From positions 11,534,001 through 11,598,000 of the forward strand of contig CM075992.1 in the NCBI GenBank assembly GCA_038087875.1: a DNA stretch of 64,000 nt, read 5' to 3'. Positions 1-64,000 of this stretch are shown here, piece after piece (position 1 is the first letter of the stretch; every line of letters starts with the position of its first letter). The notes under the pieces were generated by a model that saw only the letters and a program-made list of their open reading frames with translations, had not been told where the DNA came from and did no database searches. Position numbers and translations under genes: made by a program. Source of the DNA: Malacoraja senta (Eukaryota).

Positions 1-229
1 CCTGCCTTACAGGTACAGTAGTAGCTTCCCACTGTGTTGTGACAATCAGTGATGTTGCCACACAGTGCTTGTGCAGAAGTTCCATTGCATTCATCCTCAT
101 CTGGATGGAGGAGGAGAAAAAAGATCCATGCTTTAATCAAAACCAAGAAGGGATGAGTGGTCTGTTGCCCATGCTAGCCCTCACACTCCACAGCTGATCA
201 TTCCTGGTCCTATCGTGACCTGTCCCTCC

Positions 230-740
230 ATCTCCACCATCCCTTGATTCAATCAACATTCACAATGTCAGCTTGGTGTGTCCTCAACAACTGTGGCTCC
301 ACAGTGAGGAACAGGAAGACTCACAACCTTCTGAGCAAAGGGACCTTTCCTCAGCCCAGGCCTAAACGGACAAAGCCGCTGCCTCTCTACTCCTCTGTTA
401 CTCCTACATCTACATCAGCAATTGTTTGTGAAGTCTGTTATGTCATTACAAGGAGTCTTGCCTACCCCTGCTTCTCACAATACCCCTCACTCCTCCTCCC
501 ACCTACCCCACCTTGCCATCACCACACATCCCTCCCAGTGGACCCCCTCCCCCCTCCGTTGTTCCCATCCCCCACTACTCTTCCCATATTGATTCACCTT
601 TCGCCTTGCTTTCCTATCAAATTCTAGAATCTGCAGCCTTTTCTTGTTTCCACTTCACCTCCTGTCTCTATCTCCCCCCTTCCCTGCCACACCTCACTCC
701 TTCTGCTAATTAACCCTTCCTCATCTGTAACTACCTATCA
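230..740 (+). mobile_element. Degenerate Penelope-like element 3' fragment (GIY-YIG end and pyrimidine-rich region); resumes at 1776-1960
   Basis: Similar to the reverse complement of the Penelope copy at 16009-16400; resumes after the 741-1775 insertion with the agatgctgcctgacc...ccagcatctgc terminal motif. Confidence 0.5.
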
Positions 741-1775
741 TAGGTATGTTACAATACTTACCTTCAGCGGCGCTGCAATTCTGCCACTGGCCGTGTGCGC
801 GATTTTTGCGCCTTTGAGGGGTGGGGGCGGGGTTAAAACACGGGTTTATCCTACCTTGTCCTGTATTTTATTTCGTTGGAGTGCCAGCTTTTGCTGAAAA
901 ATCATTCCGACGGGCGTTTTGTGTATTTTTTATTTTTATTCGATCGACTAGTTCAGCGCTGGAATTATTTTAAAATCAGCTTCGAAAGCCGTCAACGCCG
1001 ACGGATTTCACGCACGGGACAGATAAACAAAAGCAGTTTATTTTATGTATAAAAGTGCTTCTTAAGAGGCCTTTAATTCACATTTTGTAATGCGAAACGG
1101 TGATTCTTTTCCCCGAACTAACGGCAGAATTTTTCATGCCGATACGGGGTTAAATTCACCGCAAATCAACGTTCCAAATGATCGCGTTCCAGAAAATCCC
1201 ACTCGCAAGATGATTTAAATGCCCATTAATTTACAGGTATTAAACATTAAATTTCTTCCATTTGGCCTGTAAATCCATGACAATGAGATTTAAAAATAAT
1301 GTTATATTGTGAGTTCTTGTGTGAATGTTATTTGGACACTTAAGCTAGTTAAAAATGTTAATCTATTCTTAAGAAATTGATAGATGTTTAGATCTAGTAA
1401 TTGAATTTTGTAATTAGCTACAATTAGGTAACTAGCTAATTATATGCTTTAATTTCATGTCATCTAAGTAAGATTGTTTCATATTTGTTTCAGAATGCTT
1501 CAATCTATAATAACTGAAAATCTCTTTTAGTTCTCTCGATTTTTAAGAAAGTTATGGGCTTTTGACTGTCCTCGATCACAGCTTTTGTGTTAAGTCAATG
1601 GAAAAGCAATAGGGAACAAGATGCTAATTTCCGAGTATGAAAATGGCCATAATTTTTTTAATACTGAAGATATGAAAGTGAATTAGGTGTCAAATTAAAC
1701 GTCTTTTTCTGCTTTATCTGATGGGATAAATTACAGACTTGATTTTTAAAATCTCAACATTTTGTAACATTGCTA
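741..1775. mobile_element. Non-autonomous DNA transposon (MITE-like, TAG...CTA termini, possibly hAT-like)
   Basis: Imperfect TIRs TAGGTATGTTACAA / TTGTAACATTGCTA; flanks cctatca / cctgtca (7-bp duplication with 1 mismatch); AT-rich, ORF-free interior. Confidence 0.6.
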
Positions 1776-2406
1776 CCTGTCACTTTCCACACTTGCTCCA
1801 AGCCCTCCCCCACTCTTTGCAGTGACTATCTCCCTTCTATTCTTTCTGCCCACATGAAGGTCAGAACCTGTCCATTTTCCACCAGAGATGCTGCCTGACC
1901 CACTGACAATTCTCCTTTGTTGTGCCAGATCCCAGCATCTGCGATCTCTCGTGCCTCCTAGACTACCTCATGATTCACTCTCATTCAAATATTCATCACA
2001 AGAGAAATAGAACAATTTTCTTGGACTTTTTACAACCGAAGGCTTTGGTGTGATCTGAAAGTAAGGGCGGTTAGCTTTGTCCAAGCTTCCATCGCTGAAA
2101 CACTGGCTCTTGAGGCAATGCGATTCCGGAATGAGCAGTCTTCCCTTGATAGGGTTAGAGACACCTGGTGATTGAAGGTGGGGAGACTGGGAAACTCGAG
2201 GCAGAGTCAGGTACCCTGGCTTTGGCTCAGCTTTCCACTGGCTTCATGGATACGTGTTGAACCATCCGCACCATCCGCAATTCAGGATTCTTGGAAGCAC
2301 AGGAACTGCAGATGCTGGCTTATAGAAAAAGACGAAGTGCTGGAGTAACTCAACAGACCAGGCAGCATCACTGGAGAACAGGTACAGGTGATATTTCGGG
2401 TTATAT

Positions 2407-3027
2407 ACAATAGACAATAGGTGCAGGAGAAGGCCATTCAGCCTTTCGAGCCAGCACTGCCATTCAAAGTGATCATGGCTGATCATCCCCAATCAGTACC
2501 CCGTTCCTGCCTTCTCCCCATATCCCCTGACTCCGCTATTTTAAGATCACTATCTAGCTCTCTCTTGAAAGCATCCAGAGAATCTGCCTCCAACGCCCTC
2601 TGTGGCAGAGAATTCCACAGACTCACCACTCTGTGAGAAAAAGTGTTTCCTCGTCTCCGTTCTAAATGGCTTACTCCTTTTTCTTAAACTGTAGTCCCTG
2701 GTTCTGGACTCCCCCAACATCAGGAACGTGTTTCCTGCCTCTAGCGTGTCCAAACCCTTAACAATCTTATATGTTTCAATGAGATATCCTCTCATCCTTC
2801 TAAACTCCAGAGTGTACAAGCCCAGCTGCTCCATTCTCTCAGGATATGACAGTCCCGCCATCCCGGGAATTAACCTTGTAAACCTACGCTGCACTCCCTC
2901 AATAGCAAGAATGTCGTTCCTCAAATTAGGGGACCAAAACTGCACACAATACTCCAGGTGTGGTCTCACTAGGGCTCTGTACAACTGCAGAAGGACGTAT
3001 TTGCTCCTATATTCGATTCCTCTTGTT
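2407..3027 (-). mobile_element. CR1 LINE 3' fragment (RT C-terminus and 3' tail)
   Basis: ORF 2550-2984 YRALVRPHLEYCVQFWSP...EGVQRRFTRLIPG; (CTATTGT)n tail. Confidence 0.9.
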
Positions 3028-3607
3028 ATAAAGGGTTGTCATGGAGGGAGTGAGGGGGGGCGGGGTGGGTGGGAAGAAAGCTGGAAGAGAATTCAGGGCA
3101 GGACAAAGCCTGACTGATATGTAGATACAAGTGGGGAGGGGGCTGATTGACAGATGATTGGACAAAGGCCAGGCATGAAAAGACAAACAATGTGAGATGA
3201 GGATAGATAAGGTAGATTGATAAATCCATAGAAAGGTGTATAGATGGAAGGGGACGGGGGTGGAGAAATAGGTGAGAATCCGGCTTGGCCTGAAGGAAGA
3301 GAGGGGGAATAAAAGGGGGAGTGGGGTTGTTTTTGGATTAGTTACCTCATATTGGAGAACTCAATGTTAATGCCATTGAATAGTAAGATTAAACGAGAAC
3401 TTACCAGTTTGAAGTTTGATCTTTATTTTATGAGGAGTTACGTTGGTGATTACGTGAAGAAGACCCGTCAGGGCGCCTGCGTGTCAAACTTCAAAGTAGC
3501 GGTGTGAAATCACAAACAACAAGAATGAAGTAATGTAGTAACCTAATAAAACAAGTAAATTAAGAACTTCCATCTGACCTTTATGATAGAGGGTTGGCCG
3601 TGGTGGG

Positions 3608-3719
3608 CACGTAATCACCAACGTAACTCCTCATAAAATAAAGATCAAACTTCAAACTGGTAAGTTTTCGTTTAATCTTACTATTTTACTTCGGAGTCAT
3701 GTGAGTGACTACGTGAAGA
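3608..3719. repeat. DIRS internal complementary region (ICR), copy A
   Basis: 3608-3685 is the reverse complement of 3379-3456; 3683-3719 is the reverse complement of about 8934-8970; the two halves overlap at ATT. Confidence 0.9.
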
Positions 3720-5359
3720 ATTTAAAGCTTTGTGATTTCATGCCGCAGATACAAATCCCGGCTTCTCACTGCATTGATTGACTCGGAACGAGAAATAATC
3801 AATAATGCATTAATAATGACATTTGCATGACAAATGCAGTAATTCATTTATATGAATAAAAGAATTAACAATATCCCCTTTAACCCAGGGAAATTTAAGC
3901 AGAACTTAATATAGTATCTGCAAACAGCCCCGTATTGGCAATAGGCCGATGGTAAAAGTGTTGACACACCAACTTATTAGATCACCCGGCGGCAGCGAAA
4001 ATATGGTCGATGGGTCGTCCTTCTCCCTGGCCTCCAATGTTGCTGCTAAATCGAATGGGATGCAAAAACATCAATGTTCCCACCTGCAGCAACCAAACTT
4101 GTTTTAACCATCTTAAAATAGTCTGAACTGACACTATCTTGTATGGTTTTTCGTGAATGATAAACAATCTTGTTTTCATATTTCATAAGACCGTTGTAGC
4201 TTCAATGTATTGCAACAAATATGTCTTAACACGTAGACATGGATCCATGGAATATGCTAATAAAACACTCTTGAATCCTGTCACACCTGATCCTACTTCA
4301 TTTGAGTAGGTCATAAAATGTAAAACATATCATGGTACTTCCATCCTGAGGTACTTCCATCCTGTGTATCTGTAACTTTTGTAATGTCTGCACTCTCTGT
4401 GCTTGTTACAAATGCCATAAGCATGACTACCTTCATGCTGAACTTGGCCAAATCAGAATCGTACCAAGAGTCCATTGATGAAGTAGCTTAAAACAACTCT
4501 ATATTCCAGATTCCCATACCTAGGTTTAGAAGGTCTGGAATTAAAATACCTTTCATTAATCTGGAAATGAAAGAACGAGACTCAACAGGATATCTTTCCA
4601 ACCTCATCAATAAAAAATGAGGATAATGTACTTCTGGCTGAATAAAATGCACCATAACTCAACCCTCAAATAGAGTGTTGAGAAAACCCAAGACATTTGA
4701 GACTTGTGCCGTACAACATTTCATATTCTTTTATACACAAATTTTTTCCCCATTCTTTACATAATGGGAAAGCAGCATTTCCAGTCACAACTCAGATTCA
4801 CAAATGTCCTGCTTTTGAGTACTCTTCCACCAGACTGCTGTAAGCATGTCCACAGCATGCCCAGACAATCCTCTTTTTAAAAACCTGCAAATTAACAGAT
4901 CCATACAGGCATATAACGGATGTTACTCTCCAATTATCAGATACACCAGTAAATCCCTTCTTTTGGGAACCTATCAGAAACTGTCATAAATTCCAATAAC
5001 AAAGGGAACCATGGCTGCATAGACCAGTCTGGTACCACCAGTACCCCAGAGGCAGCATCCTGCTTCATTTTAAGCAGACACCGGTTTATGAGACAGAATG
5101 ATGGAAAATGCATATAAAAACATACCACCCTAATGTAGCAAAAAACATCAATCGCTACTGTCTCCCGATGTAGTCCCATAACACATATCTCTGTAACTGG
5201 TGATTGAGTTTGGATGGAAAACAAGTCGTATCTGGCTTCCCAAATCTGACTACTATATCATTAAAATCTTAAGGTTCAACATCCATTCTTTGTTATCAAA
5301 GAAATTCCCGTAACCTTGTGTCTGGTACTATATTGAATCTAACTAGTAGATAGATAGCT

Positions 5360-6424
5360 TCTGGCTGAATAAACGGGTCCTTTTCAGAATGGCAGGCAGT
5401 GACTAGTGGGGTACCACAAGGCTCAGTGCTGAGACCCCAGCTATTTACAATATATATTAATGATTTGGACGAGGGAATTGAATGCAACATCTCCAAGTTT
5501 GCGGATGACACGAAGCTGGGGGGCAGTGTTAGCTGTGAGGAGGATGCTAAGAGGCTGCAAGGTGACTTGGATAGGCTGGGTGAGTGGGCAAATGCATGGC
5601 AGATGCAGTATAATGTGGATAAATGTGAGGTTATCCACTTTGGTGGCAAAAACAGGAAAGTAGACTATTATCTAAATGGTGGCCGATTAGGAAAAGGGGA
5701 GATGCAACGAGACCTGGGTGTCATGGTACACCAGTCATTGAAAGTAGGCATGCAGGTGCAGCAGGCAGTGAAGAAAGCGAATGGTATGTTAGCTTTCATA
5801 GCAAAAGGATTTGAGTATAGGAGCAGGGAGGTTCTACTGCAGTTGTACAGGGTCTTGGTGAGACCACACCTGGAGTATTGCGTACAGTTTTGGTCTCCAA
5901 ATCTGAGGAAGGACATTATTGCCATAGAGGGAGTGCAGAGAAGGTTCACCAGACTGATTCCTGGGATGTCAGGACTGTCTTATGAAGAAAGACTGGATAG
6001 ACTTGGTTTACACTCTCTAGAATTTAGGAGATTGAGAGGGGATCTTATAGAAACTTACAAAATTCTTAAGGGGTTGGACAGGCTAGATGCAGGAAGATTG
6101 CTCCCGATGTTGGGGATGTCCAGGACAAGGGGTCACAGCTTAAGGATAAGGGGGAAATCCTTTAGGACCGAGATGAGAAAAACATTTTTCACACAGAGAG
6201 TGGTGAATCTCTGGAACTCTCTGCCACAGAAGGTAGTTGAGGCCAGTTCATTGGCTATATTTAAGAGGGAGTTAGATGTGGCCCTTGTGGCTAAAGGGAT
6301 CAGGGGGTATGGAGAGAAGGCAGGTACAGGATACTGAGTTGGATGATCAGCCATGATCATATTGAAAGGCTCGAAGGGCCGAATGGCCTACTGCTGCACC
6401 TAATTTCTATGTTTCTATGTTTCT
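5360..6424 (+). mobile_element. 5'-truncated young CR1 LINE inserted in DIRS copy A
   Basis: Open 312-aa RT frame 5399-6337 ([14 protein letters not shown]); (TTTCTATG)n tail; TSD ATAGCT at 5354-5359 and 6425-6430. Confidence 0.93.
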
Positions 6425-9400
6425 ATAGCTGAAACCAAATATTTGTCAACACACCAAGTCCAGATTTGATTAGCCAATTTGTCATATGACACCAACTTAA
6501 TTCCATCCATACAATTAATACATGCCATTGCTGCAGTGTTGTTAATTTGAAACTGAACATGCAGATTAGTTGTATTTAATAACAAACTTGGAGCTCATAA
6601 GCCTTCCAATTGCTGTAAAACGTCGATTCTCCATATCTGCAAAATAATACTTCTTCCATATTCCATCTGTCCACAGATGGATACCTTTTCAGTGGCACCA
6701 ATCCTAATGCACTGACATCAGTCTGTACGACCATGGAAGGCTGTTCAATCAGTATCTTGCTTGAACTACTGGAAACATGTTAAATCCACGACTGCAATCA
6801 GAAGCAGCATTTGTTGTTTAACAGCATAGCCTATCAAAATTGGCCACCATGCATCTTAGTGCCTTTTCTTTTTGCAGTCTGTAGCTGCTGGTAGTACAAT
6901 GTCCCATATTGTATTGCTGGATATAACACTAATTTTCCTAGCAAGCTGTCTTAATTGAAGATTGTTGCTTTTCCAACAGCTTAATGCAACCATCAATTAG
7001 CTCTACCCTTTACCCTGGGTAAATTACTACCCTGTCAATTGAATCAATTGTGAAATTAAAATAATCAATTGTTGTAAGTGCCATTAACCTTAATTTCTCT
7101 CTGGATGAATTAAACCCAACTTTCAAAAGTGGATTGAACAATTGAGAGAGATAACTCACTAATTCTTGTGTCCGTCCTAATTAGGACATCATTCAGTTAA
7201 GCCATCAACATCTGTCCTTGGACTCTAATTAGCCCCAAAATTGGTTTTACAAATTTAGTGAAATTCTAGGAACTGAAGTTAACCCATTGGACAGAACTTT
7301 GAATTGCCATAATTGTTCATTCAGATAAATTTCAAATATTTTTATCTTATAAATGAACAGACACTAAGTAATATACATCTTTCAGATCTATGTGCCATAT
7401 AACATCTTTTGAAATAAGTTGTTTGGCAGTCTCAAAGTCTCCATTTTGAAGTGTCTATACTTCACAAATTTTTTTAAAGACTTGTCAGATCTAAAATACT
7501 CCTCACCTTTTTAGGTCGAGAAATTTTAAACACAATTTGGTGGTTTTGATAATAAATCTGAAGTAATTTGCTTCCAATATTTGGTTGTTTTTGCCTTAAT
7601 ATCTTCCCATGAGAACCAGGTCCACCTACCTCCTTTTTTTCACCTGAGTGACCTGTGGTCCCTGGCTCCTGGCAGGAAAAACCCACGCTTTTTCATTTTC
7701 CCGCTGCAGGACACCGACTGTGCCCCTGCTTCAATGGTTGATTTGTTCCTGGTGTAGGCCCAGTATTTTGTATGATGTCTGAAAGGATACCTCCTCTTTG
7801 CAGACTTGCCGACCATTGATGTTTTGATAAACCTTGCTGTTTTGCCTCATCATCCAACTCTTCTCTGAAGAGTAAGTTGAATGACTGCACATTGCTGGGC
7901 TTTACAGAGTTGCTGCAACTTAGGGTTGATGGTGGACCGAATGGCATACTTCCTGAAACAATTCATCTCGAAGTGGGCGCTACATAGCAACCCTAGTGCC
8001 ACTTGATGCATCTCCATCCCTGGCCTCAATCCATTGTTTTTGCAAATTGCAGTTGTTCATCAACCCAGCAGCTTCAATATTTTCTGCAGTTTACTTTTCT
8101 TAGGCTCACATGCCTTCGCCCATCTGACTCCTTATATCTTCGTTCACTGCTAGTACTTTCAGCAATACGCAGTTCCTTGGGGTCTCGTGCTTTTTGGGCA
8201 TTTTCATCCATCGTAAGCTACTAGAGCTGATGGGAGACACAATAGTTGATCGCAGAGGCCACTTCCTTTCCCAGTGGCTCTCCTGACTCTGACGGGGCAG
8301 CGAATCGTACTGCCAGGAATAAAACATCTGGCAGCTGCCGTCTTCGCTTGTATCGGAAACTCTGCTGACCCTGTGCACACGCCTCATCAATGAGGGTGCT
8401 TTTAAACAGCCCTTTGCTAGGTGCTGCTGACCTGGCATCTGGAGCCTGGCTTTGGCTACACTCGTCCCTGAATGTGCTTTTCTCCAGTAACCTGTGTAAC
8501 AGGCTTTTCATCTGAGAAATCCGCTCCAAAAGCGGTATCCAGCCCTGGAGTCGCATCCTCCTGATCGGACTCCTCCTCCGTGGGCCTCATGGACTTGACT
8601 TTAGCCTTGCGCCCCACTGGCGCTGACTGAGCTATTTTCAACCCCAAGTCCACAGTCACTACGTTCCCAGCCGGCGACTGTAAAGGGGTCTGAGGCAGCT
8701 GTTCGCCGACCGCAATCTTGTGACTTTCCACCGGCTTCCCCTTGTCCATTTTTTCCATGGCACCTGTGGAAAAAATCCCGACAGACCCACATCAAACGGA
8801 CCCGGAAATATCGAAAACAGTTTTTACTTACCTTGTAGTTTACAACTACATTTCCACTAGAGGAACGCTGCTCCTCACAAACGTTCGCGCCAATGCATCT
8901 GATGTAATGACGCGCAGGCGCCCTGACGGGTCTTCTTCATGTAGTCACTCACGTGACTCCGAAGTAAAATTGTAAGTTAAAGGCACATACGAGATGCTGT
9001 TCCTCCAGTTTGCGCATGGCCTCACTCTGGCAATGGAGGAGGCCCAGGACAGGTCAGTATGGAAATGGGAAGGGGAGTTAAAATGGTTAGCAACCAGCAG
9101 ACAGTGCCCGAGGCCAGGATCAAACTCAGGTTCGTGGCGCTGTGAATCAGCAGCTCTGTCAGTCGTGCCACTGTGCCACTAATAAACTATATCACATGTG
9201 CTGATATACGATGAAAATCATTGTATCATGGGTTATCCAGTCAAATCACATACATAGGTACAACAGGTGGTGCAAAAAGAGAAACATAGAAACATAGAAA
9301 ATAGGTGCAGGAGTAGGCCATTTGACCCTTCGAGCCTGATCATGATCATGGCTGATCATCCAACTCAGTATCCCATCCCTGCCTTCTCTCCATACCCCCT

Positions 9401-9609
9401 GATCCCTTTAGCCACAAGGGCCACATCTAACTCCCTCTTAAATATAGCCAATGAACTAGAAAACAGAGTGCTGAATATAATGTTACAGCTATAGAGAATG
9501 TGCAGCCAAGAAAAAGTACAAGAGCTGTAACAAGGTGGAATGTGTTTCAGGCACAAAACTTGCCACACGCATCTCCTTTAAACTTTGCTTCTCTCACCTT
9601 AAAGATACG

Positions 9610-11748
9610 CCCTCCAGTATTTGATATTTCCATCTGCCATTTCTCTGCAGATCCCTGTAGCTGATCTATATCCCACTGTATACTTTGACAGCCTTCCTAC
9701 AGTCTGTGACTCCTGCAATCTTGGTGTCATCTGCAAATTTACTAAATACCCAATAACATTCACATCCAAGTCATTTATATATATCACAAACAGCATAGGT
9801 CCCAGAACAGATCCCTGTGGGACTCCACTTGTCACAGACCTCCAACCTGAATATTGTGTTTCCACCACAGTCCTCTGTCTTCTATCTGTAAGGCAGTTCT
9901 GAATCCATATGACCAAGTCTCTGTTTATCCCATGCATCATAATGTTCTGAATCAGCAAACCATGGGACCTTTAACAAATGCCTTACTAAAATCCATGTAG
10001 ACAACAACCACTGCTCTACCCTCATTAATCATCTTCATCATCTCCACAAAAGACTACATCAAGTTACTAAAACACAATCTAGCATGAACAAAGCCACGCT
10101 GACTGTGTCTATCTTACTCATTCTCTTCCAAATGGGTATAAATCCGATACTGAAAAATTCTCTCCAATATCTTCCTTGCTGATGTGAGGCTTATTGAGCT
10201 ACAATTCCCTGGATTCTCTCTACTTCCCTTCTTACACAAAGGAACAACATTAGTGACCCTTCAGACTTCTGGGATGTCGTCTGTACTTAGAGAAGATGCA
10301 AAGATCTTTGTCAAGGCTCCTGCCCTCTTGTTGCTTTCAATAACCTGGGATAAATCCTATCAGGCCCTGGGTATTCATGCATCTTAATGGTCTTTAAGAG
10401 TCCCAACCTCCTCTTTCTTAATCTCAAACTGCTCTTGCATATTAGTATTCTCCACACTGATCCTCCATGTCTTTGGTGTAAAGAGATGCAATATACTTGT
10501 TTATTTACCTGACCCTTGACCAAGTACAAGTTCCCTCCCTTATCCTTGAGTGGCCCAACCTAATCCCTGCTGACCCTTGTTTTTAAATGTAGGTACAAAA
10601 TGTAGGGTTTACTTTAATCTGATTTGCCAAAGTCAATTTGTGGCCCCTTTTGGCCCTTCTAATTGCCTGCTTGAGTTCTTTGCTCCTTGATTTACATTCC
10701 TTTAAATAATTCCTTTAATTCTGTCTTAAACTTGCAGACAGTTGTTCTTTCCTTTTGATCCAATTTACAACCTCTTCAGTCATACTAAGTTCTCTTACTT
10801 TGCAATTCCTCCTGCTTACTGGAACATGCCGGTCCTGAACTATAATCAAATGGCCTTTAAATGACTGCCACATGTCAATGTGGACTTACTAACAACTGCT
10901 TCCAATATTACCTCCTGAGCACCCGACTAATAACAACATAATGTGCAAATCCAATTTAGAACCTTCCAGCAAAGTCCAAATTTATCCCTATACAAAACAA
11001 ACTAAAACATACGGAGTCATGATCACTATCCCCAAAATGCTCTTCCACCGTAACACCAGTCACTTGGCCTGATTCGTTTCCCAACACATGGATAAGTATG
11101 TTTAAGAATCAAAGGTAGACAAAAATGCTGAAGAAACTCAGCGGGTGAGGCAGCATCTATGGAGCGAAGGAAATAGGCGACGTTTCGGGTCAAAACCCTT
11201 CTTCAGACTGATGTGAGGGTGGTGGGGGGGGGGGGAGAAAGAAAGAAAGAGGTAGAGCCAGAGGTCTGAGGGAGAGCTGAGAAGGGGAGGGGAAAGTAAG
11301 GACTACCTGAAATTAGAGGAGTCAATGTTCATACCGCTGGGGTGCAAACTGCCCGAGCGAAATATGAGGTGCTGCTCCTCCAATTTATGGTGGTCCTCAC
11401 TCTGGCCATGGAGGAGGCCCAGGACAGGAAGGTCCGATTGGGAACGGGAGGGGGAGTTGAAGTGCTGAGCCACCGGGAGATCAGGTTGGTTATTGTGAAC
11501 CGAGTGGAGGTGTTCGGCGAAGCGATCGCCAAATAATGGAAAAGTATGTTCTCTTCTCGGGCTGGACTATCCATGTGCTGTTTCAAGAAACCATTGTGGA
11601 TCTAGCTCACACATTCTGCCCTGTCTAAACTATTGGTACTCAGTAAGTCCCAATCCATATGGGGAAGTTAAAGTCATCTACTGAGATAACCCTGTGAGTT
11701 TGGCATCTTTCCGTCTTCATATTTGTTCTACTATGTCCTGCTGGCTAT
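9610..11748 (-). mobile_element. Old degenerate CR1 ORF2 remnant, interrupted by a Penelope fragment
   Basis: [25 protein letters not shown] (9599-9958); YPGPDRIYPRLLK (10311-10529); endonuclease-like remnant next to the gap. Confidence 0.75.
11105..11530 (-). mobile_element. Penelope-like element 3' fragment
   Basis: Close match to 16040-16465; carries a hammerhead-like motif at 11176-11208. Confidence 0.8.
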
Positions 11749-11948
11749 NNNNNNNNNNNNNNNNNNNNNNNNNNNNNNNNNNNNNNNNNNNNNNNNNNNN
11801 NNNNNNNNNNNNNNNNNNNNNNNNNNNNNNNNNNNNNNNNNNNNNNNNNNNNNNNNNNNNNNNNNNNNNNNNNNNNNNNNNNNNNNNNNNNNNNNNNNNN
11901 NNNNNNNNNNNNNNNNNNNNNNNNNNNNNNNNNNNNNNNNNNNNNNNN
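11749..11948. other. Assembly gap (200 N)
   Basis: Run of N. Confidence 1.
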
Positions 11949-12099
11949 TTATGGACCATTCAGTGGTCTGATAGCAGAGGGGAAGTAGCTATTCCTGAGT
12001 CTGGTGGTGTGTGATTTCAATTGTAAAAGATACAATAATGGAACACTTGGAGAAGAGTGACAGAACTGGAGAAAGTAAACAGAAACAGGAAACTATGTT

Positions 12100-12870
12100 T
12101 GGCAAGCACACTGGATCTTTTTGAGGATATAACAAGATGTAACCAGCAGAATGAGGGAGAAATAGTGGATATGGTCCACGTTCAGACAGCTATTGATAAC
12201 ATCCCATCTAAGAGGTTATCATGCAAATTTAAAACATGTTTTGGGGAGCAAGGTGCTTATTTGGAGAGAGAATGGGTTGGCTCACAGAAAACAAATGATA
12301 AACAGTAATTTCTCTGGGTGGCAGGCAGTGGGGAACCATAGGGTTCAGTGCTGGGCTGCCAGCTATGTACGACAGAGATGCATCTCTTATGATGCCGTAT
12401 ATATTAAAGACGTGAATGAGGGAATTAAATGTGACTTCTCCAAGTTCGCAGATGACACACAGCTGGTTGAGAGCTGAGAGGAGGGTGCAGACAGGCTCCA
12501 GGTTCATTTGAACAGATCAAGAGAGTGGGCAGACACTTGGCAGATGCTGTTGAATGTGGATAAATGTGGGCTGATGGACTTTGGTGGCAGTGACAGGAAG
12601 GCCAGTTAACTGAGTGTTCTCAGATTCTAAAAAGGGGTGGCACCATGAGACCTGGTGTCCATGTGCACCAGTGGCTGGATGGGAGCATGCAGACGCAGCA
12701 GCTGATAGGATGGCAGATGATCAGTTGGCCTTTGCCGTGGGAGGATTTGAGTTGAGGAGCAACAACCTACAGGCCCCTTGTGAGTGCACCAGGAGTACAG
12801 TGTGCAGTTCCCATATCGGATGACGGATGATCTGATTACAGAACAAATTCAGCAAAGGTTTACAAGACAT
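12100..12870 (+). mobile_element. Highly degenerate CR1 RT remnant
   Basis: [30 protein letters not shown]. Confidence 0.7.
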
Positions 12871-13089
12871 TCAGGTTTTCAAACTGAAAGGAGAAAAACA
12901 TTCAGTTCTTGCAATTTAAAGGAGGTCACAATATTAAAAGGTCAGAAGATCATATTTAGGGAGCAACTGACATTAGGAACAAGGAGTGGAACTTTTAAGT
13001 CAGCAGCCACTTCATGAGACATTATGTTTTGTAGCTGAAAGCAGTTCGCATCCTGGAGTGACTGCTGCTAGCGGGTGCATGATAAGGAA

Positions 13090-13710
13090 GGCAGACACTA
13101 GAGGAGCGGCCTGTTGGGAGTGACTGTGCTGAAGGTAACTGCGAGGCTTTAGCTCGACAGGGTTTGGTGTGGCGGGTGATGGTGGGATAAGGTGTGGTGA
13201 GTGCTTTTTCTTTCTTTCGTAAATCTTCTGTTGTCTAGTACTGTAGAGACGGCATTTAGGGGAGGAGGAGAGGAGGCATCTTCCTCCTGCAGGATGTGGG
13301 AAGTCAGGGAGACTTACAGTGTTCCTGAGGACTACACCTGGGTGAGGTGTGCCCAGCTGCAGGTCCTTACAGGTGGCGTTAGGGCACTGGAGCAGCAGCT
13401 GGATGACCTAGGGATCATCTGGGAGACTGAGGAGGTCATAGATAGCACAGTTACAGTTAGGTGGTCATGCCGAGAGTATGGGCAGAATGTAGACGGATGA
13501 TCACCAGGAAAGGGAGCAGGCAGAGAGTGCAGTAATCCCCTGTGGCCATTCCCCTTGACAACAGGTATGTCCTTTTGGATACTATTTAGTAGGGGGATGT
13601 CTGGTCAGGGGAGAGCAGCAGCAGTCAGGTCTGTAACATTGGGCGTGGGTCTGAGTCACAGCATGGAAGGGTGAAGACAGGCAGAGCCAAGGTGATAGGG
13701 GACTTGAATG
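13090..13710 (+). mobile_element. CR1 5'UTR and ORF1 fragment (Cys-rich finger, coiled coil, start of esterase-like domain)
   Basis: SSCRMWEVRETYSVPEDYTWVRCAQLQVLTGGVRALEQQLDDL in ORF 13201-13500; downstream AKVIGD motif. Confidence 0.65.
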
Positions 13711-14162
13711 GAGAAACAAGGGACTGCATGTGCTGGTTTATGATAAAAGACACAAAGGGCTGCAGTGACTAACTCAATGTGTTAGGCAGCATGTTTCAGT
13801 TTGGGATCCTTCATCAGACTTTTCAAACTTCAGGATCTTTCTTCAGATTAAATATTTTAAATGGCCTCTGCAATCAGTGTTCCTGACCTGAAATGTCACC
13901 TATTGAAGTTCTCCAGAGATGCTGCCTGACCTGCTGAGTTACTTTATGGCCATGTGTAGTACTGACCAGTTTTGGTCATCCAGCCACAGGAAGGATGTCA
14001 TTAAGTTGGAAAGCAGACAGAGAAGATTTTCGAGGATATTACCATGACTTTAGGGGGTGAGCTATAGGGAGAGGTTGGGCAGTCTAGGAGTTTATTCCTT
14101 GGAGCGTAGGAGGCTGAAGGTTGATCCTCCAGAGATGTAGAAAGTCAGAAAGGATTTAGGTT

Positions 14163-14490
14163 GACACAGCTGGTCGAGCTGCTGCCTCACAGTGCCAGAG
14201 ACCAAGGTTCGATCCAGACCTAGGTTCGATCCTGACATGGGTGTCATCTGTGTGAAGTTTGCACGTTCTCCCTGTGACTGTGTGGGATTAGTTTGGTTTC
14301 TCCGGTTTCCTCCCTTATCCCAGCGATGTGCAGGTTTGCAGTTGAATTGGCCCTCTGCAATTTCCCCTAGTGTGTAGGGAGATGATGAGAAAGTGGGACA
14401 AAACAGAACTCATGTGAATGAGTGATCAATGGTCAGCATAGTCTTGGTGGACTAAAGAGCCTGTTTTCATGCTGCATCACTAAACCAAAT
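14163..14490 (+). mobile_element. tRNA-derived V-SINE (HE1-like), inserted in a CR1 remnant
   Basis: A/B-box-like head (GGTTCGATCC), central TTCTCCGGTTTCCTCCC domain, CR1-like 3' end. Confidence 0.75.
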
Positions 14491-16008
14491 AGATACAGTG
14501 AATGCACAGTCTTTTACCCACAGCAGGGGAATCAAAAACAAGGAGACGTGTTTATGGTAACACAAACCTGAGGGAGGCTTCATCACTCAAGGATGGTGGG
14601 GATATGGAATGAGCTGCCAGAGGAGGTAGTTGAGACAGGTACCATCAACAACATTTAAACACACTTCGACAGGTAGATGGATAGGAAAGGTTGAGTAGAA
14701 TATCAGACAAACGTGGCCAAATGTGAAGAACTTTGATCAGCATGGTCGAGTTGGGCTGAAGGGCCTGTTTTCATGCTCTATGGCACTGGCTCTCTGGCAG
14801 ATACCTGGATGGCAAGACTGATAAATGCAGAGACTGTATCAATTAGGGCCACCTTCATTAGAATTTAGGAGAATGAGAGGGATGTCATAGACTCTACTGA
14901 ACACCAATAGAACTGGATGCAGGAAGGTGTTCCTGATGGTCAGGGACTCTCGGGCCAGAGGTCACAGGCTAAAGGTCAGTGGTCAGCCAGTTAAGAAGGG
15001 GGCTGACAGGAAATGTCTTCTCCCAGAAGTGGTTGGATATTTCTGGGGTTAAAGGGAACAAGGGCTGTGGGTAAAGCTGCAACTGGACACAGAGTGTGGG
15101 TGATCAGTCGTGACCATTCTGAATGGTTGAACTGGATCGATGGGCCAAATGGCCTGCTCCTGCTCCTGCTACACATTCTGTTCCTGTGATACCCAGAAGC
15201 CCACCTGCCCTGGTCCAGTCTGTAAGTGTGGATGTTTGGACACAACAGCCTGCCCATTCACCTTCAACTCCAAGGGATCCTTTACTTGTGAATAGTCCAA
15301 GAAAATGAGTTGCTTATTTCTTTTGCCGAGCCCTGGCTGACAGGTAGTGATACAAAGGATAGAATAGAACGATAGAATGAACGTTCTCAAGTGAAATTGT
15401 ATTCTGACTCACCAATACACCTGCTATCTGTTGCTTTCACGTATCCTTCTGTACAGTCTTTGGTTGTAACTAGAAACATCAGATGGCTTTTGTAAATCAC
15501 TGCAAAAACAACCAGAACAGGGTCAGATATTGGAAGAATCCATGTCCATACATTATTCCATTCCCACAGAGCTGCAAAGAAGGAGAATGATTATGGTTAA
15601 TGCTTTGCCAATTGACAACATTAACAGAAAAGTTCAGCAGCTCCTCAAATATGTGATGAAGAAAACTGCTGAGAGCTGTTAAAGTTAGTCATACACCAGT
15701 TAGAGTTAGTCATACAGCAGAGAAACGGGCCCTTGAGTCCGTGCAACAATCAACCGCCCACCTCCATTAATCCTACATTTTATATACACTCCTCTGCCAC
15801 TTGATCCTCGACTTTCTGACCCAGAGCACGATCAGTAGGGAGAGGTAAAAACACATCCTCCACAATAACTCTCAACACAGGTGTCCCACTGGATCCCTTC
15901 TCAGTCCCTGCTATACTCCCAAAACACTCATGACTGTGTGGACAAATTCAGCTCAAACTCAAGAGTCAAGAGTGTTTTATTGTCACATGTCCCAATCACA
16001 AAAATGAT

Positions 16009-17360
16009 TAAGAAGGAACTGCAGATGCTGGAAAAATTGAAGGTAAATAAAAATGCTGGAGCAACTCAGCGGGTGAGGCAGCATCCATGGAGCGAAGGAA
16101 TAGGTGACGTTTCGGGTCAAGACCCTTCTTCAGACATGTGTGGGGGTGGTGGGGGCGGGAAGAAGAAAGGAAGAGGCAGAGACAGTGGGCTGTGGGAGAG
16201 CTGGGAACGGGAGGGGAAAGAGGGAGAAAGCAAGGACTACCTGAAATTGGAGAAGTCAATGTCCATACAGCTGGGGTGTAATCTACCCAAGCAAAATATG
16301 AGGTGCTGCTCCTCCAATTTACGGTGGGACTCACTGTGGCCATGGAGGAGGCCCAGGACAGAAAGGTCGGATTCAGAATGGGAGGGGGAGTTGAAGTGCT
16401 GAGCCACTGGGAGATCAGGTTGGTTATTGCGAACTGAGCGAAGGTGTTGGGCGAAGCGATCGCCAAGCCTGCGCTTGGTCTCACCGATGTAGAGCAGCTG
16501 ACACCTAGAGCAGCAGATGCAATACATGAGGTTGGAGGAGGTGCAGGTGAACCTCTGTTGCACCTGGAAAGACTGCTTAGGTCCTTGGATGGAGCCAAGT
16601 GGGGAGGTAAAGTGACAATTGTAGCATTTCCTGCGGTTGCAAGGGAAAGTACCAGGGGAGGGGGTGGTTTGGGTGGGAAAGGACGAATTGACCAGGGAGT
16701 TATGGAGGGAGCGGTCTCTGCAGAAAGGCGAAAGGGGAGGAGATGGGAAGATGTGGGCAGTGATGGGATCTAGTTGGAGGTGGCCAAAATGTCAGAGGAT
16801 TATCTGTTGTATGTGACGCCTGGTAGGAAGGTGAGGACAAGGGGTGAGGACAAGGGGGACTCTGCCCTTGTTACGAGTGGGGGGGATGGGGAGTGAGAGC
16901 AGAGTTACGGGGTATAGAAGAGACCCTGGTGAGAGCTTCATCTATAGTCGAAGAAGGGTACCCCCGTCCTCTAAAGAATGAGGACATCTCCGATGCCCTG
17001 GTTTGGAACACCTCATCCTGGGTGCTGATGCGGCGTAGACGGAGGAATTGGGAGTAGGAGATAGAGTCCTTACAGGAAGCAGGGTGGGAAGAAGTGTAGC
17101 CCAGATAGCCATGGGAGTCAGTGGGTTTCTAGTAGATGTCAGTCAGTAGTCTGTTACCTGCGATGGAGATAGTGAGGTCTAGAAATGGTAGGGAGATGTC
17201 GGAAATGGTCCAGGTGAATTTGAGTGTCGGATGGAAGTTAGTGGTGAAATGGATCAAGTCAGTGAGTTCTGTATGGGTACACGAGGTAGCACCAATGCAG
17301 TCGTCGATGTAGCGGAGGTAGAGTTGGGGGATAGGGCCACGGTACGCCTCGAACAAGGAT
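16009..17360 (-). mobile_element. Penelope-like element (Neptune-type), 5'-truncated: RT C-terminus, Cys-rich linker, GIY-YIG endonuclease, terminal repeat
   Basis: YLRYIDD (17129-17392); GTFPCNRRKCYNC; FTCTSSNLMYCICCSRCQLLYIGETKRRLGDRFAQH (16237-16563). Confidence 0.9.
16103..16135 (-). ncRNA. Minimal type I hammerhead-like ribozyme motif in the Penelope terminal repeat
   Basis: GU-CUGAAGA-A-GGGUC-UU-GACCC-GAAAC-GUC-ACC: core CUGANGA, stem II, GAAA and GUC triplet; stem I is very short. Confidence 0.65.
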
Positions 17361-17377
17361 ATAAAAAAGAGATTCTT

Positions 17378-17620
17378 AAAGGTCTGTCTCACTGTGCGAG
17401 TTGACCCACGAGTGACCCCGAGTGAAAGACTCGTGGTTGCGTACGAGACTACAAGTTTATGATCCCGAGTTTAACCGAGTTCCCACGGGTATGTCTAAGT
17501 TTCCCGTTTACTTCCCATTTCTGCGATGTTCCAAGTTCATCTCCCGAGTGTACCAAGTTCCTCTCCCGTTAATCTTGAGGCAACAATGTATATCGAAGTG
17601 TTTAAATATCATCACATGTT
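17378..17620 (+). mobile_element. Possible Harbinger-like MITE left end (degenerate)
   Basis: taaaggtctgtctcact resembles the TIR at 31007-31023; repeated (A/C)CGAG motifs recur at 18840-18960; no matching right TIR found. Confidence 0.35.
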
Positions 17621-19775
17621 AAAAAAAAAACTGAGTGGTGATGGGTGGTGTAAAAGATTGTGATTATGGTCATGTTAAGAATTAAAAGTCATAAAATCAA
17701 TGTGTGAAATGTGATTCTTATTTTTCAAAGTCTCTCATAGGAAACAATGAGCGTATAGAGCCCAGGAAGAGGGGGAGAAAGGGACGTCCACTCACAGAGG
17801 CAGAGTCTCTCAGCCTGTGTGAGAGGGAGGGAGGGAGAGAGAGACACACACACAAGGTGGATGTGAAATCTCACCTACCTGTTTCAGTGACAGGCACCCG
17901 CAGCCAGTGAATGAAGACACCCCCATCTGTCTCCCCCTCCTCTCCCTCCACTCTCCACCCCCTCTCCTCCACCCCACCCCCCTCACCCCCTCTCCCCCAA
18001 TTTGGAAATGTCATCCCATCACCCATTCCTTCTCTCCAGAGATGCTGCCTGCCCTCCGAGTTAAAGAGTTCCCACTTGCAGCAGCAAAACAGGCCAGTAA
18101 ACACAATACTCATAGATAATATACTAAACAAAGAAAATATATATTAAAAAATCCAGTATTATTGCAAAAATCCCAAAGTCCTTAGTGCAAACAAGGCAGT
18201 TTGTACTTCATAGTTTAGTTAGCATTTGTTGCGTTCAAAAGCCCAATGGTTGTTGGGAAGAAGCTGTTCTTGAACCTGGAGGTCATGGTTTTCAGATTCT
18301 TATACCTTCTGCTCAGCAGGAATGAAATGAGAGCATGGTCAGGGTAGTGTGGGTCCATGACAATGCTGGCTGCCTTTTTGAGGCAGCACCTCCTATAGAA
18401 CCCTTTGATTCAGTAAAGTTCAGTAAAGAGATCGGGAATCTGGCATCATGGCTTGAGAATAAAACCCAGCCTTTAACATCCGCATAATGAAAGAGTTGGT
18501 GTTGTCCTACGGAACAGGGGTGCAGGAGAGGTGAACACAACCCTGTCTTCTTCAACAGCACTGGTAGAGATGGCTTCTGGACGTGACTGGCAAACCTCAG
18601 ATTAGGCTGCTATGAAGTGTCATAAAATGTTCTCACGCTGTTCCTCAATACTGGTTTGTCTTAAGGTTGTGAGCTCAGTCCCAAATACACAACATCTATA
18701 TATAAACTTCAAGCAATTTTTTCTTTTCAACCCATTCTGTCACCTTATCAATAACTTGCTTAACTTTGTTAAGCAGAATTTGTCTTTAAAAAGTCTAAGT
18801 AACTGATATTTCTGTCCCTGATTATTGTTTCTAAAAAGAGTTCCCACGGTAGAATCACGAGTCACAAAGTTAAACGCACGGGCCACTACGTTCTTACAAC
18901 GAGTTTAAAATGTTTCAATTTTTAACCTCAAGAGTACATTTTACTCGTGGAAAAGTTCAAACATGACACACTATGTAAACATAGCACTCTGTTAACAATA
19001 TAATCAATGAATAGGAAATTTCAGTATATATACTGTATGTATATATATATATTAGTATATACACACACAAACAAAGGAACAAACAATAATAGTGCAAAAA
19101 GACAAAACCAATCTATATAGTTCATAGCTTATTTAGAGGTTGTAGTGTTTAATAGTAAGATTAAACAAGAACTTACCAGTTTGAAGTTTGATCTTTATTT
19201 TATGAGGAGTTACGTTGAGGGATTACGGGAAGACCCCACCAGCCCGCATGCGCATCAATCTTCAAAGCAGCGGTGTGAAATCACAGACAAGAGTTATTGA
19301 ACTAAACATAGTGAGATAAGAGAAAATAGAATACCAGTTGACCTTTATGATAGAGGGTGGGCATGGAGGGCGCGTAATCCCTCAACGTTACTCCTCATAA
19401 AATAAAGATCAAACTTCAAACTGGTAAGTTCGCGTTTAATCTTACTATTTTACTTGAGTCACGTGAGTGACTACGTGAAGATTTTAAAGTTCTGTGATTT
19501 CATGCCATGGAAACGAGTCCAGGCATCATACACTGCATCAGTAGGCCAATGATGAGTGAACATTAATAATGCATTCAGACATGACATAGTATAGACATGT
19601 TGATGCTATTAATGAACAATAGTGGCAATAGTAACCTCCCTCAACCGGGAGGAAGTTATGAAACAGACCTAACATAGAGTTGGCAAATACCCCCTATCTG
19701 GCAATGGGGTTATTCTGAATATTTGGACAGATCGTTAGTTTAACCATCCTGCAGCCAGTAGGATGTGGTCCATAA

Positions 19776-22500
19776 CATAGATACATAAAAAATAGGTGCA
19801 GGAGTAGGCCATTCGGCCCTTCGAGCCTGCACCGCCATTCAATATGACCATGGCTGATCATCCAACTCAGTATCCCGTGCCTGCCTTCTCTCCATACCCC
19901 CTGATCCCTTTAGCCACAAGGGCCACATCTAACTCCCTCTTAAATATAGCCAATGAACTGGCCTCAACTACCCTCTGTGGCAGAGAGTTCCAGAGATTCA
20001 CCACTCTCTGTGTGAAAAAGTTTTTCCTCATCTCGGTCTTAAAGGATTTCCCCCTTATCCTTAAGCTGTGACCCCTTGTCCTGGACTTCCCCAACATCGG
20101 GAACAATCTTCCTGCATCTAGCCTGTCCAACCCCATAAGAATTTTGTACGTTTCTATAAGATCCCCTCTCAATCTCCTAAATTCTAGCGAGTATAAGCCA
20201 AGTCTATCCAGTCTTTCTTCATATGAAAGTCCTGACATCCCAGGAATCAGTCTGGTGAACCTTCTCTGCACTCCCTCTATGGCTATAATGTCCTTCCTCA
20301 GATTTGGAGACCAAAACTGTACGCAATACTCCAGGTGTGGTCTCACCAAGACCCTGTACAACTGCAGTAGAACCTCCCTGCTCCTATACTCAAATCCTCT
20401 TGCTATGAAGGCCAACATACCATTCGCTTTCTTCACTGCCTGCTGCACCTGCATGCCTACTTTCAATGACTGGTGTACCATGACACCCAGGTCTCGCTGC
20501 ATCTCCCCATTTCCTAATCGGCCACCATTTAGATAATAGTCTGCCTTCCCGTTTTTGCCACCAAAGTGGATAACCTCACAATTATCCACATTATACTGCA
20601 TCTGCCAAACATTTGCCCACTTACCCAGCCTATCCAAGTCACCTTGCAGTCTCCTAGCATCCTCCTCACAGCTAACACTGCCCCTCAGCTTAGTGTCATC
20701 CGCAAACTTGGAGATGTTGCTTTCAATTCCCTCGTCCAGATCGTTAATATAAATTGTAAATAGCTGGGGTCCCAGCACTGAGCCTTGCGGTACCCCACTA
20801 GTCACTGCCTGCCATTGTGAAAAGGACCCGTTTACTACTACTCTTTGCTTCCTGTTTGCCAGCCAGTTCTCTATGCACATCAATACTGAACCCCCAATAC
20901 CGTGTGATTTAAGTTTGTATCCTAATCTCTTATGTGGTACATTGTCGAAAGCCTTCTGAAAGTCCAGATACAACACATCCACTGGTTCTCCCCTATCCAC
21001 TCTACTAGTGACATCCTCGAAAAATTCTATAAGATTCGTCAGACACGATTTACCTTTCGTAAATCCATGCTGACTTTGTCCAATGATTTCACCACTTTCC
21101 AAATGTGCTGCTATCCCATCTTTAATAACTGACTCTAGCAGTTTCCCCACTACCGATGTTAGACTAACCGGTCTGTAATTCCCCGTTTTCTCTCTCCCTC
21201 CCTTCTTAAAAAGTGGGGTTACGTTTGCTACCCTCCAATCCTCAGGAACTACTCCAGAATCTAAAGAGTTTTGAAAAATTATCACTAATGCATCCACTAT
21301 TTCTGGAGCTACTTCCTTAAGTACTCTGGGATGCAGCCTATCTGGCCCTGGTGATTTATCGGCCTTTAATCCATTCAATTTACCCAACACCACTTCCCGA
21401 CTAACCTGGATTTCACTCAGTTCCTCCATCTCCTTTGCCCCCTGCTATTTCCGGCAGATTATTTATGTCTTCCTTAGTGAAGACGGAACCAAAGTAGTTA
21501 TTCAATTGGTCCGCCATATCCTTGTTCCCCATGATCAATTCACCTGTTTCTGACTGCAAGGGACCTACATTTGTTTTAACTAATCTCTTTCTCTTCACAT
21601 ATCTATAAAAACTTTTGCAGTCAGTTTTTATGTTCCCTGCCAGGTTCCTTTCATAATCTATTTTCCCTTTCCTAATTAAGCCCTTTGTCCTCCTCTGCTG
21701 GTCTCTGAATTTCTCCCAGTCCTCTGGTATGCTGCTTTTTCTGGCTAATTTGTACGCATCATCTTTTGCTTTGATACTATCCCTGATTTCCCTTGTTATC
21801 CACGGATGCACTACCTTCCCTGATTTATTCTTTTGCCAAACTGGGATGAACAATTTTTGTAGTTCATCCATGCAGTCTTTAAATGCCTTCCATTGCATAT
21901 CCACCGTCAACCCTTTTAGAACTAATTGCCAGTCAATCTTGGCCAATTCACGTCTCATACCCTCAAAGTTACCTTTCTTTAAGTTCAGAACCGTTGTTTC
22001 TGAATTAACAATGTCACTCTCCATCCTAAAGAAGAACTCAACCATATAATGGTCACTCTTGCCCAAGGGGGCACGCACAACAAGTCTGCTAACTAACCCT
22101 TCCTCATTACTCAATACCCAGTCTAGAATAGCCTGCTCTCTCGTTGGTTCCTCTACATGTTGGTTTAGATAACTATCCCTCATACATTCCAAGAAATCCT
22201 CTTCCTCAGCACCCCTGGCAATTTGATTCACCCCATCTATATGTAGATTGAAGTCACCCATTATAACTGTTTTGCCTTTGTTGCACGCATTTCTAATATC
22301 CTGTTTGATGCCATCCCCAACTTCACTACTACTGCTAGGTGGCCTGTACACAACACCCACCAGCGTTTTCTGCCCCTTAGTGTTTCGCAGCTCTACCCAT
22401 ACCGATTCCACATCCTCCAAGCTAATGTCCTTCCTTTCCACTGCGTTAATCTCCTCTCTAACCAGCAACGCTACCCCACCTCCTTTTCCTTTCTCTCTAT
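19776..22500 (-). mobile_element. Young CR1 LINE with near-complete ORF2 (APE endonuclease and RT), one frameshift near 21420
   Basis: 388-aa EN frame (VGVVYRPP, IMGDFN, LDWVL, SDH) and 520-aa RT frame ([14 protein letters not shown]). Confidence 0.95.
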
Positions 22501-22986
22501 CCCTGCTGCTGAGGTGTTGCGTTCCTGGTGGAGTGAGACTCAAAATGTCAATGTTCACTCCTGTATAAGCTAGACCCATTTAACCCCCTGGAGAAGGTCT
22601 GTAGTGATACCTTCTAATGAGGTTTTATGTAACTAACAATATTGCTAGTCAGAGTCTATAAGGCTCTTAGGGACCTTGACATACTGGTGTAGATGCGTGA
22701 TCACACACAACCCAAGGTCCATGGGATATGCAACATCTAGTTTGGTCTATGTCCTTGTCTACTCTGCTGGACTTAATCATAAACATAACATGTTATTATT
22801 GCCCACAGATATGATCATCCTATCCAGTGTAGCAATGACTGGACCCGTTGCACTTTACTCAGCGCCATGACATAACCACTAGTAAGTGAGTTTGACCAAG
22901 GACAGGGATGTTGTTGGAGCCCATCGGCGAAGTGATGTAGCACAATGTTAACAACCCATATCTCTGCGTCCCTAGGCCTGGAAGGT

Positions 22987-23081
22987 TTTAATATATGGTC
23001 CCTAGATAAGGGACGTATCAGATATTAAACTGATAAGAACAGATACTACACTTGATCTTAGCCAAAAGGCCGAGAAGCGAT
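22987..23081 (-). pseudogene. RNU2: 3'-truncated U2 snRNA retrocopy (about nt 1-95)
   Basis: Minus strand reads ATCGCTTCTCGGCCTTTTGGCTAAGATCAAGTGTAGTATCTGTTCTTATCAGTTTAATATCTGATACGTCC...ATATATTAAA, the vertebrate U2 5' end with the GUAGUA branch-recognition sequence; stops before the Sm site. Confidence 0.95.
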
Positions 23082-26000
23082 ATTCATAATCTAGATATCA
23101 GAGAGTATGACCCGACAGAGTGGTTTCTGTTCCCCGCAGCCAAATGATGAGGAGGTACTTCAGGCACAGTAAATGGAACTTTAACTTAATGCTATAAAAT
23201 GCCATGTAAACTGAATTTCAAGGCGTCAGTCATCCGTGCCGCGTTAAATGTAAATAAGCATAAACAATACCTCCCATCTCCTTGTGAGGAATGCTGCTAT
23301 TTGGTGCTATCCCTGCAATCTGCAGTGAGCACTTCCAAGGCTTTTGGTTAAACAACCCGAGCCGCAGGAATGGTCTCTCAGAGTCTGCAAGTCAATGAAT
23401 TGATTATATCATGCAGAGGATGGTTTCCACATCACAGCTGAACCAGCAATTTTATGTGTCCAGAAATAACCATGTAAGGTTTTATGATCATTCCCCACAT
23501 CAGCGGGAACCATGGGTATATAAACCAGGCAGGCACTACGAAAATGCCGGAAGCGGGAAACTTGCTGAATTTTGCAAGACCCGTCTAATGAAGCCAAATG
23601 GAGGAAGACATAAAAGAACATTCCTCCCTAGTGTAACGAGAATGCATCCATCGCCATTGATATGCCTCCTATTTTCTGCAACTGGTGATTGACCCTGGAT
23701 GCAAACATCTCGATCGTTAGTGTTCCATCGAGCCACAATGTCATTAAATACTTTGTGATCCAACATCCATTCTGTGTTATCATTGATTTTACATGATGAT
23801 ACACCAGTGCTAAATGCGGTTAGGTAAACTATCAGTGGATACTTTGATTTGATTGCACCCTTGTGATTAACATATACCACCACCAAAGTGTATCACCTTG
23901 GACTTGTGGATGCAGATTATGCATATTCACACACCCTTTAATGCACAGAATGCACCTGGTGTCCATTGGCAGTTGATACCATAACTGAACAATTGATAAC
24001 TCATGCTAATCCCATCTGCCTCCGTAACTAGAGATGGTATTAGTAATTTTCCATCTTTGAGTAATAGCATCAGTTTGGAATTGACTGAAGATTTACGGAT
24101 GAAAGGTTTAGTGGAGCAACGCTGAATACGGTTCGTCCACCATTGTGACTTTGATAGTTTCAGCTGGGAATATCAGAGGTCTAATCTTTTATCTCAGAGC
24201 GGAGTCCCAGACAAATGAATGGATTAATTGTATCCCAATAATCAATAGTTTCAGTTGGTATCAACTTAACTTAAATTTAACTGGACGGATGAGAAACCCA
24301 ATTTCTCAAATATAGCTATGTGGCTGATAAGGCTAATTTAGCAAAATACAGTATGTTCAATATCATCCAGCTTGGCCATAACACTTATTTGTTAGCTCTG
24401 TGCAGTCGATGCACTGATTGTAGTGATTTGGTAAATAACCTGGGAGCTGGTTAGCCCATTTTGCAATACTTCTGAGTGTATCATTGCCTCAACCAGCTAA
24501 ATTCAAATATCTCCGAAGCCTGTGAGTGGAAATGATCACATGGAAGTTATTCAGAAATGTCTATACTGCACATGCGGGTTGAAGCTGTTGACAATGAACA
24601 GTCCACATCTCCCATAATTGTGAGCCTGCCTTGAAAGGCAACTCCAACCATACCTGCTGTGCAGTATAAACTAATCTCATGTTATCCCAAACCAGTGTAA
24701 ATATTCAAACCAGTGTAAATATTACCAACTTGTATCCGTGACAGGAGGCATCATCGATGTGGCTCCATACCTTCACACTGCCGGATGGGGAACTTCCAGG
24801 AGTTGCCTCAATCAGCTTCATCCTTCCACATCCGAATGGGAGGACTTGTGCAACCCGACCCAGGAGCTGCCTCAACCACGTGTGCATGACTTTTGCACCT
24901 TCTGCTCCTGGGAGGTAGAGGAGCTCGAGTACGGGGTTGGCGCATCTTCCAGGAAGGCCGTTCTGGGCCGTGGCCTGAAAAATACTTTTGTCCTGGTTCA
25001 GTGTATCGTGGTTTGCTGGTGGGTGCGTAGGGGTGCTGCCGCCGGAGATGTGAGGTCTTGCCTGATGATGTGGCCTTCATGAGCCCGACGGCCCTCGTTG
25101 AGCTTCTTGACCTGTTTCAACCGGTTGCCCCCAAATGGCAGTATCAGTGGTTGTGTGTTACTGGTGTTACACAGTCCAGCAAATCTGGGGTCCTCAGATA
25201 GCTGTTCACCGCATGGACACTGAGAGAAACAGAGTTCCCTGGTGCTGGGTATTTTGTAGTTGTCATTCACAGCCTGCTCCTGCTGCTGGTTGTGTTGTTC
25301 CTGCACCCCCAGCACACTTGTGGTATCTTCAGCCAAACCCCTGTCAGCCCAGAAGTGACTCCTAATGCTCCCCTCTGTCGAGGGAGATGCATTATGCAGC
25401 CCTCTATAAGGTGCTGCCATGGGCGTCCTAGGACCCCATGGTGACTAGACTCTATATACCGGAGCATGTCACGTTGGAGCATTTGCTCCATCAACCGCTC
25501 CATGACGGATATGCGATCACAGTCGCTGCCCACCGGCAGTGAGTCTCACAGCCCGACTCGTCTGAGCCTTCGGGCCTGTCCGACTTCTGCTTGGCCTTCC
25601 AGCCAGTCTGTGGTGTCGATTCAGATTGTGGAGGTGCCAGGTCGGAGACTGCTGATCGAATTCCGCGATCCTCCGCAGTCAGTCTGGATGCGGTCCATTT
25701 GGACTTAGTCCATGGTTCCCTTCCTGTAACACAATTCTCACAGAAAATAGAACAAAACTACCTTAGAGTAAAGAATTTACCTGCAGGTCCTGTTTTAAAA
25801 CTTCCGCTGCAGGGGCAACTCTCCTCCCCCCCCCCCCCCCCCACCCCCCCGAGCTTGTTCTCGTGGGCTCTGTAGAGGGCTTCCCCGCGATATTCATAGT
25901 CGGGTTTTTCTCCCCTGAGCTTGATATTCCCATAGTCGTTGCAGTCGGGATTCCCTCGCGGTCCTTGTAGAAGGGCTTCTCCGCGATGTTTACAGTCGGG

Positions 26001-26503
26001 GCTCCCCCCCCCCCCCGAGCTGGGTATCCCCGCAGTAAATACAGCCAGGATATCCCCGCGGTCCCTATAAAAGGGATAGCCGCGATATACATAGTCGGGG
26101 GGTATCCCCGCCGTGTTTGTCCAGGTACCAGTATGAAGCCGCTAGCTCCACCGCCAGCGGCTCGAAAGGCGAATTCACCGCCGCCCGCTACCCGCATTCC
26201 GAGCGGCTTCCCTTAGTCCGTGGGCGGGATTCCCCGAGGTCGTGACCGGGATTCCCTTTAGTCCATGACTGGGGTTGCCCCCTCCATCCGGACTTTAGCA
26301 GGGCCTCTGAGTAGAGGTTCCTGCAAGAAGACATAACCTGGAAAAAGTTTTAAAAACTTATCTTCAGATCTGACCGCTGGCAGGAGCATCATGACCCCCC
26401 CCCCCCCCCCAGCGCCAGTCGTACGCAATGTGATAGATGATATGACACGCATGCGTGCTGGCGGGGTCTTCACGTAGTCACTCATGTGAATCCGAAGTAA
26501 AAT

Positions 26504-29500
26504 GATAATAGTAACCTCCCTCAACCGGGAGAAAACTATAAACAGAAACGAACATAGAGTTGGCAAATTCCCCAGGCCTGGCAATGGGTTTGTTCTAAAA
26601 TGTTTGGAAGATCATTCGTTTGACCAACCTGCAGCCGCTAGGATGTGGTCCCGCGAAACGTCCATAACCCTGCTGCTGATGTTGTTGCAGCCCTGGTGGA
26701 GTGAGACTTAAAAATGTCAGTGTTCACTCCTGTATAAGCCAGAACCCGTTAACCACCTGGAGATGGTCTGTAGTGATACCTACTTATGAGGCTATATGTA
26801 ACTAACAAATATTGCTAGTTCAGAGTCTTTAAGTTCTTAGTGACCTTAACATACTGGTGTAGATGTGTGACCACAAACAACCAATGGTCCAAGGGAAATG
26901 CCAACAAGCCTAGTTTAAGATCTGATGCCCCTGGTCTATTCTGCTTGACTAAGACATAACCATAAAATGTTATCTTGCTTGCAGATATAATCATCCTGTC
27001 CAGTCCCTAGCTTATGCAATGACTGGACCCGTTGCGCTGGACTCAGTGCCATGAGCATAACCACTTTGTAAGTGGGTTTGACCAAGGACAGGGATGTAGC
27101 TGGATCCCACCAGCGAAGCGGCGTTAGCACAATGTTAATATCCCATATCTCTGCATACCTGGGACTGGGAGGTTTTGAGTTTGAAGATACCCTTCATAAT
27201 TTAGATATCAGAGAGCGAGACCCGACAGTGGATTCTGCTCCCCGCAGCCAATATGATGAGAAGGCACATTCGGCACAATAAACATATGTAATATTAGCAT
27301 AAAACAACTACTTCCCATCTCCTTATGAGGAAAATACAGCTTATTTGGTGCTATCCCTGCAATCTGCAGTGAGCATGTCCACAGGAACGGTCTTCTCAGA
27401 GTCTGCAAGTCAATGAATTGATTTGATCATGCAGAGGATGGTTTCCCGAGTCATGGCTAAATCAGCAAATCTTTGTGTCTAGAAATAACCATACACGGTT
27501 CTATTATCATTCCCTACATCAGCAGGACCATGGCTCTAAATGTCATTCAGGCACTACGAAGAAGCCTGAAGCGGGAACTTGCTGGATTTTTTGCAAGACC
27601 CGTCTGATGAGGCAAAATGGAGGGAGACATAAAAGAACATTTTCCCCAGTGTAGCGAGAATGCATCCATTGCCACTGATATGCCACATATTTTTTGCAAC
27701 TGGTGATTGAGCCTGGACGCAAATATCTGGATCTTTTAGTGTTCCATCGAGCCACAATGTCATTAAAGACTTTGAGATCTAACATCCATGCTGTGTTATC
27801 ATTGATTTTACATAATGATACACCAGTGCCAAATGAGGGTAGGTAAACTATCTCTGGATACTTTAACTTGGTTGCACCCATGTGATTAACATACACCACC
27901 ACCAAAGTGCATCAACTTGGACTTGAGCATGCAGATCATGCATATCCGCACAAACCTTTAATCCATAGAATGCACCTAGTGTCTATAGGTAGTTGACACC
28001 TTATAACTGAAGAATTGGCAACTCATGCAATCCCATCCGCCTCCATAACTAGAGATGGTATTAGTAATTTTCCATCTTTGAGCAATAGCATCAGTTTGTA
28101 ATTAACTGAAGATTTATTGCTGAAAAGTTAGTGGAGCAATGCTGAATACTGTCTGTCCACCATGGTGACTTTGATAGTTTCAGCTGGAATAGCTTAGGTC
28201 TGGTAACAATGACCTACGTGGTACTTGAGAGCTTGCTCCTTTGCACGTGTATACTGATAATGCAAAGGCCCAAATAGCACAGCTGAAAGCCAATATATTG
28301 CCAATTATAATTGCTGAATAGAAGGCTGCTTGATAACAACAACAAGGTTGTTACAGGCTTCAATTAATTCCAATCTCTTGCCTCAGGGCGGAGTCCCAGA
28401 CAAATTAATAGAGTTAAAGGTAAATCCCAATAATCAATAATTTCAGTTGGTATCAACTTAAATGTAACTGGATGGGTGAGAAACCCAATTTCTCAAATAT
28501 AGTTTGGTGGCTGATTCAGCTAATTTAGCAAAATACAGCGTTTAGAATGTCATCCCGTCAGGCCATAACAGTTGTTTTTTAGCTCTGAGCAGTTGAAGCA
28601 CTGGTTTTAGTAATTTGGTAAATAACCTGGGAGCTGAAGTTAGCCCATTTTGCAATGCTTCTAACTGTATCATTGCCCCATCCAGCTAAATTTCAAATAT
28701 CTCCGGTGCCCTGTGAATGCAAACTGATCACATGGAAGTTAAACAGCCACGAAGTTTCCTATTCAGAAACGTCTATACTGCACATGCGAGTTGAACCTGT
28801 TGACAATGAACAGGCCACATCTGGCATTATTACGAGCCTGCCTTGAAAGGCAACTCCCTTGCTTGTATGCTGTGCAGTATAAACTAATCTCATGTTATCA
28901 TTGTCATCTGTACAAAAACCAAGTGTAAATATTACCAACTTGTATCCGTGACAGGAGGCATCATATGGTTCCATCTTCATCCTTCATACCTCCGAATGGG
29001 AGGACTTATGCAACCTAAACCAGGAGCTGCCTCAACCAGCTTCATCCTTCCTACATCCGAATGGGAGGACTTATGCAACCTGAACCAGGAGCTGCCTCAA
29101 CCAGCTTCATCCTTCCTACATCCAAATGGGAGGACTTATGCAACCTGACCCAGGAGCTGCCTCAGTCATGTGTGCATGTATTTTAGCACCATCTCCATCA
29201 CTACGTTCGATCGAGTGGGAGGAATTGCAACCCTGAAACAGGTGTCGCTTCAGGCACATGTGCCCTTCTGTAGCATCCTCTACCACTTCGTTCCTTTGAG
29301 TGGGAGGAAATTTGCAACCCTGAAACAGGAGCTGCTGCCTGACATGCCTTAGGATGGAACGTTCTTGACTGCGACGAGTCGCAATCTTGTCTGACATAGA
29401 TGCCCAAGCCTTGGCACTCACTGTGAGTTGGGGTTTGTCAGGTTGCTTCCTTCAGCAGCCGCCAGGACAAGTTGCTCCTTTCCGATGCCAATGCAGTCTA

Positions 29501-30726
29501 CAGGGAAGGACTGGAGCGCCTCTAGCCCCCGTATGCCAGACCTAGTGGGTGAAAGCTGGAAAAACCTGCCAGTTATTTGTCATGGGCATAGACGTTTACA
29601 TAAACGAAGACGCCAACCCAGTTAAAGATTTGATTACTTTATTGATCTGACTAAACTCGGCGTCTCGGGGAAGAATCTTCCACAGTCCCTTTAATGAGCG
29701 GAATTACCATGACACCACTATGTGTAGAACTGATACAATTAATCAGAGGGTATCAGCATAATGGTGCCTACCCTGTATAGCCATATACTTGAAAGAATAC
29801 ACTATAGCTGCTAATGCCATGGAAGCGTAGGGGTGCAGTTAGTAACGCTCATGAATGGCAGCATGTGCCATGGACATTCCTCCGGGGTTGGGGTCAGTCA
29901 CACACTGACCCATGCACGCCTCTCTACCGAGAGGGAGATCTGTGAGCAGCCCTGTACACAGGTGCTGCCGTAAACCTCCGATGACCTTGTGCTGATATGG
30001 CCCTGTTTTAGTGGACCATATCAGGCTGGGTAAGATGTTCGAGGACGTACCCTAGAATGTCTGAGGGGAACCCTCCTGGCCAGGCTTGTCCAGCCTGGGC
30101 CTCTCCGACTTAGTTTGGTTGCCTACCTTTGGGCTGCCCAAGTCGAAGTCGCTGACCCTGAGTCCTGCTCCACCATGCGAACCCGACGGCCACCGGCTAT
30201 CCGCTCTCCCGTGGTCCATAGCCGGCATCTCTGTGGATAATGTACACCAGTCTGAAGCCGCTGGTGAATTCAACCGCCGCCCGCTACCCGCATTCCGTGG
30301 TCTACGTAGCGGGTTCCCTGTGGTCCCTGTAGAAGGGATTCCCCGCGAAATCCATGTCGGGTTTTTCTCGCAGCCGGGATTCCCTCTGGGTCCCTGTAGA
30401 AGGGCTTCCCCGCGATGTCTGTGGTCGGGCTTGCCCCAAGCCAGATCCCCGCAGTTTTCGCAGCCGGGATCCCCCCCGTGGTCCCTGTATAATGGAGCCG
30501 GGTGAAGCCGGGATTTCGACCACGGAACATCTCCAGCTGGAACTCTGTAAAGAGCTTCCTGCAAGGAGAAAACAGACCTGGAAAAAGTTAAAACTTATCT
30601 TCAGGTTTGACCGCAAGTGGAGCAGCGCTCCCGCCAGCCGTCGTTGCGCAATGCGTTAGACGATATGATGTGCATGCGGGCTGGCGGGGTCTTCACGCAG
30701 TCACTCACGTGACTCCGAAGTAAAAT
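26504..30726 (-). mobile_element. DIRS1-type retrotransposon, copy C (no adjacent right terminus or ICR)
   Basis: Colinear with copy B from about 19624 onward; MT-like ORF 27543-27905; left terminus GTCACTCACGTGACTCCGAAGTAAAAT at 30726. Confidence 0.88.
28975..29165. repeat. 65-bp tandem repeat, about 3 copies, inside DIRS copy C
   Basis: TCC(G/A)AATGGGAGGACTTATGCAACC at 28991, 29056 and 29121; one related unit in copy B near 24815-24880. Confidence 0.85.
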
Positions 30727-31009
30727 AGGCTGATGGCTGCAGGAAAGAAGCTGTTCCTGAACATTACAGTTTTCAGGCTCCTAAATCTTCTTCCTGATAG
30801 CAGGGGTGATAAGTGTGGCCAAGGAGGCGTGGGTCCCTGATGATGCTGGCTGCCTTTTTGTGGCAGTGACCCTTGTTAATCCCTTAGATGGTGGGGAGGT
30901 TAGTACGTGTGATGGACTGGGCAGTGTTCACCACTTTTTGCAGTTTTCTTTGCTCCTGGGCGTTCCATCAGTTTGTAGATGACACCACTGCAGTGGGCCG
31001 GATCACTAA

Positions 31010-32034
31010 AGGGCCTGTCCCACGGGCAGACGATATCAGGCGGTAAGCGCGGCATAGCAGGAAGTGGGGACCGCGCATGTACCGCTAGGGGACCGCTCGG
31101 TGCCCACGGGGTCGGTCCCACGCAGATCGCCGGAGCCGTATGTAGTTGGTCCCGACACCGCGCGGGGCTCAGAAAAACTGACACTGTCCAAAAATCCCGT
31201 GCGGCAACGGCCTGCCGCCCCGCTGCCGCCTGGACGCCGCGCACCGTCTATATGCCACGCACCGTCTGGACGCCGCGCACCGCCTGGATGCCACGAGCAC
31301 CGCCTGGACGCCACGAGCACCGTCTGGACACCACGAGCACCGTCTGGACGCCACGAGCACCGCCTGGACGCCACGAGCACCGCCTGGACGCCACGAGCAC
31401 CGCCTGGACGCCACGAGCACCGCCTGGACGCCACGAGCACCGTCTGGATGCCACGAGCACCATCTGGACGCCACGAGCACCGTCTGGACGCCACGAGCAC
31501 CGTCTGGACGCCACGAGCACCGTCTGGACGCCGCGAGCACCGTCTGGACGCCGCGAGCACCGTCTGGACGCCACGAGCACCGTCTGGACGCCGCGAGCAC
31601 CGTCTGGATGCCGCGCACCGCCTGGACGCCGCGCACAGTATGGACACCGCGAGCACCGTCTGGACGCCACGAGCACCGTCTGGACGCCGCGCACCGCCTG
31701 GACGCCACGAGCACCGTCTGGACGCCGCGCACCGTCTGGATGCCGCGCACCGTCTGGACGCCGCGCACAGTCTCGATGGAGTAGACTAGCGCGTTGCGTT
31801 GCGCGATGACGTCATCACCCAACGCCACGCTCGCCGCATGCATTCGCATGCTCGTGGGACAGGCCGTACAGTAAACACTCGGCCTCCGCGCGGCAACCGC
31901 TTCCGGTTAGGTTGCGCTTGCCGCATGCTCGTGGGACAGGCCGTACGGTGGCACCCGCGCAGCAGCCGCATGGTCCCCACTTCCTGCTACACCGCGCTTA
32001 CCGCCTGGAATCGCCTGCCCGTGGGACAGGCCCT
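31010..32034. mobile_element. Non-autonomous TIR DNA transposon (PIF/Harbinger-like MITE)
   Basis: About 62-bp imperfect TIRs AGGGCCTGTCCCACGGGCAG...GGGGACC; flanks TAA / TTA; interrupts a LINE RT remnant (DDTTAVGRIT..NDE). Confidence 0.8.
31226..31770. repeat. GC-rich 20-bp minisatellite (CGTCTGGACGCCACGAGCAC)n with 18-bp variants
   Basis: Directly visible, roughly 25-28 units. Confidence 0.95.
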
Positions 32035-32139
32035 TTACAACGATGAGACAAGAGTACAGAACAAAGTAACATTGTGGCACGACAATAGCAGTAAGACAAA
32101 GGTGCTATTTCTTGACTTCAGGCAACAAGCTGGAAACAG

Positions 32140-32832
32140 TACACAGAAGATTTACAAGGATGTTGCCAGGACTAGAGGGTCTGAGCTATAGGGAGATGTT
32201 GAGTAGGCTGGGACTCTATTCCTTCGAGCACAGAAAGACGAGGGGAGATCTTAGAAAGGAGTTTAAAATCATGAGAGGAATAGATGGGCTACATGCACAG
32301 TCTCTTGCCCAGAGCAGGTGAATCGAGGACCAGAGGACATAGGTTTAAGATTAAGGGGAAAAGATTTAATACGAATTTGAGGTAGACAAAAGTGCTGGAG
32401 AAACTCAGCGGGTGAGGCAGCATTTCTGGAGAGAAGGAATAGGTGATGTTTCAGGACGAGACCTTTCTTCATTCTGAAACATCGCCTATTCCTTCTCTCC
32501 ATAGATGCTGCCTCACCTGCTGAGTTTCTCCAGTATTTTTGTCTACCTTTGATTTTTCTAGCATCTGCAGTTCTTTCTTAAACATAGGAATCTGAGGGGT
32601 AACTTGTTCACCCAAATGGTGGTGGGTGTATGGATAAGCTGCCAGAGGTAGTTGAGGCAGGGATTATCCCAATGTTTAAGAAACAATTAGACCGGTACAT
32701 GGGGAGGACAGGTTTGGGGAGATATGGCCCAAACGGCGGCAGGTGGGACGAGTGTAGCTGGGACATGTTGGCATGTGTGGGCAAGTTGGGCCGAAGAGAC
32801 TATTTCCATGCTGTATCACTCTATGACTCTAT
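32140..32832 (+). mobile_element. CR1 3' fragment interrupted by a short inverted pair of Penelope terminal motifs (about 32380-32580)
   Basis: VHRRFTRMLPGLEGLSYREMLSRLGLYS; CR1 3'UTR ending in CTCTATGACTCTAT. Confidence 0.75.
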
Positions 32833-33099
32833 AACATCGTGGAGTACATGACCCAATCAGCAACAATGATGCAACAATAGAAATGGTTGAGAGCTTCCTT
32901 GGCATAAATATTATCAACGGTCTGCCATGGACCAACCACATTGAAATGACAGCCAAGAGGGTACACCAATGCATCTATTTCCTCAGGAGACTAAGGAAAT
33001 TCAGCATGTCTCCAATGTAGACATTCTTCAACAGATGGATCACAGAAAGCATAATGTTGGGTTGCATCGCAGCTTGCTTTGGTAACACCTCTGTCCAAG

Positions 33100-33690
33100 T
33101 CCACGAGGTCACTTGCACCTTCTCTAACCTCATCTACTGTATCCGTTGTGCAAGATGCGGACTCTTTTACATCGGCAAGAGCAAATGTAGAATGGGCGAT
33201 CGTTTCGCGGAACACCTTCGCTCAGCTCGCCTGAACCTACCTGATCTCCCGGTTGCTGGACAGTTTAATTCTCCTTCCCATTCCTACACAGACCTTTCTG
33301 TCCTAGGACTCCTCCATTGTCAGAGTGAGGCTAAACCAAATTGGAGGAACAGCATATCATATTTCGCTTGGCAGCTTACAGTGATATGAATATTGATTTC
33401 CCTCACTTCAGGTAGCCCCAGCATTCCCTCTCTCTCTATCCCTCCCCCACCAAGTCTCACTAGGTTCTCGTTTTCACCCTACAAATAGCTAACAATAGCC
33501 TGTTTCCTTTATCATCGTTACTTTTTTGCATATCTTTTATTCATTGTTCTTTATCTCTCTACATCATCGTTTATATCTCTCGTTTCCGTTATCCCTAACC
33601 AGTCTGAAGAAGGGTCATGACACAAAATGTCACCCGTTCCTTCTCTCTAGAGATGCTGCCTGTCCCACTGAGTAACTCCAGCTTTATGTA
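33100..33690 (+). mobile_element. Penelope-like element 3' fragment (GIY-YIG)
   Basis: TCTFSNLIYCIRCARCGLFYIGKSKCRMGDRFAEH; degenerate hammerhead motif at about 33602-33633. Confidence 0.85.
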
Positions 33691-33816
33691 TCGATCCACA
33701 AGATATTATGCAGAATTATTGAAGTAGCCCAATCCTTCTCACGGACTACACTTCCCATCACTGACTCCATCTACACTCCATGCCGTCTCAAAAAAGCAAC
33801 AATCATAGTCAAAGAC

Positions 33817-34756
33817 TTGGCCCGCTGTATAAGTAAAACCTTTAGTATTGCAAAGCCTAATGGGATATTTGGTACAATATTGTGCAACTTGGGTGATTGA
33901 TGCAATGCAATTCACACGTTGATCTACAGAAATTGTCATCTGTGTGCATTACGTCCAGACCATTAAAAGTCGTCTTTGTTGTGTATTCCGTGCAGACGGA
34001 ATTGCGTACAGTTTTGGTCTCCAAATCTGAGGAAGGACATTATAGCCATAGAGGGAGTGCAGAGAAGGTTCACCAGACTGATTCCTGGGATGTCAGGACT
34101 TTCATATGAAGAAAGACTGGATAGACTTGGCTTATACTCGCTAGAATTTAGGAGATTGAGAGGGGATCTTATAGAAACGTACAAAATTCTTATGGGGTTG
34201 GACAGGCTAGATGCAGGAAGATTGTTCCCGATGTTGGGGAAGTCCAGGACAAGGGGTCACAGCTTAAGGATAAGGGGGAAATCCTTTAAGACCGAGATGA
34301 GGAAAAACTTTTTCACACAGAGAGTGGTGAATCTCTGGAACTCTCTGCCACAGAGGGTAGTTGAGGCCAGTTCATTGGCTATATTTAAGAGGGAGTTAGA
34401 TGTGGCCCTTGTGGCTAAAGTGATCTGGGGTATGGAGAGAAGGCAGGTACGGGATACTGAGTTGGATGATCAGCCATGATCATATTAAATGGCGGTGCAG
34501 GCTCGAAGGGCCGAATGGCCTACTCCTGCACCTATTGTCTATGTATGTATGTAGACCTGATGATTAACACACATTGATCTACTTAACATCATCAATAATC
34601 ATCTTGGTGTATAAATTTCCTGTTGTTGTCAACTAACGTTGGAGATGTAATCACAGCCTTTGACTGAGACGCTTCTCCCCATGTGCAAGTAAAATAAACC
34701 AACTGTTGATGGTTAATGATTTGAGTCCTTGAGTCTTATTACGGGTCCAGACTTCA
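33817..34756 (+). mobile_element. Possible solo LTR interrupted by a CR1
   Basis: AGAC flanks both ends and the host LINE tail rejoins across it; TATAAA near 34610, AATAAA near 34693, ends in CA; the 5' TG is not clean. Confidence 0.4.
33997..34552 (+). mobile_element. Young CR1 3' fragment
   Basis: ORF 33976-34479 nearly identical to the C-terminus of ORF 19867-21429; (TATG)n tail. Confidence 0.92.
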
Positions 34757-36005
34757 AGACCACCTTGGTCATTCCTCCTTCTCTCACTCCTGACAGGTAA
34801 AAGATACAGAAGCTTGAAAATGCACACCACCAGACTCAGGAGCAGCCTTTTCCCCTCTATTATCAGGCTTCTGAATGCTCCTTCTATAATTCACCTGTAC
34901 CCCATTGTGGATATTGGACTTTGTCTCTTAAACTGTGGCGCTACATTGCTGAGAATTATTTTCTGCATTCTGTATCTTTCTCTTCACTCTACCAATTGTT
35001 CTTGAGCTTGGCATGATAGGGTTTATGTACAATATATTCTTATTTGTAAGACAGCATGCACAACAACATTTTATGCTGTACTTCAGTACACCCGACAATA
35101 ATAAACCTAGACTTAAAGTTAACTCCCCTCATATTCTACCCTTCACCCACACACTGAGGATAATTGTATAGTAGCCAATTAATCTACCGATCTACACATC
35201 TTTGCGATGTGGGAGGAAACTGAAACACTGGGAGAAGCCTAAACAGTCATAGGGAGAATGTGCAAACTCCACGCAGTCAGTGCCAAGGAATGGATCAAAC
35301 CTCTATCCCCTGTGTCTCTGTGCCTCCTGAGCTCCCTAGATGCATGGTTCAGTGGGGATGCCACCATTTTTACTCCCCTCCAAGTCACATCCTATCTCCA
35401 ATGGGAAGCATAACCACAGTCATTCAATGACGTCCTGGGAATTCTACTGCGGTAGAACCTTCGTTTCACAGAGATCAGTGGCCAGGGAGGCCGATTCTCC
35501 AACCCATAATTAGCCATCGTCATCAATCCCAGCATTGCCCATGACACCTGCATCCTAAATATACTCACTCTGCAGGAAAGATAATCCGATTGTTGTCGGG
35601 GGTAGGAAGGGCTCTTCAGTGCAAGTGGGTAAAGCTGAGGTGGAATAGTGTGCAGGGGGGAGAACTCAAGAAATCACCTCAAACAAAATTAAAAAGAGCA
35701 ATCTTTGGTTTCTTTGAGTGATCACTGGCGCTGGATGTCTCAAAGGATCTATAACAAAGTTCATTTTAAACAATGATGCTTATTTTGATGTGTAGGAAGG
35801 AACTGCAGATGCTGGTTTAAACTGAAGATAGACACAAAAAGCAGGAGTAACTCGGAAGGTCAGATAGCATCTCTGGAGAAAAGGAATAGGTGACGTTTCG
35901 GGTCGAGACAGGTTCACTAACCTTCTTCAGGAAGGAATCTGCTCTTGTTACCTGGGCTGGGTTTGTGAACTCATACCCACAGTAATGTGCACAATACTTA
36001 TCCAT

Positions 36006-36727
36006 CGGGTGGCGCCACCGTTGTGGCTGCCTCGCCAACAGTTGTTTCGTCCACTTATCTGTTTCATTATTTTAAGTATGTCTTGAATGTTTGTTTTAAT
36101 GTTTCTTGGTATGTCTTATGTGGGGGGGTAGGGGGCTTGGGGGAAACTATTTCCAGTCACTTACCTCGACAGAGATGCAATTTTTCTCCGTGTCCGTTTC
36201 TCCGTGTCCGTTTCTCCGCGGCCTAACAACGTGGAGTGGTGCACGTCCTGAATTCCATCTCGGGGATTCAAGCCGCGACTTACCATCGCGGAGACTGGGA
36301 TCCTTTGCCGAGGATCACCAGTGAAGGAGCTCTGACCGCGGTGGACTTTAACACCGTGAAGCAGCGGTCTCCGGTAAGAAGATGCCGACTCGGGAGCTCC
36401 ATGTTCCGATCGATCCTGATGCCGGACTTTCCATCATCCCGACGAGAGGGCTTGAGCAGCGGACTGTCAGCAGCAGCAAGTGCGGAGGGTTCAGCCCCGA
36501 TCACGGGTGAACAAAGGAGGAAGATGACTGAACTTTATTGCCTTCCATCACAGTGAGGAATATTGATTCCACTGTGGTGGATGTTCATGTTAAACTTTAC
36601 TTTATGTGCTGTGTGTATTTTTGTTTTTCACTTATTATGGCTGTATGGTAACTCAAATATCACTGTGCCTTAATTGGCACATGTGACAATAACTGTGAAC
36701 TTGATATTGAACTTGAAATTGAACTTA
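36006..36727 (+). mobile_element. Non-coding retroposon with (AACTTG)n tail
   Basis: CpG-rich body ending in ACATGTGACAATAA plus repeated GAACTT units, like other LINE 3' tails in the window (about 35090, 37880). Confidence 0.5.
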
Positions 36728-38469
36728 CATGCTTCCTAGGTTCAGGGGCAGGTAGTGAAGGAAAACTGATGTTGCCATGCCAGTGACATCCACAGTGACA
36801 CGCAGCACAAACTCCCAGATGGCCTCAGCCTTTCCTCAGCTGAGCACAAGACCCGGCAGCCTGCAGGAGGAAGCCACCGAGCCGGCCCTTGATTGGTGGC
36901 CTGGTGAACTGTGGTCTGGAAGGGGGAGCCGGCCGAGCTGTCCCCTGCCCATCCCCCATGGACCAGAGACAGAGAGGATGGAGCTGGTGATGACGACGGA
37001 TGTGAGGGGCGAGGAGCAAGGCTGGTAGGAGGGGAGAGGGAACGGAGGTCTGGCCTATCATGTCCTGAAGGTCGGCTGCGGTATTTGCAGGTGAACAATA
37101 AAATAACAATTGAACCATTGAATATCCACCTTATAATCTGTTAGTAGTTGAACAACAGACATTGGGCTAGATAACTGCCCTGTTCTGTAGCCCTGGTGGT
37201 GTGGGATCTCAAATAAACAGTCCTCAATTTCACTTCATAACGCTTCAAGTTCCTAAGAGTAAATCAGCAACCTGTCTTGGAGTAGCCACAGCAAAGCAAT
37301 GGCCAGGAAAGCACTTCAACACCTCTGCTTCCTTAGGAGGCTTAGGAAGTTCAGCATGTCCCCAACAACTCTCACCAACTTTTACAGATGCGCTACAAAA
37401 AGCATTTTATCGGGATGCATCACAGCACGGTTTGTGAACAGCTCCATCTAAGACTGCAAGGAATTACAGGGAATTGTGGACATAGTCCAGACCATCACAC
37501 AAACCGACCTCCCTTCCATTGTCTCCATCTACACTTCCACGCTGCCTCTGCAAGGCCACCATGGGACAAGTCTCACCTAGACCACTCGCTCTTCTCCCAT
37601 CTCCCATCAGGTAAAAGGGGGAAAACACATACCTCCAGATTCAGGGTCAGTTTATTCCCTGCTGTTATCACGCAACTGAACCATCCTATCACCAACTGGA
37701 CACCTACTGAGCTACCATCTACCTCATTGGAGATGCTCAGATTATCATTAATCGACCTTTGTTGGACTTTGCCATGTACTAAACCGTATTCCCTTTATCC
37801 TGTATCTGTACCCAGTGGACGGATCGATTGTAATCATATGTTGTCTTTTTGCTGACTGGTTAGCATGCAACAAAAAGCTTTTCGTGTACGATGGTACACC
37901 TGACAATAAACTAAACTAAAACTAAGCTTCTTGCATATGTCACTGAGCTAGCATTTGGGTCTAGTAGGTAAGCAGTTAAGAAGGCTAATGTCTGTTGGCT
38001 TTTATTGCATGTAAGTAGCAGAATAGAAAGAGGATACGTACAAGGATAGGAAAGGTTTAGAGGAATATGGGCCAAATGTGGGCAAATAGGATTAGCTTAG
38101 ATGGGGCACTTTGGTCGACATGAACGAGTTGAGCTGAAGGGCCTGTTTCTGTGCTGAGTGACTCTATAAATAGAAAAAGCGCCCTGCCGCAAACCATCGC
38201 CTGTCCATCCCCCCACAGATGCTGCAATGACCTGTTGAGTTCCTCCAGAACAGTGTTTTGTTGAAGGTTGCAGCATCTGCAGTTTTTTGTGTCTGCAACT
38301 GTTTCTTCCCAGCTGTTATCAAGAAACTAAAATGGTTAGAACTGGTGAGCGGTCCTGAGATACTATTTGTCTCATTGAACCTCTGATTATCATTAATCAG
38401 ACTTTATCATGCAATAAATGTTATTTCCTTTATCATGTATCTGTACATGTGATAATAATCTAAACTCTA

Positions 38470-38486
38470 CCCACCAGGTGGCAGTA
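38470..38486 (+). promoter_or_regulatory. Candidate CTCF site
   Basis: CCCACCAGGTGGCAGTA matches the CTCF core CCASYAGRKGGCRS; motif match only. Confidence 0.4.
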
Positions 38487-38948
38487 TACTCCATCAGCTG
38501 GAGGCTCAGATGGTGAAGCTTCCTCGTGCATTGAGAGCTCTCTTGGACAAACTTGCTGCCATGTAACCAGTACCTTAGCAATGACACCTCACTGGGAGCA
38601 TTGCAGATACATGTGGTTCTGTGCAGGACAAAATAACAGGTGTCCACTAATCATCAAACACTAATCCAATATTAATCCCTTTTATTTTAATTCTCCCCAT
38701 ATTCTCACCAACTCCCCCCAGATTCTATCATTCACCAATCACTCAGGGTAATGTACAGAGGGCCATTAATGTACAAATCTACACATCTTTGGGATGCGGG
38801 AAGAAATCCGAGCTTCCAGTTTGGGTTTTGTGAAGTCTTTACCCGAGGGCAGCAAAATGGTGCAGTTGGTAGAGTTGCTGTGTCACAATGACGTCAGGTG
38901 CTGCCTGTGTTGTAGTTTGCATGTTCTTCATATTACTGCGTAGGTTTC

Positions 38949-40660
38949 AATAGACAATAGACAATAGGTGCAGGAGTAGGCCATTTGACCCTTCGAGCCA
39001 GCACCGCTATTCAATGTGATCATGTCTGATCATCCCCAATCAGTACCCCGTTCCTGCCTTCTCCCCATATCCCCTGACTCCGCTAATTTTAAGAGCCCTA
39101 TCTAGCTCTCTCTTGAAAGCATCCAGGGAACCTGCCTCCAACGCCCTCTGAGGCAGAGAATTTCACAGACTCGCCAATCTCTGTGAGAAAAAGTGTTTCC
39201 TCGTCTCCGTTCTAAATGGCTTACTCCTTATTCTTAAACTGTCTCCCCTTGTTCTGGACTCCCCCAACATCGGGAACATGTTTCCTGCCTCTAGCGTGTC
39301 CAAGCCCTTAACAATCTTATATGTTTTCAATGAGATCCCCTCTCATCCATCTAAACTCCAGAGTGTACAAGCCCAGCTGCTCCATTCTCTCAGCATATGA
39401 CAGTCCCGCCATCCCGGGAATTAACCTTGTAAACCTACGCTGCACTCCCTCAATAGTAAGAATGTCCTTCCTCAAATTAGTGGACCAAAACTGCACACAA
39501 TACACCAGATGTGGTCTCACTGGGGCTCTGTACAACTGCAGAAGGACCTCTTTGCTCCTATATTCGATTCCTCATGTTATAAAGGCCAACATGCCATTCG
39601 CTTTCTTCACTGCCTGCTGTACCTGCATGCTTACTTTCATAGACTGATGTACAAGGTCACCCCAGATCCCGTTGTACTTCCCCTTTTCCCAACTTGACGC
39701 AATTTAGATAGTAATCTGCCTTCCTGTTTTTGCTACCAAAGTGGAGAACCTCACATATATCCGCATTAAACTTCATCTGCCATGCATCTGTCCACTCACC
39801 CAACCTGTCCAAGTCACCCTGCATTCTCATAGAATCATCCTCACAGTTCACACTGCCACCCAGCTTTGTGTCATCTGCAAATTTGCTAATGTTACTTTGA
39901 ATCCCTTCATCCAAATCGTTGATTTATATTGTAAATAGCTGCGGTCCCAGCATCGACCCTTGCGGTACCCCACTAGTCACTGCCTGCCATTCTGTGTTTC
40001 CTGTCTGCCAACCACTCCATGTCAGCACTCTACACCCAATACCATCTGCCTTAATTTTGTCCACTAATCTCCTATGTGGGACCTTATCAAATGCTTTCTT
40101 AAAGTCCAGGTACACTACATCCACAGGCACTCCCTTGTCCATTTTCCTAGTTACATCTTAAAAAAATTCCAGAAGATTAGTCAATCATGATTTCCCCTTC
40201 GTAAATCCATGCTGACTCGGACTGATCCTGTTACTGCTATCCAAATGTGCGGCTATCTCATCTTTTATAATTGACTCCAGCATCTTACCCACCACCGATG
40301 TCAGGCTAAATGGTCTATAATTCCCCGTTTTCTCTCTCCCGCCTTTCTTAAAAAGTGGGATAACATTAGCTACCCTCCAATCCACAGGAACTGATCCTGA
40401 GTCTATAGAACATTGGAAAATGATCACCAATGCATCCACGATTTCTAGAGCCACTTCCTTAAGTACCCTGGGATGCAGACCTTCAGGCCCTGGGGATTTA
40501 TCAGCCATCAGTCCCTATCCAACACCATTTCCTGCCTAATGTGGATTTCCTTCATTTCCTCTGGCCACTACTATATCAGAAAGATTGTTTGTGTCTGCCT
40601 TAGTGAAGACAGGTGGAAAGTACCTGTTCAACTCATCTGCCATTTCCTTGTTCCCCATAA
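38949..40660 (-). mobile_element. CR1 LINE RT region with frameshifts and deletions
   Basis: ORFs 39317-39535, 39657-39914, 39924-40142, 40185-40508 with CR1 RT motifs; (CTATTGT)n tail. Confidence 0.9.
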
Positions 40661-41779
40661 TAATCAAAATCATATTTACTACCAGAGTTGTCTTTGCACG
40701 GAGATTGCTTGATGGAGCAATATTTATGGGACAGAGTAAAGGAAATTCTATTTTGTACCCAGCCCATGTCATATCACCCATACATGCTGAGGGAACTACC
40801 CTTGATTTGGTAAAGTTAGTAAAGTCCATTGTACCTGCATTTCCTGCCACCCTCTTGCGCCTCTGTCCAGTTAACTCTGATGTTAGCTAGGTCACAATAT
40901 TAACACCATCGCAATATTACCACTGCTGCTGTAGAAATGTATGGATTCAAGGTTTTGTCCAAGAGATATAAACATAAACGATGCCAGCACAGTACGACAG
41001 TGCAGTAATACAGTGCCAGGGATGCCACCCTACTCTTAGGCCAAAGCCCTAAATCAGGTTTTGAAAAAGATGCTGGATTCTCACAGGATGATGTTCTGGT
41101 CAATAATTTGTGTAAGAAAGAACTGCAGATGCTGGTTTAAATCGAAGGTAGACACAAAATGCTGGAGTAACTCAGTGGGACAGACAGCATCTCTGGAGAG
41201 AAGGAATCGGTGAAGTTTCAAATCGAGACCCTTCTTCAGACCTATGTCAGGCTGAAGAAGGGTCAAGACCAGCAACGTCACTTCAGTTACTCCAGCATTT
41301 TGTGTCTACCTTCTGGTCAATAATCATCCTCAACCAAGTCTGCTCAGGCAGATGGTCTGCCCACTCCTGCAGTGATGCATGCTATGGACAAACTGGCTGC
41401 TGGATTCCTGCTCTACTAAAGTGACTTAATTGGCTGGAAGAACCTTAGGATATGGTGAGTGTTGAATAACGCATACAGAGTCAAAAACCCTGCAAGTTAG
41501 GATGTTATATTACAGTTATACACGATGTTGGTGAGGCTGCAATTGGAGTATTCTGTTCAGTTTTGGTCACCGTGTTATAGGAAGGGTGTTAAACTGGAAA
41601 GAGTGCAAAGAAGATTTACAAGGATGTTGCCACGATTCAAGGACGTGAGCAATAGGGAGAGGTTGGGCAGGCTAGGACTATATTCCTTGACCTGTGGGAT
41701 GATCTTGTCGAGGTGTATAAAGTCATGAAGGGAATAGATAGGGTGAATGTATACTTTTACCCAGAGTGGGGGAATGAAG

Positions 41780-44700
41780 AATAGTAAGATTAAACGAGAA
41801 CTTACCTAAGTTTGAAGTTTGATCTTTATTTTATGAGGAGTTACGTAGGTGATTACGTGAAGAACCCCGCCAGTACGCCTGCGCGTCAATCTTCTAGCAG
41901 CGGTGTGAAATCACAAAAAACAACAACCGAAGTAATATAGTCTCATAATAAAACGAGTAATACAAGAACTTCCATCTGACCTTTATGATAGAGGGTAGGG
42001 TCGTGGTGGGCACGTAATCACCTACGTAACTCCTCATAAAATAAAGATCAAACTTCAAACTTAGGTAAGTTCTCGTTTAATCTTACTATTTTACTTCGGA
42101 GTCACGTGAGTGACTACGTGAAGATTTTAAAGCTTTGTGATTTCATGCCGTGGATCAATCCCGGCTTCTCACTGCATAGATTGACTCGGAACGAGAATAA
42201 TCAATCATGCATTCATAATAACATTTGTACCACAAATGCAGTAATTCATTTCAATAATGAAATGAATCAGATCCCCTTTAAACCAGAGGAATTTACACAG
42301 AACTTAAAATAGTTCTGCAAACAACCCCGCATTAACAATAGGCCGATGGTAAAAATGTTGAAACATCACTCATTGGACCACCGGGCGGCTGCGAGGATAT
42401 GGTCGACGGGGACGTCTTTTGCCCTGGTCGCCGACGTTTCTGCTGCCCTAGTCGAGTGAGACGTAAAACATAAGTGTTAATACCAGCAGCTGTTAAGACT
42501 TCTTTTATCCATCTGGAAATAGTCTGTATTGAAACTCTCTTGTGTGGTTTCTTGTGTGTGATCAACAACCCAGTTTCCATATTCTCAAATTCTTTGTGAC
42601 CTCAATGTATTGTAATAAATATGTCTTAATACAGAGACATGGATCATTTGGATATGCTGCTAGCATAATTTTATATCCTGTCACACCTGGCCTAATTTAC
42701 TTTAGTAGGTCATAGATATAGAATGTAACCTTGTCTTCAGTTACTTCTATACTGTCTATTTGTAATTTTCCAAGTGTTTGCACTCGTTGTGCTGTCACTC
42801 ATGCCATAAGCATGAATACTTTCATACTGAGCTTGACCAAAGGTAAAGACACACTTCATGACCATTCACGAAGTAGTTTCAGTACCACACTTACATCCCA
42901 GATTGTCACGTACCTAGGTTTCGGTGGTTTGGAATTAAAGATTCCTTTCATTAGTCTGGAAACAATTGGGTGTGACCCAATTGAGTTTATTTCTGAATCC
43001 AGAACCAAATATGAGGACAATGCACTTCTGGCTGAATTAATTGCACTACAACTCAGACCTTCATCATAATAAAGTTTTGACAGAAATTCTAAACATTTGA
43101 AATATCTGCAGTACTTTATTGCACATTCTTTGTACACAGAACTCTTCCCATTTCTTAATATAAGAAAGGTACTGTTTTTGAGTGCTCTTCCTCCAGGCTG
43201 CCGTAAGCATGTCCACAGTATGCTCAGACAGTCCTCGTCCCAGAAAAGGCATTCTTAAAACCTGCAAATCAACAAATCCAAACGATCATATAATGGATGT
43301 TGTTCCCCTGTACAGGGTGCAGCAATAAATTACTCTTTTTTGGGACTTTCATCAACATTTGTGTTGTTAATTCTAATATCAACGGATACCATGGCTGTGT
43401 AGGCCAATCTGGTACTACCAATACCCTTGAAGCAGCATCTTGCCTGATTTTAAGCAAACATTGGCTTATGAGGCAGAAAGGTGTTAATATATATGAAAAC
43501 ATACCACCCCAATGTAGCGAGAAAGCATCAATCGCCACTGCTCCTGGATCTGGTTTCCATGAGACATATCTCGATAGCTGATGATTCAAGTCGATGTCGG
43601 TCATTCCAAATCTGATTACTATATCATTGAATACCTCTTGATTCAACATCCATTCTTTATTATCATGGAACTTTTCGTGACCTGGTGTATGCTATCGTGT
43701 TCATTCTACCTGGTAGATAGATAGCTGAAATCCAAATGTTCTTTTCAATACACCAAGACCAAAGTTGATTTAACCATTTTGTCACATGACACCGACTTAA
43801 TTCCACCCATATCATTAATATAGGCAACTACTGTTGTGTTTATTAATTTGAACTTGAACCTTCCTTTTAGTTGTGTTAGAACCATAAGCTTGGAGTCCAT
43901 AGAAACCTCCTAAAAGCTCCAAATAGGTAACTCCCCATGTCTGCAGTAACACTAACTTTTCCTGATTCCATCTGCCTCCGCAGCTCGATGTTAAGTCAGT
44001 TTCACCCCATCCTAGTGCACTGGCATCAGTTTGTAATATCATGGAAGGTTGTTCAATCAGCACTTTGCCTGAACTGCTTGAGACATGTAGAATCCACCAC
44101 TGCAGATTAGAAACAGCATTTGTTGTTACTTGCATGGTTCTATCAAAATGACCAGCATTTACTCTCAGTGCCTGTTCTTTAATTCTCTGCAGCTGTTGAT
44201 AATGTAATGGTCCATACTGGACTGCTGGGAATCTACTAATTTTCCCAGTACTCGAGCCACCTGTCTGATTAGAGGTTTTTGCTCGTTTAACAGATTACTG
44301 CAATCTTTAATCAACTCCACCCTTTTTTTCACTGGGCAAAGTAATTTGCATTTGGGCTAAATCAATTGTGAACCCCAAATAATCAATTGAGGTACATGTT
44401 TTTAACCTTGATTTCTTTGGATGAATTTAGAAACCCCCAAACTTTCAAAAGTTTGATTTTATTACTGCAACCAATGCTTCTGTTGACTGTTTTATCCTTC
44501 CTATAATCAGGACATCTTCCAGGTATGCCATTAGTACATGCCCCTGGCTCTCAGCAACCCCAGAATTGATTTTAACAATTTTATGAATATTCTGGGAGGG
44601 AACGTTAACCCATTAGGCAGAGCTTTGAACTGCCCTAATTGGTTCATCCATGTAAATTTAAGATACTTCATATCTTGCAAGTGAACAGACACTGAACAAA

Positions 44701-45740
44701 AGGATTCAGACTTGTCAAGTCTATAATAATCCTACAGCCTCCATCCTTTTTTGATCGAGGGAATATATTTGACCCAAATTGGTGAATTTGGTAGACTGAT
44801 TCTTCAATAACACCTTTTATATATAGGGTTTTGAAGCGCAACTTGAACCTCCATTATCGCAAAGTGGAGAGATCTGCTAGGAACATGCTGGACAGGCAAA
44901 TCATAATTTGGATTGAATTCAATTCGAAATCCTTGTATATTATTCAGAATTACCACATCTGAAGTAACATTCTTCCAATGTTTATAGAAGAGACGTAATC
45001 TGCCTCCAACTTTTGGACTTAATCCAGTTAGTATGTTCCCCTGAGAACCAGGTCCACCTACCTCTTGAGTCATTTGAGTATTCTGAGATCCCTGGATTCT
45101 CCCGGAAGCACAACCACTGGTCCTTACTCCCGCTGCAGGCCGCCAGCTACGTCCCTGCGTTGATGAGCGACTTGGTCCTGGTCTAGGATCCGTATGACGT
45201 CTGAAAGGATACTTCCTCTTTACAGACTTTGCAACCATTGATGTTTTTATCAATCCTGTTTTCGCTTCATCTTCCAACTCTTTAATACGTCTCCCGAGAT
45301 CCTCTCCAAAGAGTAAGTTGGGTAATTGTATATTACTTGGTTTGCAGAGTGCTGCGAATTTCGGATTCATAGTAGGCCGTATAGCACTTTCCTCAGATAA
45401 TTGATCTCGAAGTGGGTGCTGCATAGCAACCCAGTGCTTCCTGATGCAACTTCGTCATCTCTTGGCTGTTACCTGCTATTCTGGTAAAAGCAGTTATTCC
45501 AGAACCCAGCAGCTTTAATATTCTCTGCAACTGATTCCAGATAATTTGGATCACTGCTGCTGCTTTCAGCAACCCACAGTTACTTGGGGTCTCTTGCTTT
45601 CTTGCAGTCTCATCCATCTCCTGCTGTTCCAGCTGATGGTAAACCAAGTAATTTATTAAGGAGGCCAGTTCTTCTGCTAATGGCTCTCCTGACCCTGACG
45701 GGGCAGCGAATCCTACTGCCAGGGGTGAAACATCATTGCT
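41780..45740 (-). mobile_element. DIRS1-type retrotransposon, copy D (left terminus missing), inserted in a CR1 (about 41500-41779 and 45745-46025)
   Basis: Right terminus at 41780; ICR 42011-42123; YR frames 42332-42580 and 42856-43137; MT-like 43269-43649; RNase H LQTDASALGWG (43815-44135); gag/RT junction 44804-45424. Confidence 0.9.
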
Positions 45741-46129
45741 TCATAGCTTCATAGACGTAGGGTTAAAGTGAGAGGGGAAAGATTTCATAGCAACCTGAGG
45801 GGCCCACTTTTGCACACTGAGAATGGTGTGTATGGAATGACCAGCCAAAAGAGGTTGTTGAAACAGTTAATATAACAACATTGAAAAGATATTTGGACAG
45901 CCACATGGATAGGAAGAGTTTAGAGGGATACGGACCAAATGCAGGGAGGTGGGACTAGTGTAGCTGGGGCATCTTGATCAGCATAGGCAAGTTGGGCCGA
46001 AGGGCCTGTTTCTGTGGCATATGACGTGATTACATATTGTGCATGGAAACAAGCCCTTTGGCCCATCATGTGCATCCGACCAAGTTGCAGACTAGGTTAT
46101 TCTCATTTGCCTGCACTTGGGCCAAACAC

Positions 46130-46610
46130 ATTTAGTTTAGTGATACAGCATGGAAACAGGCCCTTTGGCCAACCGAACCCATGACTTTCATCAATCACTC
46201 GCTCACACATGTCCTATGTTTTACCAGTTTCTCATCCACTCGCTACATATTAGGGGCAATTTAAACATAGAAACATAGAAACATAGAAAATAGGTGCAGG
46301 AGGAGGCCATTCGGCCCTTTGAGCGAGCACCACCATTCATTGTGATCATGGCTGATCGTCCCGTATCAATAACCCGTGCCTGCCTTCTCCCCATATCCCT
46401 TGACGCCACTAGCCCCTAGAGCTCTATCTAACTCTCTCTTAAATCCATCCAGTGATTTGGCCTCCACTGCCTTCTGTGGCAGGGAATTCCATAAAGCAAT
46501 TAACCTACAAATCCACACATTTTTGGGATGTGGGTGGACACCAAAGCTTCTGCAGGAAACGCACACGGACTGTCTGGTGCTGTGAGGGAGCAGCTTTACC
46601 AGATGCCCCA
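46130..46610 (-). mobile_element. V-SINE (HE1-like) interrupted by a CR1 3' tail (about 46263-46492)
   Basis: SINE tail and body flank a CR1 end with (TTTCTATG)n. Confidence 0.7.
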
Positions 46611-47084
46611 CTTTATCCTTAAACCCACCATAGCCAAGTAGCTGTCCAAATATCCATTAGAAGGAGTCATTGTTTCTGTAACTTCCTCTGGCAGCTCTAT
46701 CTCGTGAAACATTAATCTCAAAAAAAGACACAAAGTGATGGAGTAACTTAGCAGTGACAAATATGCAATGCTGTTCCTCCAGTATGCATGTGGCCTCACT
46801 CTTGTAATGGAGGAGGCCCTGGACATATTGTAATACTATGTTTCATTTTGGTCACCCTGTTATTGAGAAAGTTGCCAGTTGCCTGGAAAAGGTGCAGAGA
46901 AGACAGAAATAATTATACCATCGAATGGCAAGTTGAGGAATATCAACCCTACATTGTTGGACTTGGTCAGTGTCTGACAGGTTTGTGGCTTCCGGATTGG
47001 TGAGAGTTCTAGGGGTTGCATACACCGAGGCAAATGGAGAGGATCTGTAATCCTCCTGATCCAGAAGATTGAGGTCGAGGGTAA

Positions 47085-47950
47085 GGGAATGGGAAGAGGA
47101 GTTAAAATGGTTAGCAACCAGGAGATCCAGCAGCCTTGGCAGAGCGATCACGTGATAGATGAAACAATCACTGAGTCTACGGGTGGTATCGCCAATATGT
47201 GGGCGGTCACATCGGGAACAGAGGAAGTACAAGTAAACCTATCTCACCTGGAAGGTCAGCTGGGGTCCTTGGTTGGAGGTGAGGGATAAGTCATAGGGAC
47301 AGGTGTTGCATCTCCTGCAGTTGCAGGGGAAAGGACCTGGTGGTTTGGACAGGAGGGGATGAGTGAACCATGAAGTTGTAGAGGGAGTGGTCTTTCTGGA
47401 AGGCGAAATGGGGTGGGGATGGGATGGGAAGCTGTGACTGGTGGTGGGATCATGCTGGAATTGATGGCAATGTAGGAGAATGGTATGTTGGGAGGCTGGT
47501 GGGGTGAAAGGCAAGGACCAAGGCAGCTCTATCCTCATTCCACCTCTGAGGGGGACAGCGAGAGAAGAACTACAGGACACAGAGGAGACGCACGTGACAG
47601 CAGGTGGGAAACCACGTTTACAAAAGAATGAAGACATCTTGGATGTGTTAGAATGGTAAGGCTCATTTGTGGAGCAGATGCGGTGGACATGGAGATATTG
47701 AGAGTAGGGGATGGCAGGGTGGAAGGAAGTGTAGTCCATATAACCGTAGGTGTCAGTGGGTTTGTGTTAGAGGCCAGTCAATAGTCAACCCCTTGTGAAG
47801 TAGACACAGATTAAGAAATTCGAGAGGGGTGTCGGAGATGGATAAAGTGCATTTGAGGCCAGGGTGGAAGGTAGTGGTCAAGTTAATGAAATCAACAAGT
47901 TTTGCATGGCTGCTCTGATGTGGTCAGTAATGTAGCAGAGAAGGAGTTGG
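47085..47950 (-). mobile_element. Old Penelope-like RT and GIY-YIG remnant
   Basis: DYTSFHP..IPYSQYLHVHRICS; PFPCNCRRCNTCP; CSRCDRPHIGDTTRRLSD. Confidence 0.8.
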
Positions 47951-48419
47951 GGATTGGAAACTAACCTCATCTATCTGCATGTGTTCCATATCCCTCCATA
48001 TGCATGTGCCTATCTAAAAGCCTCTAACATGCAAGTCTTGTACCTGCCTCCACTACCACCCCTGGTAGCATGCTCCAGATACCCACTACTCTCACTTTTG
48101 TTTTACAAGAAAAACTTCCCTTGCATGTCTTCTTTAAACTTTGCTCCTCTTGCCATTCGTATGTTAATATCCATGCAAATCCTTCCTTCTATGAATTGTA
48201 AAAAGTCATGTTTGGCACATTGCCATAATTGCCATTTACCCATTCAAAATGTCAGCTACAAACCAAGGTTACACAGAGTTTCAGACAACCAGTTGGCAGA
48301 ACTTGTAAGTTCAACATAAGTAAAATAAATGCTGTTCGAAATGAGGTGATGTACAGGCCAGGACAGAATATGGTGGCAATGTGAAGGCAGTTGCTGGTTC
48401 TGATGTACCTCAGACATGA

Positions 48420-48718
48420 CGCAGTGAAGCTGAGTTAGAGTTGCTACCTTACAGTGCCAGAGAACCAGGTTCAATTCTGCCTATGGTTCTGTCTGTACAG
48501 AGTTTGTATGTTCTCCCTGTGACCACATAGGATTTCACCGGATGCTTTGGATTTCTCCTGCATTCCAAAGATGTCCAGGTTGTATGTTAATTGGGCTCTT
48601 TAAATTGTCCCTCGTGACTAGGATGGAACTAGTGTACAGGTGATTGTGCATTGGCTCAGACTCAGTTGGATGAAGGGCCTGTTTCCACGTTGTAACTCTG
48701 AACTAAACTAAACTAAAC
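48420..48718 (+). mobile_element. V-SINE (HE1-like)
   Basis: tRNA-like head, V-domain-like core, (AACTA)n tail. Confidence 0.75.
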
Positions 48719-49417
48719 AGTAATTGAAGCCTGTCACCATAGACAGCCAAAGCACAAGTAACAACGGTGCCCTCTAACCTGTGCAAGTACTCGGTAGTGG
48801 TGATGGGCTCGTAGCCACAGAGCCTGAGTAGATATGCTGCTCGCCACCAGAGAGTCTCAAACACTTTCTACCAGAATTCTGCCTGCATTAGAGGGTCTTA
48901 GCTGCAAGGAGAGATACTCTGGGTAAAAAAACCTGCGCCTTCACCCAATGTATTCCCCACAAGATCTTATGCACCTGTGTAACAGCACCCCTCAGCCTCC
49001 TGCGCTCCAAGTAAGAAATCCTAGCCTGCCCACCCTCTCCCTATAGCTCAGGCTCTCAAGTGCTGGCAACATGGTTGAACTGATGAACGTCAATATACTG
49101 AAAGCCTTCTTAACCACCGTGTGGTCACCCATTATGTGTGATGCCACTGATAATGATCTAGGTCCCTGCACTCCATATCATTCTGCTCTGCAACACTCCC
49201 AGGGCTCTGCCATTCACTGTGAAGGCCCTGCCCTGGTTTAACTTCCCAAAATGCAAGACCTCACACTTATCTGCATTTACTCCATTAACCTCAGCCCACT
49301 TGTTCAACTGATCGTGATCCTGTTGTAATTTCTGACAACCTCTATGTTCTATGTTTTTGCTGCACTTGCCAGGGGATTTCTACGACCTCCCCTTCTGTGC
49401 CCAATTCTTCACTGTGG

Positions 49418-49725
49418 TTTAGTTTAATTTAGTTTTGAGATACAGCGTGGAAACAGGCCCTTCGGCCCACCGAGTCTGCACCGACCAGCGATCCCCGCAC
49501 ATTAAAACTATCCTACACACACTAGGGACAATTTACACTTATCCCAAGCCAAATAACCTACAAACCTGTACGTGTTTGGAATGTGGGAAGAAACAAAAGA
49601 TCTCAGAGAAAATCCACGAGGTCACGGGGAGAATGTACAAAGTCTGTACAGAGAGCACCCATAGTCAGGATCGAACCCGGGTCACCGGCGCTGTATGGCA
49701 GCAACTCTACCGCTGCGCCACTGTG
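49418..49725 (-). mobile_element. V-SINE (HE1-like), well preserved
   Basis: Head GTGGCGCAGCGGTAGAG...GGTTCGATCC, core, CR1-like tail. Confidence 0.85.
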
Positions 49726-51609
49726 TCACTGTGGTTATAAATATTGAGAATAACTGATAAGTTATTGTACATTGTTGATGTCACAGATAATGTGTCTGTA
49801 AAGCTGCAGCAAGTAAGAATTTCATTGTTCCGGTTCACATCCGTTCCATTTGACAATTAAACACTCGTAATTAGAAACAATTCGTTTGTACAAAACAAAA
49901 AATGCTGGAAGAACTCAGTGGGTCAGGAAACACCTTTGATGAGAATGGACAGACAACATTTCGGGCTGGGTCACATCTTCAGACTGTGTGTAGTAGTGGG
50001 GAGAAAGCAGGAAAGGTCAAGGTGGGTGGGAAAGGGTTAACAGAAGTGAGAACAAACAAGCTGTGGAAAGTAGCTGAAGAAAAGCAGATTCACACAAGCT
50101 GAAGCAGAAACAGAGGAGGGTTGGGCGGGTGTAAATAGGGGAACTGGAGCTGTGACCTCTGGGGCCCCGGGAAGGAAGGGGGGGAGGGAAAGGATGGGGT
50201 TGAGGGGAGGGAGAGTGGGAAAGGAGAGAAGGTTGATGTTGAGACGAGGTAGGTAAGGGGGAGAAGAGAATGGGTTTGTTGAGAGAGGGGGAGGAGTAGG
50301 AGAGGACAGAGAAGGCTGGTGTTGAGAGGGGTATGGGGAGAGGAGGGGATTGGTGTTGGAGGAGGAAGAGGGACAAGGGGACCCTTGTAAAATCACACCG
50401 CAGGCCTCTCCCAAGGAATAATTTTCTATTGAATTTTTGGAAGGCACACTGGCTGGGCATGGTCTCCGCATCGAGTGTAAGCCACAGAGCCAAGATTAGT
50501 TGGAGTAGGGCGATTATCAGCACATTGTGATTTAGGCAGAGAGAATCTGGTAAGCATGATAACAGATATGGTAAGAATGTTTAGTTTAGAGATACAGCGG
50601 AAACGGGAGCTGATTTTGTGAGAACTGGGAAATCCATGAATTTGAAAGATCGATTCTCTTGTAATAATAGAAAAAAAAGTTTAGTCAAACCGCAGAGTAA
50701 AATATTGGGAACCAGCAGAGAACAGGACCCTCTTGCCACCCCCGTCCCCCACGATCACACTGACCATGATGCCGATCTACGCTGATCCCAATTACCTGGA
50801 TGAAGCCGGTATTCACTTGCATCTTTCCTGTCCAAGCACTTGTCCAAACCGATTTAAACATTGTAATTTCCCCTCTCTCATCTTAAATCAAAACCTTAAG
50901 TTCTATATTCAACAGCCTTGTGGAAAAAGGCAGACTCAGGCGTTCTCCGTGGAGGGAAATAGAGAGACAACATTTTGGGTCGGGACTTTTCTCGCACAAC
51001 ATCCTGGTTAACCTTTTCTGCCACTCTCACCATTATTAAAACATTCTTTTGGAAGTTTAGTTGAGTTTACAGATACAGTATGGAAACAGGCCCCGTGGCC
51101 TATTGAGTCATGCTGATCATCAATCAATCACCCTTTCACATTAGTTCTATATTATCCCATTTTCTCATACACCCTACATACGTGCGGCAATTTACAGAGG
51201 CTAATTAACAAGTCTTTGGGATGTGGGAGGAAACTGGAATACCTGGAGGAAACTCAACTTATCTTTGCTATAGCAGGGTTTCCAAAACTCAACATAATAA
51301 TTCAAATGCAATAATCTGTAAATTATCAAATCTATAGACATTTTCGTCAATTGGGATCAAACCTGCTGAAGCCGCTTCCCATGGTCATAGAACATAGAGC
51401 ATGTCTGCACGATGCATATCCCTGTATTCCCTGCATAACCATGAGCCTATCTAAAAACCTCCTAAACACCACAATTGTATCTGCCTCCACCACCAGCCCT
51501 GGCAGCAACGTTCCAGACACCCAACACACTGTTAAACAACTTGTCCCGCGCATCTTCTTTAAACTTCTCTATAAACTTTTGCCCGCTCACCTTAAAGCTA
51601 TCTACACAA

Positions 51610-51935
51610 AAAGCTGGAGCAACTCAGCGGGACAGGTAACATCTCCGGAGAGAAGGATTGGGTGACGTTTCGGGTCAAGACCCTTCTTCAGTTTGGTTAG
51701 GGATAAGGGAAATGTGAGATATAGACTATGGCGTCGAGATAAACAACAAAGAATGAAATATATGCAAAAAATTATCGATAATAAAGGAAACAGGCCATTG
51801 TTATCTGTTTGTTGGGTGAAAAACGAAAAGTTGGTGCGACTTGGGTGAGGGAAGGATAGAAAGAAAGGGAATGCCAGGGTTACTTCAAGTCAGACAAATC
51901 GATATTCATACCACTGGGCTGTAAGCTGCCCAAGC
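51610..51935 (-). mobile_element. Penelope-like terminal fragment with an intact hammerhead core at 51661-51691
   Basis: Minus strand CTGAAGAAGGGTCTTGACCCGAAACGTCACC. Confidence 0.75.
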
Positions 51936-53079
51936 GCACCTTTCCAAACTAATATTGTTTAAGAGGTTTCACCCACACACTGCCCGAGGACCGCATCATG
52001 TAATAGCTTTTCCCCACGTACTATTGAGTCTACAATTGCCTTGTATTCATAAATGAGCTTCCACAGTTCAAGGCGATCACTTTCTGTATTGCAACATTGC
52101 AGGGAGAACAGTTTCACGTTGCGCTGACCGCTACAACTGCCAGCAAGCTGTGGGCTTCTTGGAGACTCCCACCACTGTGCGAGTGAAACCACGACTAGTT
52201 TTAGTGCACAGGGCTGCTCCGGCAGCTGGTGACAACATTCACTCGCTCGGGAGAGAGTGTGGAAAATGGAATGTGCAGAAACGGAGTTACCCTGAGATGG
52301 GGCAGAGAGGGAGGAAAAGTCACCACGATGAATAAAGATCAAATCAAAGATAGATGTAGAGATATAGATAAGGTGGTGGTGACAGGGAAAGAGACTTGGA
52401 ATAACAACCAGGACACGCTGGGAGAGTCAATTAAAAATGTTACGGAAGGTCCCAATCGGAAAGGTCCCGACCCGTTCATTCCCTCCACAGATGCTGCTCG
52501 ATCCAGCACTATGTGTTCGCCAGAAGTCTAATTATCCGGTCTGAACATTATTTAAGAGGTAAGAGAATGGATCCTTTTCTATGTATATGAGGGAAGGAAA
52601 TCGTAAAGCTGAGAAGACCATGAGTAATTCTTACAGAAAAAGATACAACGTTTAACTGTATAAAATGTTGAGACGGCGTGTTACACGGAGATAAATATCC
52701 CTTCACATACCCAATAGAAGGTAGCTGTACACGGCTCGCATCCTGCTCTCAGAAAGATCGAACTGTTGTACGACTCACATCGTCCAGCAGAACTTCAGCA
52801 GCTGTACAGAGGCACGTCCCACAGAGGAGGACATGAAGTTCAGATCCGGCCAGTTCCCAGACCTATCAATGCACCGGACGTTAAAGCTGGAGGAGACACG
52901 TGAGGCTGCAGATGCTGGAATCTGGAGCGACAATCAATCTGCTGGAGGAACTCAGCGCCTAGAGCTGGGTCTGTGGGGCAAAAACGGTTCAGTTTGAGCA
53001 TCAGAGACCGTCCTGATGCAGGGTCTGGACCCAAAACGTCGATAATTTGTGTGTCCCACCCCCCACCCACAGTCTACAA

Positions 53080-54050
53080 ATACTTTGCATCGGAATTGAG
53101 CAAGGAGAAAGACATAGGTGATGGTGAGATCAGTGAGTGTTTAATATTCTCGGGCATGTCGATATTAAGGAAGAGCAGCTAAAGTGTGTCTTGGAGAACA
53201 TTAAGGAAGACAAGGCCATGGAACCTGATAGAATCTATCCAAGGATACTAATAGAGGCAAGGGAGGAGATACTCGAGGCCTTGACCGGGATAATCTGGGA
53301 AACTATAGGCAAGTTAGACGCCTGCTGTGGTGGCAGGCGTGACCAGGGTGCCGGTGGCGGTAAAGGCAGGGACCGCGTGAGAACAACCCAAGGGCTGCTG
53401 GCCATGGCGATGGTAGGTGTGGCCTGAGCGGTGGTGGTGGAAGCGTTGCTAACAGCAGGAGAGGCGCCACAAGCCAGGGGTGTAAGGTTGAAGACGATTT
53501 TTAAGGACAGGATTTGGTATTTGCATTTGGGAAATCATGGATTTATTGGTAATATTCAGAGTGGCTTTATGTGGGGCAGGTCCTATCTTACAAATTTGAC
53601 TGCGTTTATCGAGGTGACGACATTAAGTGATGAATGTTGGGTAATGGATGTAGTCTACATAGATGTAGTTAGTAAATCATTTGACAATGTACTTCATGAT
53701 AGGTGGGTTTAGAAGATTAAATCACATGGGATCCACGGAGATTTGGGCGATTTGATCCATATTGGCTGGGTCACAGATGACAGAGGGACTTGGAGATGTG
53801 TTTCTCTGACTGGACGTCTGTGAGCTGTGCTGATCTGTAAGTAGCAATGCTTTGTCCAATGATTTTGATGAAAATGTAAGGGAGCTGAATAATAAGTTTA
53901 CAGATAACATGAACATTGGAATTGTGGAGAGTGAGGAAGGTTGCTAATGAAAGCAGCAGGATATAATTCAGCTGGAAATTTGGGCAGAGAAATTCCAGAT
54001 GGAGTTTAATCCAGACAATTGTGGGGTGGTTGGTACATTCTAGAAGCTCA
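53080..54050 (+). mobile_element. Degenerate CR1 ORF2 remnant
   Basis: EPDRIYPRILIEAREEI; IQSGFMWGRSYLTNL; SKSFDNVLH. Confidence 0.7.
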
Positions 54051-55344
54051 ATGCAAGATCACTCATCCAAACACCACGTGTCATTCGCAGTGTTAGCCGC
54101 CCCCAGCTCATGTCGCTGCCCTGGCCGCCCGCAGTGCCGTCCACCCACGCCTTCCTCACCGTCCACAGCGCCGGCCACCCCACGCTTCCGGCGCCTCTCC
54201 TGCTGCTTGCAACGCTACCACCACCACCGCTCCGGCCACACCTACCATCGCCATGGCTAGCAGCCCCTGGGCACGCCGTCCCTGCCTTTGCCGCCACCGG
54301 CACCCTGGCCACACCTGCCACCACAGCAGCCATCGCCACCACCACCATCCCCACCACACCCATCGTTCCCATGCCCTGCCTACTGCTCTTGGCACCGAAA
54401 CCACCTCCATGGCCAATCCTTATCTGTGGTCTGGCTTCTCCTCACTTCACCCCCGGCTGCCAACAGGCCAGGGCCGTCAACTCACCTGGATTCCAGCTCC
54501 TGTTCCGGACCAAGAGTCTGAAGAAGGATGCCGACCAGAAACGTTGCCTATCCACGTTCTCCAGAGAAGCTGCCCGACCTGCTGAGTTACTCCAGCATTT
54601 TTGTCCATTGTGTATTAACCAACACCTGCAGTTGTTTGTTTCTACTATTTATACAATGATAATACCTTACTCGGTTATAGTGGACATACGGCAATAACGG
54701 ATACCAGCAGTATGAATCTTGATTTCTCCAACCCTTGCTTTCCCTCTCTCTCCGTCCCTCCCGCACTCTAGTTCTCCCACTAGTCTCACTGTCCTCCTGA
54801 TTAATTTTACTGATTGTGTGCCTCCATGTTATCTTCCCCTCAGCTAACAATGAACCATTCTACTTCTTTATCATCGTCTGATTGATCTGTCATTTTCACA
54901 CCTTACCCTTCCATATCTCTAGACTCCCTCTCCCCTCACTCGGTCTGAAGAAGCATCTTGACCCAACACGTCATGCATTCCTTCTCTCCAGAGATGCAGA
55001 GATGCAGCCTCTCTCGCTGAGTTACTCTAGCATTTTGTGTCTATTCAGTATTTACCGTATTTGGGTATATTTGGAATATTTTGTGCATTCTGGTTGACAC
55101 ACTGTGGAGGCTTTAGAAAGGATGCAGAATATTTCACCTTGCTTGCATTGGAGGCTATTAGCTCTAATGAAAGCTTGGACAAACTTGGACTGTTTCGGTT
55201 GGTGGGTTGCAGACTGAGGGGCAACTTGAAAAAGGTAAAGATGAAAAATAGGATCGATAGTCAGAGTCCTTTTCGCAGGGTTGATCGTTCAAACTCTGAA
55301 GAGCATAGGTTTAAGATGTGAGAGGAAGTTTAAAAGAAATCTGC

Positions 55345-58162
55345 TTTTTTTTGTTGCTTTAAAAAAAAAAAAAAATTATTAGAAGTTTTGTACAATACAG
55401 TGATCTCAAACAAACATAAAATTATACATTTCTTGTACCACTTCTTATTTTAAACTTTAATAAGAAAAAGGATAGAAAGAGTGAGCAAAGATAGTAAGTG
55501 AGTGATTGAAAGAGTGGTCCAGGAACCCCCATATGGACCTAAACCACAAGAAAGAGTTAAACAAAAGAGAAAAACCAAAAGAAAGAAAAAGAAAAAAAAG
55601 TAAGATAAGATAGGACAATATAAAAGGGATGTACCTACTTCATATCTTTACTCACCCCTCGCCAGGTCCTGAAACCATTTATTATCAACATTTTGTTGCA
55701 CCCTATATTTGTAATAAGTCGATAAATGGAGACCAAATCTTTTGGAATTGGTCTGGTTTACCTGCTAAGAGGAATCTCATATCTTCTAGGTGTAACAGTT
55801 CCGACATATTAGAAATCCACATTTTTGTCGTTGGCGTGGGAGCGGTTTTCCAAAATTTCAGTATAAGTTTTTTTGCCGTTATTAAGCCATAATTAAGAAA
55901 GCTCCTTTGAAACGAAGTCAGCTCCAAACTGGCTTCGATTGTTCCAAAAATGATCAGTTCTGCATTCGGTTTCAGTTTTATTTTAAATAATTTTGTGAAA
56001 ATTTCAAAGATTTCATTCCAAAATTTTTGAATTTTTATACAAAAAACAAAAGAATGTGCTATAGTTGCTTCTTGGGTTAGACATTTATCACAGATAGAAG
56101 AGACATTTGGGTAAAATTTACTTATTTTAGCTTCTGAATAATATAATCTATGTAAGATTTTGAATTGAATTAGAATGTGTCTTACGTTAATCGAGCATTT
56201 ATGCACATATAACAAGTGTTTATCTCAACTCTCTTTCGAGATTTGGGATATGATCAGACCATCAGATGATGGTATTTCTATATTTAGGATGGTATTATAC
56301 AGGTATGATATTAAATTAGTTGATTCCGCTTTTATATTCATTGTCTCGTCTAATAGGTCTGGAGACATATTTTGATATTCTTGTGTATATTTGTTCAAAT
56401 AGTCACGTATTTGAAAATATTTAAAACATTGATTACTCCTCAAGTTGTATTTAAGTTGTAGTTGGTGAAATGTTAAAAAAACTTCCATTATCATACATAT
56501 CTCCAAACATTTTAATTCCTAATCTATCCCAGTGTGTAAACGATTTATCTATCGTAGAAGGTTTAAACGAAGGGTTATTCGTTATAGGTGAAAGAAGCGA
56601 TAGATTTCTTAATTTTAAAGTTAATTTTGTTTGTTTCCAAATTCTAATTGTACTATGGATAATTGGATTTTTACTATATATTGTATTCTTCATTTTTGTT
56701 GGTGAGAGAAGGATCGCTCCTATATTAAAAGGGGAACAATCCTCTCTCTCCATTACTATCCAATCCTCCTGCTGGGCCGAGTTGTCCAACAGGTGAATCA
56801 TATTTTTGACATTTGCAGCCCAGTAATAATACAAACAATTAGGGAGTGATAATCCGCCAAATTCTTTAGGTTTGCACAGATGTCTTCTTTGAATTCTATG
56901 GGATTTATAGTCCCATATAAAATTTGTAATATCAGCATCCAGTTTTTAAAAACAAATTTTTGGTAAGTATATCAGTATTGACTGGAATAGATATAAAATT
57001 TGTGGTAAAATAATCATTTCTATAGCATTTATTCGGCCTATTAGAGACATCGGGAGAGTTTTCCAAAATGTAATCAGTATGTTTAGTTTATTGAGTAAGG
57101 GCATATAGTTTGCATTAAATAAAGATTTATATTTTCTAGTAATTTCAATTCCCAAATATTTGAATTTTTCTGAAGCGATTTTAAAAGGGAATTTTAACAG
57201 GTGTGTTGGGTCTTGAGGTTTTATCGTCATAATTTCACTTTTATTCCAATTTATTCTATATCCTGAAAAGGATCCAAATTCCTCACTTAGATTTAATATA
57301 TTTGGTATACTGATTTGTGATTTTGTAATATATAATAGTACATCATCTGCATATAATGATATTTTATTATTTGAGTATTTTGTATTATAACCATGGATGT
57401 TCGGATATATTCTAATACTTTCCGCTTACGGTTCTATTACAAGAGCAAATAGCAGAGGTGATAATGAACATCCCTGTCTATTTCCCCTTGATAATTGAAA
57501 TTTCGGGGACAACATATTATTAGTTAATATTCTGGCAGTAGGCCTGTCATATAATAATTTTACCCAAGCGATAAAATTCTTTCTCATTTGAAAATTTTGC
57601 AATACTTTAACAAGGTAATCCCATTCCACTTGATCGAATGCTTTTTCTGCATCCAATGAAATAATTGATAAGTCTTGTTCTTCAGTTTTATATGAGTGCA
57701 TTATATTAAACAGACGTCTCATATTATTGCATGAGTATCTTTTGGGTATAAACCCGGTTAGATCCGCATTTATTAATTTACTAACATATTTACGTAATCT
57801 TCTAGCTAATGTTTTCGCTAATATGTTTTGTTCTGTATTTAACAGCGCAATAGCTCTATAAGAACCCGGGTCTTCTAAATCTTTATCTTTTTTAGGTATA
57901 AGTGTAATCGTTGATTCCGCTAGTGTTTCTGGAAGTGTATGTTCTTTAAAAGTATATGTATACATTTTATGTAACCGTGGTGTAATTATCTCGTAGAATC
58001 TTTTATAAAATTCATTACTAAAACCATCTGGTCCTGGTGTTTTTCCATTCTTTAATGAATTTATTGTTTCTTCTATTTCCTTAGTTGAGATTTGTGCACC
58101 TAATTCCTCTTGTTCGATCAAATTAAGTTTTGGGAGATTACAATTATCCAAGAACTCTATAA
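55345..58162 (-). mobile_element. 5'-truncated L1-clade LINE, ORF2 pseudogene (RT and C-terminal Cys-rich domain)
   Basis: GKTPGPDGFSNEFY, SLDAEKAFDQV, GNRQGCSLSPLLF, YADD region, CDKC..H..C in ORF 55703-56215; AT-rich; T run at the 3' end. Confidence 0.92.
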
Positions 58163-58240
58163 ACAGGGGGAAAAAAATGGGGAAAAAAATAAAATAAATT
58201 TGCAAGGCACTTTTTAAACATAGTGGGACTTAGTACAGGC

Positions 58241-58656
58241 AATAGACAATAGACAATAGGTGCAGGAGTAGGCAATTAAGCCCTTCGAGGCAGCACCGCC
58301 ATTCAGTGTGATCATGGCTGATCATCCCCAATCAGTACCCCATTCCTGCCTTCTCCCCGTATCTCCTGACTCCGATATCTTTAAGAGCCCTATCCAACTC
58401 TCTCTTGAAAGTATCCAGAGAACCGGCCTCCACCGCCCTCTGACGCAGAGAATTCCACAGACTCACAACTCTCTGTGAGAAAAAGTGTTTCCTCGTCTCC
58501 GTTCTAATTGTCACCCCTTATTCCTAAACTGTGGCCCCTGGTTCTGGACTCCCCCAACATTGGGAACTTGTTCCCTGCCTCTAGCGTGTCCAAACCCTTA
58601 ACAATCTTATACATTTCAATAAGATCCGCTCTCATCCTTCTAAACTCCAGAGTATA
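58241..58656 (-). mobile_element. CR1 3' fragment split by the Helitron; continues at 61853-61937
   Basis: CTAAACTCCAGAGTATA | CAAGCCCAGCC rejoins to match the intact CR1 at about 2800-2830. Confidence 0.88.
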
Positions 58657-59579
58657 CTAGACTAAGTGGGACCCGTTGGGTCCCAGCATCACACGGGAGG
58701 GCTGGTCACCAACGCAATATTCCACCCCTCCACCAATTCCAATATTGCTGGCCAGTGGGGGGGAGGGGGGGGGGGCTTTCTGTTGCGCTTGTATGGGTGT
58801 TGTGGGCCGAAGATACTGGTTTCCAGAGGGCTAGTATAAACATTGTGGGCCAAATGGATTCTTGGGCTGGCAGCTCAGACACTGAGGCCTGGCAGTACAG
58901 TCACTCGAACCTGCCAGGCTGGCAGCTGAGAAACTGCCAGAAATTCTGCCCAAAACAGGTGACAGACTGTGTGAGAGAGAAGGGGGAGAGGGTGGACTGA
59001 ATGGATTATTGGGCTGGCAGTTCAGTCACTTACGGCTGGTGGGCTGGCAGTTCACTGTCTCACGGCTTGTGGGCTGGCAGTGCAGTCATTCACGCCTGGT
59101 ACACTGGCAGTTCATTCAGTCACCCTACCCTTCATCCCCCCACTCTGCTCCTTGCCATTCCCCTCCGCCCCACACATTCAGTCCATCTCCCTACAACCTC
59201 CCCCCATGCACTCTTAGCGGGTCTCCCACAGAGCAGCCATTCCTGCCTATTAGGTTCCCATTGTGATGAAGAACATGCAGGCATGAAAAGTGGAAAAAGG
59301 ATTTATTAAAGTTTAAATTGTGAATTACTCTTAAATTATAAGAACAAATTAAATGTTAAAGATGAGAATCATTAAGTTCTTTCTTGTTGTGTCTCTTGTT
59401 GTGTTCTGCTGCTCACTGCTTCTTGATTGCCATTTGCTGTTGATAAAAAAAGAGACAATTTTAATATAGAGAGATTGAGCGGTTGTAATTTGTTGTAATT
59501 CTCAATCCTCTGGACTCACTGAAGAATTTGTGCGAAACATGTTTTGAGGCGGGGGCTGTCAGGGTGGGGTGGGGGTGGC

Positions 59580-59717
59580 TTCTTCATCTTTCGTGTAGTG
59601 TGCACAGCCTAAAGTTGTAGGACAACTTGTTCTATTTGATCTTCTGTTTGTGCACGTCGCGTTGATTGCATTAGTCGAAACAGGGCGGACCACGTGAAGG
59701 TTGCAATCTTCCACCCC
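59580..59717 (-). mobile_element. 138-bp ribozyme-headed non-autonomous retroposon (possibly Ingi/Vingi- or RTE-related)
   Basis: 9-bp TSD GGGGGTGGC (59571-59579 and 59718-59726); 5' HDV-like fold; structured 3' half; GAAAGATGAAGAA tail. Confidence 0.85.
59664..59717 (-). ncRNA. Minimal HDV/CPEB3-like self-cleaving ribozyme (54 nt, predicted)
   Basis: P1 GGGGUGG/CCGCCCU, P2 GAUUGCA/UGCAAUC, P3 ACC/GGU, L3 UUCACGU, tiny P4 U-UUCG-A, J4/2 CUAA. Confidence 0.85.
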
Positions 59718-60199
59718 GGGGGTGGCAAACATCCTGCAGCCAAGGAAGGGGGACAGCTTCAGGCGGGGGCTCTCGTGGGCTGATGAGGGAGGGGGTGTTC
59801 TGCAGCAGGGATGGATGCGGCTTCAGGAGGGGGAGCATCCTATAGCCATGTGGAGGGCAGCATCTTGAGGTGGGGATGCCAGTGGGGGGGGGGGGGGGGG
59901 GGGGCGGCAGTGAGTGGCCCACTCATGGCCTCTGGACTCACTACCTTGGGACTAACTCATGGTCTCTGGACTGACAAACTCACTCATCGCCTCTGGACTG
60001 ACATACTGAATCACGGCTTGTGGACTGACTGACTGACTTATGCCCGACTTCTGGAGTCACGTCCAACTTTTGTAAGCTGAAAACTGTAACATCCACATTG
60101 AGGAACAGCCTCTTTCTGACAGCCATCAGGCTATTAAACATAACGAATAAGCTCTGAACTACGAAAGACTATATTATTTGTACTATTTGTTATTTGTTG

Positions 60200-60333
60200 A
60201 TCACACACACACCCTCCACCTCACATAGACACTCAAACACACAGACTCTCACACACACAGACACACTCACATACACAGACACACTCTCAGACACACACAC
60301 AGACTCTCAGACACACACACACACACATACACA

Positions 60334-60364
<31 letters not shown>

Positions 60365-60400
60365 ACAGACTCACTCAGAGTCACACACAGACTCACAACC
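60200..60400. repeat. Imperfect (CA)n microsatellite
   Basis: Directly visible. Confidence 0.95.
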
Positions 60401-60812
60401 AATACTAAAATGCCAAGTAATTTCAGAACGTGGTAAACATACAGTGTGTAAACCGAATGATTCAAACGTTTAAAGTCTCCTGTAGAGGCGCTGCTGCTGA
60501 AGCAAAAACGTGCTTTAAATAACGTCCAACAAACACACTCACCATAGACAGAGCAGTAAGCTCTCTTGAATTATTCAACAACGTCTTCACTATGCCTTCT
60601 GCAGTCAGTGCCATCTTGCCATGAACCGGAAATGACGCAGTCAGCGCCATCTTGACGCTAACCGGGAATGATGTAATCGGCGCCATCTTGCCACTAAGCT
60701 GAAGTCACGGAATGAGCGCCAATTTTGCAATTAAACACAGTCCTGATCTAATAAAATGTTTATTCACGCTTTATCCATCCGAAAACTGTTGCAACGATTT
60801 GAAAAACCAATC

Positions 60813-61490
60813 CGAGGCCAACAATTGGGCAGCAGCCACCCGACAAACAAAATTCATTTTGTGAACACAAACTTTTTTTAAAAGGCGAGGCAAACAATTG
60901 GGCAGCAGCCACCTGACAACCAAAATTCATTTTGTGAACACAAACTTTTTAAAAAGGCGAGGCAAACAATTGGGCAGCAGCCACCTGACAACCAAAATTC
61001 ATTTTGTGAACACAAACTTTTTTAAAAAGCGAGGCAAACAATTGGGCAGCAGCCACCTGACAATCAAAATTCATTTTGTGAACACAAACTTTAAAAAAAG
61101 GCGAGGCAAACAATTGGGCAGCAGCCACCTGACAACCAAAATTCATTTTGTGAACACAAACTTTTTTTAAAGGCGTGGCAAACAATTGGGCAGCAGCCAC
61201 CTGACAACCAAAATTCATTTTGTGTAAACAAACTTTTTTAAAAGGCGAGGCAAACAATTGGGCAGCAGCCACCTGACAACCAAAATTCATTTTGTGAACA
61301 CAAACATTTTTTAAAAGGCGAGGCAAACAATAGGGCAGCAGCCACCTGACAATCAAAATTCATTTTGTGAACACAAACCTTTTTAAAAGGCGAGGCAAAC
61401 AATTGGGCAGCAGCCACCTGACAACCAAAATTCATTTTGTGAACACAAACTTTTTTAAAAGGCGAGGCAAACAATTGGGCAGCAGCTACT
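60813..61490. repeat. About 72-bp tandem repeat, 9 full units, inside the Helitron
   Basis: GGGCAGCAG recurs 10 times at 72-73 bp spacing. Confidence 0.95.
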
Positions 61491-63704
61491 TTACAGCCGC
61501 ATCGAGGGGACTCACCATGGAGTAGACATGCGTTCAGTGTTATTCGCAGCTCAGAGAGCCGTGACCCTCTCGCTTCCTGGGTCTGGCAGAGACTGAGTGA
61601 GGCACTACACTTCCGGGTTTTATAGTCCCTCCCCCCTGCCGCCAGCGGGTCAGCAGAGAGAACGGTTAATTTTTAAAAAACATTAATATCTCTCTGATTT
61701 TTCATCGATGGGAAAAATTCTCCGGTCCTGGAAGGCGGAGGGGGGCTCTGAGCGAGGTGGCCAAAAATGACATCTGTAGGTGGCGGCGTTCTCTCAGAAA
61801 TCTCAGCACAGTGAGTCAAAAGCGGTCAAGATCAGACTTTTAGTAATATAGACAAGCCCAGCCGCTTCATTCTCTCAGTATATGACAGTCCCGCCATCCC
61901 GGGAATTAACCTTGTGAACCTACGCTGCACTCCCTCACTAGCAAGGCAGTGGGCACTAACTGTAGACAGGTGTACACTGGTGTAGACAGTCAGCATTCTG
62001 TAGACGGTGGTGTAGTCAGTGTTTACCAACCACAAATGTTCTCGCAAGTTCTGACCAATTGATGCATGTGGCCAAGTGCAGGAAGGAATCTCAGTCCTGG
62101 GTTTTAGGAATGACTTCTTGTTCTCCAGGGCATAAGACGATAAGACTATGGAAAAGAATTAGGCCATTCAGCCTATCAACTTTACTCTGTCATTCAATCA
62201 TGACTGATCAATTCTTCTCTTTCATCCCCATTCTCCTGCCTTCCCGTAACCAAGGATTTCAAAGGCACATTTGGTCTAAACCGCCCTTGCTCAGTAACTC
62301 TTTGAATATTTCATGTCTAGACCACACCTTCTTACAAGTTATGAGAAATAATTATTAAAAGAGGAATGTGAACATATTAACAAGACCCACAGATCAGGAT
62401 GAAACTTTTATTCAATAAAGGCCTGGCATTTAAAAAATATTGCATTTCCATGTATCAGTACAGTAACAAGGTGTAACCAGCTTGCCCTTCCTGCTTCCTC
62501 CGTATGAGCCGGTGAAACCTCCTTTGTCTCACCTGCGGCAGTTACAGGGCAAACCCGGGGCACTGGGAACCACAGCCATGCTCAGCACTGGCTGCATTTT
62601 CATTCATCAGCCTCAGGCAAAGGCAGGGTTGAGTGTTCCATCCCACACTGTCTTTGAGAGGGTGACAATGGGAGGTCCATCCATGAACCACTCCACCCAG
62701 ATAATGTGGTGGTGAGATGGTGGTGGGTATCACTCAATGGTGACGGCTATTAGCTGGTGCCGAGGGGCTGGAGGGGCAGCAGCTCAACTCTCAGCTGCAA
62801 CTTCTTGCCTCTTTCTTCCGAAGTTTGTAGCAAATTGAAACAGAGCGATGGAGGTAAGAATGGGGAGAGGGTGGCAACAGCAATGGGGCAGTCCCAGTGG
62901 AGAGGCGAGTTACAGTCCCAAGCAAAGAGAGTCAGTGCGCTGTTGCTCTTGTGCTCTCTGTCTCTCGCTTTAGAAGCAGCTGTAGCAAGCTCTGCAGGGC
63001 TCTCGTGCTTTCAATCACATTCCCATCTCATGAACGCTTCTTGGGCCCTGTAAGGAAGCAGACAAGACATCGAGATCAGAAACTAACCACGTGGCAGCTT
63101 GTCGGGGCCAGGGCACCTGCTGGCTTTGGCTGAGGCAGCAGAGAACTAATGTTCTCATGAGCAGGACACCAGCACATCAGCCCTGCCAACCCCCACCATG
63201 GCACAGCCGGCAACACCACGAGAGCCAACACAGACCATCACTGCACCTGGGGCTGTCTGAGGTGATAGATGGGGGCAAAGGGTGAGGAGAGCGAGTGTCT
63301 TGGTGTGCGGGGAACAGTTTGTGGGTGCAGTGAGTGGCCGAGTTGGAGGATGAATATTTGGAGGAAGCATGTTTACAGTTTGTGGGAGAGTGTGTGAATG
63401 AGTGTGGGGAGTGTGTGTGTCAGCTTGTGTGACACTGAGTGGGTGGATATATGGCCAATGATGCAGGTTTGTATGTGGGTGTGTGGGAGGCAGTTTATGG
63501 GCTAATGTGTGGGGAATGGCTGGTGATGCTGTGTAGCACGACAGTGTAACCTGATCTAGGCAGTGTGGGCCATGGCCGGGCCAATGAGTGGAGCATTGGT
63601 CAGGTTCATTGGGATTTGGGTGGGTGAGTGCAGACTTGTGTACAATTGTAGGGTAGTGTGTGAATGGAGTGATCCCCTTACTCCAACAGCCACAGGACAA
63701 TGTG

Positions 63705-63932
63705 ACATTGTGGGTGTCAGAGAACATGCTGCAGATCTGTGCCAGAGACCCGGGTTCGATCCTGACCTCAGGTGCTGTCTTTGTGAAATGTGGATGTTCG
63801 TCCTGTGACTGCATGGGTTTCCTCCGGGTGCTCCACTTTTCTCCTCGACCCAAAGAAATGTTGGTTACTTGGCCGCTGTAAATTTGCCCTTAGTGTGTAG
63901 GGAGTGGATGCACAAATGGGATAACATAGAAT
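63705..63932 (+). mobile_element. V-SINE (HE1-like)
   Basis: GACCCGGGTTCGATCC B box; GGGTTTCCTCCGGGTGCTCC core. Confidence 0.8.
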
Positions 63933-64000
63933 ATATTATGAACGTTTACAGTTTTGGTCACCCTGCTCTAGGAAGGAGGTCACTCAGCTGGAAAGAGTGC

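What the first reader, a model, noticed from the sequence alone, without database searches (positions are those of the whole stretch)
59580..59717. 138-bp SINE-like retroposon whose head is a minimal HDV/CPEB3-like ribozyme
Seen: the minus strand reads GGGGUGG AA GAUUGCA ACC UUCACGU GGU CCGCCCU G UUUCGA CUAA UGCAAUC. This gives the HDV nested double pseudoknot in the right order: 7-bp P1 opening with a G.U pair, perfect 7-bp P2, 3-bp P3, a 7-nt L3, a one-pair P1.1, P4 reduced to a UUCG loop, and J4/2 CUAA with the catalytic C. G+1, the predicted cleavage product end, directly abuts a perfect 9-bp TSD. There are no Pol III A/B boxes. Established: L3 UUCACGU is the loop of the mammalian CPEB3 ribozyme, and HDV-like ribozymes define the 5' ends of R2, RTE and L1Tc/Ingi-type retroelements and their short derivatives. 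Inference: this is a promoterless element that cuts itself out of host read-through transcripts and is retrotransposed in trans. If multicopy, it spreads a 54-nt transcript-cleaving module through a vertebrate genome. I cannot tell whether the family is already catalogued.
Basis: partly seen in the sequence, partly recalled or inferred. Interest (0 to 1): 0.92.

Follow-up and report, generated by a model that had tools for sequence, protein, structure and literature searches.

The report
Short retroposon with HDV-like ribozyme head
This is one copy of a very abundant 138-base mobile element whose first 54 bases fit the fold of a small self-cutting RNA of the hepatitis-delta type, so the element probably cuts its own start out of host transcripts before being copied back into the genome.

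Summary
Window 59580-59717 (minus strand) is a 138-nt retroposon flanked by a perfect 9-bp duplication. Its first 54 nt fit the HDV-type nested double pseudoknot.

The family is multicopy in a 1.94-Gb genome: 1621 first-look candidates, and a related tail pattern matches 2930 places. Of 27 independent insertions chosen by their 3' part, 24 start exactly at G+1 and 3 are 5'-truncated. Copies end in (GAA)n and carry their own 7-13-bp duplications.

None of 200,000 shuffles of the head passes my HDV descriptor. A second family of about 210 nt in the same genome begins with a complete 68-nt HDV-like ribozyme that includes P4. It scores 32.8-36.7 bits against Rfam RF02682, which is below the threshold of 44. 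Its P3 and core resemble family 1, while P1 and P2 differ by compensating changes. Its last 19 nt plus tail equal the 3' end of a LINE.

Against the reading: cleavage is untested. PolyA RNA reads showed no pile-up at G+1 and many read-through reads. The head scores only 16 bits in Rfam. No LINE partner of the 138-nt family was found.

Verdict: a new variant of a known kind, namely ribozyme-ended non-LTR retroposons.

The parts
59580..59717 (-). whole 138-nt retroposon copy (family 1, subfamily A)
   Evidence: full-length matches at 96-97% identity elsewhere in the genome, all with these same ends
59664..59717 (-). 54-nt head, proposed minimal HDV-like ribozyme; cleavage would fall between 59718 and 59717
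   Evidence: (RF02682 16 bits, E 1.5, model 1-74 on exactly these bases)
59711..59717 (-). P1 5' strand GGGGUGG (element nt 1-7)
   Evidence: pairs with 59682-59688
59709..59710 (-). J1/2 AA (nt 8-9); nt 8 is G in subfamily B and in most reads of other organisms
59702..59708 (-). P2 5' strand GAUUGCA (nt 10-16)
   Evidence: 7 Watson-Crick pairs with 59664-59670
59689..59701 (-). P3 ACC / L3 UUCACGU / P3' GGU (nt 17-29)
   Evidence: same P3 and the same L3 frame (U20, C22, C24, G25, U26) in family 2
59682..59688 (-). P1 3' strand CCGCCCU (nt 30-36)
59675..59681 (-). G37 (P1.1 partner of C22), then UUUCGA in place of P4 (nt 37-43)
   Evidence: family 2 has an 18-nt P4 hairpin segment (nt 39-56) here
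59671..59674 (-). J4/2 CUAA with the proposed catalytic C44; CGAA in subfamily B
59664..59670 (-). P2 3' strand UGCAAUC (nt 48-54)
59641..59663 (-). linker (nt 55-77), the part that differs most between subfamilies
   Evidence: about 8 of 23 positions differ between A and B, against 2 of 54 in the head
59580..59640 (-). 3' module (nt 78-138): hairpin AAGUUGU CCU ACAACUU (59612-59628), then ..CACGAAAGAUGAAGAA tail. Proposed site of recognition and priming by a LINE reverse transcriptase
   Evidence: the module stands alone as 61-nt insertions and is shared by all variants
59718..59726 (-). upstream target-site duplication GCCACCCCC
   Evidence: empty-site reads
59571..59579 (-). downstream target-site duplication GCCACCCCC
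   Evidence: joint 59571->59718

Best explanation
Family 1 is a non-autonomous, ORF-less non-LTR retroposon built of three modules: a 54-nt head, a variable 23-nt linker, and a 61-nt 3' module ending in (GAA)n. It has no recognisable promoter of its own and is transcribed as part of whatever host transcript runs through a copy. The head folds into a minimal HDV-like ribozyme: P1, P2, P3, a one-pair P1.1, and P4 shrunk to six bases. It cuts the RNA just 5' of G1. That gives the RNA its exact 5' end. A LINE reverse transcriptase supplied in trans starts on the 3' hairpin and (GAA)n tail at a nicked target and copies up to G1. This produces full-length copies with 7-13-bp target duplications, plus some 5'-truncated ones. 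Shown: retroposon anatomy, copy number, exact 5' ends, the non-random fit to the HDV fold, and the same arrangement with compensating helix changes in a second family. Inferred: catalysis, read-through transcription as the source of template RNA, and the identity of the reverse transcriptase.
For: Copies: 1621 first-look candidates, 40 scored, all 96-97% identical and ending within 2 nt of the query's ends. The subfamily-B tail pattern matches 2930 places, and 97 of the 100 rows listed carry this 3' module. 5' ends: of 32 copies picked by their 3' part alone, 27 are independent events; 24 start at G1 with a TSD abutting it and 3 are 5'-truncated. All 61 non-duplicate heads start there, and none has a shared longer 5' end. 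Fold: 0 of 200,000 shuffles pass the strict descriptor, and there are no other hits in 588 kb. Rfam RF02682 aligns end to end on exactly nt 1-54. Second family: RF02682 run on the genome gave 5 hits of 25.9-36.7 bits, best E 0.027 for 1.9 Gb. All five are heads of a retroposon of about 210 nt (845 candidates) that starts at the ribozyme's G1 and ends in CAAACGCAAG(AAG)n. On 28 family-1 and 12 family-2 heads, 97% of cells pair. Three pairs change on both sides (6-31 GC/UA, 7-30 GC/CG, 16-61 AU/GC). The covariation score is 0.235 against 0.108 in shuffles (0 of 500 reach it) and at most 0.073 when slid. P2 is 7 of 7 and 8 of 8 Watson-Crick with different letters. Subfamilies A and B differ at 2 of 54 head positions, both in joining regions (8 and 45), against about 8 of 23 in the linker. 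In four runs of other organisms, variants at 10% or more inside the head lie only at nt 8, 32 (U.G to U-A), 42 and 45. Literature: minimal HDV-like ribozymes lacking P4 cleave in vitro (bioRxiv 10.1101/2023.06.13.544163, passages). Ribozymes at LINE 5' ends and bipartite non-autonomous LINEs are described in PMC5786205 and PMC6765202 (passages).
Against: No cleavage assay exists. In raw polyA RNA reads of a related organism (X24, 565 reads laid) no place showed a pile-up of read starts. 204 reads ran on upstream of 59717 into unlike sequence, against 53 + 53 listed at the 3' side, and both directions are covered about 40:60. So bulk copies are not visibly cleaved in that library. The head scores 16 bits against a gathering score of 44 and gave no hit at E<=10 in the larger search. 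Family 2 also stays below threshold (32.8-36.7 bits). P1.1 is one G-C pair plus U-U, and P4 is essentially absent. That form has, in what I read, been reported only from phages and metagenomes. The covariation rests on two families, so on few events. Within-family changes are random decay: the fold is intact in 38 of 59 independent copies. No LINE carrying the 61-nt 3' module or the head was found. An exact 5' end alone would equally fit a transcription start.
Confidence: 0.7

Rival explanations
1. The head is an internal promoter or other protein-binding element, and G1 is a transcription start. This would be a SINE in the strict sense with a novel head, and the HDV-like pairing would be incidental or secondary.
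For: Exact 5' ends are what any SINE with an internal promoter shows. A TTCGA core resembling a B box lies at nt 39-43 (the B-box consensus is recalled). RNA reads show no cleavage signal. PolyA libraries would miss Pol III transcripts.
Against: There is no tRNA and no tRNA, 5S, 7SL or snRNA match at E<=10, and I could read no A box. The two nearly invariant B-box positions flanking the core are not met (recalled consensus). The rival does not explain 0 of 200,000 shuffles. It also does not explain why a second family with different P1 and P2 letters keeps the same fold and gets 33-37 bits from a curated HDV model.
Confidence: 0.12
2. Dual or relic head. The ribozyme was inherited from a LINE 5' end like that of family 2, but after loss of P4 it is weak or dead. 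The family then spreads because the same bases also serve as promoter or as a binding site for the reverse transcriptase, as reported for the 77-nt head of L1Tc.
For: P4 is lost and P1.1 is weak. There is no in vivo cleavage signal. The Pr77/L1TcRz precedent combines promoter and ribozyme in one 77-nt head (PMC3383444, abstract). Family 1 shares ACAAACAGA after the ribozyme with family 2 (E 2.6, weak).
Against: The helices and core are kept unchanged between subfamilies A and B while the linker diverged. A dead ribozyme would not need that. P4-less HDV-like ribozymes are active in vitro (preprint passages).
Confidence: 0.15
3. Chance resemblance: an ordinary retroposon head that happens to draw as an HDV fold.
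For: I wrote the descriptor after seeing the sequence. The Rfam score is far below threshold. Earlier notes of this scan record similar claims in other genomes that failed.
Against:: no shuffle passes; an independent curated model finds the sister family; compensating changes are present.
Confidence: 0.03

Closest known systems
Short non-autonomous derivatives of ribozyme-ended non-LTR retrotransposons: R2 SIDEs, NARTc of L1Tc, bipartite non-autonomous RTE/Ingi/R2 elements
   Same: ORF-less and LINE-dependent, with the 5' end set by an HDV-like ribozyme and a LINE-type 3' end (PMC3414825 abstract; PMC3383444 abstract; PMC5786205 and PMC6765202 passages). Family 2 here fits this kind well. Its last 19 nt plus tail equal the 3' end of a LINE whose ORF ends about 25 nt before the tail.
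   Different: For the 138-nt family I found no parent LINE sharing head or 3' module. It is modular (head + unrelated linker + 3' module) and swaps or gains internal pieces (L066, L107, L108). It is not site-specific, and it is much shorter.
Minimal HDV-like (P4-less) ribozymes, including theta ribozymes of gut phages
   Same: Same core with P4 missing; about 50-60 nt; active in vitro according to the preprint 10.1101/2023.06.13.544163 (passages read).
   Different: Those were reported from phage and metagenome DNA next to tRNAs. This one heads a retroposon in an animal genome. The sequences are unrelated, and a metagenome pattern scan found 0 matches.
Mammalian CPEB3 ribozyme
   Same: Same element lengths and numbering up to nt 38: G1.U36, U20.G25, C22, A23, and a P1.1 of one G-C plus U-U (PMC4836649 passages). 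Family 2 is 68 nt with G56 C57 G58, as that paper numbers CPEB3. That L3 is letter for letter the same as CPEB3's is my recall, confirmed only in part by the residues the paper names.
   Different: The Rfam CPEB3 model gives no match at E<=10. This element is multicopy and mobile rather than a single intronic locus. P4 is absent in family 1.
Hammerhead-bearing SINE-like elements of schistosomes (Sm-alpha)
   Same: A short dispersed retroposon that carries a small self-cleaving ribozyme (PMC6765202 passages).
   Different: A different ribozyme class. Those appear to be Pol III transcribed and tandemly arranged.

Membership tests
HDV-like ribozymes (drz) | Nested double pseudoknot in the order P1-J1/2-P2-P3-L3-P3'-P1'-(P1.1)-P4-J4/2-P2' | tested here: met
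   feature list recalled and partly read in PMC4836649
HDV-like ribozymes (drz) | 7-bp P1 opening with a G1.U wobble, cleavage 5' of G1 | tested here: met
   The pairing is met, and G1 is the first base of 24 of 27 independent insertions. Cleavage itself was not tested.
HDV-like ribozymes (drz) | 3-bp P3, 7-nt L3 with U..G reverse wobble and a C for P1.1; catalytic C opening J4/2 | tested here: met
   U20, C22, G25, G37, C44. C22-G37 is invariant in 39 of 39 distinct rows.
HDV-like ribozymes (drz) | P4 helix | tested here: not met
   Only UUUCGA lies between G37 and C44. This is the state of the 'minimal' subclass, so it does not by itself exclude the family. Family 2 has a 5-bp P4.
HDV-like ribozymes (drz) | Score at or above an Rfam gathering threshold | tested here: not met
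   RF02682: 16 bits against 44; family 2 scores 32.8-36.7. Covariance models cannot score P2 or P1.1.
HDV-like ribozymes (drz) | Helices supported by compensating changes | tested here: met
   3 pairs changed on both sides between the two families; P2 entirely different yet paired. Few independent events.
HDV-like ribozymes (drz) | Mg2+-dependent self-scission abolished by C-to-U at the catalytic C | not testable with these tools
   The only indirect look (RNA reads) showed no cleavage signal.
LINE-dependent non-autonomous retroposons | Dispersed multicopy, own TSDs, simple-repeat tail, 5'-truncated copies, no ORF | tested here: met
   empty site
LINE-dependent non-autonomous retroposons | 3' end shared with an autonomous LINE of the same genome | tested here: inconclusive
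   Family 1 shares only ACGCAAG(AAG)n with the LINE 3' end found. Family 2 shares 19 nt plus tail. The LINE ORF matches zf-RVT below Pfam's cut-off (22.1 and 20.4 bits against 27.5).
SINEs in the strict sense (Pol III head) | Head derived from tRNA, 5S, 7SL or snRNA with an internal promoter | tested here: not met
CPEB3 ribozyme family (RF00622) | Match to the family model; single conserved intronic locus in mammals | tested here: not met
   No RF00622 match at E<=10; multicopy.

The most novel reading that the evidence does not exclude
An early-branching vertebrate lineage carries, on active retroposons, both a 68-nt HDV-like ribozyme with the same element lengths and numbering as the mammalian CPEB3 ribozyme and a 54-nt P4-less derivative of it. 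The flanking repeats, and the one named protein relative (a skate record), point to cartilaginous fishes. The single-copy CPEB3 ribozyme could then descend from an exapted copy of such a retroposon lineage. The thousands of genomic copies could also act as weak transcript-cleaving sites in host genes.
Probability: 0.08. Interest if true: 0.8.

Novelty: new variant of a known kind. Interest (0 to 1): 0.6.

Why it matters
If the 54-mer cleaves, it would be a P4-less 'minimal' HDV-like ribozyme in an animal genome. In the passages I read, that form is reported only from phages and metagenomes. It would also show that a ribozyme can replace the Pol III gene as the head of a SINE-like element: a promoterless parasite that needs only host read-through, 54 nt of catalytic RNA and a LINE-type tail. 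With thousands of copies, two subfamilies and a P4-bearing sister family in one genome, it offers a natural series for asking what P4 and P1.1 contribute. It also offers a candidate relative for the unexplained origin of the CPEB3 ribozyme. If it does not cleave, it is an ordinary young retroposon family.

Tried and rejected
**Search for a parent LINE of the 138-nt family**
- Ribozyme 3' half followed by a non-SINE base: 4 hits, all mutated copies.
- Linker followed by a non-SINE base: 16 hits; the 6 I fetched are all mutated copies.
- The 29-nt 3' anchor with a non-SINE base 36 or 31 nt upstream: 62 and 64 hits. All are indel variants, 5'-truncated copies or composite variants (L066-L068, L107-L108).
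- Pfam RVT_1 on the genome: 159,857 candidates. The 30 best loci share nothing with the element and have no (GAA)n run.
- The CR1-like LINEs in the window end in (TTTCTATG)n, not (GAA)n.

**Other searches that led nowhere**
- Metagenome scan for the loop-and-joiner pattern: 0.
- Earlier findings of this scan: none for this genome or sequence.
- Nested-only folding of the 138 nt is no better than shuffles (z 0.40). This is uninformative for a pseudoknot.
- Frequent variants falling only at tolerated head sites is a weak argument: 57 of 162 single changes are 'tolerated' by my test.

**Papers**
- Ruminski 2011 and Webb 2009 are not held, so I could not check whether a similar vertebrate element is listed there.
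- Searches found no paper describing this family. Repbase and Dfam could not be consulted.

**Taxon**
- The protein atlas gave only 'Chordata commonest' for a LINE ORF.

Full report
**1. What is in the window**

On the minus strand, 59717 down to 59580 reads a 138-nt unit. It begins GGGGTGGAAGATTGCAACCTTCACGTGGTCCGCCCTGTTTCGACTAATGCAATC and ends ...CACGAAAGATGAAGAA. GCCACCCCC stands directly before it (59726-59718) and directly after it (59579-59571).

I number the element p = 59718 minus the window coordinate.
- P1 is 1-7 with 30-36: seven pairs, including G1.U36 and U5.G32.
- P2 is 10-16 with 48-54: seven Watson-Crick pairs.
- P3 is 17-19 with 27-29.
- L3 is UUCACGU.
- G37 can pair with C22.
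- Six bases, UUUCGA, stand where P4 should be.
- J4/2 is C44-U-A-A.

A fixed-register test of these pairs and core bases is passed.

**2. It is a real, abundant retroposon**

The window lies in a 1.94-Gb assembly of 6182 contigs. The 138 nt gave 1621 first-look candidates. The 40 scored were all 96-97% identical and reached the query's ends to within 2 nt.

In the 30 loci cut out, every copy starts at GGGGTGG (GGCGTGG in the duplicated pair L021/L022) and ends in (GAA)n. Copies at different places have different direct repeats of 7-13 bp abutting both ends, for example gctgaaaggaa, cctgaaacatt, ggcatggggat and ggtgagatgtt.

For a sample not chosen by the head, I took the 40 best matches to the last 66 nt and fetched the 32 not yet held.
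- Duplicated loci collapse (L096=L078, L085=L083, L101=L102=L100).
- L075 and L097 are one old event.
- That leaves 27 independent insertions.
- 24 start at G1 (three with a mutated or uncertain first base or two, two with internal deletions).
- 3 are 5'-truncated, at about nt 44, 45 and 67.

None of the 61 non-duplicate heads has a shared extension upstream of G1. Short 5'-truncated insertions with their own TSDs also occur (L065, L067, L068).

The window's own copy is not a fresh insertion.
- It sits in a repeat unit of at least 2.5 kb, shared at 87-95% identity with L003, L013, L015, L017 and L018.
- L075 and L097 have the same immediate flanks.
- All of them carry the same insertion.
- RNA reads of another organism that join 59571 to 59718, skipping 146 bases, show the unit without the element (5 reads).

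**3. Subfamilies and size**

The window copy belongs to a young subfamily A: J1/2 AA, J4/2 CUAA, tail ..GCCACACGAAAG(AAG)n. A subfamily B has J1/2 GA, J4/2 CGAA (CAAA in L092) and a different, partly shorter linker. Examples are L092, L094 and the old copy split by the young one in L008.

The tail ..GCCATACGCAAG(AAG)n was seen in L008's old copy and in the reads of other organisms. L092 and L094 read CCACACGCAAG instead. I therefore assign the 2930 matches below to subfamily B on the strength of that one copy, the reads, and the shared ACGCAAG.

The pattern 'non-A, 30 any, ACGCAAGAAGAAGAAG' matches 2930 places. 97 of the 100 rows listed carry this family's 3' module. The whole family therefore runs to thousands of copies, mostly of subfamily B.

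A and B differ at 2 of 54 head positions (nt 8 and 45, both in joining regions), at about 8 of 23 linker positions, and at 4 of 61 positions of the 3' module (L002 against L094).

Composite variants keep head, linker and 3' module but hold 58 to about 270 nt of another abundant repeat. The insert lies between two copies of ATCAAAT(AG) at nt 78 (L066, L107, L108). Several 61-nt insertions start exactly at nt 78. I have no tested explanation for that hot spot.

**4. Is the HDV-like fold more than chance?**

I wrote a descriptor from recalled HDV rules:
- G1.U with a 7-bp P1;
- J1/2 of 0-5 nt;
- P2 of 5-8 bp;
- a 3-bp P3;
- L3 of 7-8 nt with U at position 1, C at position 3 and a G at positions 5-7;
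- G after P1';
- 3-60 nt in place of P4;
- C-N-R-A;
- then P2'.

On both strands of the window and all loci then held (588 kb in all) it hit only heads of this family. Among 200,000 dinucleotide-preserving shuffles of the 54 nt, none passed at position 0, and 22 passed if only the helices were asked for. Among 20,000 shuffles of the whole 138 nt, none passed anywhere, and 121 passed on helices alone. The descriptor was written after seeing the sequence, so these numbers are generous.

Independent of me, Rfam's HDV-F-prausnitzii model (RF02682) aligns end to end on exactly nt 1-54. The score is only 16 bits (E 1.5 for 400 nt; gathering score 44). No tRNA, 5S, 7SL or snRNA model matched at E<=10, and ARAGORN found nothing.

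**5. A sister family settles most of the doubt**

Running RF02682 over the whole genome gave five matches of 25.9-36.7 bits, the best at E 0.027 for 1.9 Gb. All five are copies of one further retroposon family of about 210 nt. That family gave 845 candidates; the 40 scored were 91-95% identical and full length.

In 20 fetched copies the element starts at the first G of the ribozyme match, and the base before it varies. It ends in CAAACGCAAG(AAG)n. In at least 12 of the 20 I could read a direct repeat of 8-11 nt at both ends (by eye). Six consensus-like copies score 30.4-32.8 bits, with P1, P3 and P4 all aligned. 12 of the 20 pass my descriptor, each starting at element base 1.

This head is 68 nt:
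- P1 is GGGGCUC/GAGCCCU.
- A8 is the single J1/2 base.
- P2 is UGUUGUCG/CGACAACA (8 bp).
- P3 is ACC/GGU.
- L3 is UCCCCGU.
- G37-U38 follow P1'.
- P4 is a 5-bp hairpin.
- C57-G-A-A forms J4/2.

The first 38 positions align with family 1 without a gap. On 28 family-1 and 12 family-2 heads:
- 97% of cells form standard pairs.
- Pairs 6-31 (GC/UA), 7-30 (GC/CG) and 16-61 (AU/GC) change on both sides.
- Pair 5-32 changes U.G to C-G.
- C22-G37 never varies.
- The covariation score is 0.235, against 0.108 in shuffles (0 of 500 reach it) and at most 0.073 with slid partners.

The rest of P2 could not be put in one register, because J1/2 and P2 differ in length. It is fully complementary in each family with different letters.

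**6. The reverse transcriptase**

Two of the 100 rows listed had the family-2 tail behind a different sequence. Its 32-mer occurs 73 times. In L134 and L135 an open frame runs to about 25 nt before the tail. It ends ...LNRLRTG..MHRWGL..C.CG...T..H....C and matches Pfam zf-RVT at E 2.4e-4 and 8.4e-4, below Pfam's cut-off.

So this is the 3' end of a LINE. Family 2 shares its last 19 nt plus tail, whereas family 1 shares only ACGCAAG(AAG)n. That the LINE belongs to the RTE clade is my guess, from the very short 3' UTR.

No LINE carrying the head or the 61-nt 3' module of family 1 was found. That check covered only subfamily-A anchors.

**7. RNA evidence**

Parts of the element are held by 23 runs from 14 studies of nine coded organisms. 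I laid one raw polyA RNA run (X24) and three contig sets on window 59480-59820.
- Depth on the element is 250-380 in X24, against about 10 on the flanks.
- Both directions are present, roughly 40:60.
- No place shows many molecules beginning or ending.
- 204 reads run on upstream of 59717 into diverse sequence, against 53 at 59579 and 53 at 59600 on the other side (143 further loose ends were not shown).

This is what passive read-through of copies in both orientations gives. It does not show cleavage. It is also not decisive:
- The library is polyA-selected and from another organism.
- Most reads are only 90-95% like the window copy.
- About a third to a half of copies have a damaged fold. 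The fold is intact in 38 of 59 independent copies, and in 10 of 21 in the sample chosen by the 3' part.
- A core with a one-pair P1.1 may be slow.

The same table shows that variants reaching 10% inside the head lie only at nt 8, 32 (U.G to U-A), 42 and 45. Thirteen such sites lie in the other 84 nt. Since 57 of 162 possible single changes pass my tolerance test, that is only mild support.

**8. Comparison with what is known**

HDV-like ribozymes at the 5' ends of R2, RTE, L1Tc/Ingi, LOA, R1 and R4 elements, and short non-autonomous derivatives that keep the LINE's 5' and 3' ends (SIDEs, NARTc, bipartite non-autonomous RTEs), are described in PMC6765202 and PMC5786205 (passages) and in PMC3414825 and PMC3383444 (abstracts). 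Family 2 is a plain new member of that kind.

The 138-nt family works the same way but differs in three respects. Its ribozyme lacks P4. It is modular rather than an evident internally deleted LINE. No parent LINE was found.

Minimal P4-less HDV-like ribozymes are active in vitro. In the passages I read they were detected only in phage and metagenome DNA (bioRxiv 10.1101/2023.06.13.544163).

The CPEB3 NMR paper (PMC4836649, passages) numbers G1.U36, U20.G25, C22, A23, G56-C57-G58, and a P1.1 of one G-C plus U-U. Family 1 has the same residues at the same numbers up to nt 38, and family 2 also has G56-C57-G58 in 68 nt. That CPEB3's L3 is letter for letter UUCACGU is my recall. Rfam's CPEB3 model does not match either family at E<=10. 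So this is a likeness of architecture, not membership.

I could not read Ruminski 2011 or Webb 2009 (not held), nor Repbase or Dfam. Five literature searches found no description of this family.

**9. Verdict**

The retroposon reading is as good as certain. The ribozyme reading is well supported by anatomy, controls and a sister family, but catalysis is unproven, and the one look at RNA did not show it.

I put 0.7 on 'the head is a working self-cleaving ribozyme that makes the 5' end', 0.15 on a weak or dual-purpose relic, 0.12 on a promoter-type head, and 0.03 on chance.

The organism is a chordate by its LINEs. The single named relative of the LINE fragment is a skate protein record, and the flanking repeats recall cartilaginous fishes (recall only).

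Noticed in passing
window 22885-23081 (-) and 19867-22579 (-): A full-length U2 snRNA match (115.8 bits) lies about 300 nt upstream of, and in the same direction as, a CR1-like LINE. The LINE has endonuclease and RT frames of 388 and 525 aa and ends in (TTTCTATG)n. LINEs with snRNA-derived 5' ends are reported for crocodilian Tx1 (PMC4758252 passage). I did not test whether this is such a case or mere adjacency.
   Followed up: no
G000 loci L109-L133 (e.g. L116:41-250): A second retroposon family of about 210 nt (845 first-look candidates). It starts with a 68-nt P4-bearing HDV-like ribozyme (RF02682 30-37 bits) and ends in CAAACGCAAG(AAG)n.
   Followed up: yes
L134:1494-1879 (-), L135:1494-1997 (-): 3' ends of a LINE (73 exact copies of its last 32-mer). 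Its ORF ends about 25 nt before an (AAG)n tail and has a weak zf-RVT match. It is the probable partner of the second family. Its clade and 5' end were not seen.
   Followed up: partly
window 58656-61217: The element sits in a repeat unit of at least 2.5 kb, shared at 87-95% with five other loci. The unit includes a 72-bp tandem array from about 60813 to beyond 61217. The nature of the unit is unknown.
   Followed up: partly
element nt 78 (window 59640); L066, L107, L108; lists: Hot spot at ATCAAATAG. Many 61-nt insertions start exactly there. Composite variants carry pieces of another abundant repeat between two copies of this word. Template switching or deletion between direct repeats are untested guesses.
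   Followed up: partly
window 55703-58229 (-): A 5'-truncated L1/Tx1-like LINE fragment with four consecutive frames (YADDVLLY motif) just downstream of the repeat unit. It is unrelated to the element.
   Followed up: no
window 30979-31906: A GC-rich tandem repeat region giving long open frames in all six frames (period about 48 nt, 'HEHRLDATSTVWTPRAP'). It coincides with the GC peak of 0.54 at 28-32 kb.
   Followed up: no
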